64,000 nucleotides of DNA from Leptospiraceae bacterium (GTDB lineage Bacteria > Spirochaetota > Leptospiria > Leptospirales > Leptonemataceae): positions 160,001-224,000 of the forward strand of contig JAVJNR010000002.1 in assembly GCA_040217195.1 (NCBI GenBank). Reading direction: 5' to 3'. A program made the position numbers and the translations under genes. Positions 1 through 64,000 of this stretch are shown in pieces (within the stretch, counting starts at the first letter, position 1; every line of letters starts with the position of its first letter). Under the pieces are notes generated by a model, which had not been told where the DNA came from, searched no databases, and worked only from the letters and a program-made list of their open reading frames with translations.

Positions 1-1
1 G

Positions 2-2041
2 ATTGGCGAGCTGTTCTCACGGAAGACTGGAACCATGAAAGCCGAAGAAGTGCCTCCTAAACTAAGAGACATTCTTCTTTTCGTGGAGGATCGCAGTTTT
101 TATGATCACGGTGGCATCCATCTTCCTTCCATTGCACGGGCCTTCTTCGCAAACGTACTGAGGCTTGGTTATGCCCAGGGTGGCTCCACGATTACGCAAC
201 AGCTGGCACGGGTATTGATGGAAGACTTTGAAAAGTCTTTAGCCAGAAAGGTGCGTGAGGCCTCCCTTGCCCTGCAGCTGGAAAGTTCCATGAGTAAAGA
301 TGCGATTCTGGCCGCGTACATGAACCAGGTGTACCTGGGACATGGAGCTTACGGTATGCAGGAAGCATCCAAATTTTATTTTCGCAAAGGTCTAAGCGAA
401 ACCAATTTCGTAGAGAATCTGATTCTGGCATGTCTTCCTTCGGCCCCCAGTCGGTTTTCCCCCATACGTCATCCGGATGAATTAGTTACGAAGATGGACG
501 TAGTCTATTCGGAGATGCAAAAAGAAGGCTTTGAATCGCCCTCGCAAAATGAATACGATTTACTCAAAGAACAGGTGTTTTCTTCAATCAATCGTAGCCC
601 TTCAGCCACTGTATTTGGAACCAGAGTCAATGAAGCCCCATTTGTTTCGGAACATATTCGATTACAGATAAAAGAACTCCTGGGTGGTGAGTTCATGTAC
701 GGCAAAGGACTTCTGATTGAAACCACTATAGATCGATCATTGCAGGTGGCCGCCACGGAACAGAGCGAAGCCTGGATGGAAGAAGTATCCAAATATCATA
801 AGCCCACTATTCGAAAGGATGGTAAGGTTGTTCCTGAAACGGATAAAGCAGTCCTGATTCGAAGAGAATACGAACGCATGGGTCTTGGCCCTGTACTTCT
901 GGGTGCACCGGCAAGCGCAGTTCAGGAGCCCAGGCTTCAAACTGCCAGCGTAGGGATCCATCCTGAAACCGGCGCCGTGCTGTTCATGAATGGAGGCACC
1001 AGGTTCCATTCCGGAAATCAGCTCAATCGTTCGGTGATGATGTACCGTCAAACTGGAAGTGCGATTAAGCCAATTATCTATTCTGCAGGGCTGGAGACCG
1101 GGGAAATCAATCCCGCCACAGCTCTGGACGACTCCCCGATCTTCTTTGATGGGGCCAGGGGCGCGAACGGTGAGAACTACTGGCTTCCGGATAACATAAG
1201 TGTCAGTTATGAAGGTTTGATTCCGGCCCGGGTAGCGCTGGCAAAGTCCAGAAACATCCCGGCCATTCGTGTAGCCAGAATGGTAGGAGTGCCCAGGTTG
1301 GGAGAGCAATTCAGAAAGTTCTTTTTTCATTCCGATGCTCAGTTTAAGAGTAGATTCAAAGAGAATTTAACTGTTGCTATTGGTTCTACTGAAATGAGTC
1401 CGCTGGAAATGGCCGTTGCATTTGCCGCTGTGGCTAACAATGGAGTAATGAGACGTCCTTATCTGATCAAGACAATCAAGGATCCGGACGGGAAGATTCT
1501 GTATAACGGCGCCGGCGAAGATGAATTTGATCTAAATGTACCGGTGGAAAGTAAGGTTCTTCCCGGGGATGTGGCAGCAGTACTGACCAGTATGATGAAA
1601 GACGCAGCCAAGTATGGCGGAGTGAATCGTGGCGGTTTCAGTTCCCCGGATCTTGCCGGCAAAACTGGTACAACCAATGAATACAGAGATGCCTGGTTCA
1701 TCGGATTTATACCCAGGATTTCAGCAGCTGTCTGGGTAGGCTTTGATCAACCAAAGTATTCTACACGTCGGGGAACAGGCTCCTCTCTGGCCGGTCCTTT
1801 ATTCGGACGAATCCTCAAAGCGGCTCCCGCCGATCTTAAGAATGGCAATTATCTGTTTTCGCCAGCACCTGTTACAAAGAGAGTCTGCTCTGAATCCGGC
1901 GATTTGCCCGGTCCTTATTGTCCTGCAACCAGAACTGAAATAATGCCAGCGTCGGCTGTGCCAGGTCATGTATGTGAAATCCATAAAAAGCCTGAAGCCG
2001 AACCAGTGGCTCCGGAACCGGAGGATTCAGACTTTGATTAA
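2..2041 (+). CDS. Class A penicillin-binding protein (PBP1A-like transglycosylase/transpeptidase), 5' end outside the window
   Basis: Transglycosylase motifs EDRSFYDHGG, QGGSTITQQL, RKVRE; transpeptidase SxxK (SAIK), SxN (SRN), KTGT; frame is open from base 2. Confidence 0.93.
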   Translation: MGELFSRKTGTMKAEEVPPKLRDILLFVEDRSFYDHGGIHLPSIARAFFANVLRLGYAQGGSTITQQLARVLMEDFEKSLARKVREASLALQLESSMSKDAILAAYMNQVYLGHGAYGMQEASKFYFRKGLSETNFVENLILACLPSAPSRFSPIRHPDELVTKMDVVYSEMQKEGFESPSQNEYDLLKEQVFSSINRSPSATVFGTRVNEAPFVSEHIRLQIKELLGGEFMYGKGLLIETTIDRSLQVAATEQSEAWMEEVSKYHKPTIRKDGKVVPETDKAVLIRREYERMGLGPVLLGAPASAVQEPRLQTASVGIHPETGAVLFMNGGTRFHSGNQLNRSVMMYRQTGSAIKPIIYSAGLETGEINPATALDDSPIFFDGARGANGENYWLPDNISVSYEGLIPARVALAKSRNIPAIRVARMVGVPRLGEQFRKFFFHSDAQFKSRFKENLTVAIGSTEMSPLEMAVAFAAVANNGVMRRPYLIKTIKDPDGKILYNGAGEDEFDLNVPVESKVLPGDVAAVLTSMMKDAAKYGGVNRGGFSSPDLAGKTGTTNEYRDAWFIGFIPRISAAVWVGFDQPKYSTRRGTGSSLAGPLFGRILKAAPADLKNGNYLFSPAPVTKRVCSESGDLPGPYCPATRTEIMPASAVPGHVCEIHKKPEAEPVAPEPEDSDFD

Positions 2042-2147
2042 TCCGAATTCAAAATGGATGTCGGTGCTGATGCACTGGAACTCTCTAATGTCCTGCCGTA
2101 ACTCTCCGTTGGCCCGCCGGGGATTTCCACCGCCGAATTGCTCAGAT

Positions 2148-3182
2148 TTGACAAATCTTTATGCGGATAGAAAGGCATTTCTTTGTCGGAATGCGCTGGC
2201 TTTTCTATTGTTATGCGGCCTGCTGCTCAACTTGTTTCCAACCACGATTCAGGCGAACGGGGCAGGGTTATTCAGGAGGGCCTATGCTCTGGAAACATCC
2301 GATCCGGAAGCGGCCATTCGAAATTACAGAGCGGCCCTATCCAGCGGGCTGCCAGCCAATCTTCGCCGAGCAGCCGTCTGGAAGGTATACTTTCTGTATA
2401 AGAGAAATCATTATTACATTCAGGCCTATCGATACGGAAATACCATCGGGGCCGGAGGCTCCCATCAATCAGAGATTATGCGAAATGCACTGCATCGCTG
2501 GGGAATTACCAGTTCTGATTTCAATACCCTGGTTCAGGCCTGGTCTTCGGGCAGCGGATTTCCAGACGTAGCCAACAAAATAATAGGCCAGAGAAGTCGC
2601 AAAGCACCGGTACTTGCGGCCGATCTGAGAAGGGCCCTGGAGCTGGAAGGCAAGGGGGATCTGGCCAGTAGGGTTATTGTGCGAAAGCCAAATAGCAAAA
2701 CTGGCAATGATCCAGATCTGGAGCAGGCAGAATATTATTACAGCCAGGGAGATCTCAAGGGCGCAGAGAATCTCCTATGGAAGAAAGCCAAATCCGATGA
2801 CCTGAACTCGGCGGCTCGCTCCAGGCTTTTATACTTACTGGGTAAAATCCGACTAAAGCAGAACAACGAAACAGAGGCCATACGATTCTATCGTCTGGCT
2901 GCCGGGTACGCTTCGGATTCAGAATCCCGCAGGATGCTTGCCCTCGCCTCCTACCGGCTGTATCGAAATGGAAAGAAAGAAGCTGCATACGAACTAATTG
3001 ACCAGTTCCCGGAGCCAGATGAAGATAGGATGCGACTGTATTTTCTGGTTGTGGCTGTGGATGCGGCCTCCAATCAGAATGCTCTTCGTCGTTTGAGGTC
3101 CATGGAAAAGGAAATCCGGGAGAGAGTCCGATTGGGACAGGCGGGTTTTCTGGAGAAGAAGGCTTTGAGTCTGCTAAATTGA
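2148..3182 (+). CDS. Exported tetratricopeptide-repeat protein (start uncertain)
   Basis: Signal-peptide-like ALAFLLLCGLLLNLFPTTIQA; TPR-like helices (AEYYYSQGDLKGAENLL, LLYLLGKIRLKQNNETEAIRFY). The track start at 1968 overlaps the PBP gene, so TTG 2148 was chosen. Confidence 0.65.
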   Translation: MTNLYADRKAFLCRNALAFLLLCGLLLNLFPTTIQANGAGLFRRAYALETSDPEAAIRNYRAALSSGLPANLRRAAVWKVYFLYKRNHYYIQAYRYGNTIGAGGSHQSEIMRNALHRWGITSSDFNTLVQAWSSGSGFPDVANKIIGQRSRKAPVLAADLRRALELEGKGDLASRVIVRKPNSKTGNDPDLEQAEYYYSQGDLKGAENLLWKKAKSDDLNSAARSRLLYLLGKIRLKQNNETEAIRFYRLAAGYASDSESRRMLALASYRLYRNGKKEAAYELIDQFPEPDEDRMRLYFLVVAVDAASNQNALRRLRSMEKEIRERVRLGQAGFLEKKALSLLN

Positions 3183-3222
3183 GGCTCGTCGAATGATTCG
3201 AATCCGGTAAACGATTTCTAAT

Positions 3223-4212
3223 ATGAAGCTACTGAATTTAATTCCCATTTGCCTGGTGCTGGCAGGCTGCCTGATGCAATGCGCATCAGCAGAGAAAAGG
3301 AATGATAATTCAGGTACGGAGCAAACCTCGGATCCGGTGGCCGATGAGTATTTAGAAAAACAAAAAGAAGATCAAAGTAATCAGGATTTGAAAGACGTTC
3401 CAGTAAGAATTGATCGAACCAATGATTCAGACGGAGAAGCCTTCGTAATAACAGAGTCCAGCGAATCGGACCCTGATACGGAAGACCAGCAACAGGAGCA
3501 CACGAAGCCACTTACGGAAGATGAGAAAGGAAAGCCCGAAGGGTTATCCGAAGCGGAACGAAAAGCAGAAGAAGAGCGTTTGGCTCAGCTCGAAAAAGAA
3601 AGAAAGGAAAAAGAGGAAGCTCGCAGAAAAGAGGAAGAACGACGAAAGAAGGAAGCCGAACTAAAAAGACTAAAAAACGAGGCAACGTATCAGGCAGAAG
3701 CCTTTGCCAATCGGCAACGAGAATTTGAAATGGCTCGCAAAGCCTTTCGAATAGAAGCATTGGTAGTGCGAAGGGATGCTCGCCTGGGTTCCGTATATCC
3801 TCAGTCGCAGACGTTCTGGACCAGAGAATCCGAGCAGAGATTCACGGCAAATCCAGCGTTTGAAGTAGGAACCGATCAAATCTATCTTGTAAAACTTTCA
3901 AATCCCCTGGATTATCAATCCTCCATTTCCGTGAATGTTCCTCCCGGTGCAGTTGTTATAGAATTGAAAGATCCGCTAGCTGTGTGGAATCGGATCAAAG
4001 ACGGCTCCGGGCGCTGGATTTTGATGCAGAAAACCAGCGAAGGATATGTTCCTTTGAGCCTGGATCGAAACGGAATCAGCTATCGTGTCGCTTCTGTGGA
4101 GATAGAATCTGGAATTGTGAAGCTGGAGATCTATAGTCGGTCAAATACGCGCCGAGCCGGACAGTATCACATTCTGTATCCGGTAGAACTGGAATTAATA
4201 CCGGCTCCCTGA
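3223..4212 (+). CDS. Putative lipoprotein with charged coiled-coil linker
   Basis: Hydrophobic N-terminus ending LMQC; E/K/R-rich central helix; globular C-terminal region. Confidence 0.7.
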   Translation: MKLLNLIPICLVLAGCLMQCASAEKRNDNSGTEQTSDPVADEYLEKQKEDQSNQDLKDVPVRIDRTNDSDGEAFVITESSESDPDTEDQQQEHTKPLTEDEKGKPEGLSEAERKAEEERLAQLEKERKEKEEARRKEEERRKKEAELKRLKNEATYQAEAFANRQREFEMARKAFRIEALVVRRDARLGSVYPQSQTFWTRESEQRFTANPAFEVGTDQIYLVKLSNPLDYQSSISVNVPPGAVVIELKDPLAVWNRIKDGSGRWILMQKTSEGYVPLSLDRNGISYRVASVEIESGIVKLEIYSRSNTRRAGQYHILYPVELELIPAP

Positions 4213-4233
4213 TCATGGGAGCCGGCCAAATTC

Positions 4234-5922
4234 TTAACTTTTCTTTTTGAATACACCGAAAATCTTGCCCAGAATACCCTGCTTCTTTGCAGGTTCTTCT
4301 CGGCGCTGACTCTTGCCCCGATTTCGCGAACCCTGCTGGTTGCGATTCTGATTTCTACCGTCATTGCGGTTTTCGCTGCGGGCTTCCGAACCCTGGGAGG
4401 AGGGCCGGCGCTTTCGATTCCGGTTGCCCGCTTTCTTTGCTCGTGCAGGAGCAGGTGCCTTATCCCGCCCCAGCAGTCTTGCCCGGTCCTGTTCGCGGAC
4501 TGTATTAGCATCATTGCTATCGGCAGTAGCCACATTTGCATCTGCGGGTTTTCTGGATCCGGCGGGTCTTCGCTTTCTTTTTCTTCGCTGATCTGAAGAA
4601 CGATCCGATTCAGGTGTTTCTGTGGCGGCTTTTGGCGGCCTGGATCCTTCGCGACGACCCTGGCCATCCGAAGGGCCTCGGCCACCTTTGCGATTCCTGC
4701 GACGATTGTTGCGATCTCCTTCGGGTCCGGATTGCTCCTTTTCGCTGGAGCCTTCATGCGAATCCCGGAAAGGTTCAAAGTTGCCTTCAGGAAATTTTAC
4801 GAAGGAGGGGTCCACCTGACCCACTGGAATCTTATGCTTCAACAGCTGCTCAATTCGCGGAAGGCATTCGAAATCGTCCTCGGAGCAGAAAGAATAGCTA
4901 ATGCCTGTCTTGCCTGCTCTGGCCGTCCGCCCAATCCGGTGCACATAGGATTCCGAATCCTGCGGTAGATCATAGTTGAAGACATGAGTGATGTCATCCA
5001 CATCCAGTCCGCGGCTGGCAACATCCGTGGCTACCAGTACGCTATATTTCCCCAGTTTGAACTGTTTGAGTAATCGTACTCGTTTCTTCTGGTCCAGAAG
5101 TGAAGACAATCCCGTGGCTGCCACTCCGTAGCGATGCAGCTTTTTCGTGATATCCAGTACCTTTCTTTTGTAGTTCGTGAAGATAATGGCCCTGGGTTTC
5201 TCTGCTCCAAGAATCAAATTGATCAGATAGGGCATCTTCTCTTCGCGTCCCAGATGAAACAGATGCTGATCAATTTTATCTACTTCAATCGTTTCAGCTT
5301 TGGTTCGAACCTCCACTGGATCGTGCATGAAGTCCCAGGCCAATCGCATGACGTAGTAACTCATGGTTGCTGAGAACAACATGGTTTGAGATTTTTCCGG
5401 GAGCTTCTTCATTATGTAACGAATGTCCCGAATGAATCCCATATCGAACATCCGATCGGCTTCATCAAGTATCAGATGATGGATGCTGTCCGTGGGAAAT
5501 TTGTTTTGTTTGATGTAATCAATGAGACGACCTGGTGTTGCTACAATGACCGATGGTTTCGCAGCGAGCTGCTTCTCCTGTTTGTCATAGCTGTCGCCTC
5601 CATAGATGGTGGCCAGATTCAGAGAATGATGGGTCAGTAATTTCTCAACTTCTTCAGCTATCTGGAGACAGATTTCGCGGGTGGGGGTGAGGATCAGTGC
5701 TGCGGGGCTCTTTCCTTCTTCCCTGGCCTGGATTATATGATCAATCACTGGGAGCAGAAATGCGATAGTCTTTCCGGTTCCTGTTTGACTGATGCCTACA
5801 ATGTCTCGCCCTTCCTGGGCTGGCTGAATGGTATCTTCCTGGATCTGCGTTAATGTTTCCAGCCCCTGGTCTGCCAGAGCCTGTTTTAAGTCCTTGTGGA
5901 CTGCTAAATCTTCAAATCGCAT
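4234..5922 (-). CDS. DEAD-box ATP-dependent RNA helicase (RhlB/RhlE-like)
   Basis: QTGTGKT, PTRE, TPGRL, DEAD, SAT, HRIGRTAR; start moved to MRFEDL (AGGTGG SD-like upstream); long Arg-rich tail. Confidence 0.96.
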   Translation of the reverse strand: MRFEDLAVHKDLKQALADQGLETLTQIQEDTIQPAQEGRDIVGISQTGTGKTIAFLLPVIDHIIQAREEGKSPAALILTPTREICLQIAEEVEKLLTHHSLNLATIYGGDSYDKQEKQLAAKPSVIVATPGRLIDYIKQNKFPTDSIHHLILDEADRMFDMGFIRDIRYIMKKLPEKSQTMLFSATMSYYVMRLAWDFMHDPVEVRTKAETIEVDKIDQHLFHLGREEKMPYLINLILGAEKPRAIIFTNYKRKVLDITKKLHRYGVAATGLSSLLDQKKRVRLLKQFKLGKYSVLVATDVASRGLDVDDITHVFNYDLPQDSESYVHRIGRTARAGKTGISYSFCSEDDFECLPRIEQLLKHKIPVGQVDPSFVKFPEGNFEPFRDSHEGSSEKEQSGPEGDRNNRRRNRKGGRGPSDGQGRREGSRPPKAATETPESDRSSDQRRKRKRRPAGSRKPADANVATADSNDANTVREQDRARLLGRDKAPAPARAKKAGNRNRKRRPSSQGSEARSENRNDGRNQNRNQQGSRNRGKSQRREEPAKKQGILGKIFGVFKKKS

Positions 5923-5983
5923 TCTCTGCCACCTGAGCAAATGCCGGCAGCCTGTCAATTCCGACTGCCGGAGGGAAAATTCG

Positions 5984-6012
5984 TTGACCAGCCTCAAATT
6001 AGAGGTTATGGT
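5984..6012 (+). promoter_or_regulatory. sigma70-like promoter
   Basis: TTGACC-N17-TATGGT ending 5 nt before ATG 6018. Confidence 0.5.
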
Positions 6013-6017
6013 CTATT

Positions 6018-6911
6018 ATGATCATCTCAGACACCGGTCGAAAATTTCGATACGGTGCCGCCTTCCTGCTCATTTTCATCTTTGTCCAACCCTTGATTTC
6101 CGCGCCGGGACTGAAAAGTCGTCCGGAAGGATCCTATCTTAGAAAGCTGGCCGATCGGGGTACTCTGAGGATCGGATTGCAAAAGAATGTGGCGCCGTTT
6201 CATATTCCCGGAAACTCCGAATTTCCTGGCCTGGACGTTGAAATTGGACTATCCATAGCCTCCCATATGGGCCTGAAACCGGAGTTCAAATTTGGAAATC
6301 TGGATGAGCTGATCAGTATGGCAGCGCGGGGTGAGATCGACATTGCTCTTGGTGGTGTTTCCAGCGATCTTAAGCGAGGGCTCACTGTTAACTTTAGTGA
6401 TCCATACTTAAAGACTACACCGGCCGCCCTGCTAAACCGAAAGGCTCTTCCTCCGGAAACTGGTTCCGTTGACTTTCCCAAGAAGAAGTTTGAATCTTTG
6501 CTGGATTTGCGGTACGCCGGTGCACTGAAGATTGGAGTCAAAGAAGGGACCACCAATGAAGAGATATTGAACCAGGATCCGGAATTCTCTGTGCACAGTA
6601 TTCAGCCGTTTCCAGATAATAAATCTGGAATGGAAGCTCTGGAAAACGGCGATATAGATGCCTTTGTCGCGGATGGAATCTTCATCAAAGCTCAGACCAT
6701 AATGCGAAAAGGTCTGCTATCTCGATTTGTTCCGCTCCATTCAGTGTATAGAGAAGAACATCTGTCACTGGTCCTGCCTCCTGGCCACTCCGAGTACTGG
6801 CTCTATATGAATTTCCTTCTGAAGGAAATGCATCGCACGGGAGAGATGAAAAAAATATACGATCGCTATTATTCGAACTCAGAATGGGCGAAAGATACGA
6901 TTGTAGAGTGA
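6018..6911 (+). CDS. Periplasmic substrate-binding protein, polar amino acid family (SBP_bac_3)
   Basis: Signal peptide; GTLRIG, GLDVEIG, VNFSDPY, GDIDAFVAD; no permease or ATPase adjacent. Confidence 0.85.
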   Translation: MIISDTGRKFRYGAAFLLIFIFVQPLISAPGLKSRPEGSYLRKLADRGTLRIGLQKNVAPFHIPGNSEFPGLDVEIGLSIASHMGLKPEFKFGNLDELISMAARGEIDIALGGVSSDLKRGLTVNFSDPYLKTTPAALLNRKALPPETGSVDFPKKKFESLLDLRYAGALKIGVKEGTTNEEILNQDPEFSVHSIQPFPDNKSGMEALENGDIDAFVADGIFIKAQTIMRKGLLSRFVPLHSVYREEHLSLVLPPGHSEYWLYMNFLLKEMHRTGEMKKIYDRYYSNSEWAKDTIVE

Positions 6912-6930
6912 TTTAACCGGAGAAGTAACT

Positions 6931-8481
6931 ATCAATTCTTCCAGACAAAAGCCACAATTTCTATTCCTGATTGCCGGATTCCTGATTGCTCCCCTTTTCT
7001 TTTCTGTACCTATCTCTGCACAGACCGCTGCCGTGATGGAGCGTTTCGACTACAATGGCAGTATGCTGGTCCGGGGTTTCTATACAAGCAGGGACCTTCC
7101 TCTGGAAAAGCAAACAGCTACTTTGTGTCCTAACCCTTACACGAATTCCAGCTCATCTGGCTCCAGCAGTAGCACCTCGGGTAATAGCAAATGCAGGGAG
7201 GAGCGGGATTTTTACACAGCAAGGTTTCGATTGAATCTCGCCTTTCGCCCTTCAAATTTTGTAGATATCATATACGGACTGGAAGTAGGGGAGCTTGAAT
7301 TCGGAGATACCACTACCGGAAACACAGGGCCAGGCTCCGGCGGCACCGGTTCAGGTAGCGCTAATCTGGAGACTCGTGAGTTAAGACTAAATATTCACAA
7401 TGAGAAAAAGACAATAAGCTTCAATGCAGGAGTCTTTCCTTACGGAACTCCCAACGGATTCGTGGCTGCTACAAGCGGAGCGGGATTCAATTTGAACTAT
7501 TCTAAGGCGGAATGGTTTTCTGAGTTTGAATTATACTATATAAAAAAGGAAGACCAGTCACGGGTGGATCGAGACTCCAACGGATTTAATGACGACAATT
7601 ACAAGGATGTGGATGTATTGCTGGGGAACTGGAAGTATTCAGGCTTACCCGGTTATCGCTCGGAGTTATATGCTCTTTATCGTGGAGATAATCGCACAGA
7701 AGATGCAAGTGGCAATGTAAGGGACACCTCCAGATTGTACTGGGCCGGGTTTTATCAGAGATATCGATGGGGAAAATTCAATTTCATGCTCCATGTAATC
7801 GGTAACTGGGGTAACGTGTATACTACCAGCCGCGACCTGCCCCGCGAAGATTTGCTGGCGGGAACGTCAGTGCTGGCACTTGCTGAGGAGGCTGAGAACT
7901 ATCTTCCAGATCAAAGAGAGAAGCGAAAGATCGATGCAGGGGCTGGTGAAGCAGAAGTAGGCTATCAGATCACGGATCGTTTTAAGTTTTCTCTGGCTGT
8001 AGCCGGAGCCAGTGGTCGCCGGGGAGTGGAACCTGACGGTCGATCGGTGGATTACCGAAGGGATCAATTTCACTATGCAGGTCAGGCCTATCAATTTAGT
8101 GAGATTTCCGTGGATTCCTCCGGGGGGTACAGTCTATTTACATTGGGGGATCTCACCGGTCTGGTTGTTCGGGGGGCACGATTTGAAGCTCAAATATACG
8201 AATCCGTGGACACCGAAATCGGTTACTATTCATTGCATAGCTACCGGACGCCCACCATCGATTACAATCAGTACTTTACTGAATTTCCCGGTGGCAAGGG
8301 CCCTTCATCCTATTTCGGTCAGGAAGTGAACTGGAGGGTGAACTGGAGACCATTTAGCGATCTAACCGTTACTGCCTACGTCGCCTATTTCGATGCCGGG
8401 GATGGCTATAAGATTCTAAGAGATGTTGAGTACGGCGATGAGGCACTGGAATTCATGATCAGCGCCAATCAGACCTTTTAG
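6931..8481 (+). CDS. Outer-membrane beta-barrel protein (probable ATC start)
   Basis: Alternating aromatic beta-strand pattern and C-terminal Phe (ISANQTF); in-frame signal peptide lies upstream of the track start 7033. Confidence 0.72.
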   Translation: MNSSRQKPQFLFLIAGFLIAPLFFSVPISAQTAAVMERFDYNGSMLVRGFYTSRDLPLEKQTATLCPNPYTNSSSSGSSSSTSGNSKCREERDFYTARFRLNLAFRPSNFVDIIYGLEVGELEFGDTTTGNTGPGSGGTGSGSANLETRELRLNIHNEKKTISFNAGVFPYGTPNGFVAATSGAGFNLNYSKAEWFSEFELYYIKKEDQSRVDRDSNGFNDDNYKDVDVLLGNWKYSGLPGYRSELYALYRGDNRTEDASGNVRDTSRLYWAGFYQRYRWGKFNFMLHVIGNWGNVYTTSRDLPREDLLAGTSVLALAEEAENYLPDQREKRKIDAGAGEAEVGYQITDRFKFSLAVAGASGRRGVEPDGRSVDYRRDQFHYAGQAYQFSEISVDSSGGYSLFTLGDLTGLVVRGARFEAQIYESVDTEIGYYSLHSYRTPTIDYNQYFTEFPGGKGPSSYFGQEVNWRVNWRPFSDLTVTAYVAYFDAGDGYKILRDVEYGDEALEFMISANQTF

Positions 8482-8900
8482 AATGGCCGAATGACAGCCA
8501 GAATAATCACTGCAATCAATACCAGGGTGGGCACTTCATTCATCAAGCGAAATCGCCTGGAAGGATAATTACGCCCGGCCAGAAGCTGCTTTCGGTAGTA
8601 GCCGGCGAGAAAATGCCAGAAAACCAGAAACAGAACCAGAGTGATTTTAGCATGCAGCCACCCCGCTTTTGCAAATGCAGTCCATTGTAGATACACCATG
8701 GCCAGTCCAAATACCCAGGTAATTACCATCGCCGGTGTCATGATAATCTGGTAGAGCTTTCTTTCCATAATTGCCAGCTGATCACGAACGGATTGATGTT
8801 CAGTCTCCACGTGGTACACAAATAGTCTCCAGATGTAGAACATTCCGGCAAACCAGGCGACCATGAAGATCAAATGAATGGCCTTAAACCAAAGATACAT
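8478..8900 (-). CDS. hemJ: Protoporphyrinogen IX oxidase HemJ
   Basis: WFKAIHLIFMVAWFAGMFYIWRLFVYH, MERKLY, WLHAKITLV, RLMNEVPT, terminal RPF. Confidence 0.95.
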   Translation of the reverse strand: MYLWFKAIHLIFMVAWFAGMFYIWRLFVYHVETEHQSVRDQLAIMERKLYQIIMTPAMVITWVFGLAMVYLQWTAFAKAGWLHAKITLVLFLVFWHFLAGYYRKQLLAGRNYPSRRFRLMNEVPTLVLIAVIILAVIRPF

Positions 8901-9057
8901 AGTTCCAGGAATCAAATTGTCCCCCAATTGGCATCAAAAAATCAATTCCAGTCTTTGCCCCGGAAGCGGGAAAAACCCTGAATGACCATGGATTAGCTTT
9001 TTTCCAGATATAACTAAAAAAACTGGATCAATGAGGGCTACCTGGAATCGTTTCTGA

Positions 9058-9567
9058 ATGGTCCTCGTAATCGACGCATTCAATGCCATTTACAAATTCG
9101 ATGATCTGGAGGAGCATATGCATCGTGGCCAGCTGGAGTCTGCGATGCAGGGATTCATCCAGCGGATGGGCAGATTGAGGGAAGGCTGGAAAAAGCCTCT
9201 GGATATACACATTTTCTTTGATGGAAAAAAGAAGCAGGGAGATGATACGGACCGCGAAAATGTAGGTGGTCTGAAATGCTACTATAGTCATGATCGAAGC
9301 GCGGACTACTTGATTAAGCAGTTTCTCATTTCCTGCCAGTCTCCGGGAGAAGTACGTACGGTGAGCTCAGATAAACAGGTGCAGCATTTCGCCAAACAGT
9401 CTAGAAGCCAGGTACAATCTTCAGAAGACTTTGCCAAATGGGTGCAAGAAGTTCTCACTGCACCTGGAAAGAATCCAGAGGCGCGAAAGGAAGATCCAAA
9501 GATGACCGCCAGGGATATGGCCTACTGGATGGAAATGTTTAAAGGCAAAAGAAAAGGCGATCAGTAG
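9058..9567 (+). CDS. NYN (YacP-like PIN-fold) domain protein
   Basis: VIDAFN, FFDG, SADYLI, VSSD acidic motifs. Confidence 0.8.
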   Translation: MVLVIDAFNAIYKFDDLEEHMHRGQLESAMQGFIQRMGRLREGWKKPLDIHIFFDGKKKQGDDTDRENVGGLKCYYSHDRSADYLIKQFLISCQSPGEVRTVSSDKQVQHFAKQSRSQVQSSEDFAKWVQEVLTAPGKNPEARKEDPKMTARDMAYWMEMFKGKRKGDQ

Positions 9568-9569
9568 TT

Positions 9570-9839
9570 ATGAACGATGGGATGCGAAATAGCTGGATCG
9601 TTGCCATCCGTTTGATGCTAACTGTCGTTGCATTGGTAGCTTTTCTGTTTGCAGCGTCTATGTTTATTCGCTTCATGCAAGTGTATATTGTGCTGAAAGA
9701 CATGGGTTATTCGAACCAGGAGATTCTTCCGGGTCACCATGATGCCCTCTTATTGGATGCAGTTCTGGCTTTGCTAGGACTTGGAGTCATCATTGTTTGT
9801 GCCGTTCTGGGCTTTGCAATTGGTCGATTGAAAAATTAG
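9570..9839 (+). CDS. Small hypothetical membrane protein with two transmembrane segments
   Basis: Two hydrophobic segments; starts 2 nt after the NYN gene. Confidence 0.7.
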   Translation: MNDGMRNSWIVAIRLMLTVVALVAFLFAASMFIRFMQVYIVLKDMGYSNQEILPGHHDALLLDAVLALLGLGVIIVCAVLGFAIGRLKN

Positions 9840-10352
9840 CGCCCCGCAGCATGCCGGATCTAATGCACTTCTGGCTATGCGGTAGTTACCTTCCATCTAA
9901 TGGAATCCCTTTCAACAGATAGTTAATCGTCTTTGAGTTTCTTCGGCTGCGGTGCCCGGGAGTCTGCCTGCCAATTCAGAATGCTTCTGGAATTAGAATT
10001 TTAGTTTCCGGCCAATTCTGATCCTTCCGTTCAGTGTAGGCTCAAGTTGAGGTCAGATACGGAATTTGTCATCAGGTTCGCCTGAAACCTCAGGCCAGCA
10101 TTTCCTTTTTTATCGCTCATTCGAATGTAAGGTAAAGTCTGCAGTCAAATTCAAGTCGGATATCGCCATTTGCTGCAGATTCGCAAGAGATCTCTGATCC
10201 GATTGAGATTTCAAGTGCTCCTTCAGATGCAAATCCATGTTCGCCTTAGAATTGTACCCATTCGCGGAAGTAGATTTGAGTGGGACTGCAAACTGGAATT
10301 AAGGTTCTGGCGCGAAAGTGAATGGGAGGTCCGATGAATTGGAAATCAGAGT

Positions 10353-12404
10353 TTACCAGATGAAGCCATCTGCATCGTCTCTTTTTTCTTTTCCGCTAAG
10401 TACATGAAAACGACGCACGCGACCCAGGATTACAGGATTGACTGTGCTGATCGGTATATGAACGATTTTCTGCCCCAGTCGGCTGGCCAGTTGAGTCATG
10501 TATGGAGCCGGCGGCTTATGAGCCAGATGGACCACTGCATTTCGTGTATTATATTCCAGACCGGCCAGCAATAATCTGTCTGCCGGTTTATCAAAGCGGT
10601 CGTAACCAGGGTCATTCCAGACATCATGAATTCGTCCTGGTGGAAAGGTTAGCATCAATCCACCGTAGGTGCAGCGGCAAATTCCCGGACCCACAACCTG
10701 ATCGCCTGGAAATGTAGAATAAAAGGCCATATCGCTTTCCTGATGGTGTTCACCCCACCAGACCACTTGCCAGGGATGTTTGTCTTCATCTTCGTCAAAA
10801 ATGATAACTACACTACCGGCATCGATGGCCTTCTTGTGCTGATCCCGAACATAGATTTTTCCAGAATGATAATTTCGAATTGTTTCTCGATAATCGATTC
10901 CATCTAAAAGAGAAGAACTGAATTCCAGAGTTTTTTCTTCGCTGGCCTTCATTATGGATTTCGCACGGTTCTGAAGATAGCGACCAAAATCTTCCAGCAC
11001 CACATCTTCCGGAGGATAGGAGCAAATACCACTTCCATCCCAGAGATCTCGCCATTGGCCTGGATACTTTTCTCTTTGAATATTTCTGGTGATTCTAGGT
11101 GGAGGAACTCTGCGTTTGATTCGACGCTTCAGGCGAAATCGAATCAGTTTATGGTGCCGGAACAGATCATCCAGAGTGATTTCTTTTTCCTGGAATGGAC
11201 TGGGCCCCGGTTCTCGAAGAAACATTAAAATATCATGAAAGATTCGAGCGAAGTTATCGTTTCCAAAGGCCCGTGCGCTCAGTACAAGTTGGTAGGTGTC
11301 CGGTAGAAGCTTCTGATTCAGGAAGCTCCAGTTGCGAGCAAACTGGAAGAAAATCTTTTCCCTTTGAGGAGGAAATATTTCGCCGGATTCTCGCTCATAT
11401 CGATGTCTTGTTTCTCTAAATACCTGTCTTTGAAGCCTGATTCGATCAAAGCCAGGCAAAGCTCGGTGATACTTTCGCGCTAAATTCCAGGCAGTGTTAT
11501 AATATCCAGGCTGAGTCAGTACTTCTGGATGCTTTCTAGAAAGGATTGTAATTTCCACTTCATCCCGGGACTGATTGACTCGATCATTCCAGTCCAGGAG
11601 TTCTTCCAGAGGTTCCTTTTCATCCAGGGGCGGAGCGGAATTGGAAGGCTCAGTGTTCTGAATCGTTTCCTTTCCCTGGTCGCTGTATTCCAGAGCGGGA
11701 AGACCCGCCGTGCTCATGGCCACCTCTGCCTTTTCCTTTTCCGCCGCGAACTCTTCGTTGGAGAGTCCCATCAATCTCTGGATGGAAGGCAAATGCTTCA
11801 TACCGCAGACAAGAAGTGTCCAGTCCTCATCTGGATTCTGAAAGTTGGCCAGCTGTCGCATCCTTTCGGCCAGGCTGATCTCTCGAATGTAATCTACAAA
11901 GTCTACAAATTGCAGTCTAAGATCGCCTGCCTTTGCAGGGCCCGGCAACTCCTTGCGATACATTTCATACAGATCGCCTATGCTAAGCTCATTCAGGGAA
12001 TAGGTATCCGGAAAGCGTTCATCCGTCCAGGCGTAGATGCCTTCTATCAGTCGATCCGCTGCATGAATAGGTATGCCAGCCTCAAAAGCAGATCGTGCGG
12101 CCTCTACGATAGGCTCCAGTGGCTCCATGATAAAATGGATGGGTGGATAGGTAGGAGGCTCTAGAGTCAGTACAGGTATGGATTCAGCATAAGGCAGAGC
12201 CCGATGCAATGCATTGCTGAATACATCGGGCAGTTCCAGAACAAGCTGAGAGGGTGGTCTTTCCAGAAAAAGCCGTCGGACAAGTAGTGTGCATTCAGCC
12301 GAACCATGAACGATGGGCAGGGCCCGTATTCCGGCAGCCAGATCAATGGCTATTTCGGAATCAGAGTGTAGCTTGCTCCGGGCTGGATAGTTGTTCGCAG
12401 ACAT
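10353..12404 (-). CDS. Uncharacterised 683-aa protein with TraB/DUF5682-like N-terminal region; probable partner of the AAA+ ATPase
   Basis: LPIVHGS..LVLELP..RE..VCGMKH pattern; LLDGIDYRETIR motif; same strand, 54 nt downstream of the AAA+ gene. Confidence 0.6.
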   Translation of the reverse strand: MSANNYPARSKLHSDSEIAIDLAAGIRALPIVHGSAECTLLVRRLFLERPPSQLVLELPDVFSNALHRALPYAESIPVLTLEPPTYPPIHFIMEPLEPIVEAARSAFEAGIPIHAADRLIEGIYAWTDERFPDTYSLNELSIGDLYEMYRKELPGPAKAGDLRLQFVDFVDYIREISLAERMRQLANFQNPDEDWTLLVCGMKHLPSIQRLMGLSNEEFAAEKEKAEVAMSTAGLPALEYSDQGKETIQNTEPSNSAPPLDEKEPLEELLDWNDRVNQSRDEVEITILSRKHPEVLTQPGYYNTAWNLARKYHRALPGFDRIRLQRQVFRETRHRYERESGEIFPPQREKIFFQFARNWSFLNQKLLPDTYQLVLSARAFGNDNFARIFHDILMFLREPGPSPFQEKEITLDDLFRHHKLIRFRLKRRIKRRVPPPRITRNIQREKYPGQWRDLWDGSGICSYPPEDVVLEDFGRYLQNRAKSIMKASEEKTLEFSSSLLDGIDYRETIRNYHSGKIYVRDQHKKAIDAGSVVIIFDEDEDKHPWQVVWWGEHHQESDMAFYSTFPGDQVVGPGICRCTYGGLMLTFPPGRIHDVWNDPGYDRFDKPADRLLLAGLEYNTRNAVVHLAHKPPAPYMTQLASRLGQKIVHIPISTVNPVILGRVRRFHVLSGKEKRDDADGFIW

Positions 12405-12458
12405 GCTTTAGCTCAATCTCTGTTTATTGGGAATGTTTCTCAAAGATACCAATGGGAC

Positions 12459-13319
12459 TCAGGTCACAAGATAACGAAGTGCATCATCGCCCAGAATGCC
12501 CATGACTGAATCGTGAAGCAATTCGCGAAAGCGAGCTTCATCCGTTACGATTTGACCACCCTCCTTCTTGAAGAATTCCCTGGATAGCCCCAGTTTGAGC
12601 ACCATTCTTGTGATATTGATTCCATCTCGCACAGAATAGGGTTCATCTGCCTGGTGGGCCGCTTGCAGAAATCTTACTACATAGCTGATGATTTCATCCG
12701 GCGCAAAGGGAAGGTTGGCTTTCAGGATTTCCGCTTCCTCATCAGCATCTGCAAAATCGATGTAAATCTGAGGTTGTAGCCGGCTCTGAATGTATTCCGG
12801 AATTTCAAATGTAGAGGCATCCTCATTCATGGTGGCACAGAAGCGAAACTCGGGATGGGCTTTGACCTTGATACCTGCAATAATCGATTCAATATATCTT
12901 CTATGGTCCAGCAAGGGTGCCAGAGAAGCCCAGGACTTTTCACCCATGCGATTGCCTTCATCTAAAATGGCTACTCCCCCTTCAATCATTGCCGTGACGA
13001 TGGCACTGGCCACGTATTTGATTTTACCGGATTCGGCGATGACAGGGGTAATTAGGAGATCTTCCGGTCTTGTATCCATGGTGGCCTGAAAAATATAAAC
13101 AGGCTTTGCCAGGGCTCGGGCTGCTGCGGCCGCTAGCGTAGTTTTGCCTACGCCGGGGCGACCAATTAGTCTGGGATTCAGAGGGATGTCATCCTCATGG
13201 ACCGTCATCCAGCAGGCCATTAGCTGCTGTAGAACATCCATATTTCCCACCCAGGGATGCTCGTCCTGATCCGGGGCTCCCAGATGTAGAGTGATTCCGT
13301 CGATGCTATGTGTTTTCAT
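12459..13319 (-). CDS. MoxR-like AAA+ ATPase (AAA_5, CbbQ/NorQ-related)
   Basis: Walker A GRPGVGKT, Walker B AILDEGNR, HPEFRFCATMN, SRL. Confidence 0.9.
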   Translation of the reverse strand: MKTHSIDGITLHLGAPDQDEHPWVGNMDVLQQLMACWMTVHEDDIPLNPRLIGRPGVGKTTLAAAAARALAKPVYIFQATMDTRPEDLLITPVIAESGKIKYVASAIVTAMIEGGVAILDEGNRMGEKSWASLAPLLDHRRYIESIIAGIKVKAHPEFRFCATMNEDASTFEIPEYIQSRLQPQIYIDFADADEEAEILKANLPFAPDEIISYVVRFLQAAHQADEPYSVRDGINITRMVLKLGLSREFFKKEGGQIVTDEARFRELLHDSVMGILGDDALRYLVT

Positions 13320-13399
13320 GGACAGGCCAACCTGCACTGTATCCGGCCGGCTGTCAAGATGGGCTTGACCCTGTTGGTTTTACCCGGGTCCATACCGTC

Positions 13400-15313
13400 A
13401 TGCGTAACCTGTGGCTGCTCTCAACGCTCTTCCTCACTACAACGTTCCATCCGAATCTATCATTGCTGGCAGAGACGGAGGACTATTCCGGGGTAACCGA
13501 GGTAAATCGGAGTCCAGAAGCAGAACGCTTCATGGATCGCTTCATGGCAGAATCGGCAAGGGAGGCGAAGGTACCCGGAGCGATTGTGGCCATAGTGCAA
13601 AACGGGGAGATTATTCTGCTCAAGGGCTACGGAGATGCTCGTCTGGCCGATGGGAAGAAAGTGGATCCAGCTACTACGATCTTTCGAGTAGGAAGTATAT
13701 CCAAAACCTTCGTGGGTCTGGGCATCCTGCAGATGATTCAAAAAGGGGAGTTGAACCTGGATCAGGATGTGGGTGAAATTCTGCCCGAACTGGCAGTGAA
13801 ATTCGAGCATCCGGTGACAATTAGAAACCTTGTTACTCACACCGCAGGCTTTGATGAAAAGCTCATTGGGCTGGGCGCCGCGCCGGAGGAAAAGTTGCCG
13901 CCTCTCAAAGACATTGTTACGGAGCAGTACCCCGGCCAGATTGCCATTCCCGGAACTTATTATAATTATTCGAACTACGGATATCTGGTACTGGCTGCTG
14001 TGCTGGAAGTAGTTTCCCAACAGCCATTCGCTTCCTATCAGAATGAAAAAGTTCTGGGGCCCCTGGGTATGGAAGCGGCGTTCCTGCCAGAAGAAATCGA
14101 TCAGGATTCTCTATCGGCCAGTTACTTCACAGGTATGGATGATCAGAGGGTGGAAATGCAGCCAATGAGGCTACGTTACTTTCCGGTGGGGTCGGTTTAT
14201 GGAACGGGACAGGATATGGCTCGCTATCTACAGGCTCTAACAAATGGTTTTTCCCGGAGTGCCATTATCGATTCGGCCAGCTTTTCTCTGCTAACGGAAA
14301 ATCAGTTCCGGCCCAATCCTGAACTAAACGGCACTGCCTTTACTTTCTACGAAAGAGATCTGCGCGGCCTGCGAATGTTGGAACACGGCGGTGACTGGGA
14401 GGCTTTTTCTTCTCTGATATCGTTCTCGCCGGAGAACAAAACTGGGATATTTTTCTCTACTAACGGTTCCGCAGATCCCATGCTCAGGGGAAAATTAATG
14501 CAGTCATTTGCTGATTTTCTGGGTCTGGAATCTGATGCAGAAATCTCAGTGACTCAGCCCGAGTTACCCCTGGAGAACTACACCGGTTCCTATCGATACG
14601 CTCGATATGAACATTTTGGGCTACTGAAGGTAGCCGGCCTTCCCATGCAGGTTGATGTTTCCGTAGAGCAAGATCATCTGCTGGCCACTTTTCCGGCGGA
14701 GTTTCGCGAACCTATTAAATTACTTCCGGTGGGGGGCCATGTTTTTGCATCCAGCGATCCGGTAGTCAAGATTGCCTTTCGCATAGAAGACGGAAAATCT
14801 GTGGGAGTATCGGGCACATATTTGATACCGTTTTATCTTGAGAGAATTAGCCCATTGGAAGGAATGCAAACCGTTGTGCCTCTGACAGCCTTTGCAGTTC
14901 TTTCCATGCTTGCCTGTCTTTTCCTTCCAGTGGCTCGTAAAGTTTATGCAAAATTCTTCAGGAAAGAAGCTCCGGATCTGAGCCAGGAAGCAGAGGCAGA
15001 GGAGAGAAAAGCTTTCAGGCTTCTAATTGCAACCGCCTGGGCCCATGTATTGTTCTTACTGGGAACACAAATCCATATGGGAGTGTTGCAGCAGCAGATT
15101 GTAGAAGGTGTGCCCCGGAGCCTGGAGGCTCTATTATACCTTCCTTACGGACTGCTCCTTCTGACAATACTGCTGGCTATTCGAATACCGAAAGTCTGGA
15201 ATGCATACAGCTGGGGTGCGGGTACCAGAATATTCTACACTCTTGTGGCAGCGGCGGGAGTGGCATTCTTTCAACTGCTCTGGTACTGGAATCTGATCGC
15301 GCCGGTACGATAG
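13400..15313 (+). CDS. Serine hydrolase, beta-lactamase class C / D-Ala peptidase family, with C-terminal membrane helices
   Basis: FRVGSISK (SxxK), YSN, HGG; signal peptide from MRNLWLL; about four C-terminal transmembrane segments. Confidence 0.88.
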   Translation: MRNLWLLSTLFLTTTFHPNLSLLAETEDYSGVTEVNRSPEAERFMDRFMAESAREAKVPGAIVAIVQNGEIILLKGYGDARLADGKKVDPATTIFRVGSISKTFVGLGILQMIQKGELNLDQDVGEILPELAVKFEHPVTIRNLVTHTAGFDEKLIGLGAAPEEKLPPLKDIVTEQYPGQIAIPGTYYNYSNYGYLVLAAVLEVVSQQPFASYQNEKVLGPLGMEAAFLPEEIDQDSLSASYFTGMDDQRVEMQPMRLRYFPVGSVYGTGQDMARYLQALTNGFSRSAIIDSASFSLLTENQFRPNPELNGTAFTFYERDLRGLRMLEHGGDWEAFSSLISFSPENKTGIFFSTNGSADPMLRGKLMQSFADFLGLESDAEISVTQPELPLENYTGSYRYARYEHFGLLKVAGLPMQVDVSVEQDHLLATFPAEFREPIKLLPVGGHVFASSDPVVKIAFRIEDGKSVGVSGTYLIPFYLERISPLEGMQTVVPLTAFAVLSMLACLFLPVARKVYAKFFRKEAPDLSQEAEAEERKAFRLLIATAWAHVLFLLGTQIHMGVLQQQIVEGVPRSLEALLYLPYGLLLLTILLAIRIPKVWNAYSWGAGTRIFYTLVAAAGVAFFQLLWYWNLIAPVR

Positions 15314-15415
15314 CCAGCCATGGGCGGCTGGTCCGCAATTGCTCTTTTCTCTATCTCAGGAAGGGCCGGGCTAGATTGAGCAGGCCCTGGATTGCCCCGG
15401 GAGGACCCGGCCGGT

Positions 15416-15865
15416 CTATTTGACTTCTGATCCCTGAGAAAGGATACGAACGGTTTTGTCCGGAAAGTTTGTTGTAATGGACTTTTCAATTTGAGCATGG
15501 ATGGATTTTGCTCGGCAAGAATCCGCATCCGGGATGTTTGAAAAGTCAGCCACAATTACGTTACCTTCTTCCTTTACGGAAAGTAGCTTTGTGCCCCGGT
15601 CGATGGCGCTATAAGCACCTTCCAGGGTTTCCCGGCTGGTTGGCCCTTTTAATAATTCCGTCAGTACGGCTTCTGGAGTTTTAGTTGCTACTTCCCGTTG
15701 TAGTGGTTCCACAGCGGCACAATCCGCGCCTCCGCTGGCAGACATGAAAATTTGAACGGTTGCCGGTCCTGCAGGCTCTGGCTCTGGAGCCGGCGCTTCA
15801 GAACAGCCGGCTCCTAGAAAAATAACCAGAGAGAATGTCAGGGTTGTTAAACGAAAATGCTCCAC
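15416..15865 (-). CDS. GerMN-domain lipoprotein
   Basis: Lipobox LGAGC; VLTELLKGPT, KLLSV, VADFS, AQIEKS. Confidence 0.75.
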   Translation of the reverse strand: MEHFRLTTLTFSLVIFLGAGCSEAPAPEPEPAGPATVQIFMSASGGADCAAVEPLQREVATKTPEAVLTELLKGPTSRETLEGAYSAIDRGTKLLSVKEEGNVIVADFSNIPDADSCRAKSIHAQIEKSITTNFPDKTVRILSQGSEVK

Positions 15866-15906
15866 ACTATATTATCGGACCGGGGCCCGGTTTATCATTA
15901 AACTTC

Positions 15907-16392
15907 TCAGGGCGCAAGTTCCCACTTTTCCACTTTGTTTCGAACGCCCAGGCCGCCTTCCTGAATGCTCAGGCTAACGATTAATGGCCTGCCTGGAGTG
16001 GCCAGACGTGCCAGTTGCATCATCTTATCACAGAGAGATTTATTGGACATTTGCTGTAGTCTGAACCAGCCTTTGAGCTCCCAGTCTTCATCCTCATTTA
16101 GCATGTAGTGCTCAACGCGATACAGATCCGCGGGTTCCACTCGTTCATCCTCGTACTCTACTTCAGAGTTTACGCCACAGGACAAAACCACCGCCTGCAT
16201 ACCGGGAGTATACTCCTCATTGGTTCCCCAGAGAAGACCTGGTACAGTCTCCTTTCTTGGATACAGCCAGATTACATTGGTGTCCTCTGCTTCTGATTTC
16301 ACCAGCTGCATGTCGAACCTGGTTTCCGCAGACAGTCCATTGGTACCGAATGCCAGTAGTGCGAGGATGGGCAGTAACCGGTAAACTTTCAT
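15907..16392 (-). CDS. Exported hypothetical protein
   Basis: AGGAG SD, signal peptide ending GLSA. Confidence 0.7.
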   Translation of the reverse strand: MKVYRLLPILALLAFGTNGLSAETRFDMQLVKSEAEDTNVIWLYPRKETVPGLLWGTNEEYTPGMQAVVLSCGVNSEVEYEDERVEPADLYRVEHYMLNEDEDWELKGWFRLQQMSNKSLCDKMMQLARLATPGRPLIVSLSIQEGGLGVRNKVEKWELAP

Positions 16393-16503
16393 AGATTTCT
16401 CCTGATTTTGTTGCGCCCTTGAATCAGACGCACTGTAGTCAGACGAGCCTGAAGGTCACAGGGTTACGGTAAAATAAATTTTCCTCGCCTCCAGGGCTGG
16501 AAG

Positions 16504-17589
16504 ATGCATCCGGGGAGGATGAGACGCACAGTGAATCGACGGTCCCAGAAAGCCGGCCTGCCCCCTGGAAGTCTGGTTCATATCGGACAGGGTAAGGGAG
16601 GCACTGTAATTCAGGGTATGGAGTACGACCACGGAGGCGCCCGGAATCTGTCCTTCGAAGCCCACCCTTCTGGAACTGGAACCCGGATACCTGGCCCTCA
16701 TTCTGGCAAAGTCCTCTGGTTACAGGTGCAGGGGGTAACGGATGCCACCATGATCGAAAATATTGGTCGGAAGTTCGGTCTGCATCCGCTACTGCTGGAA
16801 GATGTAATGAATACGGATCAGCGCCCCAAGGTGGAAGATTACGGGGATCATTTATTCATCGTTCTGCGTGCCCTGGATTTTACTGTAGAGAAAGGCCTGC
16901 AGCAAAAACAGATTTCTCTGGTGCTCGGAAAAGACTATGTTCTTTCATTCGAAGAATCCAGCGAAGAGCATAGTTTTGACGGAGTCATTCGCCGACTTCT
17001 GGATGGGCGAGGCCGCCTGCTTCAGGAAGGTGCGGATTATCTTGCATACACTTTGCTGGATTCTGTGGTGGATCATTATTTCGCCGTACTGGAGGGTGTA
17101 TCCGATCAGATTGAGGCACTGGAAGACGAAGTGTTCTCTGGAGAAGATGATTTACTACCTGCGATTCATAAATTGAAACGAGAATTGATTGCACTACGTA
17201 AGAGTGTTTGGCCATTAAGAGAGGCACTGGTTTTTCTGGACCGTCAACATTCTGCACTGATCGATGAAGATCTTTCCGTGTTTTTCCGGGACATCTACGA
17301 TCACTGCATTCATATAGTGGATACAATCGAATCCTTTCGGGATATGCTTTCCGGTTTGCTGGACGTCCACCTGTCCTCAATCAGCACTCGTTTGAATCAA
17401 GTGATGAAGCTTTTGACTTTGATTACTACAATCTTCATGCCCATGACATTGATCACGGGCATCTATGGAATGAACTTCCATCGAATGCCTTTACTTCAGA
17501 GTAGTCTGGGATTCCCGGTGGTGATTGGGGTCATGGCTCTCATTTCCGGCAGCATGATCTTCTTCTTCCGAAAAAAGCGCTGGCTATAG
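16504..17589 (+). CDS. corA: Magnesium/cobalt transporter CorA
   Basis: KAGLPPGSLVHIG, FGLHPLLLED, QRPKVEDY, YGMNF signature, KKRWL end. Confidence 0.96.
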   Translation: MHPGRMRRTVNRRSQKAGLPPGSLVHIGQGKGGTVIQGMEYDHGGARNLSFEAHPSGTGTRIPGPHSGKVLWLQVQGVTDATMIENIGRKFGLHPLLLEDVMNTDQRPKVEDYGDHLFIVLRALDFTVEKGLQQKQISLVLGKDYVLSFEESSEEHSFDGVIRRLLDGRGRLLQEGADYLAYTLLDSVVDHYFAVLEGVSDQIEALEDEVFSGEDDLLPAIHKLKRELIALRKSVWPLREALVFLDRQHSALIDEDLSVFFRDIYDHCIHIVDTIESFRDMLSGLLDVHLSSISTRLNQVMKLLTLITTIFMPMTLITGIYGMNFHRMPLLQSSLGFPVVIGVMALISGSMIFFFRKKRWL

Positions 17590-17595
17590 AGACAG

Positions 17596-18375
17596 TTAAA
17601 GGCCTGTATCTTTCAAGATTCGTTGGGCCACCATCTGTCCTCCGCTGTTGGAAACATGAATTCCATCTTTCCAGCGAGTGGGTCTCTCTGTGCTCAAGTA
17701 ATCTGTGTGGATATATCGGCCACAGCCGGAGTTCTGAATTTTCTGATTATAGAAGCGATTGAATAGCCTGGTTTTATCGTGATAGGCTTTTGGCTTCATG
17801 GGAGGCATTCCAACCCAGAATACTTTGCCGGTTTCATTGCAGAGTCTTCCAAAAAACTCATCGAATCTTAATGAGTATTGTTGCCACCAGAGAGCCACAT
17901 CAGGTCCGAAAGGCAGCCTCTTGCCCTCATGTTTGAGCCATCGACCGTCATTGGAACCCAGCATAACTATAATTGCATTAAAGTCTCCCGAAGACAAAAG
18001 CTCCTGACTCTTGTACTGCCAGTCGAAGAAGTGAGTCCAGGTAAGTCCGGTGGATTTTTTAACAAAGTATGTAACCTGATACCCCTTGTTTTCCAGACCT
18101 TTTTTTAGAGCCGGTCCAATGCCAAATTGCATCATGGAATCGCCAATGATCAGAATCTCAGGTTTCCTTCCGGGGACTAGCGGATCGGGCTGAGACGGCG
18201 CCAAACCCTGTCGGGTATTGTCTTCAGCCTGCGTGTGTACCAACGAATCTCTGCTCTCTGCTCCTGGTAGATCACAGCCAGTAAAAACCAGAGCAGATAA
18301 TAAAATAGAAATTACTGAGGCAGAAAGAAAGGAAGTCAGCGCCCGGCCCGGAGTCATTCGAAAATCAAAGGACAT
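17596..18375 (-). CDS. SGNH/GDSL hydrolase-family lipoprotein (DUF459-like)
   Basis: IIGDSM, STGL, MLGSND, DGIH; lipobox FTGC. Confidence 0.85.
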   Translation of the reverse strand: MSFDFRMTPGRALTSFLSASVISILLSALVFTGCDLPGAESRDSLVHTQAEDNTRQGLAPSQPDPLVPGRKPEILIIGDSMMQFGIGPALKKGLENKGYQVTYFVKKSTGLTWTHFFDWQYKSQELLSSGDFNAIIVMLGSNDGRWLKHEGKRLPFGPDVALWWQQYSLRFDEFFGRLCNETGKVFWVGMPPMKPKAYHDKTRLFNRFYNQKIQNSGCGRYIHTDYLSTERPTRWKDGIHVSNSGGQMVAQRILKDTGL

Positions 18376-18405
18376 AAGTACGGAATTCCGGGCCCGGCAA
18401 GCCGG

Positions 18406-19104
18406 TCAGCTTCTTTTTCTCTTCCAGAGATAGGCCCCCCCGGCCAGCAGGAGGATTACAATAAGGGAGGCGATCCACAACCTTATTTGATATTGTTCTT
18501 CTGAGATGGTGCTTTCTGGCGGTGCTATCCAGGACAACCCGGCCAGCACATCTTCCACCAGCGATCGGGCCCGGGATTCATTGTTCTGGAACTCACCACT
18601 GGCCGGAATGACGATCACTCGATACTCAAGATTCCTGCTGGCAAAGTAGGCCTCATAGCTTTGAAGCTTTTTTCCCTGGGAGAATCTGGTATTGGAATAC
18701 AAGACTCCCTGAATCTCTCCCTCCAGGTGAAGTCGTTTAATCTCCTGAACACCTGGGCGAACTACAATTCGTGAGGTCTGGTTGGTTCTACTTTCGTTAA
18801 ATGTGCAGAACACGGCCAATTCCAGACCAGCTCCATTTCGCGCAAGAAGTGAGGTTTTCGTTTCTTCTACAATTTTAAATTCTGCCGGAATATAAAATGC
18901 GATGTTGCAAGGTTCAATGACTGTGGGTTTCGACTCAGCGTGCACTGTCCAGGGTAGAACCAGAAAAATCAGAATCAGAATCGGCTTACCAGTAAGAGTC
19001 ACTGTTCGGGCTGAAGCAGGCTTTCCAGGACTCGGTCGGGCCAGGCAGAGGCCTCCTTCGTTTATCTGTTTTCTGGAAACTGGATTTGATAGGATCCGGT
19101 TCAT
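18406..19104 (-). CDS. Hypothetical exported protein with C-terminal membrane anchor (true start probably later)
   Basis: Internal signal-peptide-like segment ending TVHA; C-terminal transmembrane helix followed by KRKRS. Confidence 0.6.
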   Translation of the reverse strand: MNRILSNPVSRKQINEGGLCLARPSPGKPASARTVTLTGKPILILIFLVLPWTVHAESKPTVIEPCNIAFYIPAEFKIVEETKTSLLARNGAGLELAVFCTFNESRTNQTSRIVVRPGVQEIKRLHLEGEIQGVLYSNTRFSQGKKLQSYEAYFASRNLEYRVIVIPASGEFQNNESRARSLVEDVLAGLSWIAPPESTISEEQYQIRLWIASLIVILLLAGGAYLWKRKRS

Positions 19105-19259
19105 GGGTTACATTTCTTCTATAACGGCTCTGAGAGGCATCATAAAAAAGTGGTCCCTGGCTGATTTGATCCATTTGTCCCATCGCCGCCGGCCTTTTCG
19201 AATTTATCTGAATCGCTTGAATTTAGCGAAGCGTCCGATAGATTGACTGAACCCAATCC

Positions 19260-20516
19260 ATGGGCATTCGAGGTTTCAATATGGTATCCAGACTCAGTAT
19301 TGTTCTACTGCTCGCAATATTACCTTTCACCGCAAGTTGCGAGGGCCTGAGAGCGACTTTGATTGGATGGTTTTCCCCGGAGTATACTCCTGAGGGAAAA
19401 ATAACCGATCTCAAACCGGAGTTCTCCGGACCGGACAGCCGAAGAGTTCAGATACAGATTCAGCTGGCTGAAATGGCTTCCGGCTTTCCACAGCTTACAG
19501 AGCTGGCCTTTCATCCTGCATCGGATCGCCATCTATTTCTGGTTCAAAAAAACGGTAAGCTTTCATTGCTGGATTTGAAGACCGGAGAAGCTCAGGAATT
19601 GCTAAAGATTCAGGTTCCCGTGGTCTCTGAGCAGGGGCTGTTGGGCATCGCATTGCATCCTCGCTTTCTCACCAATGGATATATATTCCTGAATTATTCT
19701 GTGGAAGACGGCGACCGTCGCTTTAGCCGAGTTTCTAGATGGAAACTGGATAATCCCGGAGATGTTTTTTCCCCTGGCCGTCTCACCGGGGAGACAGTCT
19801 TTATGGAAGTGGATCAGCCCTATCAGAACCACAATGCAGGCCGTCTGGATTTCGGGCCTGACGGAATGCTGTACATTGGTTGGGGCGATGGGGGCTGGAA
19901 AGATGATCCGGATGAAAACGGTCAGAATCCGCGAACCCTTCTGGGTGCCATGCTTCGCATCGATGTAGACCAGCAGGAAAACGGTAAGCCTTATGCGATT
20001 CCAAAAGACAATCCGTATTTCACCACTCACAAGAACTGGGCCAGAGAGATATGGGCCATTGGTTTGCGAAACCCCTGGAAATATAGTTTCGGTCCTTCAG
20101 GACAATTGATCGTTGCTGACGTGGGGCAGGATGCTTACGAAGAGGTATCAATCATTGAAAAAGGAGATAACCTGGGCTGGAACACCATGGAGGCCAATCA
20201 TTGCTTTGATCCAGAGGAAGGCTGCAATCGAAGCGGTCTGAAGACTGCGATATTTGAGTACGGCCGTGAAGAAGGACAGTCCATCACTGGAGGATACGTC
20301 TATCTTGGTAGTCGCACTGAACTGAAAGGAAAGTACATTTTCGGTGATTTTGTTAAAGGCCGGATCTGGGCCATCGATCTACCCGCGGACAACCAACCTG
20401 TGGAAGCTTATGCGTTGGGCAAGTGGCCTCTGTTGATTTCTACCTTTGCCCGAGACTCCGCCGGCGAAGTCTACGTAGCGGATTTCGCATCTGGAAAGAT
20501 CTACAGAATTCTCTAA
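19260..20516 (+). CDS. PQQ-dependent glucose/sorbosone dehydrogenase family lipoprotein
   Basis: EQGLLGIALHP, NHNAGRLDFGPDGMLY, GLRNPWK, ADVGQDAYEE. Confidence 0.9.
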   Translation: MGIRGFNMVSRLSIVLLLAILPFTASCEGLRATLIGWFSPEYTPEGKITDLKPEFSGPDSRRVQIQIQLAEMASGFPQLTELAFHPASDRHLFLVQKNGKLSLLDLKTGEAQELLKIQVPVVSEQGLLGIALHPRFLTNGYIFLNYSVEDGDRRFSRVSRWKLDNPGDVFSPGRLTGETVFMEVDQPYQNHNAGRLDFGPDGMLYIGWGDGGWKDDPDENGQNPRTLLGAMLRIDVDQQENGKPYAIPKDNPYFTTHKNWAREIWAIGLRNPWKYSFGPSGQLIVADVGQDAYEEVSIIEKGDNLGWNTMEANHCFDPEEGCNRSGLKTAIFEYGREEGQSITGGYVYLGSRTELKGKYIFGDFVKGRIWAIDLPADNQPVEAYALGKWPLLISTFARDSAGEVYVADFASGKIYRIL

Positions 20517-20677
20517 TTGGCGCCAGGCGAGCATGCATCTACCAATTCTGGTGGATGCATCGTAGGCCCGATTGGAATTCTTTGACCGGGGAGCTCAAAG
20601 AGATGCCGGTTCTTGACCGCCCCGGACCGCCCCGGGGCAGGCTCCGTGGTTAAAACCGCCTTCAATGAGATATTTTA

Positions 20678-20693
20678 AGGCACATTTTTTGCC
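20678..20693 (+). promoter_or_regulatory. Candidate sigma54 -24/-12 promoter
   Basis: AGGCACATTTTTTGCC with GG-N10-GC spacing, in the intergenic region upstream of 20830. Confidence 0.45.
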
Positions 20694-20829
20694 CAGGAAG
20701 GCTAATTTTTTTCATCGAATGCCCGATTTTTTGGAGGATGCCGGGGCGGTTTTTGCTACTCTGGCGGTACGAGGGGGCTGTGCTCAGTTCCTTCAGGGCC
20801 TTCGGGCCACTTAAACCGTGGAGGTGTGT

Positions 20830-21375
20830 ATGCGGACTTTTCCCGTCACACTGACGCTATTGTTTGCCAGTATGGGAATGCTCGATGCCGAGGTTTACCA
20901 GAAAGGGCCAGTAGCTATACAGGAAGAATCCAACGAGATTCGCCAGCTGCTGCTGGATCCGCCTGAGGGAGAACTATCCGACCTCAAGGATGCTTTAAAT
21001 GTCTGCTGCAAGAGTCCTTCTCTGGCTTTGATGGAGCTGGCGGACGATCCTACAAATCTTGCAAGGGTTAGAATTCTGTCTCTGGCCCTTCTTTCGGAAT
21101 ATCCTGGAAAGGAAGTGAAAAGCTACCTTCTTTCCGTAGTCAGGAATGAATCCGCCCATCCAACCTTCAGGGGCTGGGCTCTGCAGAGTTATGCTCGCGG
21201 ATTTGCTCAGACAGAATCGGAAGAGGTACGAGCGAATATCAAGCCTTACCTTTCGGATCTGGAGCCCATGTTAAGGGCTCGGGCAGAAACATCCATGGAA
21301 TACATTGTGCAGAACCGCTCTACGGGCGGCTCCGATCCGATGAAGCCCATGATCTCCCTTCTGCTGGAGGACTGA
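20830..21375 (+). CDS. Exported HEAT-repeat-like protein
   Basis: GGAGGT SD; signal peptide; helical repeats (ARVRILSLALL, FRGWALQSY, LRARAETSM). Confidence 0.65.
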   Translation: MRTFPVTLTLLFASMGMLDAEVYQKGPVAIQEESNEIRQLLLDPPEGELSDLKDALNVCCKSPSLALMELADDPTNLARVRILSLALLSEYPGKEVKSYLLSVVRNESAHPTFRGWALQSYARGFAQTESEEVRANIKPYLSDLEPMLRARAETSMEYIVQNRSTGGSDPMKPMISLLLED

Positions 21376-21565
21376 TAACTTCTTTCTGACCTGGCCGGAG
21401 ACCAGCAACGGGCTCCGGTTTTTTCACTCCATCTGCCCTGGGCTATGGCCATCACCGAAACCTGGATAATCTCCTGGAGCAACGACGGATAAATCCCGGG
21501 CCATTTCAATTCACCACGGATATGCAAAAAGGCAGACTTCTGACAATCCTGGTCGTCTAAAATCT

Positions 21566-22525
21566 GTGGCTGGAACCCTAAACGTAACTAAGATTCTCAG
21601 ATATATATTTGACCGGGCCGGAAGCGCCCTTCGGTCTTTGAATCGTTTCGGGCCAGGGGATGCTGGTTACTTTGCTTTCTTACTGTTGTCTGCGCTATTG
21701 TTAATTGCACAATGCAGCGATCCTGGCCAGGCCATGCCAGTCCAACGAGACCAGAGACTTCATCCAGTTGCCGAGAAAACCATAGGAACCATTGCTGCAC
21801 CGGAAGGATATTTTCGCCTGGAACCTGTAGATGGCTTTGCCCTATATTTGAGAAATCTTGCATTACTCCCGAATAATACGGTTCTTCTATTTAACGGACA
21901 AAATAAACGTAATCAGACCGCGCAATATCGAGTCATAGATCTTTCTGTCGGTGATAAAGATTTGCAGCAATGTGCGGATGCACTGATCCGACTACGTGCC
22001 GAGTACCTGTGGTCGGTTGATCGCTTTAAGGAGATTCGCTTTCGCTTTACCAGCGGTGATCCATCCAGCTATTTGCAATGGAGCCGGGGCTACAGACCCC
22101 GCATTAATGGAAATCAGGTAAAATTTCGCAAAGTCGCTACGCCGGCGCATTCCAGGGCTGCCTTTATGCGATATCTGGAGAATCTATTCACCTATGCTGG
22201 TACGATTTCGCTGGCTCTGGATTCCACCAAAGTGACCGGAACACCTGTAGCGGGAGATTTCTTTCTGGAGAGCGGCTCTCCAGGTCATGCAGTTATGATC
22301 CTCGATTCGGTGGAAAATAAGGAAGGTCACAGATTGTATCTTCTCGGGCAAAGCTACTTGCCCGCTCAGCAGTTTCATGTATTGAAGAATCCAGGTAGAG
22401 GAGAACCAGTGCCAGGAAAAGAATCCTCCGGGCCTGTATGGTATGATCTAAAGCCAGCAACCAGAACGCAAACCCCGGAATGGGTGTTTCCGGCCTATAG
22501 CTTGAGACGGTGGAAGCAGGAATAA
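21566..22525 (+). CDS. DUF4846-like lipoprotein (start uncertain)
   Basis: DLQQCADALIRLRAEY, YAGTISL, GSPGHA, QSYLPAQ. Confidence 0.8.
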   Translation: MAGTLNVTKILRYIFDRAGSALRSLNRFGPGDAGYFAFLLLSALLLIAQCSDPGQAMPVQRDQRLHPVAEKTIGTIAAPEGYFRLEPVDGFALYLRNLALLPNNTVLLFNGQNKRNQTAQYRVIDLSVGDKDLQQCADALIRLRAEYLWSVDRFKEIRFRFTSGDPSSYLQWSRGYRPRINGNQVKFRKVATPAHSRAAFMRYLENLFTYAGTISLALDSTKVTGTPVAGDFFLESGSPGHAVMILDSVENKEGHRLYLLGQSYLPAQQFHVLKNPGRGEPVPGKESSGPVWYDLKPATRTQTPEWVFPAYSLRRWKQE

Positions 22526-22552
22526 AAAATAAGACCGGGAGTATCCCCGGTC
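22524..22552 (-). terminator. Intrinsic terminator downstream of the monooxygenase operon
   Basis: GACCGGG/CCCGGTC stem followed on the minus strand by TTATTTTTT. Confidence 0.7.
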
Positions 22553-22656
22553 CTTAGCTGTCCTGATTCGACATTAGAGGAGTCGCAACTGGATTTATTT
22601 TGGGTGGAAACCGAGGATCAGAAAGTTGGACTAAACTGATCCTGTTTATCGGTGCT

Positions 22657-23703
22657 CTAGCTGGTGGCTCCGGCCAGCAAATGGCTGGAGTCCGTAAATC
22701 GATCGAAATGAATGCTCTCTTGTTGTATCCCGGCGGCCTTCAGGTGCTCCAGGGCTGAATCGATCATCCCAGGGGGGCCGCAAAGATATGCATGATGGTC
22801 AGACAGATCAGGTATTTCCTGGATCAGGTCGGTGACCAGGCCTCTGCGTCCGGACCAATCACTTCCTTCTGGTTCATGGCTTAGTACTGGTATGAAATCG
22901 AATTTACCCTGCCATTTTCGAGTGGCATTTTGAATCTCTTCTGTGGCGTACAGATCCGCCTGGGTCCTTGCACCAAATAGATACGTTGCATTTCTTTTCA
23001 AATCATCCCCTCCGGCGGATTCCAGGATGGAGAGAATCGGTGCCATACCGCTGCCACCCGCTATGAAAAGAAGAGGTTGCCTGGCCGGCTTGAGCTGGAA
23101 TTCTCCAAAGGGGCCGCCCAGCACCAGGGAAGCACCTACCCGATCCTTTGCGAATAGCCATTCCGTAAATTGGCCGCCCGGTACCTTTCTAATATGGAAT
23201 CGAACTTCTCGATTCCCCTGAGGCAGTGCCCTGGCAGCGAAGGAGTAATTCCGAGGTCTATCCAGCTCTGCAAAGGAAATGTCAGCGTATTGTCCGGCTG
23301 TATAATATATGCTTCGGTCCAGGGCTACAGTGATTCCCAGAATATCATGAGTAAGATCATCTATCCTGGTAATTGTGCCGGTAAACTCTTCAGCTGCGGC
23401 TTCACCCAGTTCTACATCGATGGTTAAATCACATTTCGGAATGGACTGACAGGCCAGGATGGATCCGTTCTGAATATCTTCCATACTGAGCACATACGCA
23501 GTGTCAGTCAGCTCCTTGATCTTACCATCCAGTAGTTTGGTTTTGCAGCTGGTACAGGATCCAACGCGGCAGCGATGCGGATAGCTCAGCCCCTGGTCCA
23601 GGGCAGCCTGAAGAATAGTCGTTTTATTGCCCACCTGGAGTTCATCGCCAGTGCTTTGAATCTTCACTGTGTAGCTCTCAGGTTTCTTTGAAAATAGTCC
23701 CAT
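22657..23703 (-). CDS. [2Fe-2S] ferredoxin-FAD/NADH reductase (XylA/CymAb-like monooxygenase electron-transfer subunit)
   Basis: CRVGSCTSC..C, RNYS, GGQFT, AGGSGMAP, YLCGPPGM. Confidence 0.92.
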   Translation of the reverse strand: MGLFSKKPESYTVKIQSTGDELQVGNKTTILQAALDQGLSYPHRCRVGSCTSCKTKLLDGKIKELTDTAYVLSMEDIQNGSILACQSIPKCDLTIDVELGEAAAEEFTGTITRIDDLTHDILGITVALDRSIYYTAGQYADISFAELDRPRNYSFAARALPQGNREVRFHIRKVPGGQFTEWLFAKDRVGASLVLGGPFGEFQLKPARQPLLFIAGGSGMAPILSILESAGGDDLKRNATYLFGARTQADLYATEEIQNATRKWQGKFDFIPVLSHEPEGSDWSGRRGLVTDLIQEIPDLSDHHAYLCGPPGMIDSALEHLKAAGIQQESIHFDRFTDSSHLLAGATS

Positions 23704-23784
23704 GGTTTCCCCCTACTCTGAAGACCGGCAGCGCCGAATGGCGCCACCAGCTTCGAACAGCGTACTGGCAGGATGCTGCTTCTA

Positions 23785-24951
23785 TCAGGCAGCCGCCTTT
23801 TCTATATTTACGTTTCCCAGGATTTGATTCCTGCGAGAAAGAACTTCAAGTTCTTCGCGTGATGCATGCTTCTCATCCCATTCTTTGAGTTTTGGGTTGA
23901 TGCTGGCCTTCCATACCGGTGGAACCATAGCTGCGAAGATTGTTGTCAGATATCCATAAGGCATTTCGGGAGCTTCTGGATATGGTTTGAGATTCCAGAA
24001 AGGCAGGTCTCCTTTCTCATGGTGCGCACTGTGTCGCGTGAGAGAGAACAACACCATACTGGAAACTACCTTGTTTGTATTCCAGGAATGTCGTGGCATG
24101 ACTGGCTGTCCGGGAACCCGCACCAGGCCGTAGTGTTCAATGTAGTTCACAACCTCGAATACGATTTTGGCCCAGGTGGCCTGTGCCATATAGATACCCA
24201 CTCCGAGCCATCCGGCTGCTGCATAAAAAGCGGCGGCATAAGTCAGACTCATCAAATAACCGGTAAGCATGCGGTTTCGGGGACCAAAGACCCAGTACCC
24301 TTTTTTCTTCAATCGACCGCTTTCCAGTCTCCAGGCGCTCAGATGCCCCAGCACAGTGGACTTAACCAAGAATACATACAGATTGTCGCCGCGCTGCGCA
24401 CTTGCAGGATCATGCTCGGTTGCAATCGTTTCATGATGTCCATAAACATGCTCGATACTAAAATCTGCATTGTTGCTCATGGCCAGCATCCATCGTCCCC
24501 AGGTCATAGAAAGAGGATCGGTGGTTCTATGGGTTAGTTCATGTGCGATGTTGGTGCCATATCCAGCCACGGTAAACCCGGTGCCCAGAATAGCTCCCAG
24601 AAGGTGATACCAGGTGCTGGACTGTCGTGCTTCGAATACATCATATCCAGTTAGGCTTTGAATCATGCTGCCCAGACCCAGAAAATCGGAAATTCCGCTC
24701 TGAGTGGCCCAGGCCAGTCCCCACAGGGTTACCAGTAGAAATGGTAATGCCAGAAATAGCACGAGGTTCAGAATCCACTTATGATTGTAGGTGGGTTCCG
24801 AAAGATCATCCTTGAATAGACCGTCACCGCCGATCATTACCAGGCAGATGATTCCAACGCCGAGCCACATATAAGGCCCGCCCATGATCGTTCCGATAAA
24901 GACTCCCGATAGCATAATCGGGGTCATAAACTGTTTTATATACTTCAACAT
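23785..24951 (-). CDS. Membrane non-heme diiron monooxygenase, AlkB/XylM family
   Basis: His boxes HELTH, EHVYGHH, NYIEHYG, RHSAHH; multiple transmembrane helices. Confidence 0.93.
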   Translation of the reverse strand: MLKYIKQFMTPIMLSGVFIGTIMGGPYMWLGVGIICLVMIGGDGLFKDDLSEPTYNHKWILNLVLFLALPFLLVTLWGLAWATQSGISDFLGLGSMIQSLTGYDVFEARQSSTWYHLLGAILGTGFTVAGYGTNIAHELTHRTTDPLSMTWGRWMLAMSNNADFSIEHVYGHHETIATEHDPASAQRGDNLYVFLVKSTVLGHLSAWRLESGRLKKKGYWVFGPRNRMLTGYLMSLTYAAAFYAAAGWLGVGIYMAQATWAKIVFEVVNYIEHYGLVRVPGQPVMPRHSWNTNKVVSSMVLFSLTRHSAHHEKGDLPFWNLKPYPEAPEMPYGYLTTIFAAMVPPVWKASINPKLKEWDEKHASREELEVLSRRNQILGNVNIEKAAA

Positions 24952-24980
24952 CCTTTTTCTCCTTACGCAGTTCTCTTCCT

Positions 24981-25700
24981 TTAGCTGTCTTTCTCAGCTT
25001 TTTCGCTCTTTTCCTGTGCTCCTTCCAGAGACTGGTTCAAATCTGAATCTCTTTCTCTTTGAAGAGCAGGCAGAAACAGAGCGCTTGCCAGAATCTGCAA
25101 AATATCCTGGAAGCGTTCTTTTAGTTTCTCTTCATCCCGATTGACTACACTTTCGATGGAAAGCCCCACAATGCTTGTGTGTACAAGCATTGCCAATCGC
25201 TCAAGAGGCATGATTAGCTGGTCCTTGAAAGGTCCCAGAGCCGATTCGACGACCTGAAGAATAAGATCCTTTTCAAGCTCCACGTATTCCTGCATTGTTC
25301 GTTGCAGCGTTTCATTGTGCGTTGCCGTTGCGTACATCTCTGTGAGAAAGGCAACCCTCACTTCATTTGTAAGCAGTCGGTCAAACAGCCCCTGGGCTGC
25401 ATCCAGTGCCATGGTCAGGGAAGGAGTTCCTCCGGTGAGGTTGTCCTTTACTTCCTGTGCCACCTCATTGGAGAGCAGTCGCAACGATTGCAGCATCAGT
25501 TCTTCTTTTGAATGAAAATGATAGTGCAGCAATGCCTTGCTTACGCCCGCGGAGCTGGCAATTTCCTTCATGGAAGCCCCTTCGTAGCCAAGCCTGGAAA
25601 TGGTATCGATGGTTGCCTGAAGAATCCGTTCTATGGTTTCTGCAGCTTCCGCCGACCGTCCGGTGCTTTCTGGAGTCTGCTTTTGATCTTTCTCTGTCAT
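24981..25700 (-). CDS. TetR/AcrR family transcriptional regulator
   Basis: RILQAT..GYEGASMKEIASSAGVSKALLHYHFHSKEEL. Confidence 0.95.
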   Translation of the reverse strand: MTEKDQKQTPESTGRSAEAAETIERILQATIDTISRLGYEGASMKEIASSAGVSKALLHYHFHSKEELMLQSLRLLSNEVAQEVKDNLTGGTPSLTMALDAAQGLFDRLLTNEVRVAFLTEMYATATHNETLQRTMQEYVELEKDLILQVVESALGPFKDQLIMPLERLAMLVHTSIVGLSIESVVNRDEEKLKERFQDILQILASALFLPALQRERDSDLNQSLEGAQEKSEKAEKDS

Positions 25701-25707
25701 CGATCGA

Positions 25708-25737
25708 AATATACTGGCTGGCCGGTCAGTCAGTCAA
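25708..25737 (-). promoter_or_regulatory. sigma70 promoter overlapped by a 22-bp palindromic operator (likely TetR site)
   Basis: TTGACT-N18-TATATT, 7 nt before the tetR ATG; ACTGACTGACC|GGCCAGCCAGT inverted repeat (9 of 11 positions match) at 25713-25734. Confidence 0.75.
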
Positions 25738-26119
25738 CAAAAAATACCAAAAAATAGCAAAAACGGAACCAGCTACGGACTTCAGACCTGGGAACTGCCT
25801 CTGAATAGCCTGTTGAGAGCGGATTTCCTTCTAATCTCTGCTTTTCGGAAGGGGTATGGCCGTGGCTATTCTGGCACAGAACCAGGGGGCGGATCGGCTA
25901 AATGCAATGGATCAGTGGACTCTCCTGGCGGAAAGCCCTGATTCTGCTGCGGTGGAGCCTGATCTGGTTCGGGGGATCTGAGGACAATGGTAGGCGAAGA
26001 ATTGGGCCGGTTGAAAGTAAATCTGAGAAAATTCTCGTCTATGTATCTAAGAATATAGTGGTTGCTTTATATGCTGCTCTGGCATTAGAGCATCGCCATT
26101 GAATTTACTGGAGTCTCCC

Positions 26120-26794
26120 ATGGAACGTAGAAAAAGATATAAGCGTCCACTTTCATTGATCCTGATTGGTTTGTTGTTCCTACTATTTCCTGTGTGGAAC
26201 TATTTTTCCATCTGCATCATGTCCGGATATCCCTACCAGCGTCCGCTCTATGTATTCAGCAAAATGGATCCGGTTGTTGCTCTATTGATGATACTTTCTT
26301 TTGCGGTGGGCGTAGGACTTCTACTGGTAAAGCGATGGGGCTGGAGACTGTTTTTTGTTTTTGCGGCACTGCTTCTGGGCTACAACGTCTGGGCTGTATT
26401 TTCTTTACCGGACTACTGGTTGAATATGCTCTATTTGCTCTATAGCGTGCTGGGCCTCGGTGCGGCGGTGTACTTTCTGCGGCCGGACATTTCTACTCCC
26501 TTTATGAAGATGTATCCCCGGGGCTGGAGATTCGAAAAGAGAATCCCGGTTCACCAAAAGATTCGGCTAAATGGTCAGGATTTTGAAACCAGAGATATAA
26601 GCACTCGCGGATTCTACATCGATTGGCCCAATTGCAACCTTGAAGTGGGTCAGGAAGTGGAAGTGGAAATCGATGGAATGCTATTAAAGGCTGGTATTGT
26701 AAGAATTGATGATAATGGAGCAGGGATGGCCTTTAGATACCAGAGACCGGAAAGCAGAAAAACGATTCGAAATCTTCTGGCTGCAGGAGCTTGA
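26120..26794 (+). CDS. Membrane protein with C-terminal PilZ domain
   Basis: Four transmembrane helices; RFEKR (RxxxR) and DISTRG (DxSxxG). Confidence 0.85.
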   Translation: MERRKRYKRPLSLILIGLLFLLFPVWNYFSICIMSGYPYQRPLYVFSKMDPVVALLMILSFAVGVGLLLVKRWGWRLFFVFAALLLGYNVWAVFSLPDYWLNMLYLLYSVLGLGAAVYFLRPDISTPFMKMYPRGWRFEKRIPVHQKIRLNGQDFETRDISTRGFYIDWPNCNLEVGQEVEVEIDGMLLKAGIVRIDDNGAGMAFRYQRPESRKTIRNLLAAGA

Positions 26795-27391
26795 TTAGCT
26801 CAGGTCTTTCTTCATATAATCTGTGGACTGACCTGCTCCTTCGTCCAGCCGGATGAGAAGGTTTTCCGGAACCGTCTCAATAATGAGCTGATCAAAGGTT
26901 TCCCGCTTCAGGAATTGCTGCTTCACCATTTGCAGCAGAAAGCGCTTTAGACCATCGTAGTATTCGGAGGAGTTATAGAGGGCCACCGGCTTATCATGAA
27001 TGCCCAGCTGCAGCCATGTAAATACTTCAAAGAATTCCTCCATTGTTCCGATTCCACCTGGCAGTACAATGAAGCCCTGGCTCAGCTCAGCCATCATGGC
27101 CTTTCGCTCATGCATGGATTTTACCACCCGGAGTTCAGTAATCTTTTCCTGGGCCAGTTCTCGCGCTGCCAGGGATTCGGGGATTACGCCAACCACTTCT
27201 CCGCCCGCGGCCATTGCCTCGGCGGCAACAATACCCATCAGACCTACACTGCCTCCGCCGTAGATAATCTTGATGCCATTTTCGGCCAGCAAACGAGCCA
27301 GTTCTCCGGCCTTTTGAGCGAATAAAGGGTCCACTCCATGGTTGGATCCGCAGAAGATACAAAGAGAGTTCAGGTTCTTTAGTTCAGTCAT
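26795..27391 (-). CDS. LOG family nucleotide phosphoribohydrolase (TIGR00730-like)
   Basis: CIFCGS, YGGGSVGLMG, MHERK, PGGIGTMEE. Confidence 0.93.
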   Translation of the reverse strand: MTELKNLNSLCIFCGSNHGVDPLFAQKAGELARLLAENGIKIIYGGGSVGLMGIVAAEAMAAGGEVVGVIPESLAARELAQEKITELRVVKSMHERKAMMAELSQGFIVLPGGIGTMEEFFEVFTWLQLGIHDKPVALYNSSEYYDGLKRFLLQMVKQQFLKRETFDQLIIETVPENLLIRLDEGAGQSTDYMKKDLS

Positions 27392-27447
27392 GGTATTTCC
27401 GTTTCTTGCAATACTCTAGAACAACAAATCAGGATTTCGCAATGGCG

Positions 27448-27479
27448 AAAAAAGAGGCCCCCTGCAGGCGGCCTCTTTT
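27448..27479 (-). terminator. Intrinsic terminator after efp and the acyltransferase
   Basis: AAAAGAGGCC/GGCCTCTTTT stem with a 6-U tract on the minus strand. Confidence 0.8.
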
Positions 27480-27511
27480 CAAAAAATCAGTGAGCTTTGC
27501 TCCAGTTAAAA

Positions 27512-28672
27512 TCACTCGGTCAGGGTCTTAAAATCCTTCGCAAAGGCAGTCGCAAGTACAGGAAGCTCCTGACCTATACCTTTCAAAGAATCCATGCTCA
27601 ATCGCTGAGAGGTCTTGCCCGGTCCAAAATCCACTATATGGGATACGGCCGGATTATGGCTGGCAGCGGCTGCCATGGGCTTTTCCCAGTACAGAGTTTT
27701 AAGCACCATGTCTGTGGCCAGACCCAGAGGCATATCGGCTTCTTGCTGATAATTGCGCTGATCAAAGAAGGAATAGATAGGAAAATTCAATTGGCTTCCC
27801 TGATAGTCGAATCCAATGCGTTCCAGATCCTTCTTAAAAAGAGGCATCATGGGCTCCATAAGTGGGCTGTGAAAAGGACAGGTAGTTCGCAGGTAAACGA
27901 ACTTGATCTTCTTTTCTTCGAAGGCATCCTTATTGGATTCGTGAAACTGAATGAGGCTACCTCGGTGTGAAGAAAGGATTCTATTATTTGGTGAGTTGTA
28001 CAGACTAATATAGATCTTCTTGTCTTCCGGAAGCTTTTCATTTTCCTTCTTAACCAGATCTTCTATGTATGCATGCTCTTCGCCCAGAACGGCAACCATG
28101 GGTGCGGGATTCGCGGCGCCCAGTTCTTCAGCTTTTTTTGCCTCTTCAGGTGTTGGATCGAAGAAAGGAAAAACTTCCTGGCTGCGAACACCAATGTACA
28201 GAACATATTTGGTGTATTTCTTAACCGCTTCCAGATAGGAGTCCCCTTCCAGTCCCAGAGAAATAAGTGTGGATGGAATCAAACCCTGGCTGTGTCCGCT
28301 ACCGCCCACTGTGGCCTTGACCAGAGACGGTCGATCATAGCCGGCTTGAGTCAAAGCTTCAAAGTGTGCAAGCTGGGTCATCTGAATCATAGGGATGGAA
28401 ACTGCTGCACATCCCAGGTAGTCTTCACTGGGAATAGTGCTTTCATCTTCGAGCCACTTTCGCGGATCCAGTCCATGAGGAAGACCCGGAGTCCCGTTCA
28501 CAATTGATGCCTCTTCTTCCAGAGCACTAATTGCCGCGTCGAAAAAAGGTTTCATTTCCCCTGCATCGTAATATTTCTTTAATTCCTTGTACCAGGGGGC
28601 TCCCTGACCTCCAAACTGCACAAATAAGCCTGGTTTCTCCAGTGCTTGTTGAAGTAATTGTGGTTTTGCCAT
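27512..28672 (-). CDS. ACP acyltransferase resembling the starter/acetyltransferase domain of fungal-type FAS I
   Basis: FGGQG, catalytic GHSQG, PFHS, HIVDFGPG, plus the WL..P..DYL..SIP.IQ..QLAH segment. Confidence 0.82.
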   Translation of the reverse strand: MAKPQLLQQALEKPGLFVQFGGQGAPWYKELKKYYDAGEMKPFFDAAISALEEEASIVNGTPGLPHGLDPRKWLEDESTIPSEDYLGCAAVSIPMIQMTQLAHFEALTQAGYDRPSLVKATVGGSGHSQGLIPSTLISLGLEGDSYLEAVKKYTKYVLYIGVRSQEVFPFFDPTPEEAKKAEELGAANPAPMVAVLGEEHAYIEDLVKKENEKLPEDKKIYISLYNSPNNRILSSHRGSLIQFHESNKDAFEEKKIKFVYLRTTCPFHSPLMEPMMPLFKKDLERIGFDYQGSQLNFPIYSFFDQRNYQQEADMPLGLATDMVLKTLYWEKPMAAAASHNPAVSHIVDFGPGKTSQRLSMDSLKGIGQELPVLATAFAKDFKTLTE

Positions 28673-28700
28673 TGATCTGTCCTGTGCTCCGGTAATCCGG

Positions 28701-29264
28701 TTATTTGTTTACGCGCTCCACAAAGGATAGGTCGCGAAGGTCAATCTTAACGATATCACCCTGCTTAATATGGATAGGAACATTTACTTCACCGCCGGTT
28801 TCCACGGTGACTCGTTTCTTTGCAGTGCCCTGAGTATCCCCTTTCAGACCTTCTTCTGCATAGGTAACTTCCAGTTCTACGAAGTTAGGAGGTGATACGG
28901 AAACAGGATTTCCTTCATAGAAGTTCACCTCGAAGGACATCTCTTCCTTGATGAAGTCCAGAATGTCCTCCAGCATATCCTTGGCGATGTTCACCTGCTC
29001 GAAATCATCTTGATCCATGAAAACAATCTGGTCGCCATCGGCATAGAGATACTGCATGTAACGCTTCTCAAGATCCACATCTTCAATGGACTCCGAGGAC
29101 TTGAAGGTACGTTCCAGCACACGTGCTGTACTGATGCTCTTCAGCTTGGTTCGTACAAAGGCGCTGCCCTTTCCCGGATTGACAAACTGCGAAAATGTAA
29201 CCGTGTACAGCTCGTTATCAAGCTTGACCACGGTGCCCTTTTTGAGATTTATAGGGTCGATCAT
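28701..29264 (-). CDS. efp: Translation elongation factor P
   Basis: VNPGKGSAFVRTKLK loop, YLYADG, GLKGDT, ETGGEVNVP. Confidence 0.97.
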   Translation of the reverse strand: MIDPINLKKGTVVKLDNELYTVTFSQFVNPGKGSAFVRTKLKSISTARVLERTFKSSESIEDVDLEKRYMQYLYADGDQIVFMDQDDFEQVNIAKDMLEDILDFIKEEMSFEVNFYEGNPVSVSPPNFVELEVTYAEEGLKGDTQGTAKKRVTVETGGEVNVPIHIKQGDIVKIDLRDLSFVERVNK

Positions 29265-30402
29265 GCCGGGTACAGTTTTCGATCAACCCCTTACCGTCCA
29301 ACAAAAATTGGAGGCCAGTGATTGGCTGTGGCAAATGCAGAACCGTGCCAGGACCATGGAAGATATCTTCAGGTTGCGCCCGGAACTGCTAGGTACGCCT
29401 CTGGAAATGGAGATTCGTAACCGTGCTCAGGCATTTGCATCGGCTTCCAAAGCCTTTCGATTTGCCGTTACTCCCTATTATCTATCCCTGGCTTCAGCGC
29501 AGCATCTATGTCCTGTGTGGCAGCAAATCTTGCCCGATGAAAGGGAGGCCAGCGATGCTCTTTTCTCAGATCCGGATCCTTTATCCGAAGAAAAGCATAT
29601 GCCTGTGCCGGGTTTGACTCATAGATATCCGGACCGGGCCCTATGGTATCTGTCCCATAATTGCGCAGTATATTGTAGATTTTGCATGCGAAAGAGAAAA
29701 GTAAGTCGCTCAGAATCTGCGCCAGGATTGAATCAAAGGAAAGGGGCAATTGAATACATTCGAAACCATCCTGAAATTCAGGAAGTCATACTTTCCGGTG
29801 GAGATCCCCTAAGCCAATCCGATGAAATTATTGCCTGGTGCCTGGAACAGTTGAGAGATATATCGCATATTGCATCCCTTAGAATTCATACCAGAATGCC
29901 AGTTACCTGTCCGCAGAGAATCACTGGCAGTTTCTGCGACATGCTGGAGTCCCATGGTCCGATTACAGTGATTACTCATTTTAATCATCCGGATGAAATT
30001 AGTGCCCGGGCCATCGAAGCTTTGAAAAAGATCCGAAAGTCCGGTAGTTTGATCTTGAACCAATCGGTGCTTCTAAAGGGAATAAATGATGATCCAGAAA
30101 TCCAGAAGGCTTTGAATCTAAATCTACTCAGGGTTGGAGTTAAGCCATACTATATTCATCAATGCGATGAGGTTCAGGGAGTTTCTCATTTTCGAGTAAA
30201 CCTGGCTCGGGGCATTGAAATTCAAAAAGCAATCCGAGGTCGCATCCCTGGACCGGCTCTTCCTTTGTATGTGATCGATCTTCCTGGCGGCGGAGGCAAG
30301 GTGCCGGTGGATAGCTCCTATTTTAAGGGATCCAGTTTTCAGTCGCCGGAGTTTGAAAATTTTGCAGGAAAAACATTCTACCCGGTGGGAGACGATTTTT
30401 GA
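29263..30402 (+). CDS. KamA/EpmB family lysine 2,3-aminomutase (radical SAM); start 29263 or TTG 29308
   Basis: DWLWQ, GLTHRYPDR, CAVYCRFC, ILSGGDPL, NQSVLLKGIND, PGGGGKVP; divergent from efp. Confidence 0.9.
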   Translation: MPGTVFDQPLTVQQKLEASDWLWQMQNRARTMEDIFRLRPELLGTPLEMEIRNRAQAFASASKAFRFAVTPYYLSLASAQHLCPVWQQILPDEREASDALFSDPDPLSEEKHMPVPGLTHRYPDRALWYLSHNCAVYCRFCMRKRKVSRSESAPGLNQRKGAIEYIRNHPEIQEVILSGGDPLSQSDEIIAWCLEQLRDISHIASLRIHTRMPVTCPQRITGSFCDMLESHGPITVITHFNHPDEISARAIEALKKIRKSGSLILNQSVLLKGINDDPEIQKALNLNLLRVGVKPYYIHQCDEVQGVSHFRVNLARGIEIQKAIRGRIPGPALPLYVIDLPGGGGKVPVDSSYFKGSSFQSPEFENFAGKTFYPVGDDF

Positions 30403-31115
30403 TACATTTCATTCTCCTAACCGGCGGCACCGGTAGTCGAATGAACTCCGACCGGCCAAAGCAGTTTCTCATCCTGGGAGGCATTCCAGTGATGGAACAC
30501 AGCATTCGCGCCTTCTGCAGCATTGATGAAGGGCTACGCGGAGGGATGGTGCTTGTTTCACATAAAGACTATCAAAAGCAGGCTCTGGCCATTGCTCAAA
30601 AACACAAAGGCAACCTTGGATTTCTTGAAATCACAGAGGGAGGTTCCACGCGACATGCATCCACTCGAAAGGGAATCGCTGCTCTTAAATCCCGGGTTTC
30701 TGCTGAAGACATCATTATGATTCACGATGGAGCACGGCCTATGCTCACGTCCCAGGAGATTGAATCCTTGTTCTTTCGCCTACAGGAAGACCCGGCAGCC
30801 ATGTGCGCTACCCTGGCTGCTCCGGCCACAGAAACCTATGCAATGGCAAACTCCATGAAAGAGCCCATTTCCGAGGTGCCGGATAGGTCCAGGCTATTTG
30901 CCATCAAAACTCCACAGGCTATGCGAGGGAATTTAATCGAATCATTTCTAAAATCGAAGGAAGATCATTATACAGATCTAATATCCTGGTCACTGTCTCA
31001 GAAGCTAGCTTCTGTCCTGGTTCCTGCCTCAGAAAAGAATATTAAGCTAACCCGGCCCGGAGATTTGACTTTGATGGAATCCTTGCTTTCGCCGGACGAA
31101 AGGAAAGGTCTATAA
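30399..31115 (+). CDS. ispD: 2-C-methyl-D-erythritol 4-phosphate cytidylyltransferase family (IspD/TarI)
   Basis: GGTGSRM..PKQF, IHDGARP, TPQA, NIKLT; TTG start overlaps the upstream stop. Confidence 0.85.
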   Translation: MIHFILLTGGTGSRMNSDRPKQFLILGGIPVMEHSIRAFCSIDEGLRGGMVLVSHKDYQKQALAIAQKHKGNLGFLEITEGGSTRHASTRKGIAALKSRVSAEDIIMIHDGARPMLTSQEIESLFFRLQEDPAAMCATLAAPATETYAMANSMKEPISEVPDRSRLFAIKTPQAMRGNLIESFLKSKEDHYTDLISWSLSQKLASVLVPASEKNIKLTRPGDLTLMESLLSPDERKGL

Positions 31116-31127
31116 TAGGTTCAGTCC

Positions 31128-31676
31128 ATGCCAGAGCAGCGAACTTTTATAGCGCTTACAATTCCGGATCATGTAATCCAGAGACTTGGTGGATTGCAGA
31201 CGGGCCTTCCGGATGTAAGATGGACACCTCCGGATCAAATGCATATCACCTTGAAATTTCTGGGCGAAGTTAGCGATGACTCCTTGGAGGATTTATCTTC
31301 GCTTCTTGAAGAAATGCGTTTCACCGCCCCCGGGATTCGCATTGCAGGCCTGGGGTACTTTGCGCAGAGAAAATCTCCTCCGGTCCTATGGGCAGGCCTG
31401 GAACCGGAAGATCCAATTCAAGAGATACATAGAGTTATCGAAAGCAGTACCGGCAAGCTGGGGTTTGCTAAAGAGAAACGAAACTATCGTCCTCATATCA
31501 CTCTTGGTCGACTCCGGCGATCGAACCCCAGGAGGTTACAGGAATATCTGGAGCTCCATCATCTATTCAATACAGAAGATTTTTTCTGCCAGGAACTGGT
31601 GCTGTTTACCAGTCGGCTGACTCCAGACGGAGCCCTGCATGAACCGGTGGTTGCTCTGGATTTGTCCGATGCGTAG
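31128..31676 (+). CDS. thpR: RNA 2',3'-cyclic phosphodiesterase
   Basis: RTFIAL and two HITL (2H) motifs. Confidence 0.93.
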   Translation: MPEQRTFIALTIPDHVIQRLGGLQTGLPDVRWTPPDQMHITLKFLGEVSDDSLEDLSSLLEEMRFTAPGIRIAGLGYFAQRKSPPVLWAGLEPEDPIQEIHRVIESSTGKLGFAKEKRNYRPHITLGRLRRSNPRRLQEYLELHHLFNTEDFFCQELVLFTSRLTPDGALHEPVVALDLSDA

Positions 31677-31858
31677 CTGGATACAGGGTTAAGAAAGCAA
31701 AGCAATACCTGGAATTGCAAGAGATACCGGTCATAGAAGTAGAGGCCGGAGTTGGCCCTTTATTAAAAACCCTGGTACGTTTCAAAATCATTGGCCGTCT
31801 ATTCATCATAAGATTACTATGTGAATCTGCAGTATTCTGAACGCAGCGCAAGAGTGTC

Positions 31859-34273
31859 ATGGAACCAATGGTTAGGTACAGTGCTACGAGGCCGTCCCCC
31901 CGGATTCTGGTAGTTGAAGATGATCCGGTGGTGGCACTGGACATCAAAAAGAAGCTTGAGTCGCTGGGTTACTCCATCGCAGGGATCAGTGAAACCGGTC
32001 CTTCAGCCCTGGAGAGTATGGATCGAGCCATTCCAGATCTTGTGGTCATGGATGTGCGCCTCCGAGGTGATATGGATGGCATTGATACAGCGCTCATAGT
32101 TCAAAAAGATTACAGCGTCCCCGTTGTTTATGTTACCGGCCAGTCGGATCCTGGTACATTAGATCGCATTCAGAGTAGTCATCCATTTGGTTTCTTGCTC
32201 AAGCCCTTTGAGGCCCGGGAACTGGATACAGTGATTCGGATTGCTCTGAATCGGCATCACCTGGAACAGGATCTTTCAGCCAGCGAATTCAGAAATCGAC
32301 TCTTATTTGAACTGGCATCGGATGGAATCTTGATCGCGGACCAAACCGGCGTGGTGAAACGAGCCAATGGCCGAATTTCCGATCTTACAGGCCTGCCTAA
32401 AACCGAATTGCTGGGTAAGTTCTTCTGGGAGCCTTTTGAAGTGGATACTGAATCTCTGGCAGTGGATCGAGGAAAAGTACGATTCGTGGAAACCGTACAT
32501 CGGCCAGCCCGGGGAGCTCCCACACCTGTAGAGTTATCCATCTCCGTACTGCCTGGAAGAATGATTCAAGTACTGGTTCGGGATTTGAGAAATCAAAAGA
32601 AAGGCCAGGAGCAGATGCAACTTCTGGCTCGAGTCTTTGATAGCATAGTGGAAGGTGTTTTTGTTTCGGATCGAGATAGGAATCTTATAACTGGAAACCG
32701 TGCCTTTATGGCAATCAGCGGCTATGAACTGTCCGAACTTCAGGGAAAAAACGTTTCCGTATTTCGCTCCGAACAGCATTCCCGATCATTCTATAGTAAT
32801 CTCTGGAGGGACCTGGAGCATCAGGGTAAATGGGAAGGTGAACTGATCATTCGAAAGAAAAGCGGCGAAGAGGAGGAGCAGTGGGCCTCTCTTTCTGCGA
32901 TCCGAGATGATAACGGGCAGATTTCTCACTTTGTAGGAATCTTCATCGATCTTACGGAGCGAAAGCGGTATGAGGATAGACTGTATTATCTGGCTCATCA
33001 TGATTCTTTAACAGATCTACCCAATCGATCATTGTTTGCTCAAAGGCTGGATCGAGCGTTGAACCAGGCTCAAAGATCGGGGCAGCGATTTGCTCTGTTT
33101 TTTCTGGATCTGGACAAATTCAAGCGGATCAATGACACCTATGGTCATGAGGCCGGGGATCGACTACTGTGCGAAACTGCGGATCGACTTCGAAGAACTC
33201 TGCGAAAAGGTGATACGGTTTCAAGGTTCGGAGGAGATGAATTCAATATTCTGGTAGAAGATATCCGAGAGCTAGAGGATGTGAGCGTTGTAGCGGAAAA
33301 GGTGATAAAATCACTGGAAGAGCCCATGGCTTTCGAAGGCAAACATCATCGAATATCTCCGAGTATTGGAATTTCCATATATCCAGAGGATGGACTTACC
33401 GCAGAAGAGCTACTGCGGTCCGCGGATCGAAGCATGTACAGAGCCAAAGGAGATGGCGGAGATAGTTATCGCTTCGCAAGCAAGAAGCTCAATCTTCGTT
33501 CTCTAGAAAGGGAGTTGTTGTATTCAGGCCTGGAGCATGGCCTGGAAGCCGGGCAATTCATCGTTCGGTACAATCCAATCCTTAGTGTATCTGAAAAGCG
33601 TTGTATTGCCGCCCAGGTGGGTCTTTACTGGAACCATCCTGAGCTGGGCCTTCTTTCATCCAGTCGGTTTCAAAAGGTTATTGAGGACTCATCCATAGCT
33701 GGAAACTTCAATCGGTATACAATTGAAAAAATGCTTATCGATGTTGAGCAGTGGGATCTGGAATCCGAAGCATATCCCCTTTTATTAGTGTCATCCAGTT
33801 CGGCCTGCATACATCCGGAAGCCATGATGGAGCTTCTCGAAAGCTCCGCGCTTCAGCCCCGGAATATGCAACATGTTGCCCTGGAAATGGAGGAACGGGA
33901 GCTTCGAGAAATGACAGATACACATCCAGATTACCTACAGTTACTGGAACAAAGAAGCATGACGGTTGCAGTTCGCGATCCGGGCACAGGCTATTTAAGT
34001 CTGCAGGAATTGAATCGGTTGCCCCTATCCATGCTAAAAGCTGGAGCGGAGAGAGTGCATCGTATGGATGAAAATCCGCTGGAAAGGTCTGTGTTTCAAA
34101 TCACAGCCGGTATGGCCCATACTCTGAAGGTGCCGCTGGTAGCTGAAGGAGTGCATTCTGGAGCTATGCTTTCATTGCTCGAGGAGCTGGATTGTGATGC
34201 CTACCAGGGTTCCTTAACAGGGCCACCGTTGAGCGGCCCGGATTTCCATTCACAGCTATTGAACCAGGGTTAA
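31859..34273 (+). CDS. REC-PAS-PAS-GGDEF-degenerate EAL diguanylate cyclase
   Basis: VVEDD..MD receiver; HDSLTDLPNR, FKRINDTYGH, RKGD I-site, GGDEF; EAL motifs altered. Confidence 0.92.
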   Translation: MEPMVRYSATRPSPRILVVEDDPVVALDIKKKLESLGYSIAGISETGPSALESMDRAIPDLVVMDVRLRGDMDGIDTALIVQKDYSVPVVYVTGQSDPGTLDRIQSSHPFGFLLKPFEARELDTVIRIALNRHHLEQDLSASEFRNRLLFELASDGILIADQTGVVKRANGRISDLTGLPKTELLGKFFWEPFEVDTESLAVDRGKVRFVETVHRPARGAPTPVELSISVLPGRMIQVLVRDLRNQKKGQEQMQLLARVFDSIVEGVFVSDRDRNLITGNRAFMAISGYELSELQGKNVSVFRSEQHSRSFYSNLWRDLEHQGKWEGELIIRKKSGEEEEQWASLSAIRDDNGQISHFVGIFIDLTERKRYEDRLYYLAHHDSLTDLPNRSLFAQRLDRALNQAQRSGQRFALFFLDLDKFKRINDTYGHEAGDRLLCETADRLRRTLRKGDTVSRFGGDEFNILVEDIRELEDVSVVAEKVIKSLEEPMAFEGKHHRISPSIGISIYPEDGLTAEELLRSADRSMYRAKGDGGDSYRFASKKLNLRSLERELLYSGLEHGLEAGQFIVRYNPILSVSEKRCIAAQVGLYWNHPELGLLSSSRFQKVIEDSSIAGNFNRYTIEKMLIDVEQWDLESEAYPLLLVSSSSACIHPEAMMELLESSALQPRNMQHVALEMEERELREMTDTHPDYLQLLEQRSMTVAVRDPGTGYLSLQELNRLPLSMLKAGAERVHRMDENPLERSVFQITAGMAHTLKVPLVAEGVHSGAMLSLLEELDCDAYQGSLTGPPLSGPDFHSQLLNQG

Positions 34274-34354
34274 CTCAAATGCCGGCCCCTTTCATGATCG
34301 AGGCTTTCCTGGAAAAAGCTTGAACGGATGATGAGAAAGAAGCTCCCATCCAAC

Positions 34355-34819
34355 ATGGCATTAACCGAAAACTCAATCGCACCGGATTTCACTCTACCGT
34401 CGGACGATGGCTCGAATTTCAGTCTACATACATGCAATGAGCCGGTGCTTCTAGTCTTTTATCCGGGAGACAATACTCCAGTCTGTACAGCGCAACTTTG
34501 CGACTATCGGGACAACATTTCAGCTTTCCAGGGGCTGGGGATCAAAGTTGTGGGCATAAGCAAGGATGATCAGAATTCGCATCAGGCCTTTAAAGAAAAG
34601 CATAAGCTCCCATTCGCATTACTCACTGATGCAGAATGCCAGGTTGCCGAGCAGTACGGAGCCAAATCATTTATGGGCGGAATGAAGCGTGGAGTCGTCC
34701 TGGTGGCTTCGGATAACAAAATTCTATATTCACACATCGAAAGTGTGGCACTCTTCAAACGTAGTGCTGAGGAACTGAAAGATGTGCTGGAACATTTGAA
34801 GAAAGAAGGAAAGGTTTAA
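34355..34819 (+). CDS. bcp: Peroxiredoxin, BCP/PrxQ type
   Basis: APDFTL, FYPGDNTPVCTAQLC. Confidence 0.9.
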   Translation: MALTENSIAPDFTLPSDDGSNFSLHTCNEPVLLVFYPGDNTPVCTAQLCDYRDNISAFQGLGIKVVGISKDDQNSHQAFKEKHKLPFALLTDAECQVAEQYGAKSFMGGMKRGVVLVASDNKILYSHIESVALFKRSAEELKDVLEHLKKEGKV

Positions 34820-35766
34820 TGCACATTGTACGGGAACTGGAAGACTTTCTTCCGTTCTGGGATCGGGCCAGTCTAACCCTGGGTGTATTCGATGGGATGC
34901 ATCGAGGTCATCAGAAAATCATTCAGAGAGTGCAGAAAAGAAGCAAAGGTGCCCGGCATGCCCGGGTTCTGGTAACCTATCATCCTCATCCTGACATTGT
35001 CCTGGGAAAACGGGAGTCCGTCCGAGGGGCTGAGCTGTTCACCTATGAGGAAAAGCTGGCGTTGTTTCAGAAGTTTTCTCTGGATGTAGTAGTATTTCTT
35101 CCATTTACTCCTGAGCTGGCTCGGATGACCGCTTTGCGCTATTTGCGCGAAATCCTGCTGGGAAAACTCAGGGCCAAGAGTATTGTCATTGGCTATGACC
35201 AATGCTTCGGACGCGGTCGAAAAGGGGACTATGAATTCCTGAAGTTAATGAGTCGTAAATATGATTTCCAGGTAGATCGTATAGAAGCTGTTAAGAGCAA
35301 AGGGGAGATAATCTCAACTTCAAGGATACGAGGAGAGATTCAGAAGGGCTCCGTGGTGGAAGCCAACCGGCTTCTGGGTCATGATTACTTTCTCACCGGT
35401 ACTGTGGTTCGTGGATTTCAGCGCGGACAGACCATCGGCTTTCCTACAGCGAATCTGGAAGTGGCTGAAACAAAACTTATCCCGGCGGAAGGTGTTTATG
35501 GCGTTGTCTGTGAATGGGGCGGACAACATTACCGAGCCATGGTCAACATCGGTCGGAACCCAACGTTTAAGAATCAGCAAATGTCAATTGAAGCCCATTT
35601 ACTAGGTTTCAATGGAGATCTCTACGGAGAGACGTTGAGAATGTACTTTCTGCACAGATTGAGAGATGAGCTAACCTTTGGATCGGTGAATGATCTAAAG
35701 GAACAACTTCAAAAAGATCAAAAGTCCACAGAGGCCATGAGCGTACCCAGGTACTATTCATTGTAA
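34819..35766 (+). CDS. ribF: Bifunctional riboflavin kinase/FAD synthetase
   Basis: GVFDGMHRGH, ISTSRIR, GFPTAN, GRNPTF, IEAHL. Confidence 0.96.
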   Translation: MHIVRELEDFLPFWDRASLTLGVFDGMHRGHQKIIQRVQKRSKGARHARVLVTYHPHPDIVLGKRESVRGAELFTYEEKLALFQKFSLDVVVFLPFTPELARMTALRYLREILLGKLRAKSIVIGYDQCFGRGRKGDYEFLKLMSRKYDFQVDRIEAVKSKGEIISTSRIRGEIQKGSVVEANRLLGHDYFLTGTVVRGFQRGQTIGFPTANLEVAETKLIPAEGVYGVVCEWGGQHYRAMVNIGRNPTFKNQQMSIEAHLLGFNGDLYGETLRMYFLHRLRDELTFGSVNDLKEQLQKDQKSTEAMSVPRYYSL

Positions 35767-35857
35767 GTTAGTAACCTGTGGAAAATTTTTTGCCCGGAAC
35801 CTGACGCTATGTTCGAAAAAATGTTGATCTGCATTGGCCCGACCGTCAATAATGGAG

Positions 35858-35939
35858 TACGTCTTCGGACGTAATAAAAAAGAACGGTGGCTAAGCCCAA
35901 GGGATTAGTCACCAAAAGAATGGGTGAAAACCCAGGAGG
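35858..35939 (+). promoter_or_regulatory. Structured 5' leader of the lipase gene (three hairpins plus SD)
   Basis: TACGTC-TTCG-GACGTA; GGTGGCTAA..TTAGTCACC; TGGGT-GAAA-ACCCA abutting AGGAGG. Confidence 0.6.
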
Positions 35940-35948
35940 AGTGTTTAT

Positions 35949-36881
35949 ATGAAGAAGCTGGCGTTCAAGCTAGCCTGTTTTGCTGTGCTCTCTCTGGTTC
36001 CTGCTGGCCTGATGGCTGGTGGAGGATCTTCAGAGAAGCCACTTGCAGGAAGCTATCCTATCGTGCTATCGCACGGACTATTCGGATGGGGGGATTCTGA
36101 TTCTCCCGGTGTAATCAGCATTGTGGAATACTGGGGTGGTATGGATGACTACCTGCGCGGAGAAGGTGTGGCCGTTTATGCGCCCACTAAAACTGCTACT
36201 CAATCCAATGAGTATCGCGCACAAGAGCTAAAGAATAAGATTAACTACTGGATGGCTGCTAATGGCTATTCCAAGGTTCATATCCTGGGCCACTCCCAGG
36301 GCGGTCTGGATAGCCGATACATGGTGTCCAACCTTGGTATGGCCTCCAAGATCTCTTCACTAACTACCTTGAATACTCCGCATCGCGGAAGTCCCATCGC
36401 AGACATTACAAATTCTGTAATTCCTGATTGGCTTAAGCCAAGCGTTGGAGCTGTTCTAGGCGTTATCACTGACATCGTATATGGTGGCGGCGAGCAAGAT
36501 GCTCTGGCTGCTCTGGATTCTCTGACCAAAAGCGGACTGGCAGTGTTCAATCAAAACACACCTAACCGTTCCGGAGTTGATTATTTCTCTTATGGTTCCA
36601 ACATCACAATTACTGATATAGTGCAGCACCCACTGATGGGAATTCTACATCCTATTTGTGGTCTGGGCGGAACTTTCAACGGACAGGGCTTCAAGAATGA
36701 TGGTCTGGTTCCAGATTCTTCTCAAAAATGGGGAACCTGGAAAGGTGGACCAAGCTATTCCTGGTATGTAACTGGTGTAGACCACCTTCAGGCTTCCAAC
36801 ACTCTGTACAGCGGAGAGCTGTGGTATGATGTTGAGGCTTATTATCTGAAGATGGCAAAAAACGCCAAAAACAGCCAGTAA
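35949..36881 (+). CDS. Secreted triacylglycerol lipase (family I-like alpha/beta hydrolase)
   Basis: YPIVLSHGLFG, GHSQGG nucleophile, TPHRGS, NDGLV, DHL; signal peptide. Confidence 0.93.
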   Translation: MKKLAFKLACFAVLSLVPAGLMAGGGSSEKPLAGSYPIVLSHGLFGWGDSDSPGVISIVEYWGGMDDYLRGEGVAVYAPTKTATQSNEYRAQELKNKINYWMAANGYSKVHILGHSQGGLDSRYMVSNLGMASKISSLTTLNTPHRGSPIADITNSVIPDWLKPSVGAVLGVITDIVYGGGEQDALAALDSLTKSGLAVFNQNTPNRSGVDYFSYGSNITITDIVQHPLMGILHPICGLGGTFNGQGFKNDGLVPDSSQKWGTWKGGPSYSWYVTGVDHLQASNTLYSGELWYDVEAYYLKMAKNAKNSQ

Positions 36882-36889
36882 GCAGAGCC

Positions 36890-36925
36890 AAAGCCGGGTC
36901 GCTATCGTTGCGGCTCGGCTTTTTT
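36890..36925 (+). terminator. Intrinsic terminator after the lipase gene
   Basis: AAAGCCGGGTCGC/GCGGCTCGGCTTT stem plus U tract. Confidence 0.82.
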
Positions 36926-37013
36926 GTTGCCCGATTCCGCTCCGCTCTTTAAGAAAGGTCCAAACAGATTCTGCTCACAGATCTGACCGATTCCATTTGA
37001 AGTAAGATTAATT

Positions 37014-38048
37014 ATGAAAAACAAGACCCCGTTATTTTTGATTGGTGGCATTCTATTCGTTCTTGTGGTTGTGCTTTTTTATGTCATGCAGCCAGGAGGC
37101 GATTACTCAGAAGCCCCGGACCTGGAAGCTATAGACCAGGAAGAGCAAGCTCTATTGAACAACATGTCCGATGAGGAACGTTCTCGCCTTAAGGATGAAG
37201 CACTGCTAATGTTTGATCAACCCGGATATCTAACATTTGAAGAAATTATGGCCGGAGCCAGGAATGGTAAAGTGAAGCTTGTAAGTGAGCTATGGAAGCT
37301 CCGTCGACGTTGTCCTCCTGAATTAAGCCCGGAAGAATGTAATCTGCGAATTAAGATCTTCCTTCGAGAAAAATTTCAACCTGGTGGAGAAAAGCTGGCT
37401 CGATTGTTTGCCTACTATGTGCGATATGAAGGCCATATGCGCTCCGAAAAGCCGCCCGAGGGTCTGAGTCCTGAGGAGCAATACGAATGGATTAAAGGCC
37501 AGCGCCGGAAGGTAATGGGCGAAGAGGCTGCAAGTCTGATCTATGGCTACGAAGAGGCTCGTGTTGATTTCCGTGGAAAATTCCAGGAGTTCATGGATGA
37601 CACGAAAGGACTGTCAGCCGATGAGCGAATCAAGAAATACGAGCAGTTTAGAAGAGATCATTACGGCAATTACTACGAAACGATAAAGGAGCGGGAGCCC
37701 AAATTCAATACTTACGATGTGGAAATGACCCTGCGCGAAGAGCAACTTTCAGGGATGAATTCTTCGGAGCGAGATGCAAAGGTTCGGGAAATGAGAGTCT
37801 CTTATTTCGGTGAAGAAGCCGCCAGGAGAATGGAGGCTGTGGATCAAGAGATTCAAGAAGACCAGGAACGGAAGGATGCATACCAGGATGCCAAAGCCAA
37901 GCTTCTGGAGGCCAACCCATCCGCAAGTCCTGCAGAGCGCGAATCCATGCTAGCTCAACTGAGAAAAGAATACTTTAGCGCTGAAGAAGCGGAGGCCATG
38001 GCAAGGCGCGAAAAGATGCGGCAGGAAATGGATCAGTTAAAAGAATAG
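37014..38048 (+). CDS. Lipase secretion chaperone (foldase, Lif-like)
   Basis: N-terminal membrane anchor, helical charged body, YVRYE, FGEEAARRM, LRKEYFS; follows the lipase. Confidence 0.8.
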   Translation: MKNKTPLFLIGGILFVLVVVLFYVMQPGGDYSEAPDLEAIDQEEQALLNNMSDEERSRLKDEALLMFDQPGYLTFEEIMAGARNGKVKLVSELWKLRRRCPPELSPEECNLRIKIFLREKFQPGGEKLARLFAYYVRYEGHMRSEKPPEGLSPEEQYEWIKGQRRKVMGEEAASLIYGYEEARVDFRGKFQEFMDDTKGLSADERIKKYEQFRRDHYGNYYETIKEREPKFNTYDVEMTLREEQLSGMNSSERDAKVREMRVSYFGEEAARRMEAVDQEIQEDQERKDAYQDAKAKLLEANPSASPAERESMLAQLRKEYFSAEEAEAMARREKMRQEMDQLKE

Positions 38049-38053
38049 TCCGA

Positions 38054-40018
38054 GTGGCCAAAAAAAAGAAAAAGAAATCGGGGGGCTCTTCTGATCTCGG
38101 AAGTAGCTTCCTGAATCACAATTATACCGGTTATTCATTCTATCTGCTTGGCATTCCCCTGGCAGGCTATCTATTCTCCTTATCCCTGGCCCCGGTAAGC
38201 AGCGGTTGGGCCGGTCTGGGAAGCATGCTAATTTTTATGGCCCTTGCCCGGTACATCTACCGCGGCAGCCCCTGGCTCATGCTTTTCACTGCCTGGTTAC
38301 TCTCCTTGAGCTTTCAGCTATTCGCCTTCTACTGGATACCCGGAACCATTCAATTCTATGCCGGAACCAGCCGGGAGGCGGCTACAGTTTATGCGCTGTT
38401 GTACTCCCTGGTTTACCAGCTTCGGGTATTGATTCTATTTGCTGGATTCTGGCTTTCCTTTCGCTTTACAAAAACTAGCCTGGCAATCGTTGCTCTGGCC
38501 GCCCTTCTGGGAGATGGACTGGCTCCACAGGTATTCAACTGGTACTGGGGGAATATGACCGAAGGCTGGGAACTCTGGAGCCAGCTGGCAGCTCTTGGCG
38601 GTGTTTTTCTTCCAGGTGCCTTATTACCTGTACTGGTGCGCTTACTCTATGATCTTCTGGCTGAGGTTTTATCTCTTCGGAATAAGGGTCCTGGAATTCT
38701 AAACCTGATTCAATCGTATTTGAAAGAACCCGGGAGCTCATCCCGGGACCAGCCAGTGGCGGGGGACTCATCTTCGCAGTCAGCGCAGAATGAATCGACT
38801 TTATCTAGTTCTGTTCGGTGGAAGTGCAGCCTTTCCACTGCTGTATTGCTGCTGCTAATTCTAATCCATGGCTTCTGGAATGTGTACAGGGTGGAGAAGG
38901 CTATTGCAGTGGGGAAAGATCGTGGTAGTTTAAACGTGGCCATGCTTCAGACTGGAACATCGCGCAAGATGCTTGGAAGTCTTAGCGATTACGATCATGC
39001 CGCATCTTCCATGAATCGAGTTGTGAACCAGTCTCTGGAAGTGATTCAAAAGAGTGGTGCTGCCCTGGATTTAATCATTCTACCCGAGTCTGCTATTCCC
39101 TATCACGGAATTTCACCGGGTCAGAAAGGTTATTCCGTAACCATGCATTCCCTTCTTTCCTTTATCTATGGAACCGCCCAGACTCCGCTTTTGTTTAACC
39201 AGCTTCAGCATAATAAGCAGGATGAGTCTCTTACATATAATACAGCCTCACTCATGGATCCGGGCCACAGGACGCAGCAGCATTATCGAAAAAGAGTGCT
39301 AATTCCCTATGGCGAATATCTACCCCTTGAGACTGTATTTCCCTGGCTAAGGAGTATCTTTCCGGGAGCAGGAAGATATTCGCCTGAGAATCGCGATCAG
39401 AATCTCACCATGGATATGACCTATTATCCGGATCGTCCGAGAGTGCAATTATTGACCGCGCAACAGGCTGGTCTCCAGGATCCAGCCAGTCTATGGGCCA
39501 ATCCAGGAGATTCATTGCGAGCCGGTTCAATGATGTATTCTAAATCTCTGGGCGAATCCCCATCTGAGTCAGTCGAATTCAGTTATAGGAGAAATGCAAA
39601 GAATCTAAAATTTGCCCTTCTGATTTGCTATGAAGATCTAATTCCGGAGTTATCCGTAAGTGCATTTCTGGACGAGTCACCGGATTTCATAGTGAACATC
39701 AGCAATGATTCCTGGCTGAGCGATAAACGAGCCATGCAGCAGCATTACGGAGCAGCACGATTTCGGGCTATTGAAACCGGTCGATTTCTGTTACGCACCA
39801 CGTTAACCGGGATATCTGGAATCATGGATCCGGCGGGTAGAGATTACGTGGAGCCCACGGAGGTTAATCAAAGGGGAACTCTTGTGGAAAAGGTACCTCT
39901 GCAGGGCTCGGTGCAGACATTGTACGCCAGCCTGGGGCCCTGGGCCTGGAGAATCCAGGTGTTGCTCTCTCTTCTTGTTCTGGGCTTTATAGCCCTAACA
40001 GTTCGATTACAGAAATAG
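38054..40018 (+). CDS. lnt: Apolipoprotein N-acyltransferase
   Basis: Transmembrane N-terminus; LPESA, YRKRVLIPYGEYLP, LICYED, NISNDSW, RAIETGR. Confidence 0.92.
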   Translation: MAKKKKKKSGGSSDLGSSFLNHNYTGYSFYLLGIPLAGYLFSLSLAPVSSGWAGLGSMLIFMALARYIYRGSPWLMLFTAWLLSLSFQLFAFYWIPGTIQFYAGTSREAATVYALLYSLVYQLRVLILFAGFWLSFRFTKTSLAIVALAALLGDGLAPQVFNWYWGNMTEGWELWSQLAALGGVFLPGALLPVLVRLLYDLLAEVLSLRNKGPGILNLIQSYLKEPGSSSRDQPVAGDSSSQSAQNESTLSSSVRWKCSLSTAVLLLLILIHGFWNVYRVEKAIAVGKDRGSLNVAMLQTGTSRKMLGSLSDYDHAASSMNRVVNQSLEVIQKSGAALDLIILPESAIPYHGISPGQKGYSVTMHSLLSFIYGTAQTPLLFNQLQHNKQDESLTYNTASLMDPGHRTQQHYRKRVLIPYGEYLPLETVFPWLRSIFPGAGRYSPENRDQNLTMDMTYYPDRPRVQLLTAQQAGLQDPASLWANPGDSLRAGSMMYSKSLGESPSESVEFSYRRNAKNLKFALLICYEDLIPELSVSAFLDESPDFIVNISNDSWLSDKRAMQQHYGAARFRAIETGRFLLRTTLTGISGIMDPAGRDYVEPTEVNQRGTLVEKVPLQGSVQTLYASLGPWAWRIQVLLSLLVLGFIALTVRLQK

Positions 40019-41072
40019 AAATCGAAGCGGCGGATGTAAGTCCTGGACTCTCGATGCCCAGCAAATGAATCCAGGGCCCATCCTGTTTCATATAAAAGTC
40101 TCTGTGATCCTTTCCGTTGATGCGTAATCGGGGGCGAATCCCTGCATAGCCAGCAGTTAGATCGTCAGGACCATAACCATCCAGTATATTGCTCAGAGAT
40201 TCAGCAAACTCTGCGGCCGACTGAGTAATGCGATAATCCTCTTTCGTGTCTGCACCAATGGCATTTGGGCCTGCATAAGCATCACCCCCTGGATGAAATG
40301 TATAATGCACTCCCAGAGCCGTAGAATCAGGGTCTGGCAGGGGATAGACCAGTTTTCCTACTGAATGGGTATTTTTCAGGCGATAATACTCACCCCTTAC
40401 CGGTACAATTTCCATACCGTCCAGTCCGGCCAGGGCAGCTATCTGATCTGAATACAAGCCCGCTGCATTTACAACTATAGAAGCTTCAACGGACTCTTCG
40501 TTTCCAGCTGAGTCCTGCAGTAGTATTTCGCAACCTTCGTGGTTTGTCCGGGCGGACGTTGCCTTCCTGCCATTAAGCCAGGATACACCTTCTGCTTGAG
40601 CTTCCGCTTGAATGGAATGGAGGTAGGCGGCGGCATCGCATACACCCGTATTGGGACTCAGGATGGCTGCATTTCCCTGAACACCGGCGAACCTCTTTCC
40701 CGGGCTGGATAAGATACTGAGATCCCGGGCTCCGATTCGTTCTGCATTCGCCTTCAGTGCTTCTAGTTTTTCAATAGAATCTTTACTGGCATTGCGTCCT
40801 GTGGTTATGAGTTTGCCACAGATTTCATGGGGAAGCTTTTTGGATTTTAGATACTCCAGGGTAAGAGCATATCCTCGTATGCAATGAAACGCTTTGAGGG
40901 AGTCAGGGGCATAGTAGATACCTGCATGCAGGACGCCGGAATTTCTACCCGAGGTTGCATCCCCGGGCTGATGCGAAAGATCGCATAAGGCCACGGATAA
41001 TCCTGCCCTGGCCGCCCGAAGGGCCACCCAGCTTCCAACAATTCCGCCGCCAATAATCAGTACGTCTAAAAT
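39987..41072 (-). CDS. FAD-dependent oxidoreductase, L-2-hydroxyglutarate oxidase-like (probable ATT start)
   Basis: DVLIIGGGIVG upstream of the track start; SGRNSGVLHAGIYY, GEYY, LGVH, GIESPGLT. Confidence 0.88.
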   Translation of the reverse strand: MLDVLIIGGGIVGSWVALRAARAGLSVALCDLSHQPGDATSGRNSGVLHAGIYYAPDSLKAFHCIRGYALTLEYLKSKKLPHEICGKLITTGRNASKDSIEKLEALKANAERIGARDLSILSSPGKRFAGVQGNAAILSPNTGVCDAAAYLHSIQAEAQAEGVSWLNGRKATSARTNHEGCEILLQDSAGNEESVEASIVVNAAGLYSDQIAALAGLDGMEIVPVRGEYYRLKNTHSVGKLVYPLPDPDSTALGVHYTFHPGGDAYAGPNAIGADTKEDYRITQSAAEFAESLSNILDGYGPDDLTAGYAGIRPRLRINGKDHRDFYMKQDGPWIHLLGIESPGLTSAASISISVIELLGL

Positions 41073-41118
41073 ATAGCTAACCTCAAATCAGTAGAATTAT
41101 TCTGATTGAGAAGTCTCG

Positions 41119-42048
41119 TCAAAGATGACGAAAGTAGTCAATGGTTCGCTTCAGTCCTGCCTCCAGAGGAGCAGTGATTTCATAACCAAACAATTTTCGT
41201 GCCAGACCGAGATCCGGTCGTCGTCTTGTAGGGTCATCCTGTGGCAAGGGCTGATTTACCACCCTGGACTGGCTTTCCGTAAGTCGAATTACTTCCTTTG
41301 CCAGCTCTTGAACTGTGAATTCTCCATCATTACCCAGATTCACCGGGCCGGTATGTCCTTCCGTCTTCATGAATCGAACGATGCCGTTTACCAGGTCATC
41401 GACATAGCAGAAGGATCGAGTCTGGGTTCCATCTCCGTAAATGGTTATATCTTCACCCTTTAACGCCTGGACAATAAAGTTGGAGACCACTCTTCCATCC
41501 GCCGGATCCATTCTGGGGCCGTAGGTATTGAAGATTCGGATTACACGAATATCCACACCATGCATTCTGTTATAGTCAAAGCACAATGTTTCTGCTGCTC
41601 TTTTGCCCTCATCGTAGCAAGCTCTAATGCCTATTGGGTTCACGCTTCCTCTGTAGGATTCCGGCTGCGGATGCACTTCCGGATCTCCGTATACTTCGGA
41701 CGTACTGGCCTGAAGAATTCGCGCTCCGGTGCGTTTGGCAAGGCCCAGAAGATTCATGGTGCCCAGGACAGAAGTCTTCATTGTTTTTACTGGATTGGCC
41801 TGATAGTGTACAGGACTGGCCGGACAGGCCATATTGTAAATTCGGTCTACCTCAATGCGAATCGGTTCCGTTATATCGTGTCTGATTAGTTCGAAGTTCT
41901 TATTGCCGAGCAGATGCTGGATATTCCTTCGTCTGCCGGTAAAAAAATTGTCCAGACAGATTACATAATCTCCCTGCTCTAGAAGCTTTTCGCAGAGGTG
42001 AGATCCAATAAAGCCGGCGCCACCGGTTACAAGTGCTGTATGAGCCAT
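41119..42048 (-). CDS. UDP-glucuronate decarboxylase (UDP-xylose synthase) family SDR
   Basis: [40 protein letters not shown]. Confidence 0.93.
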
Positions 42049-42159
42049 CCAATACAGGGATGTTCCAGGGCCAGCACAAGCAACCAGAATTCAAACAGGA
42101 ATTCCCGATAGGGCCCAGCAAAGTCACCCCTAATAGCTGAGGGGCCGGGAAATTCCTGG

Positions 42160-43122
42160 TCAGCGAATACCGGTTCTTGCGATTTCCGATGAATGATCGA
42201 ATGGATTCTCAAATCCCGGGGAAACCGGCTGCTGGCTCTCCGATTCCGCAGCGCTGGAAAAAGATTGGGAGAAATCTTCGCTGGAGCCGGGGGCAGAAGG
42301 GATCGGATTTCCAACGCTATCGGAACCGGGGCTGGAAGACTCCGAGCCTTGAAATTCGGATCCCATAGCGTCTGGATCTTCAGCAGGGTCCGGTTCCCAG
42401 TAATGAATGGATTCTCTGACTGCAGGTGCCAGTACCAGGTAGGCCCCGAATAGGATGGCAGTAGTCCAGGCAAGGGAGATGCCCACAGCGGTAATTCCCA
42501 CAGATCCATGCTCCAATGCTCCGGAGCCCAGGTAGGAAGCCAGAATTGCAGCATCGGTGCTATCCACATCCCGGGTAAAATCAAACAGGTCGAACAGGCT
42601 ATAGAATAGAAAGAAGACCCCGATCGCTGTTAATGCACCTCGGGCTGGCCTTTGACCCAGGGCAGAAATGACCAGAAACGCCAGGCCATAACCGGTTCCA
42701 GTATAGAAAGCGGTTTCCAGAGGCGATGTGAAAAGCCAGGAGAAATAGATTAGCAGGACCGAAAAAACAATCAGAGTGACCCGCTCCAATCGCCCGACCA
42801 GGGATTGTCTCAACAGCAACGCTCCGGTAAGGGCGCAACCGATGTAGCCTGCTGAAACTGCCAGCACAAACCCGAGATTTGAAAAGTCTCCAGTTACCAG
42901 GGTTTTGCCCGATTCGTTCCAATGCACCTCAATGGAATCCAGCCTGACCCCTGCGGCCAGAGAAAGAAATCCATGCCACATTTCATGAACCAGTACAACA
43001 AGTAGCTTGACCGGGCGTAACAGGCTGGAATCCCAGAAGAGGGTCAATGCAAGGCCGATGGCCACCATTAATAGGAATCTCTTGCCAGCCACGTACCGAT
43101 TATCGGCAAAACCATGATACAT
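42160..43122 (-). CDS. M50B-like membrane metallopeptidase
   Basis: HEMWH (HExxH), SAGY, TDA; multiple transmembrane helices; acidic Ser/Pro-rich tail. Confidence 0.82.
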   Translation of the reverse strand: MYHGFADNRYVAGKRFLLMVAIGLALTLFWDSSLLRPVKLLVVLVHEMWHGFLSLAAGVRLDSIEVHWNESGKTLVTGDFSNLGFVLAVSAGYIGCALTGALLLRQSLVGRLERVTLIVFSVLLIYFSWLFTSPLETAFYTGTGYGLAFLVISALGQRPARGALTAIGVFFLFYSLFDLFDFTRDVDSTDAAILASYLGSGALEHGSVGITAVGISLAWTTAILFGAYLVLAPAVRESIHYWEPDPAEDPDAMGSEFQGSESSSPGSDSVGNPIPSAPGSSEDFSQSFSSAAESESQQPVSPGFENPFDHSSEIARTGIR

Positions 43123-45045
43123 ATCCAAAACGGAAAGGTCTTCAATTCTGAATTCCAGGATATCTATTTTAGTCAGGAAGATGGGGAGTCTGAATCGGAT
43201 TATGTCTTTCTAAAAGGTAACCATCTGGAGCAACGCTTCCAGGCCTTGCAGAGCTACGAAAGTTTTTCGGTGGGAGAACTGGGCTTTGGCACTGGCTTGA
43301 ATTTTCTGTTAACCAGGAGACTGTTTCTCAAGGAAGCTCATCCATCCACCAGATTGGAGTACATTTCTTTTGAGATCGATTTGCCTTCGCCACCGTTGTG
43401 CCGAAAAAGTAACTCTCTTTTTCCCTCACTCAAGAATGACGCTATCTTGCTACGTCGAAAGCTACGCGGAGTACTCCAGCGAAATACCGGAACTCATACA
43501 ATCCTTTTCGATTCAGGCAGAATTAAATTAACTCTGTTTCTTGGGGATGTTCGAACAGAAATCTTCCGAATGCAGGGAAACTGCCATGCCTGGTATCTGG
43601 ATGGTTTCGCGCCTTCAAAGAATCCCCAGATGTGGCAGGTTTCAATATTTCGGGAGCTTGCGAATCGGAGTCATCCGGGGGCTACATTTTCAAGTTTTTC
43701 AGCTGCCGGTGGTGTAAGACAATCGCTAAAAGAAAGTGGCTTTGAAGTAGAGAGAATACCCGGCTTTGGTCGCAAGAAGCATATGATTCGTGGTCAACTC
43801 TTTTCGCGCCACTTGCAGCCTGAGGCATCTCATCCCGGAGTCTCCATTGTTGGTGGTGGATTGGCCGGTCTGGCCACAGCATATGCTCTTACGCGAAGAG
43901 GAGTCCATGTAACTCTCTATGAGGCCAATGATATAGCCAGCGGTGCATCGGGAAATATGGCTGGAATGGCGACGGCTGGACTTACAGCGGAGCCCACCAA
44001 CTTAAGTCTGCTTGGTATTCGAGCTCAGAGCCTGTTTATTTCATGGTTAATGGATCAGCAAGGTGATTGGAAGCGATTGGGTCTTGTGCGAAAACGAGAC
44101 GATGTGAGTCGCTACAGCAGAGCTCGGGAAACTCATAAGCTGATGAATGTATATCAAAGTTCCCGGCGAAGGGAAGCATTGGTGGGATGGGCCGCCGCCG
44201 TTAACCCTGAAAAACTCTGTCAATTCTATCTGCAGAAATGCCTTAACTCCGGACTATTTGAATTGCACAACGCAGTGAGAATCGATGCGCAACAGATTCA
44301 ACAGGATGCTTCAAATCCGGACAAAGACCAGGGCACTGTTTGGATTCTATGTAATGCCAACGAATTAAGTGAATTTCCTCAGACACGGTTCATTGTCCAT
44401 TCTCCGGTAAGGGGACAGGTCCTCCATATACCTCTGACCGGCACAGGACTCAGGTTTCCGGTGACCAATCAGATCTATGTGGTTCCCAATCCCTTGAATG
44501 CGGCCACCGGTGTGCTCGGCGCTACTTTCGACATGCATCTTTCGGATTCGCAACGGTTGCCGCAGAGAGATGATTATTTGCTGAAAGAGATGCAGCAACG
44601 TCTGGGCGAAATCTGGAATAGTCTAAGCGAAGAGTCCAAAAGAAGTTTATTGGCCGGACACTCAGAAGGGCGGGTTGGATTTCGCTGTCAGGCCCGAGAC
44701 TATGTCCCGGTCTGTGGCTCTCTACCAGATCCGGGTGAATTCTTGAAAAGGCATGATCGGCACTATACTTTGCCAGTAAGCACAAGAAAAAATCATTTGC
44801 ATCAGTGGAGTCGGGAGCTGATTCGAAATCCAGGTCTATACGTTAATGCCTGCCATGGCAGTCGCGGAATAACCTCAACGTTTCTTTGCGCAGAGATAAT
44901 CGCATCTGAAATCTGTGGCGAAACAGCACCTGTGGAGACTGATCTGCTTTTTGCTTTAGATCCTGCAAGGTTTCTATGGAAGGTGGTAAGCCAACCACCA
45001 GACAAACGGCCAGATTGGGCCAGGGCTGGAAAGCATTGGCAATGA
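43114..45045 (+). CDS. mnmC: Bifunctional tRNA mnm5s2U biosynthesis protein MnmC
   Basis: DIYFS, ELGFGTGLN, WYLDGFAPSKNP, GFGRKK, GGGLAG, GASGN, HGSRG. Confidence 0.93.
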   Translation: MIHIQNGKVFNSEFQDIYFSQEDGESESDYVFLKGNHLEQRFQALQSYESFSVGELGFGTGLNFLLTRRLFLKEAHPSTRLEYISFEIDLPSPPLCRKSNSLFPSLKNDAILLRRKLRGVLQRNTGTHTILFDSGRIKLTLFLGDVRTEIFRMQGNCHAWYLDGFAPSKNPQMWQVSIFRELANRSHPGATFSSFSAAGGVRQSLKESGFEVERIPGFGRKKHMIRGQLFSRHLQPEASHPGVSIVGGGLAGLATAYALTRRGVHVTLYEANDIASGASGNMAGMATAGLTAEPTNLSLLGIRAQSLFISWLMDQQGDWKRLGLVRKRDDVSRYSRARETHKLMNVYQSSRRREALVGWAAAVNPEKLCQFYLQKCLNSGLFELHNAVRIDAQQIQQDASNPDKDQGTVWILCNANELSEFPQTRFIVHSPVRGQVLHIPLTGTGLRFPVTNQIYVVPNPLNAATGVLGATFDMHLSDSQRLPQRDDYLLKEMQQRLGEIWNSLSEESKRSLLAGHSEGRVGFRCQARDYVPVCGSLPDPGEFLKRHDRHYTLPVSTRKNHLHQWSRELIRNPGLYVNACHGSRGITSTFLCAEIIASEICGETAPVETDLLFALDPARFLWKVVSQPPDKRPDWARAGKHWQ

Positions 45046-45234
45046 TCGCAGATAGACAAACAATGATTCAGGATGCCGGCTGCCCGGAAGCCCTGTATGC
45101 GTTTCACGTTGTATCTAGAAATGGGATTTCGAGCGGCTCCAGGCCACACACAGACCAGGGTGCAATGGCGAATACATCCGAGTAACTATCAGATAGGCCG
45201 GGTTTTCTAATTCACCAGCGGTCCACGGCCTGGC

Positions 45235-46314
45235 TTATTCCGGAAGTCTGTATTTACCAATCATAGGGAGATGATCGCTGATATGCTGAGTATCAGTCTG
45301 TCGCACTGAGTAACTGGACTGGGAAAGATCGCTGGAGTAGAAGATATAGTCAATGGTTCGATCGGGACCTTTAATAGTATGGCTATTGGGAAAATGAGTA
45401 TAATACTTTGCCTGATTCGGCCCGTTTAAGGTGTCCACATCCACGCTTGAGTTAAATTCAGAGAACAAGGTCTGAATCTCGCTTTCTTCCTGATAAAAAA
45501 CCTGATCCCGGGGGTCTAACTGAGACCGTTGCCATTCGGGGGGTAGCAGATTGAAGTCTCCAGAAATTAGCCAATCATTACCTTCTGCGTTCAGTGAAAG
45601 CAATAGATCTCTTACTTCATTGACCTGCCTTTCCATTGTGTCCGTTCCCTGGGCAAATGCATCCAGGTGGGTATTCATTACAACCAGAGGTTGGCGGTCC
45701 GTCACCGGTAGTGACACTTCCAGTATGGCTCGCTTTAAATAGAACTGCTGCGAGACAATGTCCATGGGAACCAAAGACAATTGATGTCTTCGCGCGGTTT
45801 CCATCTTATATCGGCTGATGGTAAGCAATTTCATGCCTACTGATCCCATGACGTTAGGATCGGGCACAAAGTCGGCCTTCCAGTAATAGGCACTTGTATA
45901 GCATGGGTACTCCGGGCCAAGACCCTTTACGATCTCGGTCACCTGGTCCATATAGTCCGTGGCCTTCGCATCCACATGAACTTCTTGTAGCAGCAGGATG
46001 TCTGGCCTTTCCTCTCGAACGACCTTGAGGAATTCGCCGAGTGTTTTTTTGACTTCTTCAGCTGCGGGCTCCAGGTCCATTCCAGAGCCATCGGAAACGT
46101 CGTACCAGAATACATAACTTTTGCCGGCCAGATACTGGATGTTCCAGTTCATCACCTTGATCTCCTGGCCCGGCTGTAGTTCCGGAGCGTCGGCGGGACA
46201 TTGGATTTCCATCTCTTCAACTGGACCTGGGTGGTAAGTAATTAGATTCACTGTGAGAAAAAGTATTCCGAGCAGTCCAGCGAGGGTAAATCCGGTAATC
46301 TTAAGGGCTTTCAT
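45235..46314 (-). CDS. Endonuclease/exonuclease/phosphatase family protein, membrane-anchored
   Basis: WNI, LQEV, NTHL, GDFN, IDYIF, SDH. Confidence 0.9.
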   Translation of the reverse strand: MKALKITGFTLAGLLGILFLTVNLITYHPGPVEEMEIQCPADAPELQPGQEIKVMNWNIQYLAGKSYVFWYDVSDGSGMDLEPAAEEVKKTLGEFLKVVREERPDILLLQEVHVDAKATDYMDQVTEIVKGLGPEYPCYTSAYYWKADFVPDPNVMGSVGMKLLTISRYKMETARRHQLSLVPMDIVSQQFYLKRAILEVSLPVTDRQPLVVMNTHLDAFAQGTDTMERQVNEVRDLLLSLNAEGNDWLISGDFNLLPPEWQRSQLDPRDQVFYQEESEIQTLFSEFNSSVDVDTLNGPNQAKYYTHFPNSHTIKGPDRTIDYIFYSSDLSQSSYSVRQTDTQHISDHLPMIGKYRLPE

Positions 46315-46419
46315 GAGCCCCGCAGATTGCAGGGCTGCCGGCCAGTATCAAGTGTTTTTCGCATAGCCAGATCCGCTGTTTGCATTGCCTTTTGAGGGAA
46401 CTTCGAATCTATTTCGGCT

Positions 46420-47421
46420 TCAGGATTCATTTCTTGCTCCATTCATCCCTGGAACAGAAGAGGCTGCAATCAACCGAACCAGGGTTTCATTTACAGGAGC
46501 ATCCAGACCATGCATCTTGCTTCGCTGCACCAGATATCCATTCAAAGCTTGAATTTCCGTCTTCCGTCCTCGATTTAAATCAGCCAGCATACTGGGTTCA
46601 TGCTCGGCTGTAGCAGGAATCAATGTGTTTAATAGATGCTGAAAATATTCGTCTGGCGAAGACCAGAATAAGGATACGTTCTCTGCCCTGGCCAGTGCAA
46701 ATGCTTCTATCAGGATTTGTCGCATAATTTGCAGGGTTGGCTCCAATCGCAGTTTGCCGTAAGCGACCTTCAACAGCGCCCCCAGAGGATTCAAGCAGCA
46801 GTTATAAAGAAACTTCGCCCAGAGAAAGGAAAGCATGGTCTCTGTGTATTCGAATACTAGTGGTGTCTCGGAAAGCAAGTCTACCAGCTCCCTGGCGGCG
46901 GATTCCGATTCGCTGGAAGGCCCTTTGTCCGCAAGCGATCCAATCTTGCCCGGTCCGCCGTAAACTGTGATCGCCACCCGTCCATCCTCTACGACGTCAT
47001 AGCCTGTTATGGTCATTCCGCTCAGTATTATTGGTCTTTTTCCGGAAGCTTGCCTGGAAATTACGTCCTTAATGCATTCAAAATTACCCAGACCATTTTG
47101 AATATGCACGTACCGGGGCAAAGAGGGATCTGGCAGAGTCTTTACAAGCTGGCGAATCGCGTCTTCAGTGGCCGTTGACTTTACCGTAATCAGTACCCAG
47201 TCCAGCGGATGCTTTATGAATTCCCGGGATTCTAATTCAAAATCGTGACAGGCCTGTGGCTTATGGAAGCTGTTGCCAAGAATTCCTTCTATCCGCAGCC
47301 CCCGGGTTTGAATGGCATCAATGTGGCTACCTCTGCCAACCAGGAGAACCTCATGATGCTGCGATAGAAATCCACCTATGGCACTTCCTACGGCGCCGGC
47401 ACCCATCACCAGGATTCTCAT
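46420..47421 (-). CDS. panE: Ketopantoate reductase
   Basis: GAGAVG, ITVKS, QNGLG, WAKFLYN, SMLADL, TEIQALNG. Confidence 0.9.
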   Translation of the reverse strand: MRILVMGAGAVGSAIGGFLSQHHEVLLVGRGSHIDAIQTRGLRIEGILGNSFHKPQACHDFELESREFIKHPLDWVLITVKSTATEDAIRQLVKTLPDPSLPRYVHIQNGLGNFECIKDVISRQASGKRPIILSGMTITGYDVVEDGRVAITVYGGPGKIGSLADKGPSSESESAARELVDLLSETPLVFEYTETMLSFLWAKFLYNCCLNPLGALLKVAYGKLRLEPTLQIMRQILIEAFALARAENVSLFWSSPDEYFQHLLNTLIPATAEHEPSMLADLNRGRKTEIQALNGYLVQRSKMHGLDAPVNETLVRLIAASSVPGMNGARNES

Positions 47422-48308
47422 TTCTCTCTGTGAAACTCCATTACAAGCCAGCCATCATCGCTTAATTCGCTTTTCAGTTTCCAGGTCGGAAATGCATCCA
47501 GAAAGTCCTGTTTCTGTTCTTCAATGATTCCAGATACTACCAGACGATTACCAGGTAACCGGGAAACTACATCCCGGGCAGATAGAAAAACATTCAGGGT
47601 AATATTGGCCAGGGTAATGTCTGCATTAAAATCAAAGATCTCTTTCAGTTCGAATCCTGCCTTTTGCACCGACACTGCACCTTGATCCGGGAAGTTTAGT
47701 GCCAGATTCGATTTTGTGGCATGAACGGCATTTCCATCCACATCAAAGGCAAGTACTTGCCCGGCTCCTACGCGAAGAGCAGCGATAGTTAAGATGCCGG
47801 AGCCGCATCCAGCATCCAGTACTTTAAGGCCTTCCAGAGGATTCTCTTCCATCCATCGGACCATCATGCGACTGGTTGCATGCAAACCTGTGCCAAAAGC
47901 CAGGCCCGGATCAAGATAAATTCTTTTTCGCTCTCCAAAGCGGGCATCATCTTCGGAATCTTTGAACCAGGATGGAACTACTGCAAAGTTTTCGCCGACT
48001 ACAAAAGGACGATAATGCTGCTTGTAAGCTTCCTGGTAGTCCGACTGTTCAATTGTGTTTTCTTCCAGATGATAGTTTTCGATTCCGTATGCAAGAAGAA
48101 TGAGTTCCAGCTCCCATCTACCTTCCTCGAAATCTCCCGGGAAATAAAGAACCAGAGTGGTTTCATCGCTGGCCGGGCGATTCTCTTCATAGAGAATCTC
48201 ATAATACCCGGAAAGATCCGGAATCAAGTTCTGATCCAGCAATGCAGTTAAATCCTGGGCTGCATCCTGGCTTAGATGTAAATGTATTTCGTGGTACGAA
48301 GAACTCAA
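47418..48308 (-). CDS. prmA: Ribosomal protein L11 methyltransferase
   Basis: LDPGLAFGTGLHATS, LDAGCGSGIL, ANI, SGII. Confidence 0.92.
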   Translation of the reverse strand: MSSSYHEIHLHLSQDAAQDLTALLDQNLIPDLSGYYEILYEENRPASDETTLVLYFPGDFEEGRWELELILLAYGIENYHLEENTIEQSDYQEAYKQHYRPFVVGENFAVVPSWFKDSEDDARFGERKRIYLDPGLAFGTGLHATSRMMVRWMEENPLEGLKVLDAGCGSGILTIAALRVGAGQVLAFDVDGNAVHATKSNLALNFPDQGAVSVQKAGFELKEIFDFNADITLANITLNVFLSARDVVSRLPGNRLVVSGIIEEQKQDFLDAFPTWKLKSELSDDGWLVMEFHREK

Positions 48309-50134
48309 GAGGGCAGGGCTCCGAAGGATTTTTCATAATCCTCGGCATTCATCTCAATGACACCACCATACAGATCTCCTGACTCTAACCTATGCGCAAG
48401 AGCTTTTGCAAAGCAACTGGTTTCCATGAGCGCTTCTTTCACTTTCTTGCCATCCAGACGCATTCCTTCATTGGGCTTCAAATCGAAATGCAGGTCTTCT
48501 TCCGGATTGGATAGAGTGGAACCTCCGGCACGAAAATCCTCAATAATTTCGGTAAGGATAGTGTGAATTTCATCCATAAAATCCTTTATCTGGATTCTGG
48601 TTTGCCGTCCGCTCTGGCCTCGTCTTGAATCGTGAAAGGATACCTTTTTGGCATGTTCAACGTAATTACCAGCCTGGGCCGTTTCCTGGGCTGATTTGTG
48701 GAACTCCAGACATTCATGAATGTAGGCCTTGAAATAGTCATAAGGCTGACGAATTTTTTCCAGACAATCAGACATTCTTTCACGATAATCGATCTTTACG
48801 CCGCCGCGATAGGCTGTATGAAGCTTGATCTGCGGTGTGGTCAGTACAACACTGAATTCATCTTCGAATAGTCGAAGGAAAAGATAGGCGATAACCACTT
48901 TATCCTGATAGGGAACAGTTTTCCATTCTCCCTTTGGATCATAACGCTTGCGTAAATCCTCGAGCGGAAAAGAGTTCATTACTTGCATTCCATAATGCAA
49001 TTCTTTCTGTGCCTGGTCCCCGCCTTCTTCAGCGCCTGAATCAGCTTCCAGGGTCACCTCATCTGCGGTTTCTTCAACTTCATTTTCCCGCGCATCATCG
49101 GCTACCTCCGAGGTTGCTTTTTCCTCATCCGGTTTATCTTCCTCTGACGAAATCTGCGCTTCGCTACTCTTTTTCGATTGGCCGTCCTGAGTCTGGGAAG
49201 CAGCCGTGCCTGTTCCAGTAACTTTGCCCATCTTTTCGGATTCCACAACTCCAATCATGGTTTCAAATAGCCGAGTGCCCGGTTCTGCCTTCTTCATCTC
49301 TGCACGCTGGGCCAGTGCCACAAGAGCCGGGTATATCTGCTCCATCAAAGTACGCCAATCGGATCGAATCTTTTTCCTTTTTGCATCATATAAAGAGGAA
49401 GGTTTATTCTGTACTCTTTGTTGTGTACCAATGGCCAATTCGGTGGCCACCTGAAATGCTTCACTGTAAGGTCGCAAATAATATAGCTTTCGCAATAGTG
49501 CGAACAGGGAGGGGCGAATAGCATCCAGGGGTACGCTTCGATCCGGATAGTCCTGATAATCCGAAAGCATTTCTGAAAGCTCTTTTCGATCATATAACTT
49601 GGAGGCACGTTCCAGAACTTCCACATACAATGGGCCGCTGCGCGAAAGGTCTTTTCGCACTTCTTTGGACACAGCTGGCTCGGAAAACAGCAATTCATTT
49701 CCCAGGATATTACATTCCATTAAGGCTCGTTTGCCCTCAAGGTTTATGAGCGAAAAGAAGGATGGTTTAACCATGTCCTGGCCATAGGGAGTGAGCCCCA
49801 TAAACATGCATCTGAGCTTGATGCCCATGCGGGCAAAAAAACTCGTGGCTGCCTTTTCTTCAGATTCCAGCTCCTTTCGCAGTCTGGCCTGGGCTTCCAT
49901 TTCCTTTCGCCGGTTTTCGCGAGCGATTTCGGATGGTAATCGAGAACCCTCGCCGGAGCCTCCAGAACGCCCTCGAGATCTTTCCCGCTCGGGCTCTTCC
50001 TTTTTTACCGCTCGCTCTCCCAGAACCTGACCACCGGATCCTTTCAATTGATCCAGCATCTTCTTCCGATCTTGAGAGCCCAGGTTCTGAGCACCAATGG
50101 CTTTGCGAGTTCTATCGAACTCCATTTCATCCAT
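48305..50134 (-). CDS. Large helical hypothetical protein
   Basis: Long ORF overlapping the prmA start; start moved to MDEMEF; acidic low-complexity central linker. Confidence 0.75.
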   Translation of the reverse strand: MDEMEFDRTRKAIGAQNLGSQDRKKMLDQLKGSGGQVLGERAVKKEEPERERSRGRSGGSGEGSRLPSEIARENRRKEMEAQARLRKELESEEKAATSFFARMGIKLRCMFMGLTPYGQDMVKPSFFSLINLEGKRALMECNILGNELLFSEPAVSKEVRKDLSRSGPLYVEVLERASKLYDRKELSEMLSDYQDYPDRSVPLDAIRPSLFALLRKLYYLRPYSEAFQVATELAIGTQQRVQNKPSSLYDAKRKKIRSDWRTLMEQIYPALVALAQRAEMKKAEPGTRLFETMIGVVESEKMGKVTGTGTAASQTQDGQSKKSSEAQISSEEDKPDEEKATSEVADDARENEVEETADEVTLEADSGAEEGGDQAQKELHYGMQVMNSFPLEDLRKRYDPKGEWKTVPYQDKVVIAYLFLRLFEDEFSVVLTTPQIKLHTAYRGGVKIDYRERMSDCLEKIRQPYDYFKAYIHECLEFHKSAQETAQAGNYVEHAKKVSFHDSRRGQSGRQTRIQIKDFMDEIHTILTEIIEDFRAGGSTLSNPEEDLHFDLKPNEGMRLDGKKVKEALMETSCFAKALAHRLESGDLYGGVIEMNAEDYEKSFGALPS

Positions 50135-50215
50135 GGCTCTTATACCTGTGGAATCAATGTACCAATCAATCAAAAAAAAGTGGCTGGAATCCCTTTGTCT
50201 CAACGGATGGCATTC

Positions 50216-50581
50216 ATGGTGCAGCAAGAAAGCCTCACTCTGGAAGACCTGAATAATGCCTGCAGTTCAGGATGGGATACGGTCTGTGGAGTAGTACTCT
50301 TTGGTTCCAGAGCCCGGAATGAGGCAGCGCCGGGCGCAGACTGGGACATTGGTATCGTCTATGCGAATGATGCAGAGGAGCCGGAGTTTGAGATTTCTGC
50401 GGACTGGGATTTGTTTCTATGGAATGAAAGCCGCTGGGAAGATGGTTTCGCACTTCAGGTGGAAATAGCCAGGGATGGGGTCATTCTACTGGATCCAGAA
50501 GGAAAGCTTGCCGAGAGATTTGAAAAGATTCGGGAATACATTTTACCGCACTGGGCTGGTTATCTAAAAAAGATGGGCTAG
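50216..50581 (+). CDS. Minimal nucleotidyltransferase (MNT) domain protein
   Basis: VLFGSRARNEAAPGADWDIGIV (GS..DxD), WDLFL, EIARDGVIL. Confidence 0.85.
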   Translation: MVQQESLTLEDLNNACSSGWDTVCGVVLFGSRARNEAAPGADWDIGIVYANDAEEPEFEISADWDLFLWNESRWEDGFALQVEIARDGVILLDPEGKLAERFEKIREYILPHWAGYLKKMG

Positions 50582-50710
50582 TTCAAAGGCTCTTACCAGG
50601 AAGCCTCCGGTGGAAATGCCATTTTTTCTTATCAACCAATCCAGAAAGACCGGACTTGTCTAGGCCCATCGGCTCAAATCTTTTGCAAAAAGGTCCTCCA
50701 GAGGCTAGAT

Positions 50711-52888
50711 TTATTCCTCGGCAGGCCTCTTCGTAGCTTTCTTTTTGGTGCCGGATTTCTTTTTCGCTGAGGTTTGTTTCCTGGAAGCACTCTTCTTACC
50801 GCTTTTGGCTCCGGTTGAATTCCCACTTCCTTTTCCTGAAGAGCGGCTCTGTCCAGCGGTGCTAAAAGGCAATACCCTGGTTTCGAATTTCTCCAGAGCA
50901 GCCCCGGATTCCAGTAATTGCATCGCATCGCGTAGCATAGCCGCTTTTTCGAATTCCATATTCCGGGCAGCTGAAAGCATCTCTTCTTTTAGATGGGCCA
51001 CCTTTTCGCGGCGGGGCATCTGCGGATCCAGAACGATTGTTTCTTTTAACGTGGCCAGAACGTCATCTTCTGTGGTGTCTTCTTCATGGCTTCTTTTGAT
51101 AATATCCTGGATTTCTTTTCGAATTGTCTGAGGCGTAATCCCCATTCTGGTATTGTATTCTTCCTGAATGGCCCGGCGACGAAGGGTTTCATCCATGGCT
51201 GCTTTCATGGAAGGAGTGATAGAATCTGCATATAGAATTGCCTTTCCTTCAACGTTTCGCGCGGCTCGCCCCATGGTCTGAATCAAGGATCGTGTATTTC
51301 TTAGAAAGCCTTCTCGGTCCGCATCCAGAATAGCCACAAGAGATACTTCAGGCATATCCAGTCCTTCCCTCAGCAGGTTAACTCCTACCAGAACCTGGTA
51401 TTTGCCTTTTCGAAGGTCTCGAATGATTTCCACTCTTTCTATTGTATGGATTTCCGAGTGAAGATAAGCCACATCAATCCCAACCTCTCGGATGTAATCG
51501 GATAGGTCTTCCGCCATCTTCTTGGTCAGTGTGGTAACCAGGGTTCTTTGATCATTTTCTATGCGCTTTCTGATCTCCTGAACCAGGTCTTCAATCTGAC
51601 CCTTTACAGGCCGAACATCGATGGTAGGATCCAGAAGCCCTGTGGGCCGGATAAGCTGCTCCACTCGCTTACTACTTCTGCCCAGCTCATAGTCTGCCGG
51701 AGTGGCGGAAACGTACATGACTTTACTTGCAATAGATTCAAACTCCTTAAAGTTCAAGGGTCTATTATCCAGTGCCGATGGAAGCCGAAAGCCAAAGTCC
51801 ACCAGAGTCTGTTTCCTTGACCGGTCCCCTTCGTACATGCCGCGGACCTGGGGCATGGTTACATGGCTTTCATCCATAATAATCCAGAAATCATCTGGAA
51901 AATAGTCCAGCAGGCAGGCAGGAGGTTCACCCGCTTCGCGACCGGTAAGATGACGGGAGTAGTTCTCAATTCCGTTGCAGTAACCCAGTTCTCTGAGCAT
52001 TTCCATATCATAGCGAGTACGTTGCTGAATTCGCTCTGCTTCCAGAGGCTTCCCTTCTTTCTGGAACCTGGCTACCTGCTCTTCCAGTTCCTTTTCAATC
52101 TTCTCCAGCGCTTCCTTTAACTTTGGCGGGGAGGTAATGAAGTGCTTGGCTGGATAGACTACGGCTCTTTCAAGGCTATCCAGTATTTTGCCTGTAAGCG
52201 GGTCGAAATAGCTCAGGTTGTCAATTTCATCGCCAAACCATTCTATGCGAATTCCTTCATTTCTATAGGCTGGAAATATTTCTACTGTATCGCCTCTTAC
52301 ACGAAAATTTCCGCGACTAAAATCCAGATCATTTCTCTGGTATTGAATGTGTAATAACTGTCGAATTACATCGTTTCGTTCAATGGTAAGCCCTCGATCC
52401 AGCATTACCAGGCTATGGCGATATTCCTCTGGCGAGCCCAGACCATAGATGCAGGATACGGAAGATACGATAATTACATCCTGGCGCTCTAAAAGAGAGG
52501 ACGTGGCCCTCAGTCTAAGCCGATCAATTTCATCGTTAATCGAAGAATCTTTTTCAATATATGTATCTGAGGAGGGAACGTAGGCTTCTGGCTGATAGTA
52601 ATCGTAGTAGGAAACAAAATACTCTACAGCATTTTCTGGAAAGAATTCACGAAACTCCCGGTATAGTTGTGCAGCCAGAGTCTTATTATGAGTCAGTACC
52701 AGCGTTGGCTTCTGCATGTTCTCTACGAAGCCAGCCATGGTGTATGTTTTACCGGATCCGGTTACTCCAACCAGACATAATTGTTCTTCTCCGCTATTGG
52801 CCGCTCCGGAGAGCTCACGGATGGCCCGGGGCTGATCGCCTGCCGCTTCATAATCGGATACCAGGCGGAACCTGCGATTCTCAGACAT
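50711..52888 (-). CDS. uvrB: Excinuclease ABC subunit B
   Basis: [41 protein letters not shown] domain. Confidence 0.98.
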
Positions 52889-53511
52889 TAGCTTACCTTT
52901 TTGCGTGCTGTAAAAATGGCCAGGTTCTCGGAATCTTTTATATCTATATCCAGTTCATCAAACAGCTTGGACATTACCATCATGCCCCGCATAAGAGTTA
53001 AGGAGCTGTTATATTTTCCGGCTTCAATATCGCGTTCGATTTGAACCTCTTTCAGGCCATTGCGTATTTCTATGCGAAACTCGCCATCTTCAATTGAGTA
53101 GTTGATTTCTATAGGATTCTGATCATTGTATTTAACTGCATTCTCCATCGCTTCCGTTGTGGCGATGGACATATCGACAATAAGTTCTTCAGGTAGCTCT
53201 TTGATGCGAAAGAAAGTCTCAAGTCTGGCTCGCACCATTTGAATGGGCGAATCTTTCAGAAACCCGGAAACGCGATACCTGGTAATCGGAGTCGCTTCGG
53301 TTATGGATGCAAGCACGAACTCTTCGGATATACTGTCATGATTTTTCAGTAGACCTTCTGATGTAAGAGTTTGCAGAGCGGAAAGAGTTTCTTCTTCAGT
53401 GGAGTCGATATTGTATTCGAAGCGAAGCCAGGATCTGAAATCCTTATGATTTCCCCAGCAACCAGATTGAATCAATTCACGTAATGCACTGATTACTGCC
53501 GGATTCGTCAT
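52888..53511 (-). CDS. RsbW-like HATPase_c protein with N-terminal putative winged helix
   Basis: [14 protein letters not shown]-box, [17 protein letters not shown] overlap with the uvrB start. Confidence 0.8.
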
Positions 53512-53512
53512 T

Positions 53513-54403
53513 CTACTCTTTTTTCTCAGAGTGTCGGAAAAGGGCAAGAAAAAGATTTCCGACGAATATCAAGCTCGCACCAATTGCTCCGGATAGTCCT
53601 GGAATCTCCTGTAATAGAAAGAAACCGGCCACAAGGGCAATTGGTATACGTAGACTGGAAACTATGCTGCCTGCTGTAGCTGACAAATAGGCGTAGGATC
53701 TGGTTAAAGACCATTGGCCTGCCACTCCCAGGCAGGCCGATGCGAGCACAAATAGACCTCCTGGATGCAACATTTGCTCCAGGGATGAATAGGCCAGAGG
53801 GAGGCTGGCAACGGTGCCAAGAGCAAACATCCATAAGAGAATTTCCTCAGACCTGGCCTGCATGGCGGCGCCTCGTAGCGAAAGAATGGCTATGGCTGCA
53901 AGTAAGCCTGAACCAATGCCCCAGAGATCCGGTTTTGAAATATTGCCCGTTTCGTATAAAGGATAGAATACATACAGACCAATCCCTCCTAAGCTGAAGG
54001 CAAGTACCACCAGCATTCGCCGATCAGGAATTTCCCGGAAGATGGGAATCGCAAACAGAGCCACAAAGGCCGGATAGGTCATATTTAAAACATTAGCTGT
54101 GCCAGCTGGGCCCGTTGCTACTGCCTCATAGAAAAATAGCAATGCAAGAGTATTGAAGATGGCTCTTAGATAGACAGGTACTGGAACTTTCCATCGAAAG
54201 GGTAGACCTGCTCTGCGAAACAAGTAGATTGAGAAAAAAAATCCAAGCAAATAGCGGACAAAGGCGAATAACTCAGAAGCCAGTGCTTCATCGTATAGCG
54301 CTCCCAGACGCACAAAGAAGGTAGCAAAGTAAAAACTCAGAGCGCTGAATGCATTAAGTAGAATACCGTAGAGTTGTCGCCGATGGTAAATGGATTGACT
54401 CAT
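53513..54403 (-). CDS. DMT/EamA family transporter
   Basis: About ten transmembrane helices in two repeats; TYPAFVALFAIPIFRE. Confidence 0.88.
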   Translation of the reverse strand: MSQSIYHRRQLYGILLNAFSALSFYFATFFVRLGALYDEALASELFAFVRYLLGFFFSIYLFRRAGLPFRWKVPVPVYLRAIFNTLALLFFYEAVATGPAGTANVLNMTYPAFVALFAIPIFREIPDRRMLVVLAFSLGGIGLYVFYPLYETGNISKPDLWGIGSGLLAAIAILSLRGAAMQARSEEILLWMFALGTVASLPLAYSSLEQMLHPGGLFVLASACLGVAGQWSLTRSYAYLSATAGSIVSSLRIPIALVAGFFLLQEIPGLSGAIGASLIFVGNLFLALFRHSEKKE

Positions 54404-54431
54404 GATCGCTCCGAGACGAACAGGAAGAATC

Positions 54432-55148
54432 ATGGCGATTCTGAAGGTAAGCATTTTTCAAAAGAATCTCACCGAAGGCCTGAATCTATCCCTGCATAAG
54501 AAGCTTGCGGCTCTCAAATCTGACTTTCTGGTTTTTCCGGAATACTTTGCTGTTGATGGCTCCATAAAAGATCATAAGTCCCTGGCGGATCGGACAAAGT
54601 TTGCTCTGGACTGGCTCGGTAAGCTCAGTGAGGCCTATAAAGGCGTAGTTATAGGTGGAACGGTTATTCGTGAGGTGGAAGGCCAGTATTTCAATGCAAT
54701 GCCGGTTTTCTTCGAGGGGCAGCTGGTGGACTGGTATCATAAACGATTTCTCACAGAGAATGAATCGCCAGTGCTGACTCAGGGTCAGGATCCAGGCATT
54801 TTTATCCTGGGCGGACATCGGTTTGGAGTACTGATTTGCGCCGATGTGCTGAAGCCTGAGTACGTAACAGAGCTGGCGCAACAGGATGTTCGATTGATTT
54901 TTACAGTCATGAATTCGCCCTATAAAGAAGAATCCAGCGATGAGAAGCATGCCAGAGATGAAAAGCTTTACTGCGGTCCGGCCCGAGAACAGGGGCTGAC
55001 CATTATTAAATGCTGCTCCACCGGAACAATATTTGGCAGACGATTGCAAGGACGTTCGCTGGCAGTAACGCCATCTGGCATTAGCTGGAGAGTGGCCCCG
55101 GATGAAGAAGATCGGGAGATACTCAAGACCGTTGTTCTAAATGCCTAG
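54432..55148 (+). CDS. Carbon-nitrogen hydrolase (nitrilase superfamily)
   Basis: FPEY, YHK, LICAD (E-K-C triad). Confidence 0.88.
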   Translation: MAILKVSIFQKNLTEGLNLSLHKKLAALKSDFLVFPEYFAVDGSIKDHKSLADRTKFALDWLGKLSEAYKGVVIGGTVIREVEGQYFNAMPVFFEGQLVDWYHKRFLTENESPVLTQGQDPGIFILGGHRFGVLICADVLKPEYVTELAQQDVRLIFTVMNSPYKEESSDEKHARDEKLYCGPAREQGLTIIKCCSTGTIFGRRLQGRSLAVTPSGISWRVAPDEEDREILKTVVLNA

Positions 55149-55243
55149 GCGAATTAACTGAATCCATGGATCCGCTTCCTGGTTAGCTTTACCAGTATCC
55201 TCGTTTAGCTGGGGCCTCCCACCATTTCTCTGGAGGCGGATCT

Positions 55244-56176
55244 CTAATGTCCGAAGAGAACTCGGTTCAATCTGGAAAAAAATCGCGAAAGATAATAATG
55301 GGTCATTCCGGCCATTCTCTTATGTAATCCGGCTTTGAATTCGAATACTGCTTCTGCCACTGCCGGAAAATCCGGTAATCGCTCACTCGATTTTAGAATC
55401 ATCAAACCAATCAAATCCAGAATTTCCTCATAGCTGCGATCCAACTGTGTTTTCCAGTCCTGAAAATTCTTTTCCAGAGATGCATAGATTTCCAGTTCAT
55501 GAAGGCCCATTGGATGTCCCAGACCATCTTCAATTTTCTCTTTCAATCGTATGAAGCTATCGTCCAGAATAACGCTTGAAAGCTCCAGGCTACCTCCCAT
55601 CAGATCCAGAATGAACTGATCTGATTGGCCGGTAATCTCTGACATAGTATTGCCAGGAATTAAATGGAAGGGAATGCAGACCCCTCGGCTGATGATCGTT
55701 TCTTTTAGTAATTCCAGATCTTCAACGAGCAGCACAAAGCGGCTATGCTCCGGTGGTTCCTCCAGGGTCTTTAGAAGGGCCGTTTCTGCCTCATTTTGGA
55801 TCAAGTCGGCCCGTGGAATGAGTATATATCGCTGGGCTGCCTTGAAAGGTGGATACATTAATCGAGTGCGTATTAGCCATCGGACGGTGAAAGGAGCCGG
55901 CTGTTTTTCATCCCCAATCAGGATTTTCTCTTCAGGAAATAGAATGTAATCGGGATGTTCCTGGCGGCTGAACAGTCGACAGGATGGGCATTGACCGCAT
56001 CCGTTACCGGTTTCGCATAAAGCGCATTGAATAAACCATTCGGCAGCGCTGAATTTCCCCACCCCAGCCGGGCCATGAAGTATAAGCAGTGGCGGCGCCG
56101 GATGTCCTATGTAATGATCCAGCATGGACCGGGCAATACTCTGACCTTTTAATTGAAAGCCCATAGTGCCAACCAC
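55244..56176 (-). CDS. holB: DNA polymerase III delta' subunit
   Basis: GPAGVGK, C..CGQCPSC, HPD, ALLKTLEEPP, TIISR. Confidence 0.88.
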   Translation of the reverse strand: MVGTMGFQLKGQSIARSMLDHYIGHPAPPLLILHGPAGVGKFSAAEWFIQCALCETGNGCGQCPSCRLFSRQEHPDYILFPEEKILIGDEKQPAPFTVRWLIRTRLMYPPFKAAQRYILIPRADLIQNEAETALLKTLEEPPEHSRFVLLVEDLELLKETIISRGVCIPFHLIPGNTMSEITGQSDQFILDLMGGSLELSSVILDDSFIRLKEKIEDGLGHPMGLHELEIYASLEKNFQDWKTQLDRSYEEILDLIGLMILKSSERLPDFPAVAEAVFEFKAGLHKRMAGMTHYYLSRFFSRLNRVLFGH

Positions 56177-56217
56177 TGAGAAGCGGCGGTCTGTGCAATT
56201 CTTACAAAAAGTGCTGG

Positions 56218-56373
56218 AAAAAGAAAAAACCCGGCCTCCTCATTCGAAGGGCCGGGCTGCATCTGAACACACTCTTTCCCGATCTGTCGCCGACTTTTCA
56301 TCGGCGCGGATACTCGCTCGAAGCGAGTAATGAGTGAAAGGATACCTTTTAATCTCCCCCTTAAAAGAATCCG
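56218..56373 (-). ncRNA. Candidate structured small RNA of about 155 nt ending in an intrinsic terminator
   Basis: Hairpins at 56372-56340, 56329-56311, 56306-56288; terminator CCCGGCC/GGCCGGG (56256-56230) plus U tract; no family recognised. Confidence 0.6.
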
Positions 56374-56383
56374 ACTATACTAT

Positions 56384-56399
56384 TGCAGGCGGCGTACCA
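56384..56399 (-). promoter_or_regulatory. Candidate sigma54 -24/-12 promoter
   Basis: TGGTACGCCGCCTGCA (GG-N10-GC); predicted +1 near 56373 at the base of the first hairpin. Confidence 0.6.
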
Positions 56400-56880
56400 G
56401 GGAGGGCTCGGACCGGAAAAAAATGCTCATCAAGACCTGTGGCAGAGAAAAAAAAGTGCCTTTTTGCTGATTTTCCGCATCCACGCATGGTACAGCCATT
56501 CGCAGGGGCACTTTACGTCTAGAAGTCTGGTCCTGCGGCTGCCCACTCGGTGTAGCTTTACGCCGGATCCCCGGGGGGTGCACAAAATATAGCTGCCATC
56601 CTTTGCTACATGGCTTTATTGTAAGCCAAGCACAATAAATGGTCAGAATTACTGCCCGGAGAAAAGTCCCTTCCTTCTCGAGGAGAAATTCCCCTGGCAG
56701 ATGTGGGTTTCCCGGTTTCTATTCCCTGCCTCATTCTTTCGTCAATTCGCCATTCTCTCAATAATTTGGCCTGGTCCGGAGTTGATGGGCCCATTGGATG
56801 GAAAATCGATGGATCCTGAACGGACCGGTAGGGCCAGAACCATTAACTGGATGAAAAGAAAGCCAGCTCAAGGAATCTAT

Positions 56881-56908
56881 TTGACCGAAAGGGTGATACA
56901 ATTAGATT
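56881..56908 (+). promoter_or_regulatory. sigma70-like promoter
   Basis: TTGACC-N16-TAGATT, 7 nt before ATG 56916; no SD. Confidence 0.5.
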
Positions 56909-56915
56909 CCGCTTC

Positions 56916-57515
56916 ATGCGAAAACATAGATTCCTTGCGGTGGTTGCCATTCTGGCCATTTGTTCGGCGACTTACTGCAAGTCCGGTGACGAAGAGCCAT
57001 CCGATGATCAAGAGCTATTGAATCTTCTGGATGTAAATGTGGCTAATGGGATATTCTGGGTGGGCAAGACCAGTCAGAATAGCTGCAATGCGGGGGATGC
57101 ATCCACCACAGCAACCGTATGCTTTACTCAAACGACTCTGGAAAATACTTATCTTTCCGGAAATGAAAATAACCTGAACCTTTATTTGCCATCCGGAAAT
57201 CCGCCGGCGGGAACTGTCAGTCTTTTGATTCCGCACCCGGACAATTCTTCGCTCAATACATTCGATATTGCAGTGAGTGGAGATCTTTCCGGGGGGTATG
57301 AGACCGGAAACGGAGTGAGTCGGGTGCTAACACTGACTGCGGCTACAGCCACCACTGCCGCAAGTTCTTCAGTGCAGATTCAAATGGTGAGTTTTACAGC
57401 TCAGCAAACGGAGAATTCGGTAGATGGCACCATCGTAGTGCGATTTCTGAGAGCCAGCGGCAGCAATCCAACCTATGACGTTGAATATAACTTCTCTCTG
57501 GACAGGCAGTACTGA
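56916..57515 (+). CDS. Putative surface lipoprotein, Ser/Thr/Asn-rich and beta-rich
   Basis: MRKHRFLAVVAILAICSATYC spirochaetal-type lipobox; stop overlaps the next ATG. Confidence 0.72.
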   Translation: MRKHRFLAVVAILAICSATYCKSGDEEPSDDQELLNLLDVNVANGIFWVGKTSQNSCNAGDASTTATVCFTQTTLENTYLSGNENNLNLYLPSGNPPAGTVSLLIPHPDNSSLNTFDIAVSGDLSGGYETGNGVSRVLTLTAATATTAASSSVQIQMVSFTAQQTENSVDGTIVVRFLRASGSNPTYDVEYNFSLDRQY

Positions 57516-58945
57516 TGAAGGGGGAACAAGGAATGAAAAACATGCGAAAAACAAAGGTACTGGCAATCCTTCTTACTTTTTGTCTGAGCGCGCCTGTATT
57601 CGGCGAAGCTGATCCTACCGGTTGGGCACTGCAACCCCTTCCTCTGGTAAGCGCAAGTTCCGATGATGGATTTGGCTATGGTCTGCGGGTTTACGGAACG
57701 TATAAGGATGCGAAAGCTGAACCTTATAAGTACCAGATCTACGGACAATACTATGCCACTACCCGAGGGTACGAATTTCATGAATTATCCGTTGATGCAG
57801 TGGATTTTCTTGATTCATCTTTTCGAATCATTACTCGTCTGGGTGTAGAAAGAACTCTCAATGCTCAGTGGTACGGAACGGGAAACTTTCAGGATATTCA
57901 GAGACAAAAGAAGATCAAGAATGGCGAGATCCCGATCAATGAAAACGTGCAGGTAGATCCAACTACCGGTCAGCCAATTCGTGATCTCTACACTTTTGAA
58001 GAGTATAGCGACTCGGTTTATTCATTGAACACAAGAGCGTTGCTGGGTCCCGGAGCAGGCGATTTTCTTAATCCCGGCCGAAAGCTGCTAAAGCAAACTC
58101 AGGGAAAATACTTCTATTATGACCGGATTCGTCCATTTGTCATGATGTCTACTGAGCAATGGATGGGAGATACAAACTTCAAGTGGTTTGTGGGTATTCG
58201 CGGTCAGAGCTATAAGATTCAATCCTACGCCGGCGACTTTGAAGGAGGGGACAAGCTTCCTAACGGTCGAACTCTAATCGATATTGAAAAGCCCCTGGGC
58301 TATGATGCCACCGAAGATAACAAGTTCGTAAATGGACTTCGGGGTGCATTGATCTATGATTCAAGACCCAGAAAGCGGGAGATCAATCCTAATTCAGGTA
58401 TCTTCGCCGATATTCATATCGAAGGAGTGGGCAAAGGCACGGGAAGTAACTATTCCTTCATGAGATATACGGCCGCCTGGAGACAGTACATTGAAGTGCT
58501 ACCCGGTTTCTTCAATCCTCAGGACCGAGAGCTAGTTTTCGCATATCGTGTTCTTGGACAGAAAACCACCGGAGATGTTCCGTTTTATGAGATGGGCCGA
58601 ATCTACACTTCCCGAGAGAACGCAGAGGGTCTGGGTGGAAATGGAGGCCTGAGAGGGTATCCGGCCAACCAGTTTGTGGATCGAGTCATGGGTATGGCAA
58701 ACTTTGAAATGCGTCTGACAACGTTTAGCGTCGATGCGCTGGGCGGCATTGACTTCATTTTCCTGGGCTACTATGACGTGGGACGAGTGGCTCCCACTAA
58801 CCGGGAAATGACTTTGAAGGGCCTGCACCGAGCCTACGGTGGTGGCGTTCGATTACTATGGCAGGAAAACGTTGTGATCAACATTTCCTACGGCCGATCT
58901 CAGTATGAATCCAACTTCAATTTTGGATTTAATCATATGTTCTAG
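57515..58945 (+). CDS. Omp85-family outer-membrane protein lacking POTRA domains
   Basis: Signal peptide then PLPLVSASSDDGFGYG, YDSR, LRGYPANQF, YDVGRV, C-terminal FNHMF. Confidence 0.88.
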   Translation: MKGEQGMKNMRKTKVLAILLTFCLSAPVFGEADPTGWALQPLPLVSASSDDGFGYGLRVYGTYKDAKAEPYKYQIYGQYYATTRGYEFHELSVDAVDFLDSSFRIITRLGVERTLNAQWYGTGNFQDIQRQKKIKNGEIPINENVQVDPTTGQPIRDLYTFEEYSDSVYSLNTRALLGPGAGDFLNPGRKLLKQTQGKYFYYDRIRPFVMMSTEQWMGDTNFKWFVGIRGQSYKIQSYAGDFEGGDKLPNGRTLIDIEKPLGYDATEDNKFVNGLRGALIYDSRPRKREINPNSGIFADIHIEGVGKGTGSNYSFMRYTAAWRQYIEVLPGFFNPQDRELVFAYRVLGQKTTGDVPFYEMGRIYTSRENAEGLGGNGGLRGYPANQFVDRVMGMANFEMRLTTFSVDALGGIDFIFLGYYDVGRVAPTNREMTLKGLHRAYGGGVRLLWQENVVINISYGRSQYESNFNFGFNHMF

Positions 58946-58973
58946 GCTGAAATTCTCAGCTTGAACTTAGAGG

Positions 58974-58998
58974 AAAGGGGGCTTCGGTCCCCTTTTTT
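58974..58998 (+). terminator. Intrinsic terminator
   Basis: AAAGGGGGC-TTCG-GTCCCCTTT plus T tract. Confidence 0.85.
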
Positions 58999-59108
58999 CG
59001 TTTCTGGCAGAAATCACTCCAGGTTCGGCCTCAAATCATCTTGAAAACCGGTGAAGCCATGAACTACTTGGGCAGAAACTCCATCTAATCCCACAGAAAA
59101 GGTCTAAT

Positions 59109-59681
59109 ATGTTTTCAATTGTCCGTACAAGTTTCTCTGCCCTCGTAATTCTGACCATGCTCACCGCCTTCTCTGGATGCCAGAGCTCTGCACCGGCGGA
59201 TCCTGCGTCATCGCCCGCTGCAGATTCCGTAGAGAATTCTTCGGAGATGGAGTCCGCACCGGAAAACCGATCCGTTGAACCCAGTGATGATCGAGGCGTA
59301 GAAGTGGTGGAGAGAACCGGTATCTATGTATACCACTACCCGGAAACTCTGCAGCTTGAAGATCCATATAAAAACTATTTGAGCAAGCGGCGAGTGTTCG
59401 ATGATAATCTGGCCGCAGAGATCGAATCTCTACTTGCGGAAGAGGCGGACTATACTCCTGAGTATCGGGCTCGCTGCCTGCCTGTCTATGACTACGGAAT
59501 AGTAATTGTTGAAGAAAAGGAGCGAAGGACCTATCTGTTTTCTTTTCGCTGCAACACCATGCATTACAAAGAGAAGAAGCTCTGGAAGGACTTTACACCA
59601 ATTCGCACCAGACTCTATGCATTATTGCAGTACCAAGTAAACGATAATACATCGGTCATTGTGGATTCCCGGGATAACTGA
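59109..59681 (+). CDS. Putative lipoprotein
   Basis: Lipobox FSGC; low-complexity linker; small globular domain with two Cys. Confidence 0.72.
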   Translation: MFSIVRTSFSALVILTMLTAFSGCQSSAPADPASSPAADSVENSSEMESAPENRSVEPSDDRGVEVVERTGIYVYHYPETLQLEDPYKNYLSKRRVFDDNLAAEIESLLAEEADYTPEYRARCLPVYDYGIVIVEEKERRTYLFSFRCNTMHYKEKKLWKDFTPIRTRLYALLQYQVNDNTSVIVDSRDN

Positions 59682-60775
59682 TGATTGCTCGTTCCTTACT
59701 GATTTCCGGGAACGCCGCCGGAATTTTCATTCTTCTAATCTCATTTTCAGGGTTCTGTACATTACCATCCAGCCGAAACCAGAAACCTGACTCTGGAGGC
59801 GGTGCCGAGACAATCGAAAAGGTGGAAGAAGTACAGCCAGATCCCAGACCAGGGTCTGAAGCAGAAGAACAAAGCAATGGCCACGAAATAATCCGTTCCC
59901 GCCGCGGAGCTGTTGCCGTACTTCCTTTTCAAGTTGCCCGGGGATCTGAGAAGGGCACAGGGCTATCGTCGCGCTTGATGGCCACCCTTCAGGGCAAGAA
60001 TCAATTTCAGATAGTAGAACGATTGGATCTGGAAAGCATTCAAAGCGAGCTTCTGGTTGGACAGTCAGGACTGGTGGATAGTGATAGTGCTGCGAAGATT
60101 GGAAGGCTTACGGGTGCCAGGTATCTGGTTCTGGGAGAATGGTCGCCTACACTGAACAATCAGGGCAAGGCATCCTATCGTCTGGTCGTGGCTGAAACCG
60201 GAAGGCTCATTGGATCTGGCATTGCCATAGGGTCGGAGGAGGAAATACTTCATCGCTTCGGGGAAAGTCTGGCGCGTCAGCTTGCGATCTATCAGAGTCT
60301 GGATAATCCAGAAAGTCCTTATTCCATCCTCTTGCAGCTAAATCAGGAAGATCATACATATCGGCTGGGCCAGCGAGTGGAAGTCAGCTTTGAAATCAAG
60401 CGTCATAGAAATTCCGCTCCGTCTCAGGTTTACATCCAGCTTTACGCTATCGATTCCAGCGGTGTTATGACAATGATCTATCCCAATCGATTCAGCGGAA
60501 TCAAACCTGTAGTGGTGGGGCAGAAGTACTCATTCCCTTCGCAGGAAGATCCATTCGAGTGGAAACTGGTGCCTCCCACTGGCACAGAAACCATTCAGGC
60601 ATTTGTTACTACACAACCTGTGGATCCATTTAGAGCCACCGATCGTATGGAAGATGGATTTGTTCAAGTCAGCACCAGAGGTCATAATCAGGAGACCTTT
60701 TCTGGTATTGTCACTGTCCTTAAAGAAGAAGAGGGATGGAGTGCAGACACCATTACATTTGAGATAATCGAATAA
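59681..60775 (+). CDS. Lipoprotein with CsgG/FlgO-like and DUF4384-like domains
   Basis: VAVLPF, FQIVER, GQSGLVD..AAKIGRLTGARYLVLG; C-terminal IYPN, PPTGTETIQAFVT. Confidence 0.78.
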   Translation: MIARSLLISGNAAGIFILLISFSGFCTLPSSRNQKPDSGGGAETIEKVEEVQPDPRPGSEAEEQSNGHEIIRSRRGAVAVLPFQVARGSEKGTGLSSRLMATLQGKNQFQIVERLDLESIQSELLVGQSGLVDSDSAAKIGRLTGARYLVLGEWSPTLNNQGKASYRLVVAETGRLIGSGIAIGSEEEILHRFGESLARQLAIYQSLDNPESPYSILLQLNQEDHTYRLGQRVEVSFEIKRHRNSAPSQVYIQLYAIDSSGVMTMIYPNRFSGIKPVVVGQKYSFPSQEDPFEWKLVPPTGTETIQAFVTTQPVDPFRATDRMEDGFVQVSTRGHNQETFSGIVTVLKEEEGWSADTITFEIIE

Positions 60776-61016
60776 TCTAGATTTCATCCGGTCCTTAACC
60801 GGCTACGTAGGTCCTGCGGGGTTCCGTACCTAGGCGACTTTACTCTAGCTCTCCCATGAAGTTGTTCAGCCAGTCTGCCCAGGGCCGAAAAGATGAGGCA
60901 TTCGCACGGCATCGTCTGCTAAATTCTGGAATCCACTACTTTGCTTTGCGACAGCAACACCGCCCCGTTTCAGATACGAATCCATTTAGCGGACCACTAC
61001 GAATTAATTTAACGGA

Positions 61017-61565
61017 CTACTTCACCCATTTAATGGAACAACCCATGCTGGGAAAAACCTTCTCGGGGCCCGGGCCCTTGCCCATATCTCGAAGCAATGC
61101 CAGCTCAAGACTGTTTTCTTTTACAGCTGATGGATCCTGCCAGTTATCGTTGATTCGACCGTGGTAACTTAGCTTTCCTTGATGGAATAGATAGGGGTCC
61201 GGAGTGCAAACCGCTCCGTATGTTTTTGCCACCGACTGATCTTCGTCGAACAGGTATGGAAAGCGAATGTCATTTTCTTCTGCGAAGGGTTTCATCCGAT
61301 CGAATCCATCCTCCGGATAAGAAGGATTGTTATTTGGATTGATGGCCACGATTTCTAATCCCTGTTCGCTGTATCGCTGATGCAAATCTTTGAGCACCGG
61401 CCAGGAAGCGATGGCATAAGGACAATGGTTGCAGGTGAAGACGATAAGCAGGTGGGGTCTGGAAACCAGCTCCGCAGAATCTACGAATTTTCCATCCACA
61501 TCCTTCAACTTGAAGGCCGGCAGGGGAGTGCCTTTTTCCATTTGATCCGATTCCAGTAATGCCAT
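61017..61565 (-). CDS. Thioredoxin-family (AhpC/TSA-like) protein
   Basis: FTCNHCPY, YLFDEDQSVAKTYGAVCTPD, MGCSIKW. Confidence 0.92.
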   Translation of the reverse strand: MALLESDQMEKGTPLPAFKLKDVDGKFVDSAELVSRPHLLIVFTCNHCPYAIASWPVLKDLHQRYSEQGLEIVAINPNNNPSYPEDGFDRMKPFAEENDIRFPYLFDEDQSVAKTYGAVCTPDPYLFHQGKLSYHGRINDNWQDPSAVKENSLELALLRDMGKGPGPEKVFPSMGCSIKWVK

Positions 61566-61614
61566 GTATTCAAAAAAGGTTGATGCAGAGGCAGTGGAAA
61601 GGACTTTTCGGGCT

Positions 61615-61968
61615 ATGATTAAGTTCTATGGCTACAAGAAATGTTCTACATCGCGCAAGGCGGAGAAGTTCCTCTCCGAACGAGGAATCAAATATGACTT
61701 TGTAGATATTACGGAAAATCCGCCAAATCAGTCCACCTTGAAGCAGGTCATCGAACTTTCCGATCTCCCTACCAAAAAGATGTTCAATACCAGCGGACAG
61801 CAGTACAGAGAGCTGGGAATAAAGGACAAACTTCCTGATCTGAAAGATGGAGAAATAATTAAGATGCTTGCTTCGAACGGAAAATTGATCAAGCGACCGG
61901 TGGTTACCGACGGAAAGAAGGCTACGGTGGGGTTCTCAGAAGAAAGCTACCAGAAAACCTGGAAGTGA
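61615..61968 (+). CDS. ArsC/Spx family protein
   Basis: YKKCSTSRKA, FNTSGQQYREL, LIKRP, VGF. Confidence 0.92.
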   Translation: MIKFYGYKKCSTSRKAEKFLSERGIKYDFVDITENPPNQSTLKQVIELSDLPTKKMFNTSGQQYRELGIKDKLPDLKDGEIIKMLASNGKLIKRPVVTDGKKATVGFSEESYQKTWK

Positions 61969-62006
61969 ATTGACAGGCTGTGTTATTGGGGGGATCTGAC
62001 CTTGTT

Positions 62007-62079
62007 GCCCAGGTAGCTCAGTCGGTAGAGCAGTGGACTGAAAATCCACGTGTCGGTGGTTCGATCCCGCCCCTGGGCA
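62007..62079 (+). tRNA. tRNA-Phe (GAA), CCA not encoded
   Basis: GCCCAGG/CCTGGGC acceptor stem, AGCTCAGTCGGTAGAGC D arm, CT-GAA-AA anticodon loop, GGTTCGATCC T arm. Confidence 0.97.
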
Positions 62080-62091
62080 CACATCTACCCC

Positions 62092-62325
62092 CTATTTCGC
62101 TCCCTGAATCCAGAACTCTTCGAATTCCTCCTCAGAAGAAGCAGCGCATCGTTCCGGCGCGAACAGCTTTTTTACCGGTGGTTTGGGATATGTGGACACT
62201 TCCCCTGTATCAGGGATGGCAGTGAGCATTCTCAGAATTTCATCTTCGCCCTGGATTTCATACATGGTATAGCTCATCCCTTTTCCGGGAACAATCTGCT
62301 CGGTCTTTAGATATTTCTTTTCCAT
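62092..62325 (-). CDS. Small hypothetical protein (77 aa)
   Basis: AAGGAAG SD-like upstream; protein-like composition; fills the gap between the tRNA and the response regulator. Confidence 0.65.
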   Translation of the reverse strand: MEKKYLKTEQIVPGKGMSYTMYEIQGEDEILRMLTAIPDTGEVSTYPKPPVKKLFAPERCAASSEEEFEEFWIQGAK

Positions 62326-62400
62326 TCTGCTTCCTTTTGAGAATTCTTTTCTTGCGTGGTCCCCCGGCCATCTTACAGTCCGGACCTGGGGGACTCATTA

Positions 62401-62889
62401 ATGAATAAAGGCTACATAGTCTGTGTTGACGATGAAATCTCGGTTCTGGAAACGCTCCGGGAGCAATTGAGGCAGTATTTCGATCAGACCCATGAAATTG
62501 AGGTAGCCGCCAGTGCTGAAGAGGCCCTGGAACTCATCGAAGATATTAAAGAATCCGGCGGATTGGTCGAGGTGATAATTACCGATCAAGTGATGCCCGG
62601 CATGAAAGGGGATCAGTTTCTGGAAACCATACACAGGGATTTTCCGGACACAATTAAGATCCTGCTAACCGGCCAGGCCGGGCTGGATAATGCCATCCAT
62701 GCCATCAATCGGGGAGGACTAAACCGATATGTGGAAAAGCCCTGGAACATGGAGGAGCTCCAGAAAGATATCAAGGAACTCATCGAAAAGTACCAGCAAC
62801 AGGTGGAGAATCAGCGGCTTATCGCTCAGCTGGAATCCAGAATCACTGCCCTGGAAGATGAAAATCGATCTCTTAAAGAAGGGGGCTGA
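62401..62889 (+). CDS. Response regulator: receiver domain plus coiled-coil tail
   Basis: [24 protein letters not shown]. Confidence 0.92.
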
Positions 62890-62923
62890 AGCCATCGGCC
62901 CTCATTTCACTGGTGCAGTTCTA

Positions 62924-64000
62924 TTGCGAAAATGCAGCTTGCTACTGCTTTCGCTAGTATTTTTGCCGGGACTAATATCTCCGCTAATGGCGGAGGAAAA
63001 GCCTGATCGGGCGAAGCCGGCTACGGAGGAATCTGAAAAGAGCGAAAAGCCAGCCACGACTACCGAAGAATCCAAAAAGAAACCATCGGAGAAAGAGACC
63101 AAAAAGGATCCGAAAAAGCAGGCCAGGCGGGAAGAGGAGCTACAACTTCTGAAGCAGCAGATGCTCTATGCGCCCTCCACTGAACGAAGACAGGCCATCC
63201 ACCAGGTGGAGCGCCTGGAAGAAGAATCGGAACAGAAATATTTCCTGGATACCTTGCGAAAGCTGGCTCTGGAAGACATGGATCCTCTGGTGCGCGAAGC
63301 ATCCGTTCGACTACTGGCAGATATTAAAGACAGTGGTTCGGGGCCCACTTTTCTGAAAGCCCTGGAAGATGATATGCGTCCTGTCATGCGTGAAGCCCTG
63401 AGAGGGATTGGTCGAATTGAGCTCAAGACAGCAGATACCAGGATTTTTGAATTACTAAAGAAGGAAGAATTCAAAGAGAACGATAACGTCACCGTGGGAA
63501 TGATTCGCACCCTGGCAGAACTGGAAAGTCAGATTGCAGCGGATTTTCTTGCCGAGGTCTATGCCAGAGATGATACAAATCTTGAGATTCAGCGAGCCAT
63601 CCTGCTTTACTACGGAAATGCAGAAATTGAAGCTAAAAAGAAATGGCTCACAGATATTCTAACAGATAAAAACGAAGATATTGTGTCCAGGTCCTATGCA
63701 GCAAATGCGCTGGGTAAAATCAAATCCACAGAATCCATTGAACCCTTGAAAGGGGTACTCAAAGAGATTCGAGATTTGCGAAGTAGCAGAGAACGAGCCA
63801 GACACAATTCATTGAAGCAACAGGCCATTCTGGCTTTGATTCGCCTGGATGACAAATCCATCCTTCCAGAGCTTAAAGCGGCCGCTCTGGATGACGATGC
63901 ATCTGTAAGACTTCGGGCTGTGAAGCAAATCGGGCAGCTGAAGATTACAGAATTTCGGGATATGCTGGAATACAAGGCCAAGCATGAGCCCAGTCGATCG
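62924..64000 (+). CDS. Exported HEAT-repeat protein, 3' end outside the window (absent from the ORF track)
   Basis: Hand translation from TTG 62924: MRKCSLLLLSLVFLPGLISPLMA signal peptide; repeats DPLVREASVRLL, SRSYAANALGKI, DASVRLRAVKQIG; no stop before the window end. Confidence 0.82.
   Translation, partial: MRKCSLLLLSLVFLPGLISPLMAEEKPDRAKPATEESEKSEKPATTTEESKKKPSEKETKKDPKKQARREEELQLLKQQMLYAPSTERRQAIHQVERLEEESEQKYFLDTLRKLALEDMDPLVREASVRLLADIKDSGSGPTFLKALEDDMRPVMREALRGIGRIELKTADTRIFELLKKEEFKENDNVTVGMIRTLAELESQIAADFLAEVYARDDTNLEIQRAILLYYGNAEIEAKKKWLTDILTDKNEDIVSRSYAANALGKIKSTESIEPLKGVLKEIRDLRSSRERARHNSLKQQAILALIRLDDKSILPELKAAALDDDASVRLRAVKQIGQLKITEFRDMLEYKAKHEPSRS

Follow-up and report, generated by a model that had tools for sequence, protein, structure and literature searches.

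A sigma54-type small RNA upstream of holB in a Leptospiraceae bacterium and its candidate role as a sponge for a second small RNA

The small RNA and its transcript

In the window (the whole 64,000-nucleotide stretch of DNA analyzed here), the minus strand upstream of holB carries a sigma54-type promoter, a structured small RNA with its own terminator, and, farther upstream, short box-like elements. The features of the locus are as follows.

55244..56164, minus strand: holB, DNA polymerase III delta-prime, the downstream neighbor (PF13177; start from the gene call)
56222..56373, minus strand: small RNA, ~150 nt (fold, RNA contigs, conservation)
56222..56258, minus strand: intrinsic terminator with U tract (fold; consensus pairs)
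56259..56281, minus strand: family-conserved site complementary to the seed of a partner sRNA, a candidate target mimic (alignment, read by eye)
56290..56336, minus strand: CACUC strand and hairpins 2 and 3, a genus-specific body (fold; absent in other genera)
56340..56372, minus strand: hairpin 1, with a G-rich loop at 56360-56353 (fold)
56384..56400, minus strand: sigma54 -24/-12 promoter CTGGTACGCCGCCTGCA, with GG-N10-GC spacing (pattern match and conservation)
56579..56595, minus strand: proximal enhancer half-site TTTTGTGCA (TTGTGC invariant in 6/6 genus rows)
56612..56627, minus strand: second imperfect palindrome, GGCTTA-N4-AAAGCC, between the boxes (by eye)
56629..56645, minus strand: distal enhancer-like box, a degenerate TGCAC-N7-GTGCA with 3 mismatches, 272 nt before +1 (genus-conserved block)
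56916..57515, plus strand: lipoprotein-like ORF of 199 aa, divergently oriented (without a match in Pfam or NCBIfam)

An earlier note on this DNA had proposed a self-contained small RNA with an RpoN-type promoter, no convincing ORF, and no known family, and this core of its description is borne out. The box at 56400-56384 is the sole match to the sigma54 pattern with 0 mismatches in the whole window, which confirms the GG-N10-GC reading, and with up to 1 mismatch the window holds 4 matches versus 0.61 expected by chance. RpoN and CsrA, both invoked by the note, are encoded in the genome, together with 8 enhancer-binding proteins. The 152 nt of 56373-56222 fold at −62 kcal/mol (z = −4.24; 1 of 200 shuffles equally good), and hairpins 1 to 3, the CACUC/GAGUG helix, and the terminator are present in both the MFE and the centroid structures. 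The three hairpins and the terminator had thus been called correctly; the enclosing helix, which the note had regarded as possible, forms in this fold but is lost when flanks are added (z = −2.26). The CACUC strand can pair with the GAGUG core of the RNA, partly hiding the core. The only internal ATG is disrupted by an indel in genome G001, which argues against a small ORF. A search of 54000-59000 with the Rfam 15 covariance models gave 4 weak matches only, all far below the gathering score, so that no family reached it, those of SRP, 6S, tmRNA, RNase P, riboswitches, CsrB/RsmZ, and CrcZ included; ARAGORN found only a tRNA-Phe in the window, and the small RNA is a single-copy element in its own genome.

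Public RNA runs were found by a search with 55900-56900, which returned 8 runs, and contigs from 4 of these were compared with the window. Metatranscriptome contigs X2 and X3, both from one sample, and X4, from a different study, are each 154 to 155 nt long, extend from 56372 to 56223-56225, and align without loose ends; they differ from the window by 6 letters and so come from a relative, and they show no coverage elsewhere in 55200-57500. Their 5′ end agrees with the start predicted at ~56373 and lies ~12 nt downstream of the sigma54 box, as for a sigma54 promoter, contig ends being a weak guide. Contig X1 is identical to the window (56323-56183), has adapter at both ends and a depth of 3.7, and extends ~40 nt beyond the terminator; it is one adapter-flanked fragment and may be DNA. 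Because strand and true ends cannot be read from contigs and the same stretch served to pick the runs, we regard them as a good hint and not as a map. Nevertheless, the contig ends coincide with the predicted ends and the box is kept in most relatives, and the small RNA exists as a discrete, conserved, and terminated transcript. Its dependence on sigma54 is predicted from the promoter.

Conservation and upstream boxes

The small RNA is 87 to 93% conserved in five of six same-genus genomes, with diverging flanks, and the sixth genome (78% complete) has no holB match either. Promoter and RNA are therefore kept in relatives, and 5′ of the sigma54 box the genus alignment shows no conservation save in two short blocks. 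The covariation that the earlier note had suggested looking for is seen only in part: none of the 53 predicted pairs covaries within the genus, where sequences are too similar and changes fall mostly in loops, but four of the five consensus pairs of the terminator change on both sides across 17 aligned family homologs.

Homologs were gathered from holB-upstream DNA and by pattern searches, and within the limits of those patterns they occur in 25 of 42 family genomes and 12 of 21 genera, related genomes in all such counts being kin and not independent. Three loci (L061, L063, and L121) were excluded as two chance matches and one mRNA leader. The sigma54 box is kept in 6/6 genus homologs and in homologs from 10 other genera, and upstream palindromic enhancer boxes are usual. 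Homolog bodies range from ~60 nt (four g4 genomes, lacking the sigma54 box) to ~230 nt (G011, an A-rich RNA with repeated sites and several GGA). What the homologs share is the promoter, the terminator, and between them the motif GG(A/U)AGAGUG, after which UUCA or AUGC often comes; a G-run at the 5′ end is frequent, and an A-run is usual. Among the 17 aligned homologs, GAG-G is invariant and the motif is unpaired in the family consensus, and the body varies freely. In this alignment, conservation is strongest in the stretch GGAAAGAGUG preceding the terminator; it is a helix arm in the fold, as the earlier note had it, but the note saw nothing more in this family-conserved region. Long homologs with repeated sites occur in G011, G016, and G047, and very A-rich multirepeat homologs occur in G011, G022, and G047; locus L184 has 2 strict site copies, equaled by 7 of 200 shuffles. 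An Rfam search of eight homolog loci gave no match. The host lineage is not Leptospira proper, and coding sequence nearly reaches holB in all 10 Leptospiraceae-level genomes examined. Matches to a promoter-plus-seed pattern in 81 of 131 genomes were set aside as mostly due to chance. A Leptospira homolog in genus g20 (19 of 21 genomes match) was rejected too, as the two loci read are promoters of a gene whose start resembles glutamine synthetase. In this sister-family genus (L208, L209, etc.), a conserved box-plus-sigma54 promoter lies before a glutamine synthetase-like gene.

Taken alone, the distal box in the window's own genome is unremarkable (P = 0.69; 61 own sites), and the two upstream blocks are conserved in place across the genus. 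In several other genera the palindrome between the boxes reads GATTA-N4-TAATC (by eye). TGCAC-N7-GTGCA, which we take to be an NtrC-type box, occurs with at most 2 mismatches 150 to 315 nt upstream in 10 of 10 nongenus homologs with the promoter and in 0 of 4 without it, box counts exceeding those of shuffles in only 4 of 20 cases.

The rpoN operon encodes an NtrX/NtrC-like response regulator next to a kinase for which the LIC_11548 family is the best match, below cutoff; another enhancer-binding protein is a double-GAF, EbpA-like protein. By comparison with the available part of PMC12655853, the rpoN operon regulator is likely the counterpart of EbpB, for which that part names no confirmed target gene; saprophytic Leptospira are described there as encoding EbpA only. 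EbpB-like proteins were found in 118 of 131 genomes and were missed in four strong-box genomes, in which 12 of 69 to 158 candidates were scored. For one of the sigma54 activators of the order, the small RNA is a candidate output. In genus g22, EbpB-like proteins (49 to 62% identity) are present in 36/36 genomes.

Family glnA promoters often have sigma54 sites, and a nitrogen starvation sRNA under the glnA activator was considered and rejected, as only 4 of 30 family glnA promoters carry the box with at most 2 mismatches. In the glnA upstream regions (L150 to L179), a different palindrome, TGCYT-N7-ARGCA, recurs by eye 5′ of sigma54-like sites, so a link to nitrogen is not established. The genome has four Amt genes in all, and two of these ammonium transporters (G000:C1:202323-204392 and C10:725280-727667) are fusions, one to an adenylate/guanylate cyclase domain and the other to an MCP signaling domain.

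A partner small RNA and candidate targets

The motif GG(A/U)AGAGUG is found in the same sense in the leaders of lipase- or hydrolase-like genes in G048, G049, and G012 and, in part, in G019, whose protein has no Pfam match. The box-plus-sigma54 promoter itself drives such genes in G012, G019, G048 (two genes), and G049. The complement of the motif was unenriched, with no outstanding duplex, among 3895 predicted start regions of the window's own genome (G000), and the leaders of 30 glnA genes contained no complementary site. A search of this genome for the motif itself led, through an intergenic site at C1:316325-316339, to the following locus.

G000:C1:~316294-316374 (L230:1495-1575), plus strand: candidate partner sRNA, ~80 nt (comparative sequence)

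In the candidate partner, a sigma70-like promoter precedes an unpaired seed (UUUUCGCAUGAACACUCUUCCU) and a G-C terminator (loop AUUCCCC) with its U tract; the fold z score is −3.09. CGCAUGAACACUC is invariant in the partner alignment, and the 5′ part diverges. A same-sense 13-mer pattern occurs in 33 of 42 family genomes (9 hits in 8 genomes for the control), and read on the opposite strand, 26 of 28 rows show an intergenic unit of promoter, seed, and terminator; rows L242 and L248 were excluded as partners. With 6 more genomes and 2 variants, the partner was found in 34 of 42 family genomes; 14 looser 13-mer matches, none with a common leader context, were dismissed as chance. Neither 2 partner loci nor 5 loci obtained in searching for the partner matched Rfam. 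When all species genomes were scanned for the partner, 39 stretches came up, most of them from leptospiral or spirochaete MAGs; the partner seed is also carried by a Leptonema sp. record (L337). The exact partner 15-mer occurs in 1 of 401 phylum genomes (G000 itself, in a sample containing no other family members) and in 0 of 75 sister-family genomes, and a plasmid collection gave weak chance matches only. Near-identical partner loci are found in two genera (L285 in G011 and L287 in G019), and the short G019 contig with L287 may be bin contamination. Just 5′ of the −35 box (L230:~1430-1445), an enhancer half-site-like TTTTTGTGCA is kept in 6/6 genus genomes, and through it the sigma54 activator may also act on the partner. 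Expression of the partner, as an ~80-nt RNA from the terminator strand, is predicted from these elements.

As read from the aligned sequences, GG(A/U)AGAGUG is the reverse complement of the near-invariant partner seed, which makes the small RNA a noncoding RNA complementary to the seed of a predicted regulatory sRNA. All duplexes were read by eye. Within the RNA's own genus, 56281-56259 and the partner seed could form 18 bp with three bulges, the core being occludable by the CACUC strand; the gapped core of the site has 1 match in the window, compared with 0.01 expected by chance. Gap-free complementarity reaches 13 nt in G018, and 14 to 15 nt in three g4 genomes (extending into the partner's terminator arm); in G044 it spans 15 nt, into that arm (0 of 200 shuffles). 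In genus g10, the match is interrupted by a central loop. In G052, a seed reading UAAAC accompanies a site reading GUUUA, compared with UGAAC and GUUCA elsewhere, the one clear case of a seed change matched in trans. The base next to the seed (after UUCCU) is Watson-Crick paired in six of nine genera and unmatched in g17, g8, and g24, and an A-run makes A:U matches cheap.

A second contact is suggested by the loops. Between the G-rich loop of hairpin 1 and the C-rich loop of the partner's terminator, 6 to 7 bp could form in g1, g2, g10, and g17; where the C-run of the partner loop is lost or shorter (G013 and G021), the G-run is absent or paired. The G-run is also missing in G018 and G047, though their partner loops keep the C-run, so a loop-loop kissing contact is only plausible; C-rich partner loops occur as well in genomes in which no homolog was found. 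Pairing of the G-rich loop with a C-rich RNA, as the earlier note suggested, thus stands as plausible, but with a second sRNA as the likely partner and with GGAAAGAGUG as the conserved core. Of the 25 genomes in which the sigma54-type RNA was found, 23 also yielded the partner, and the two misses are in genomes 89% and 54% complete. The six other genomes in which the partner was not found yielded no homolog, and pattern-limited searches detected no sigma54-type RNA in 11 genomes with the partner.

The partner seed is complementary to a Shine-Dalgarno sequence plus AUG. Lipases having been seen in other genera, the lipase gene in the window was looked at, and the candidate target features are as follows.

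31850..31861, plus strand: weaker candidate site that overlaps the start codon of 31859-34273, a REC-PAS-GGDEF-EAL gene (by eye)
35933..35948, plus strand: candidate partner site, the lipase ribosome-binding site (RBS), 16 nt with 2 differences, both G-U compatible
35949-36881, plus strand: lipase gene (Pfam)
37014-38048, plus strand: lipase chaperone gene, proteobacterial type, PF03280 (Pfam)

The lipase RBS is the best match to the partner seed in the window (0.05 expected by chance); shuffles gave a match in 5 of 100 cases at up to 2 mismatches and in 54 of 100 at up to 3. Both close homologs (93 to 95% protein identity) retain the first 12 nt of this site and differ in the upstream leader, and more distant lipase leaders have partial sites in only ~4 of 15 cases; the leader alignment covers 17 of 21 loci, the remaining 4 having no leader. 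The leader of a second lipase homolog in the same genome contains 9 + 4 nt of the motif, and shorter sites lie at the starts of two secreted-protein genes and of the GGDEF/EAL gene. A fourth site was rejected, as it lies inside coding sequence. An anti-Shine-Dalgarno seed of this kind matches many purine-rich stretches in part. The pairing of a lipase gene with a proteobacterial-type lipase chaperone gene (35949-38048) was observed here in a spirochete.

Two hfq genes are encoded in the genome (G000:C4:62031-62276 and C4:435310-435561, the second below the NCBIfam cutoff). An hfq gene was found in 40 of 42 family genomes and 119 of 121 order genomes. A second copy is present in most genomes of the family, and nearly all of the sister family have a single one. 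An Hfq-like gene is also described in Leptospira interrogans in the available part of PMC5243855. With hfq in the genome and an intrinsic terminator with a U tail, the small RNA has features of an Hfq-dependent sRNA, and its binding to Hfq is predicted.

Proposed mechanism and alternative explanations

We propose, with a probability of about 0.7, that the small RNA is a sigma54-induced sponge that mimics an RBS and start codon and so may free mRNAs, including those of lipases, from the partner sRNA. By default, the partner would repress translation of a set of mRNAs. On a signal, an enhancer-binding protein bound at the upstream boxes would activate sigma54 polymerase, yielding the ~150-nt terminated RNA, whose purine-rich site, a copy of an RBS and AUG, would pair with the partner seed; the G-rich loop of hairpin 1 may, more tentatively, add a kissing contact with the C-rich partner loop. 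The partner would then be sequestered or degraded, probably with Hfq, and the blocked mRNAs, secreted lipases presumably among them, would be translated. As the same box-plus-sigma54 promoter lies on lipase-like genes in other genera, this would give a coherent feed-forward loop, and the physiology is plausibly one of lipid scavenging under nutrient shortage. These are two undescribed RNA families, and the proposal offers a testable mechanism for them in a phylum where the function of few sRNAs is known. Whereas sponges usually come to light through interaction sequencing, the sRNA, its candidate sponge, and a likely target could be read here from comparative sequence.

Several known systems offer points of comparison. 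CrfA of Caulobacter crescentus is, like the small RNA, a stand-alone inducible RNA, and it pairs with a conserved element of the constitutive Hfq sRNAs SisA to SisD, releasing alternative-nutrient genes (PMC12559287, available part). CrfA acts on four siblings, whereas a single partner is proposed here, and the main text of that paper does not use the term “RpoN,” in contrast to the sigma54-type promoter and enhancer-like boxes at this locus. Unlike in CrfA, the site here copies a Shine-Dalgarno sequence and AUG, and the comparison involves no demonstrated sequence relation to CrfA. In the available part of PMC13501541, QrrX of Vibrio, SroC with GcvB, and the chb sponge of ChiX likewise cancel a repressor sRNA by sRNA-sRNA pairing, although SroC and the chb sponge, unlike the small RNA, derive from mRNAs. 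A LysR regulator controls QrrX, whose sponged Qrr RNAs are sigma54 driven (same source), whereas here the promoter of the candidate sponge is of the sigma54 type. No report of this sponge and partner pair and no sigma54-driven pairing sponge were found in the literature searched, which excluded most subscription papers. By analogy, the proposed action would resemble that of CrfA, QrrX, or SroC and the regulatory logic that of CbrB-CrcZ.

A bolder version of this model, which we consider possible but doubtful, is a family-wide circuit of three parts: a near-invariant sRNA, a sigma54 sponge that holds it at two points, and one activator shared by the sponge and the lipases that possibly also damps the partner. 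In such a circuit, the sRNA would block the Shine-Dalgarno sequence and AUG of lipid-scavenging and other mRNAs in free-living spirochetes, and the sponge would grip it at the seed and the terminator loop. If true, this would be a catabolite derepression switch like CbrB-CrcZ, with RNA-RNA pairing replacing protein titration.

The alternative that survives best, although we consider it unlikely, is that the small RNA is an ordinary Hfq-dependent sRNA whose purine-rich seed targets pyrimidine-rich mRNAs, its match to the second RNA being secondary or the second RNA itself being the sponge. Its layout, with the seed before the terminator, the A-run, and the U tail, would fit this explanation, as would the presence of Hfq. 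NrsZ, GlnZ, and NfiR, the NtrC/sigma54 nitrogen sRNAs, also have a sigma54 promoter and NtrC-type boxes, like those predicted here, and in the descriptions available they pair with mRNAs, whereas the pairing proposed here is with an sRNA. The start regions and glnA leaders surveyed above, in which the complement is unenriched or absent, argue against mRNA targets. Moreover, the site tolerates bulges and substitutions where the partner seed is near invariant, which is the pattern expected of a mimic.

CrcZ of Pseudomonas is under the control of CbrB and sigma54. Like the proposed sponge, it relieves translational repression of catabolic mRNAs, and it does so by titrating the protein Hfq (PMC13501541, available part), whereas the small RNA has exact complementarity to another RNA and no Rfam match. 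A decoy of this type, in which A-rich repeated purine motifs titrate Hfq or the second Hfq off mRNA leaders, seems somewhat less probable still. It would account for the sigma54 promoter with NtrC-type boxes, for the A-rich multirepeat homologs in G011, G022, and G047, which are the point of likeness to CrcZ, for the same-sense motif in mRNA leaders, and for the two Hfq genes of most family genomes. It leaves unexplained the 13 to 15 nt of exact complementarity and the matched change in G052, and the RNA in the window is structured and without a long A-run. Sponge and protein decoy mechanisms could coexist.

Three further explanations appear very improbable. A gene for CsrA beside fliW is the arrangement of a protein-antagonized CsrA. 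In this genome csrA lies directly after fliW, which speaks against a CsrA-sequestering RNA of the CsrB/RsmZ type; the gene is present and the G011 homolog has several GGA, but the window RNA has one GGA, in the hairpin 1 loop, where several would be expected, conservation is centered on GAGUG, and several homologs read GGUAG, so that the CsrA binding raised by the earlier note is not upheld. Equally improbable is that the partner is in fact the RBS and start of a gene on the opposite strand that encodes a small protein, with the shared motif a common protein-binding site: in the window's own genome, the motif on that strand is a Shine-Dalgarno sequence plus ATG in an open frame, but across genera the sequence after ATG-CG diverges with indels and a promoter-like element and U-tailed terminator are kept on the other strand.

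The idea that the small RNA is a holB leader or attenuator acting by conditional read-through, an alternative offered by the earlier note, fares no better. In most cases the homolog directly precedes holB and shares its orientation, and X1 passes the terminator; however, homologs also lie 1.6 kb (G050) and ~2.7 kb (G013) from holB, at other loci in G055, G016, G011, and G047, and as a second copy in G054, and these seven copies away from holB argue against attenuation. Many holB genes have no such RNA, and no conserved antiterminator, alternative fold, or leader peptide was seen. We consider holB to be probably outside the mechanism. A TTGC ~35 nt before the holB ATG (56200-56164, minus strand) recurs in the genus, and holB may have its own promoter with a very short leader.
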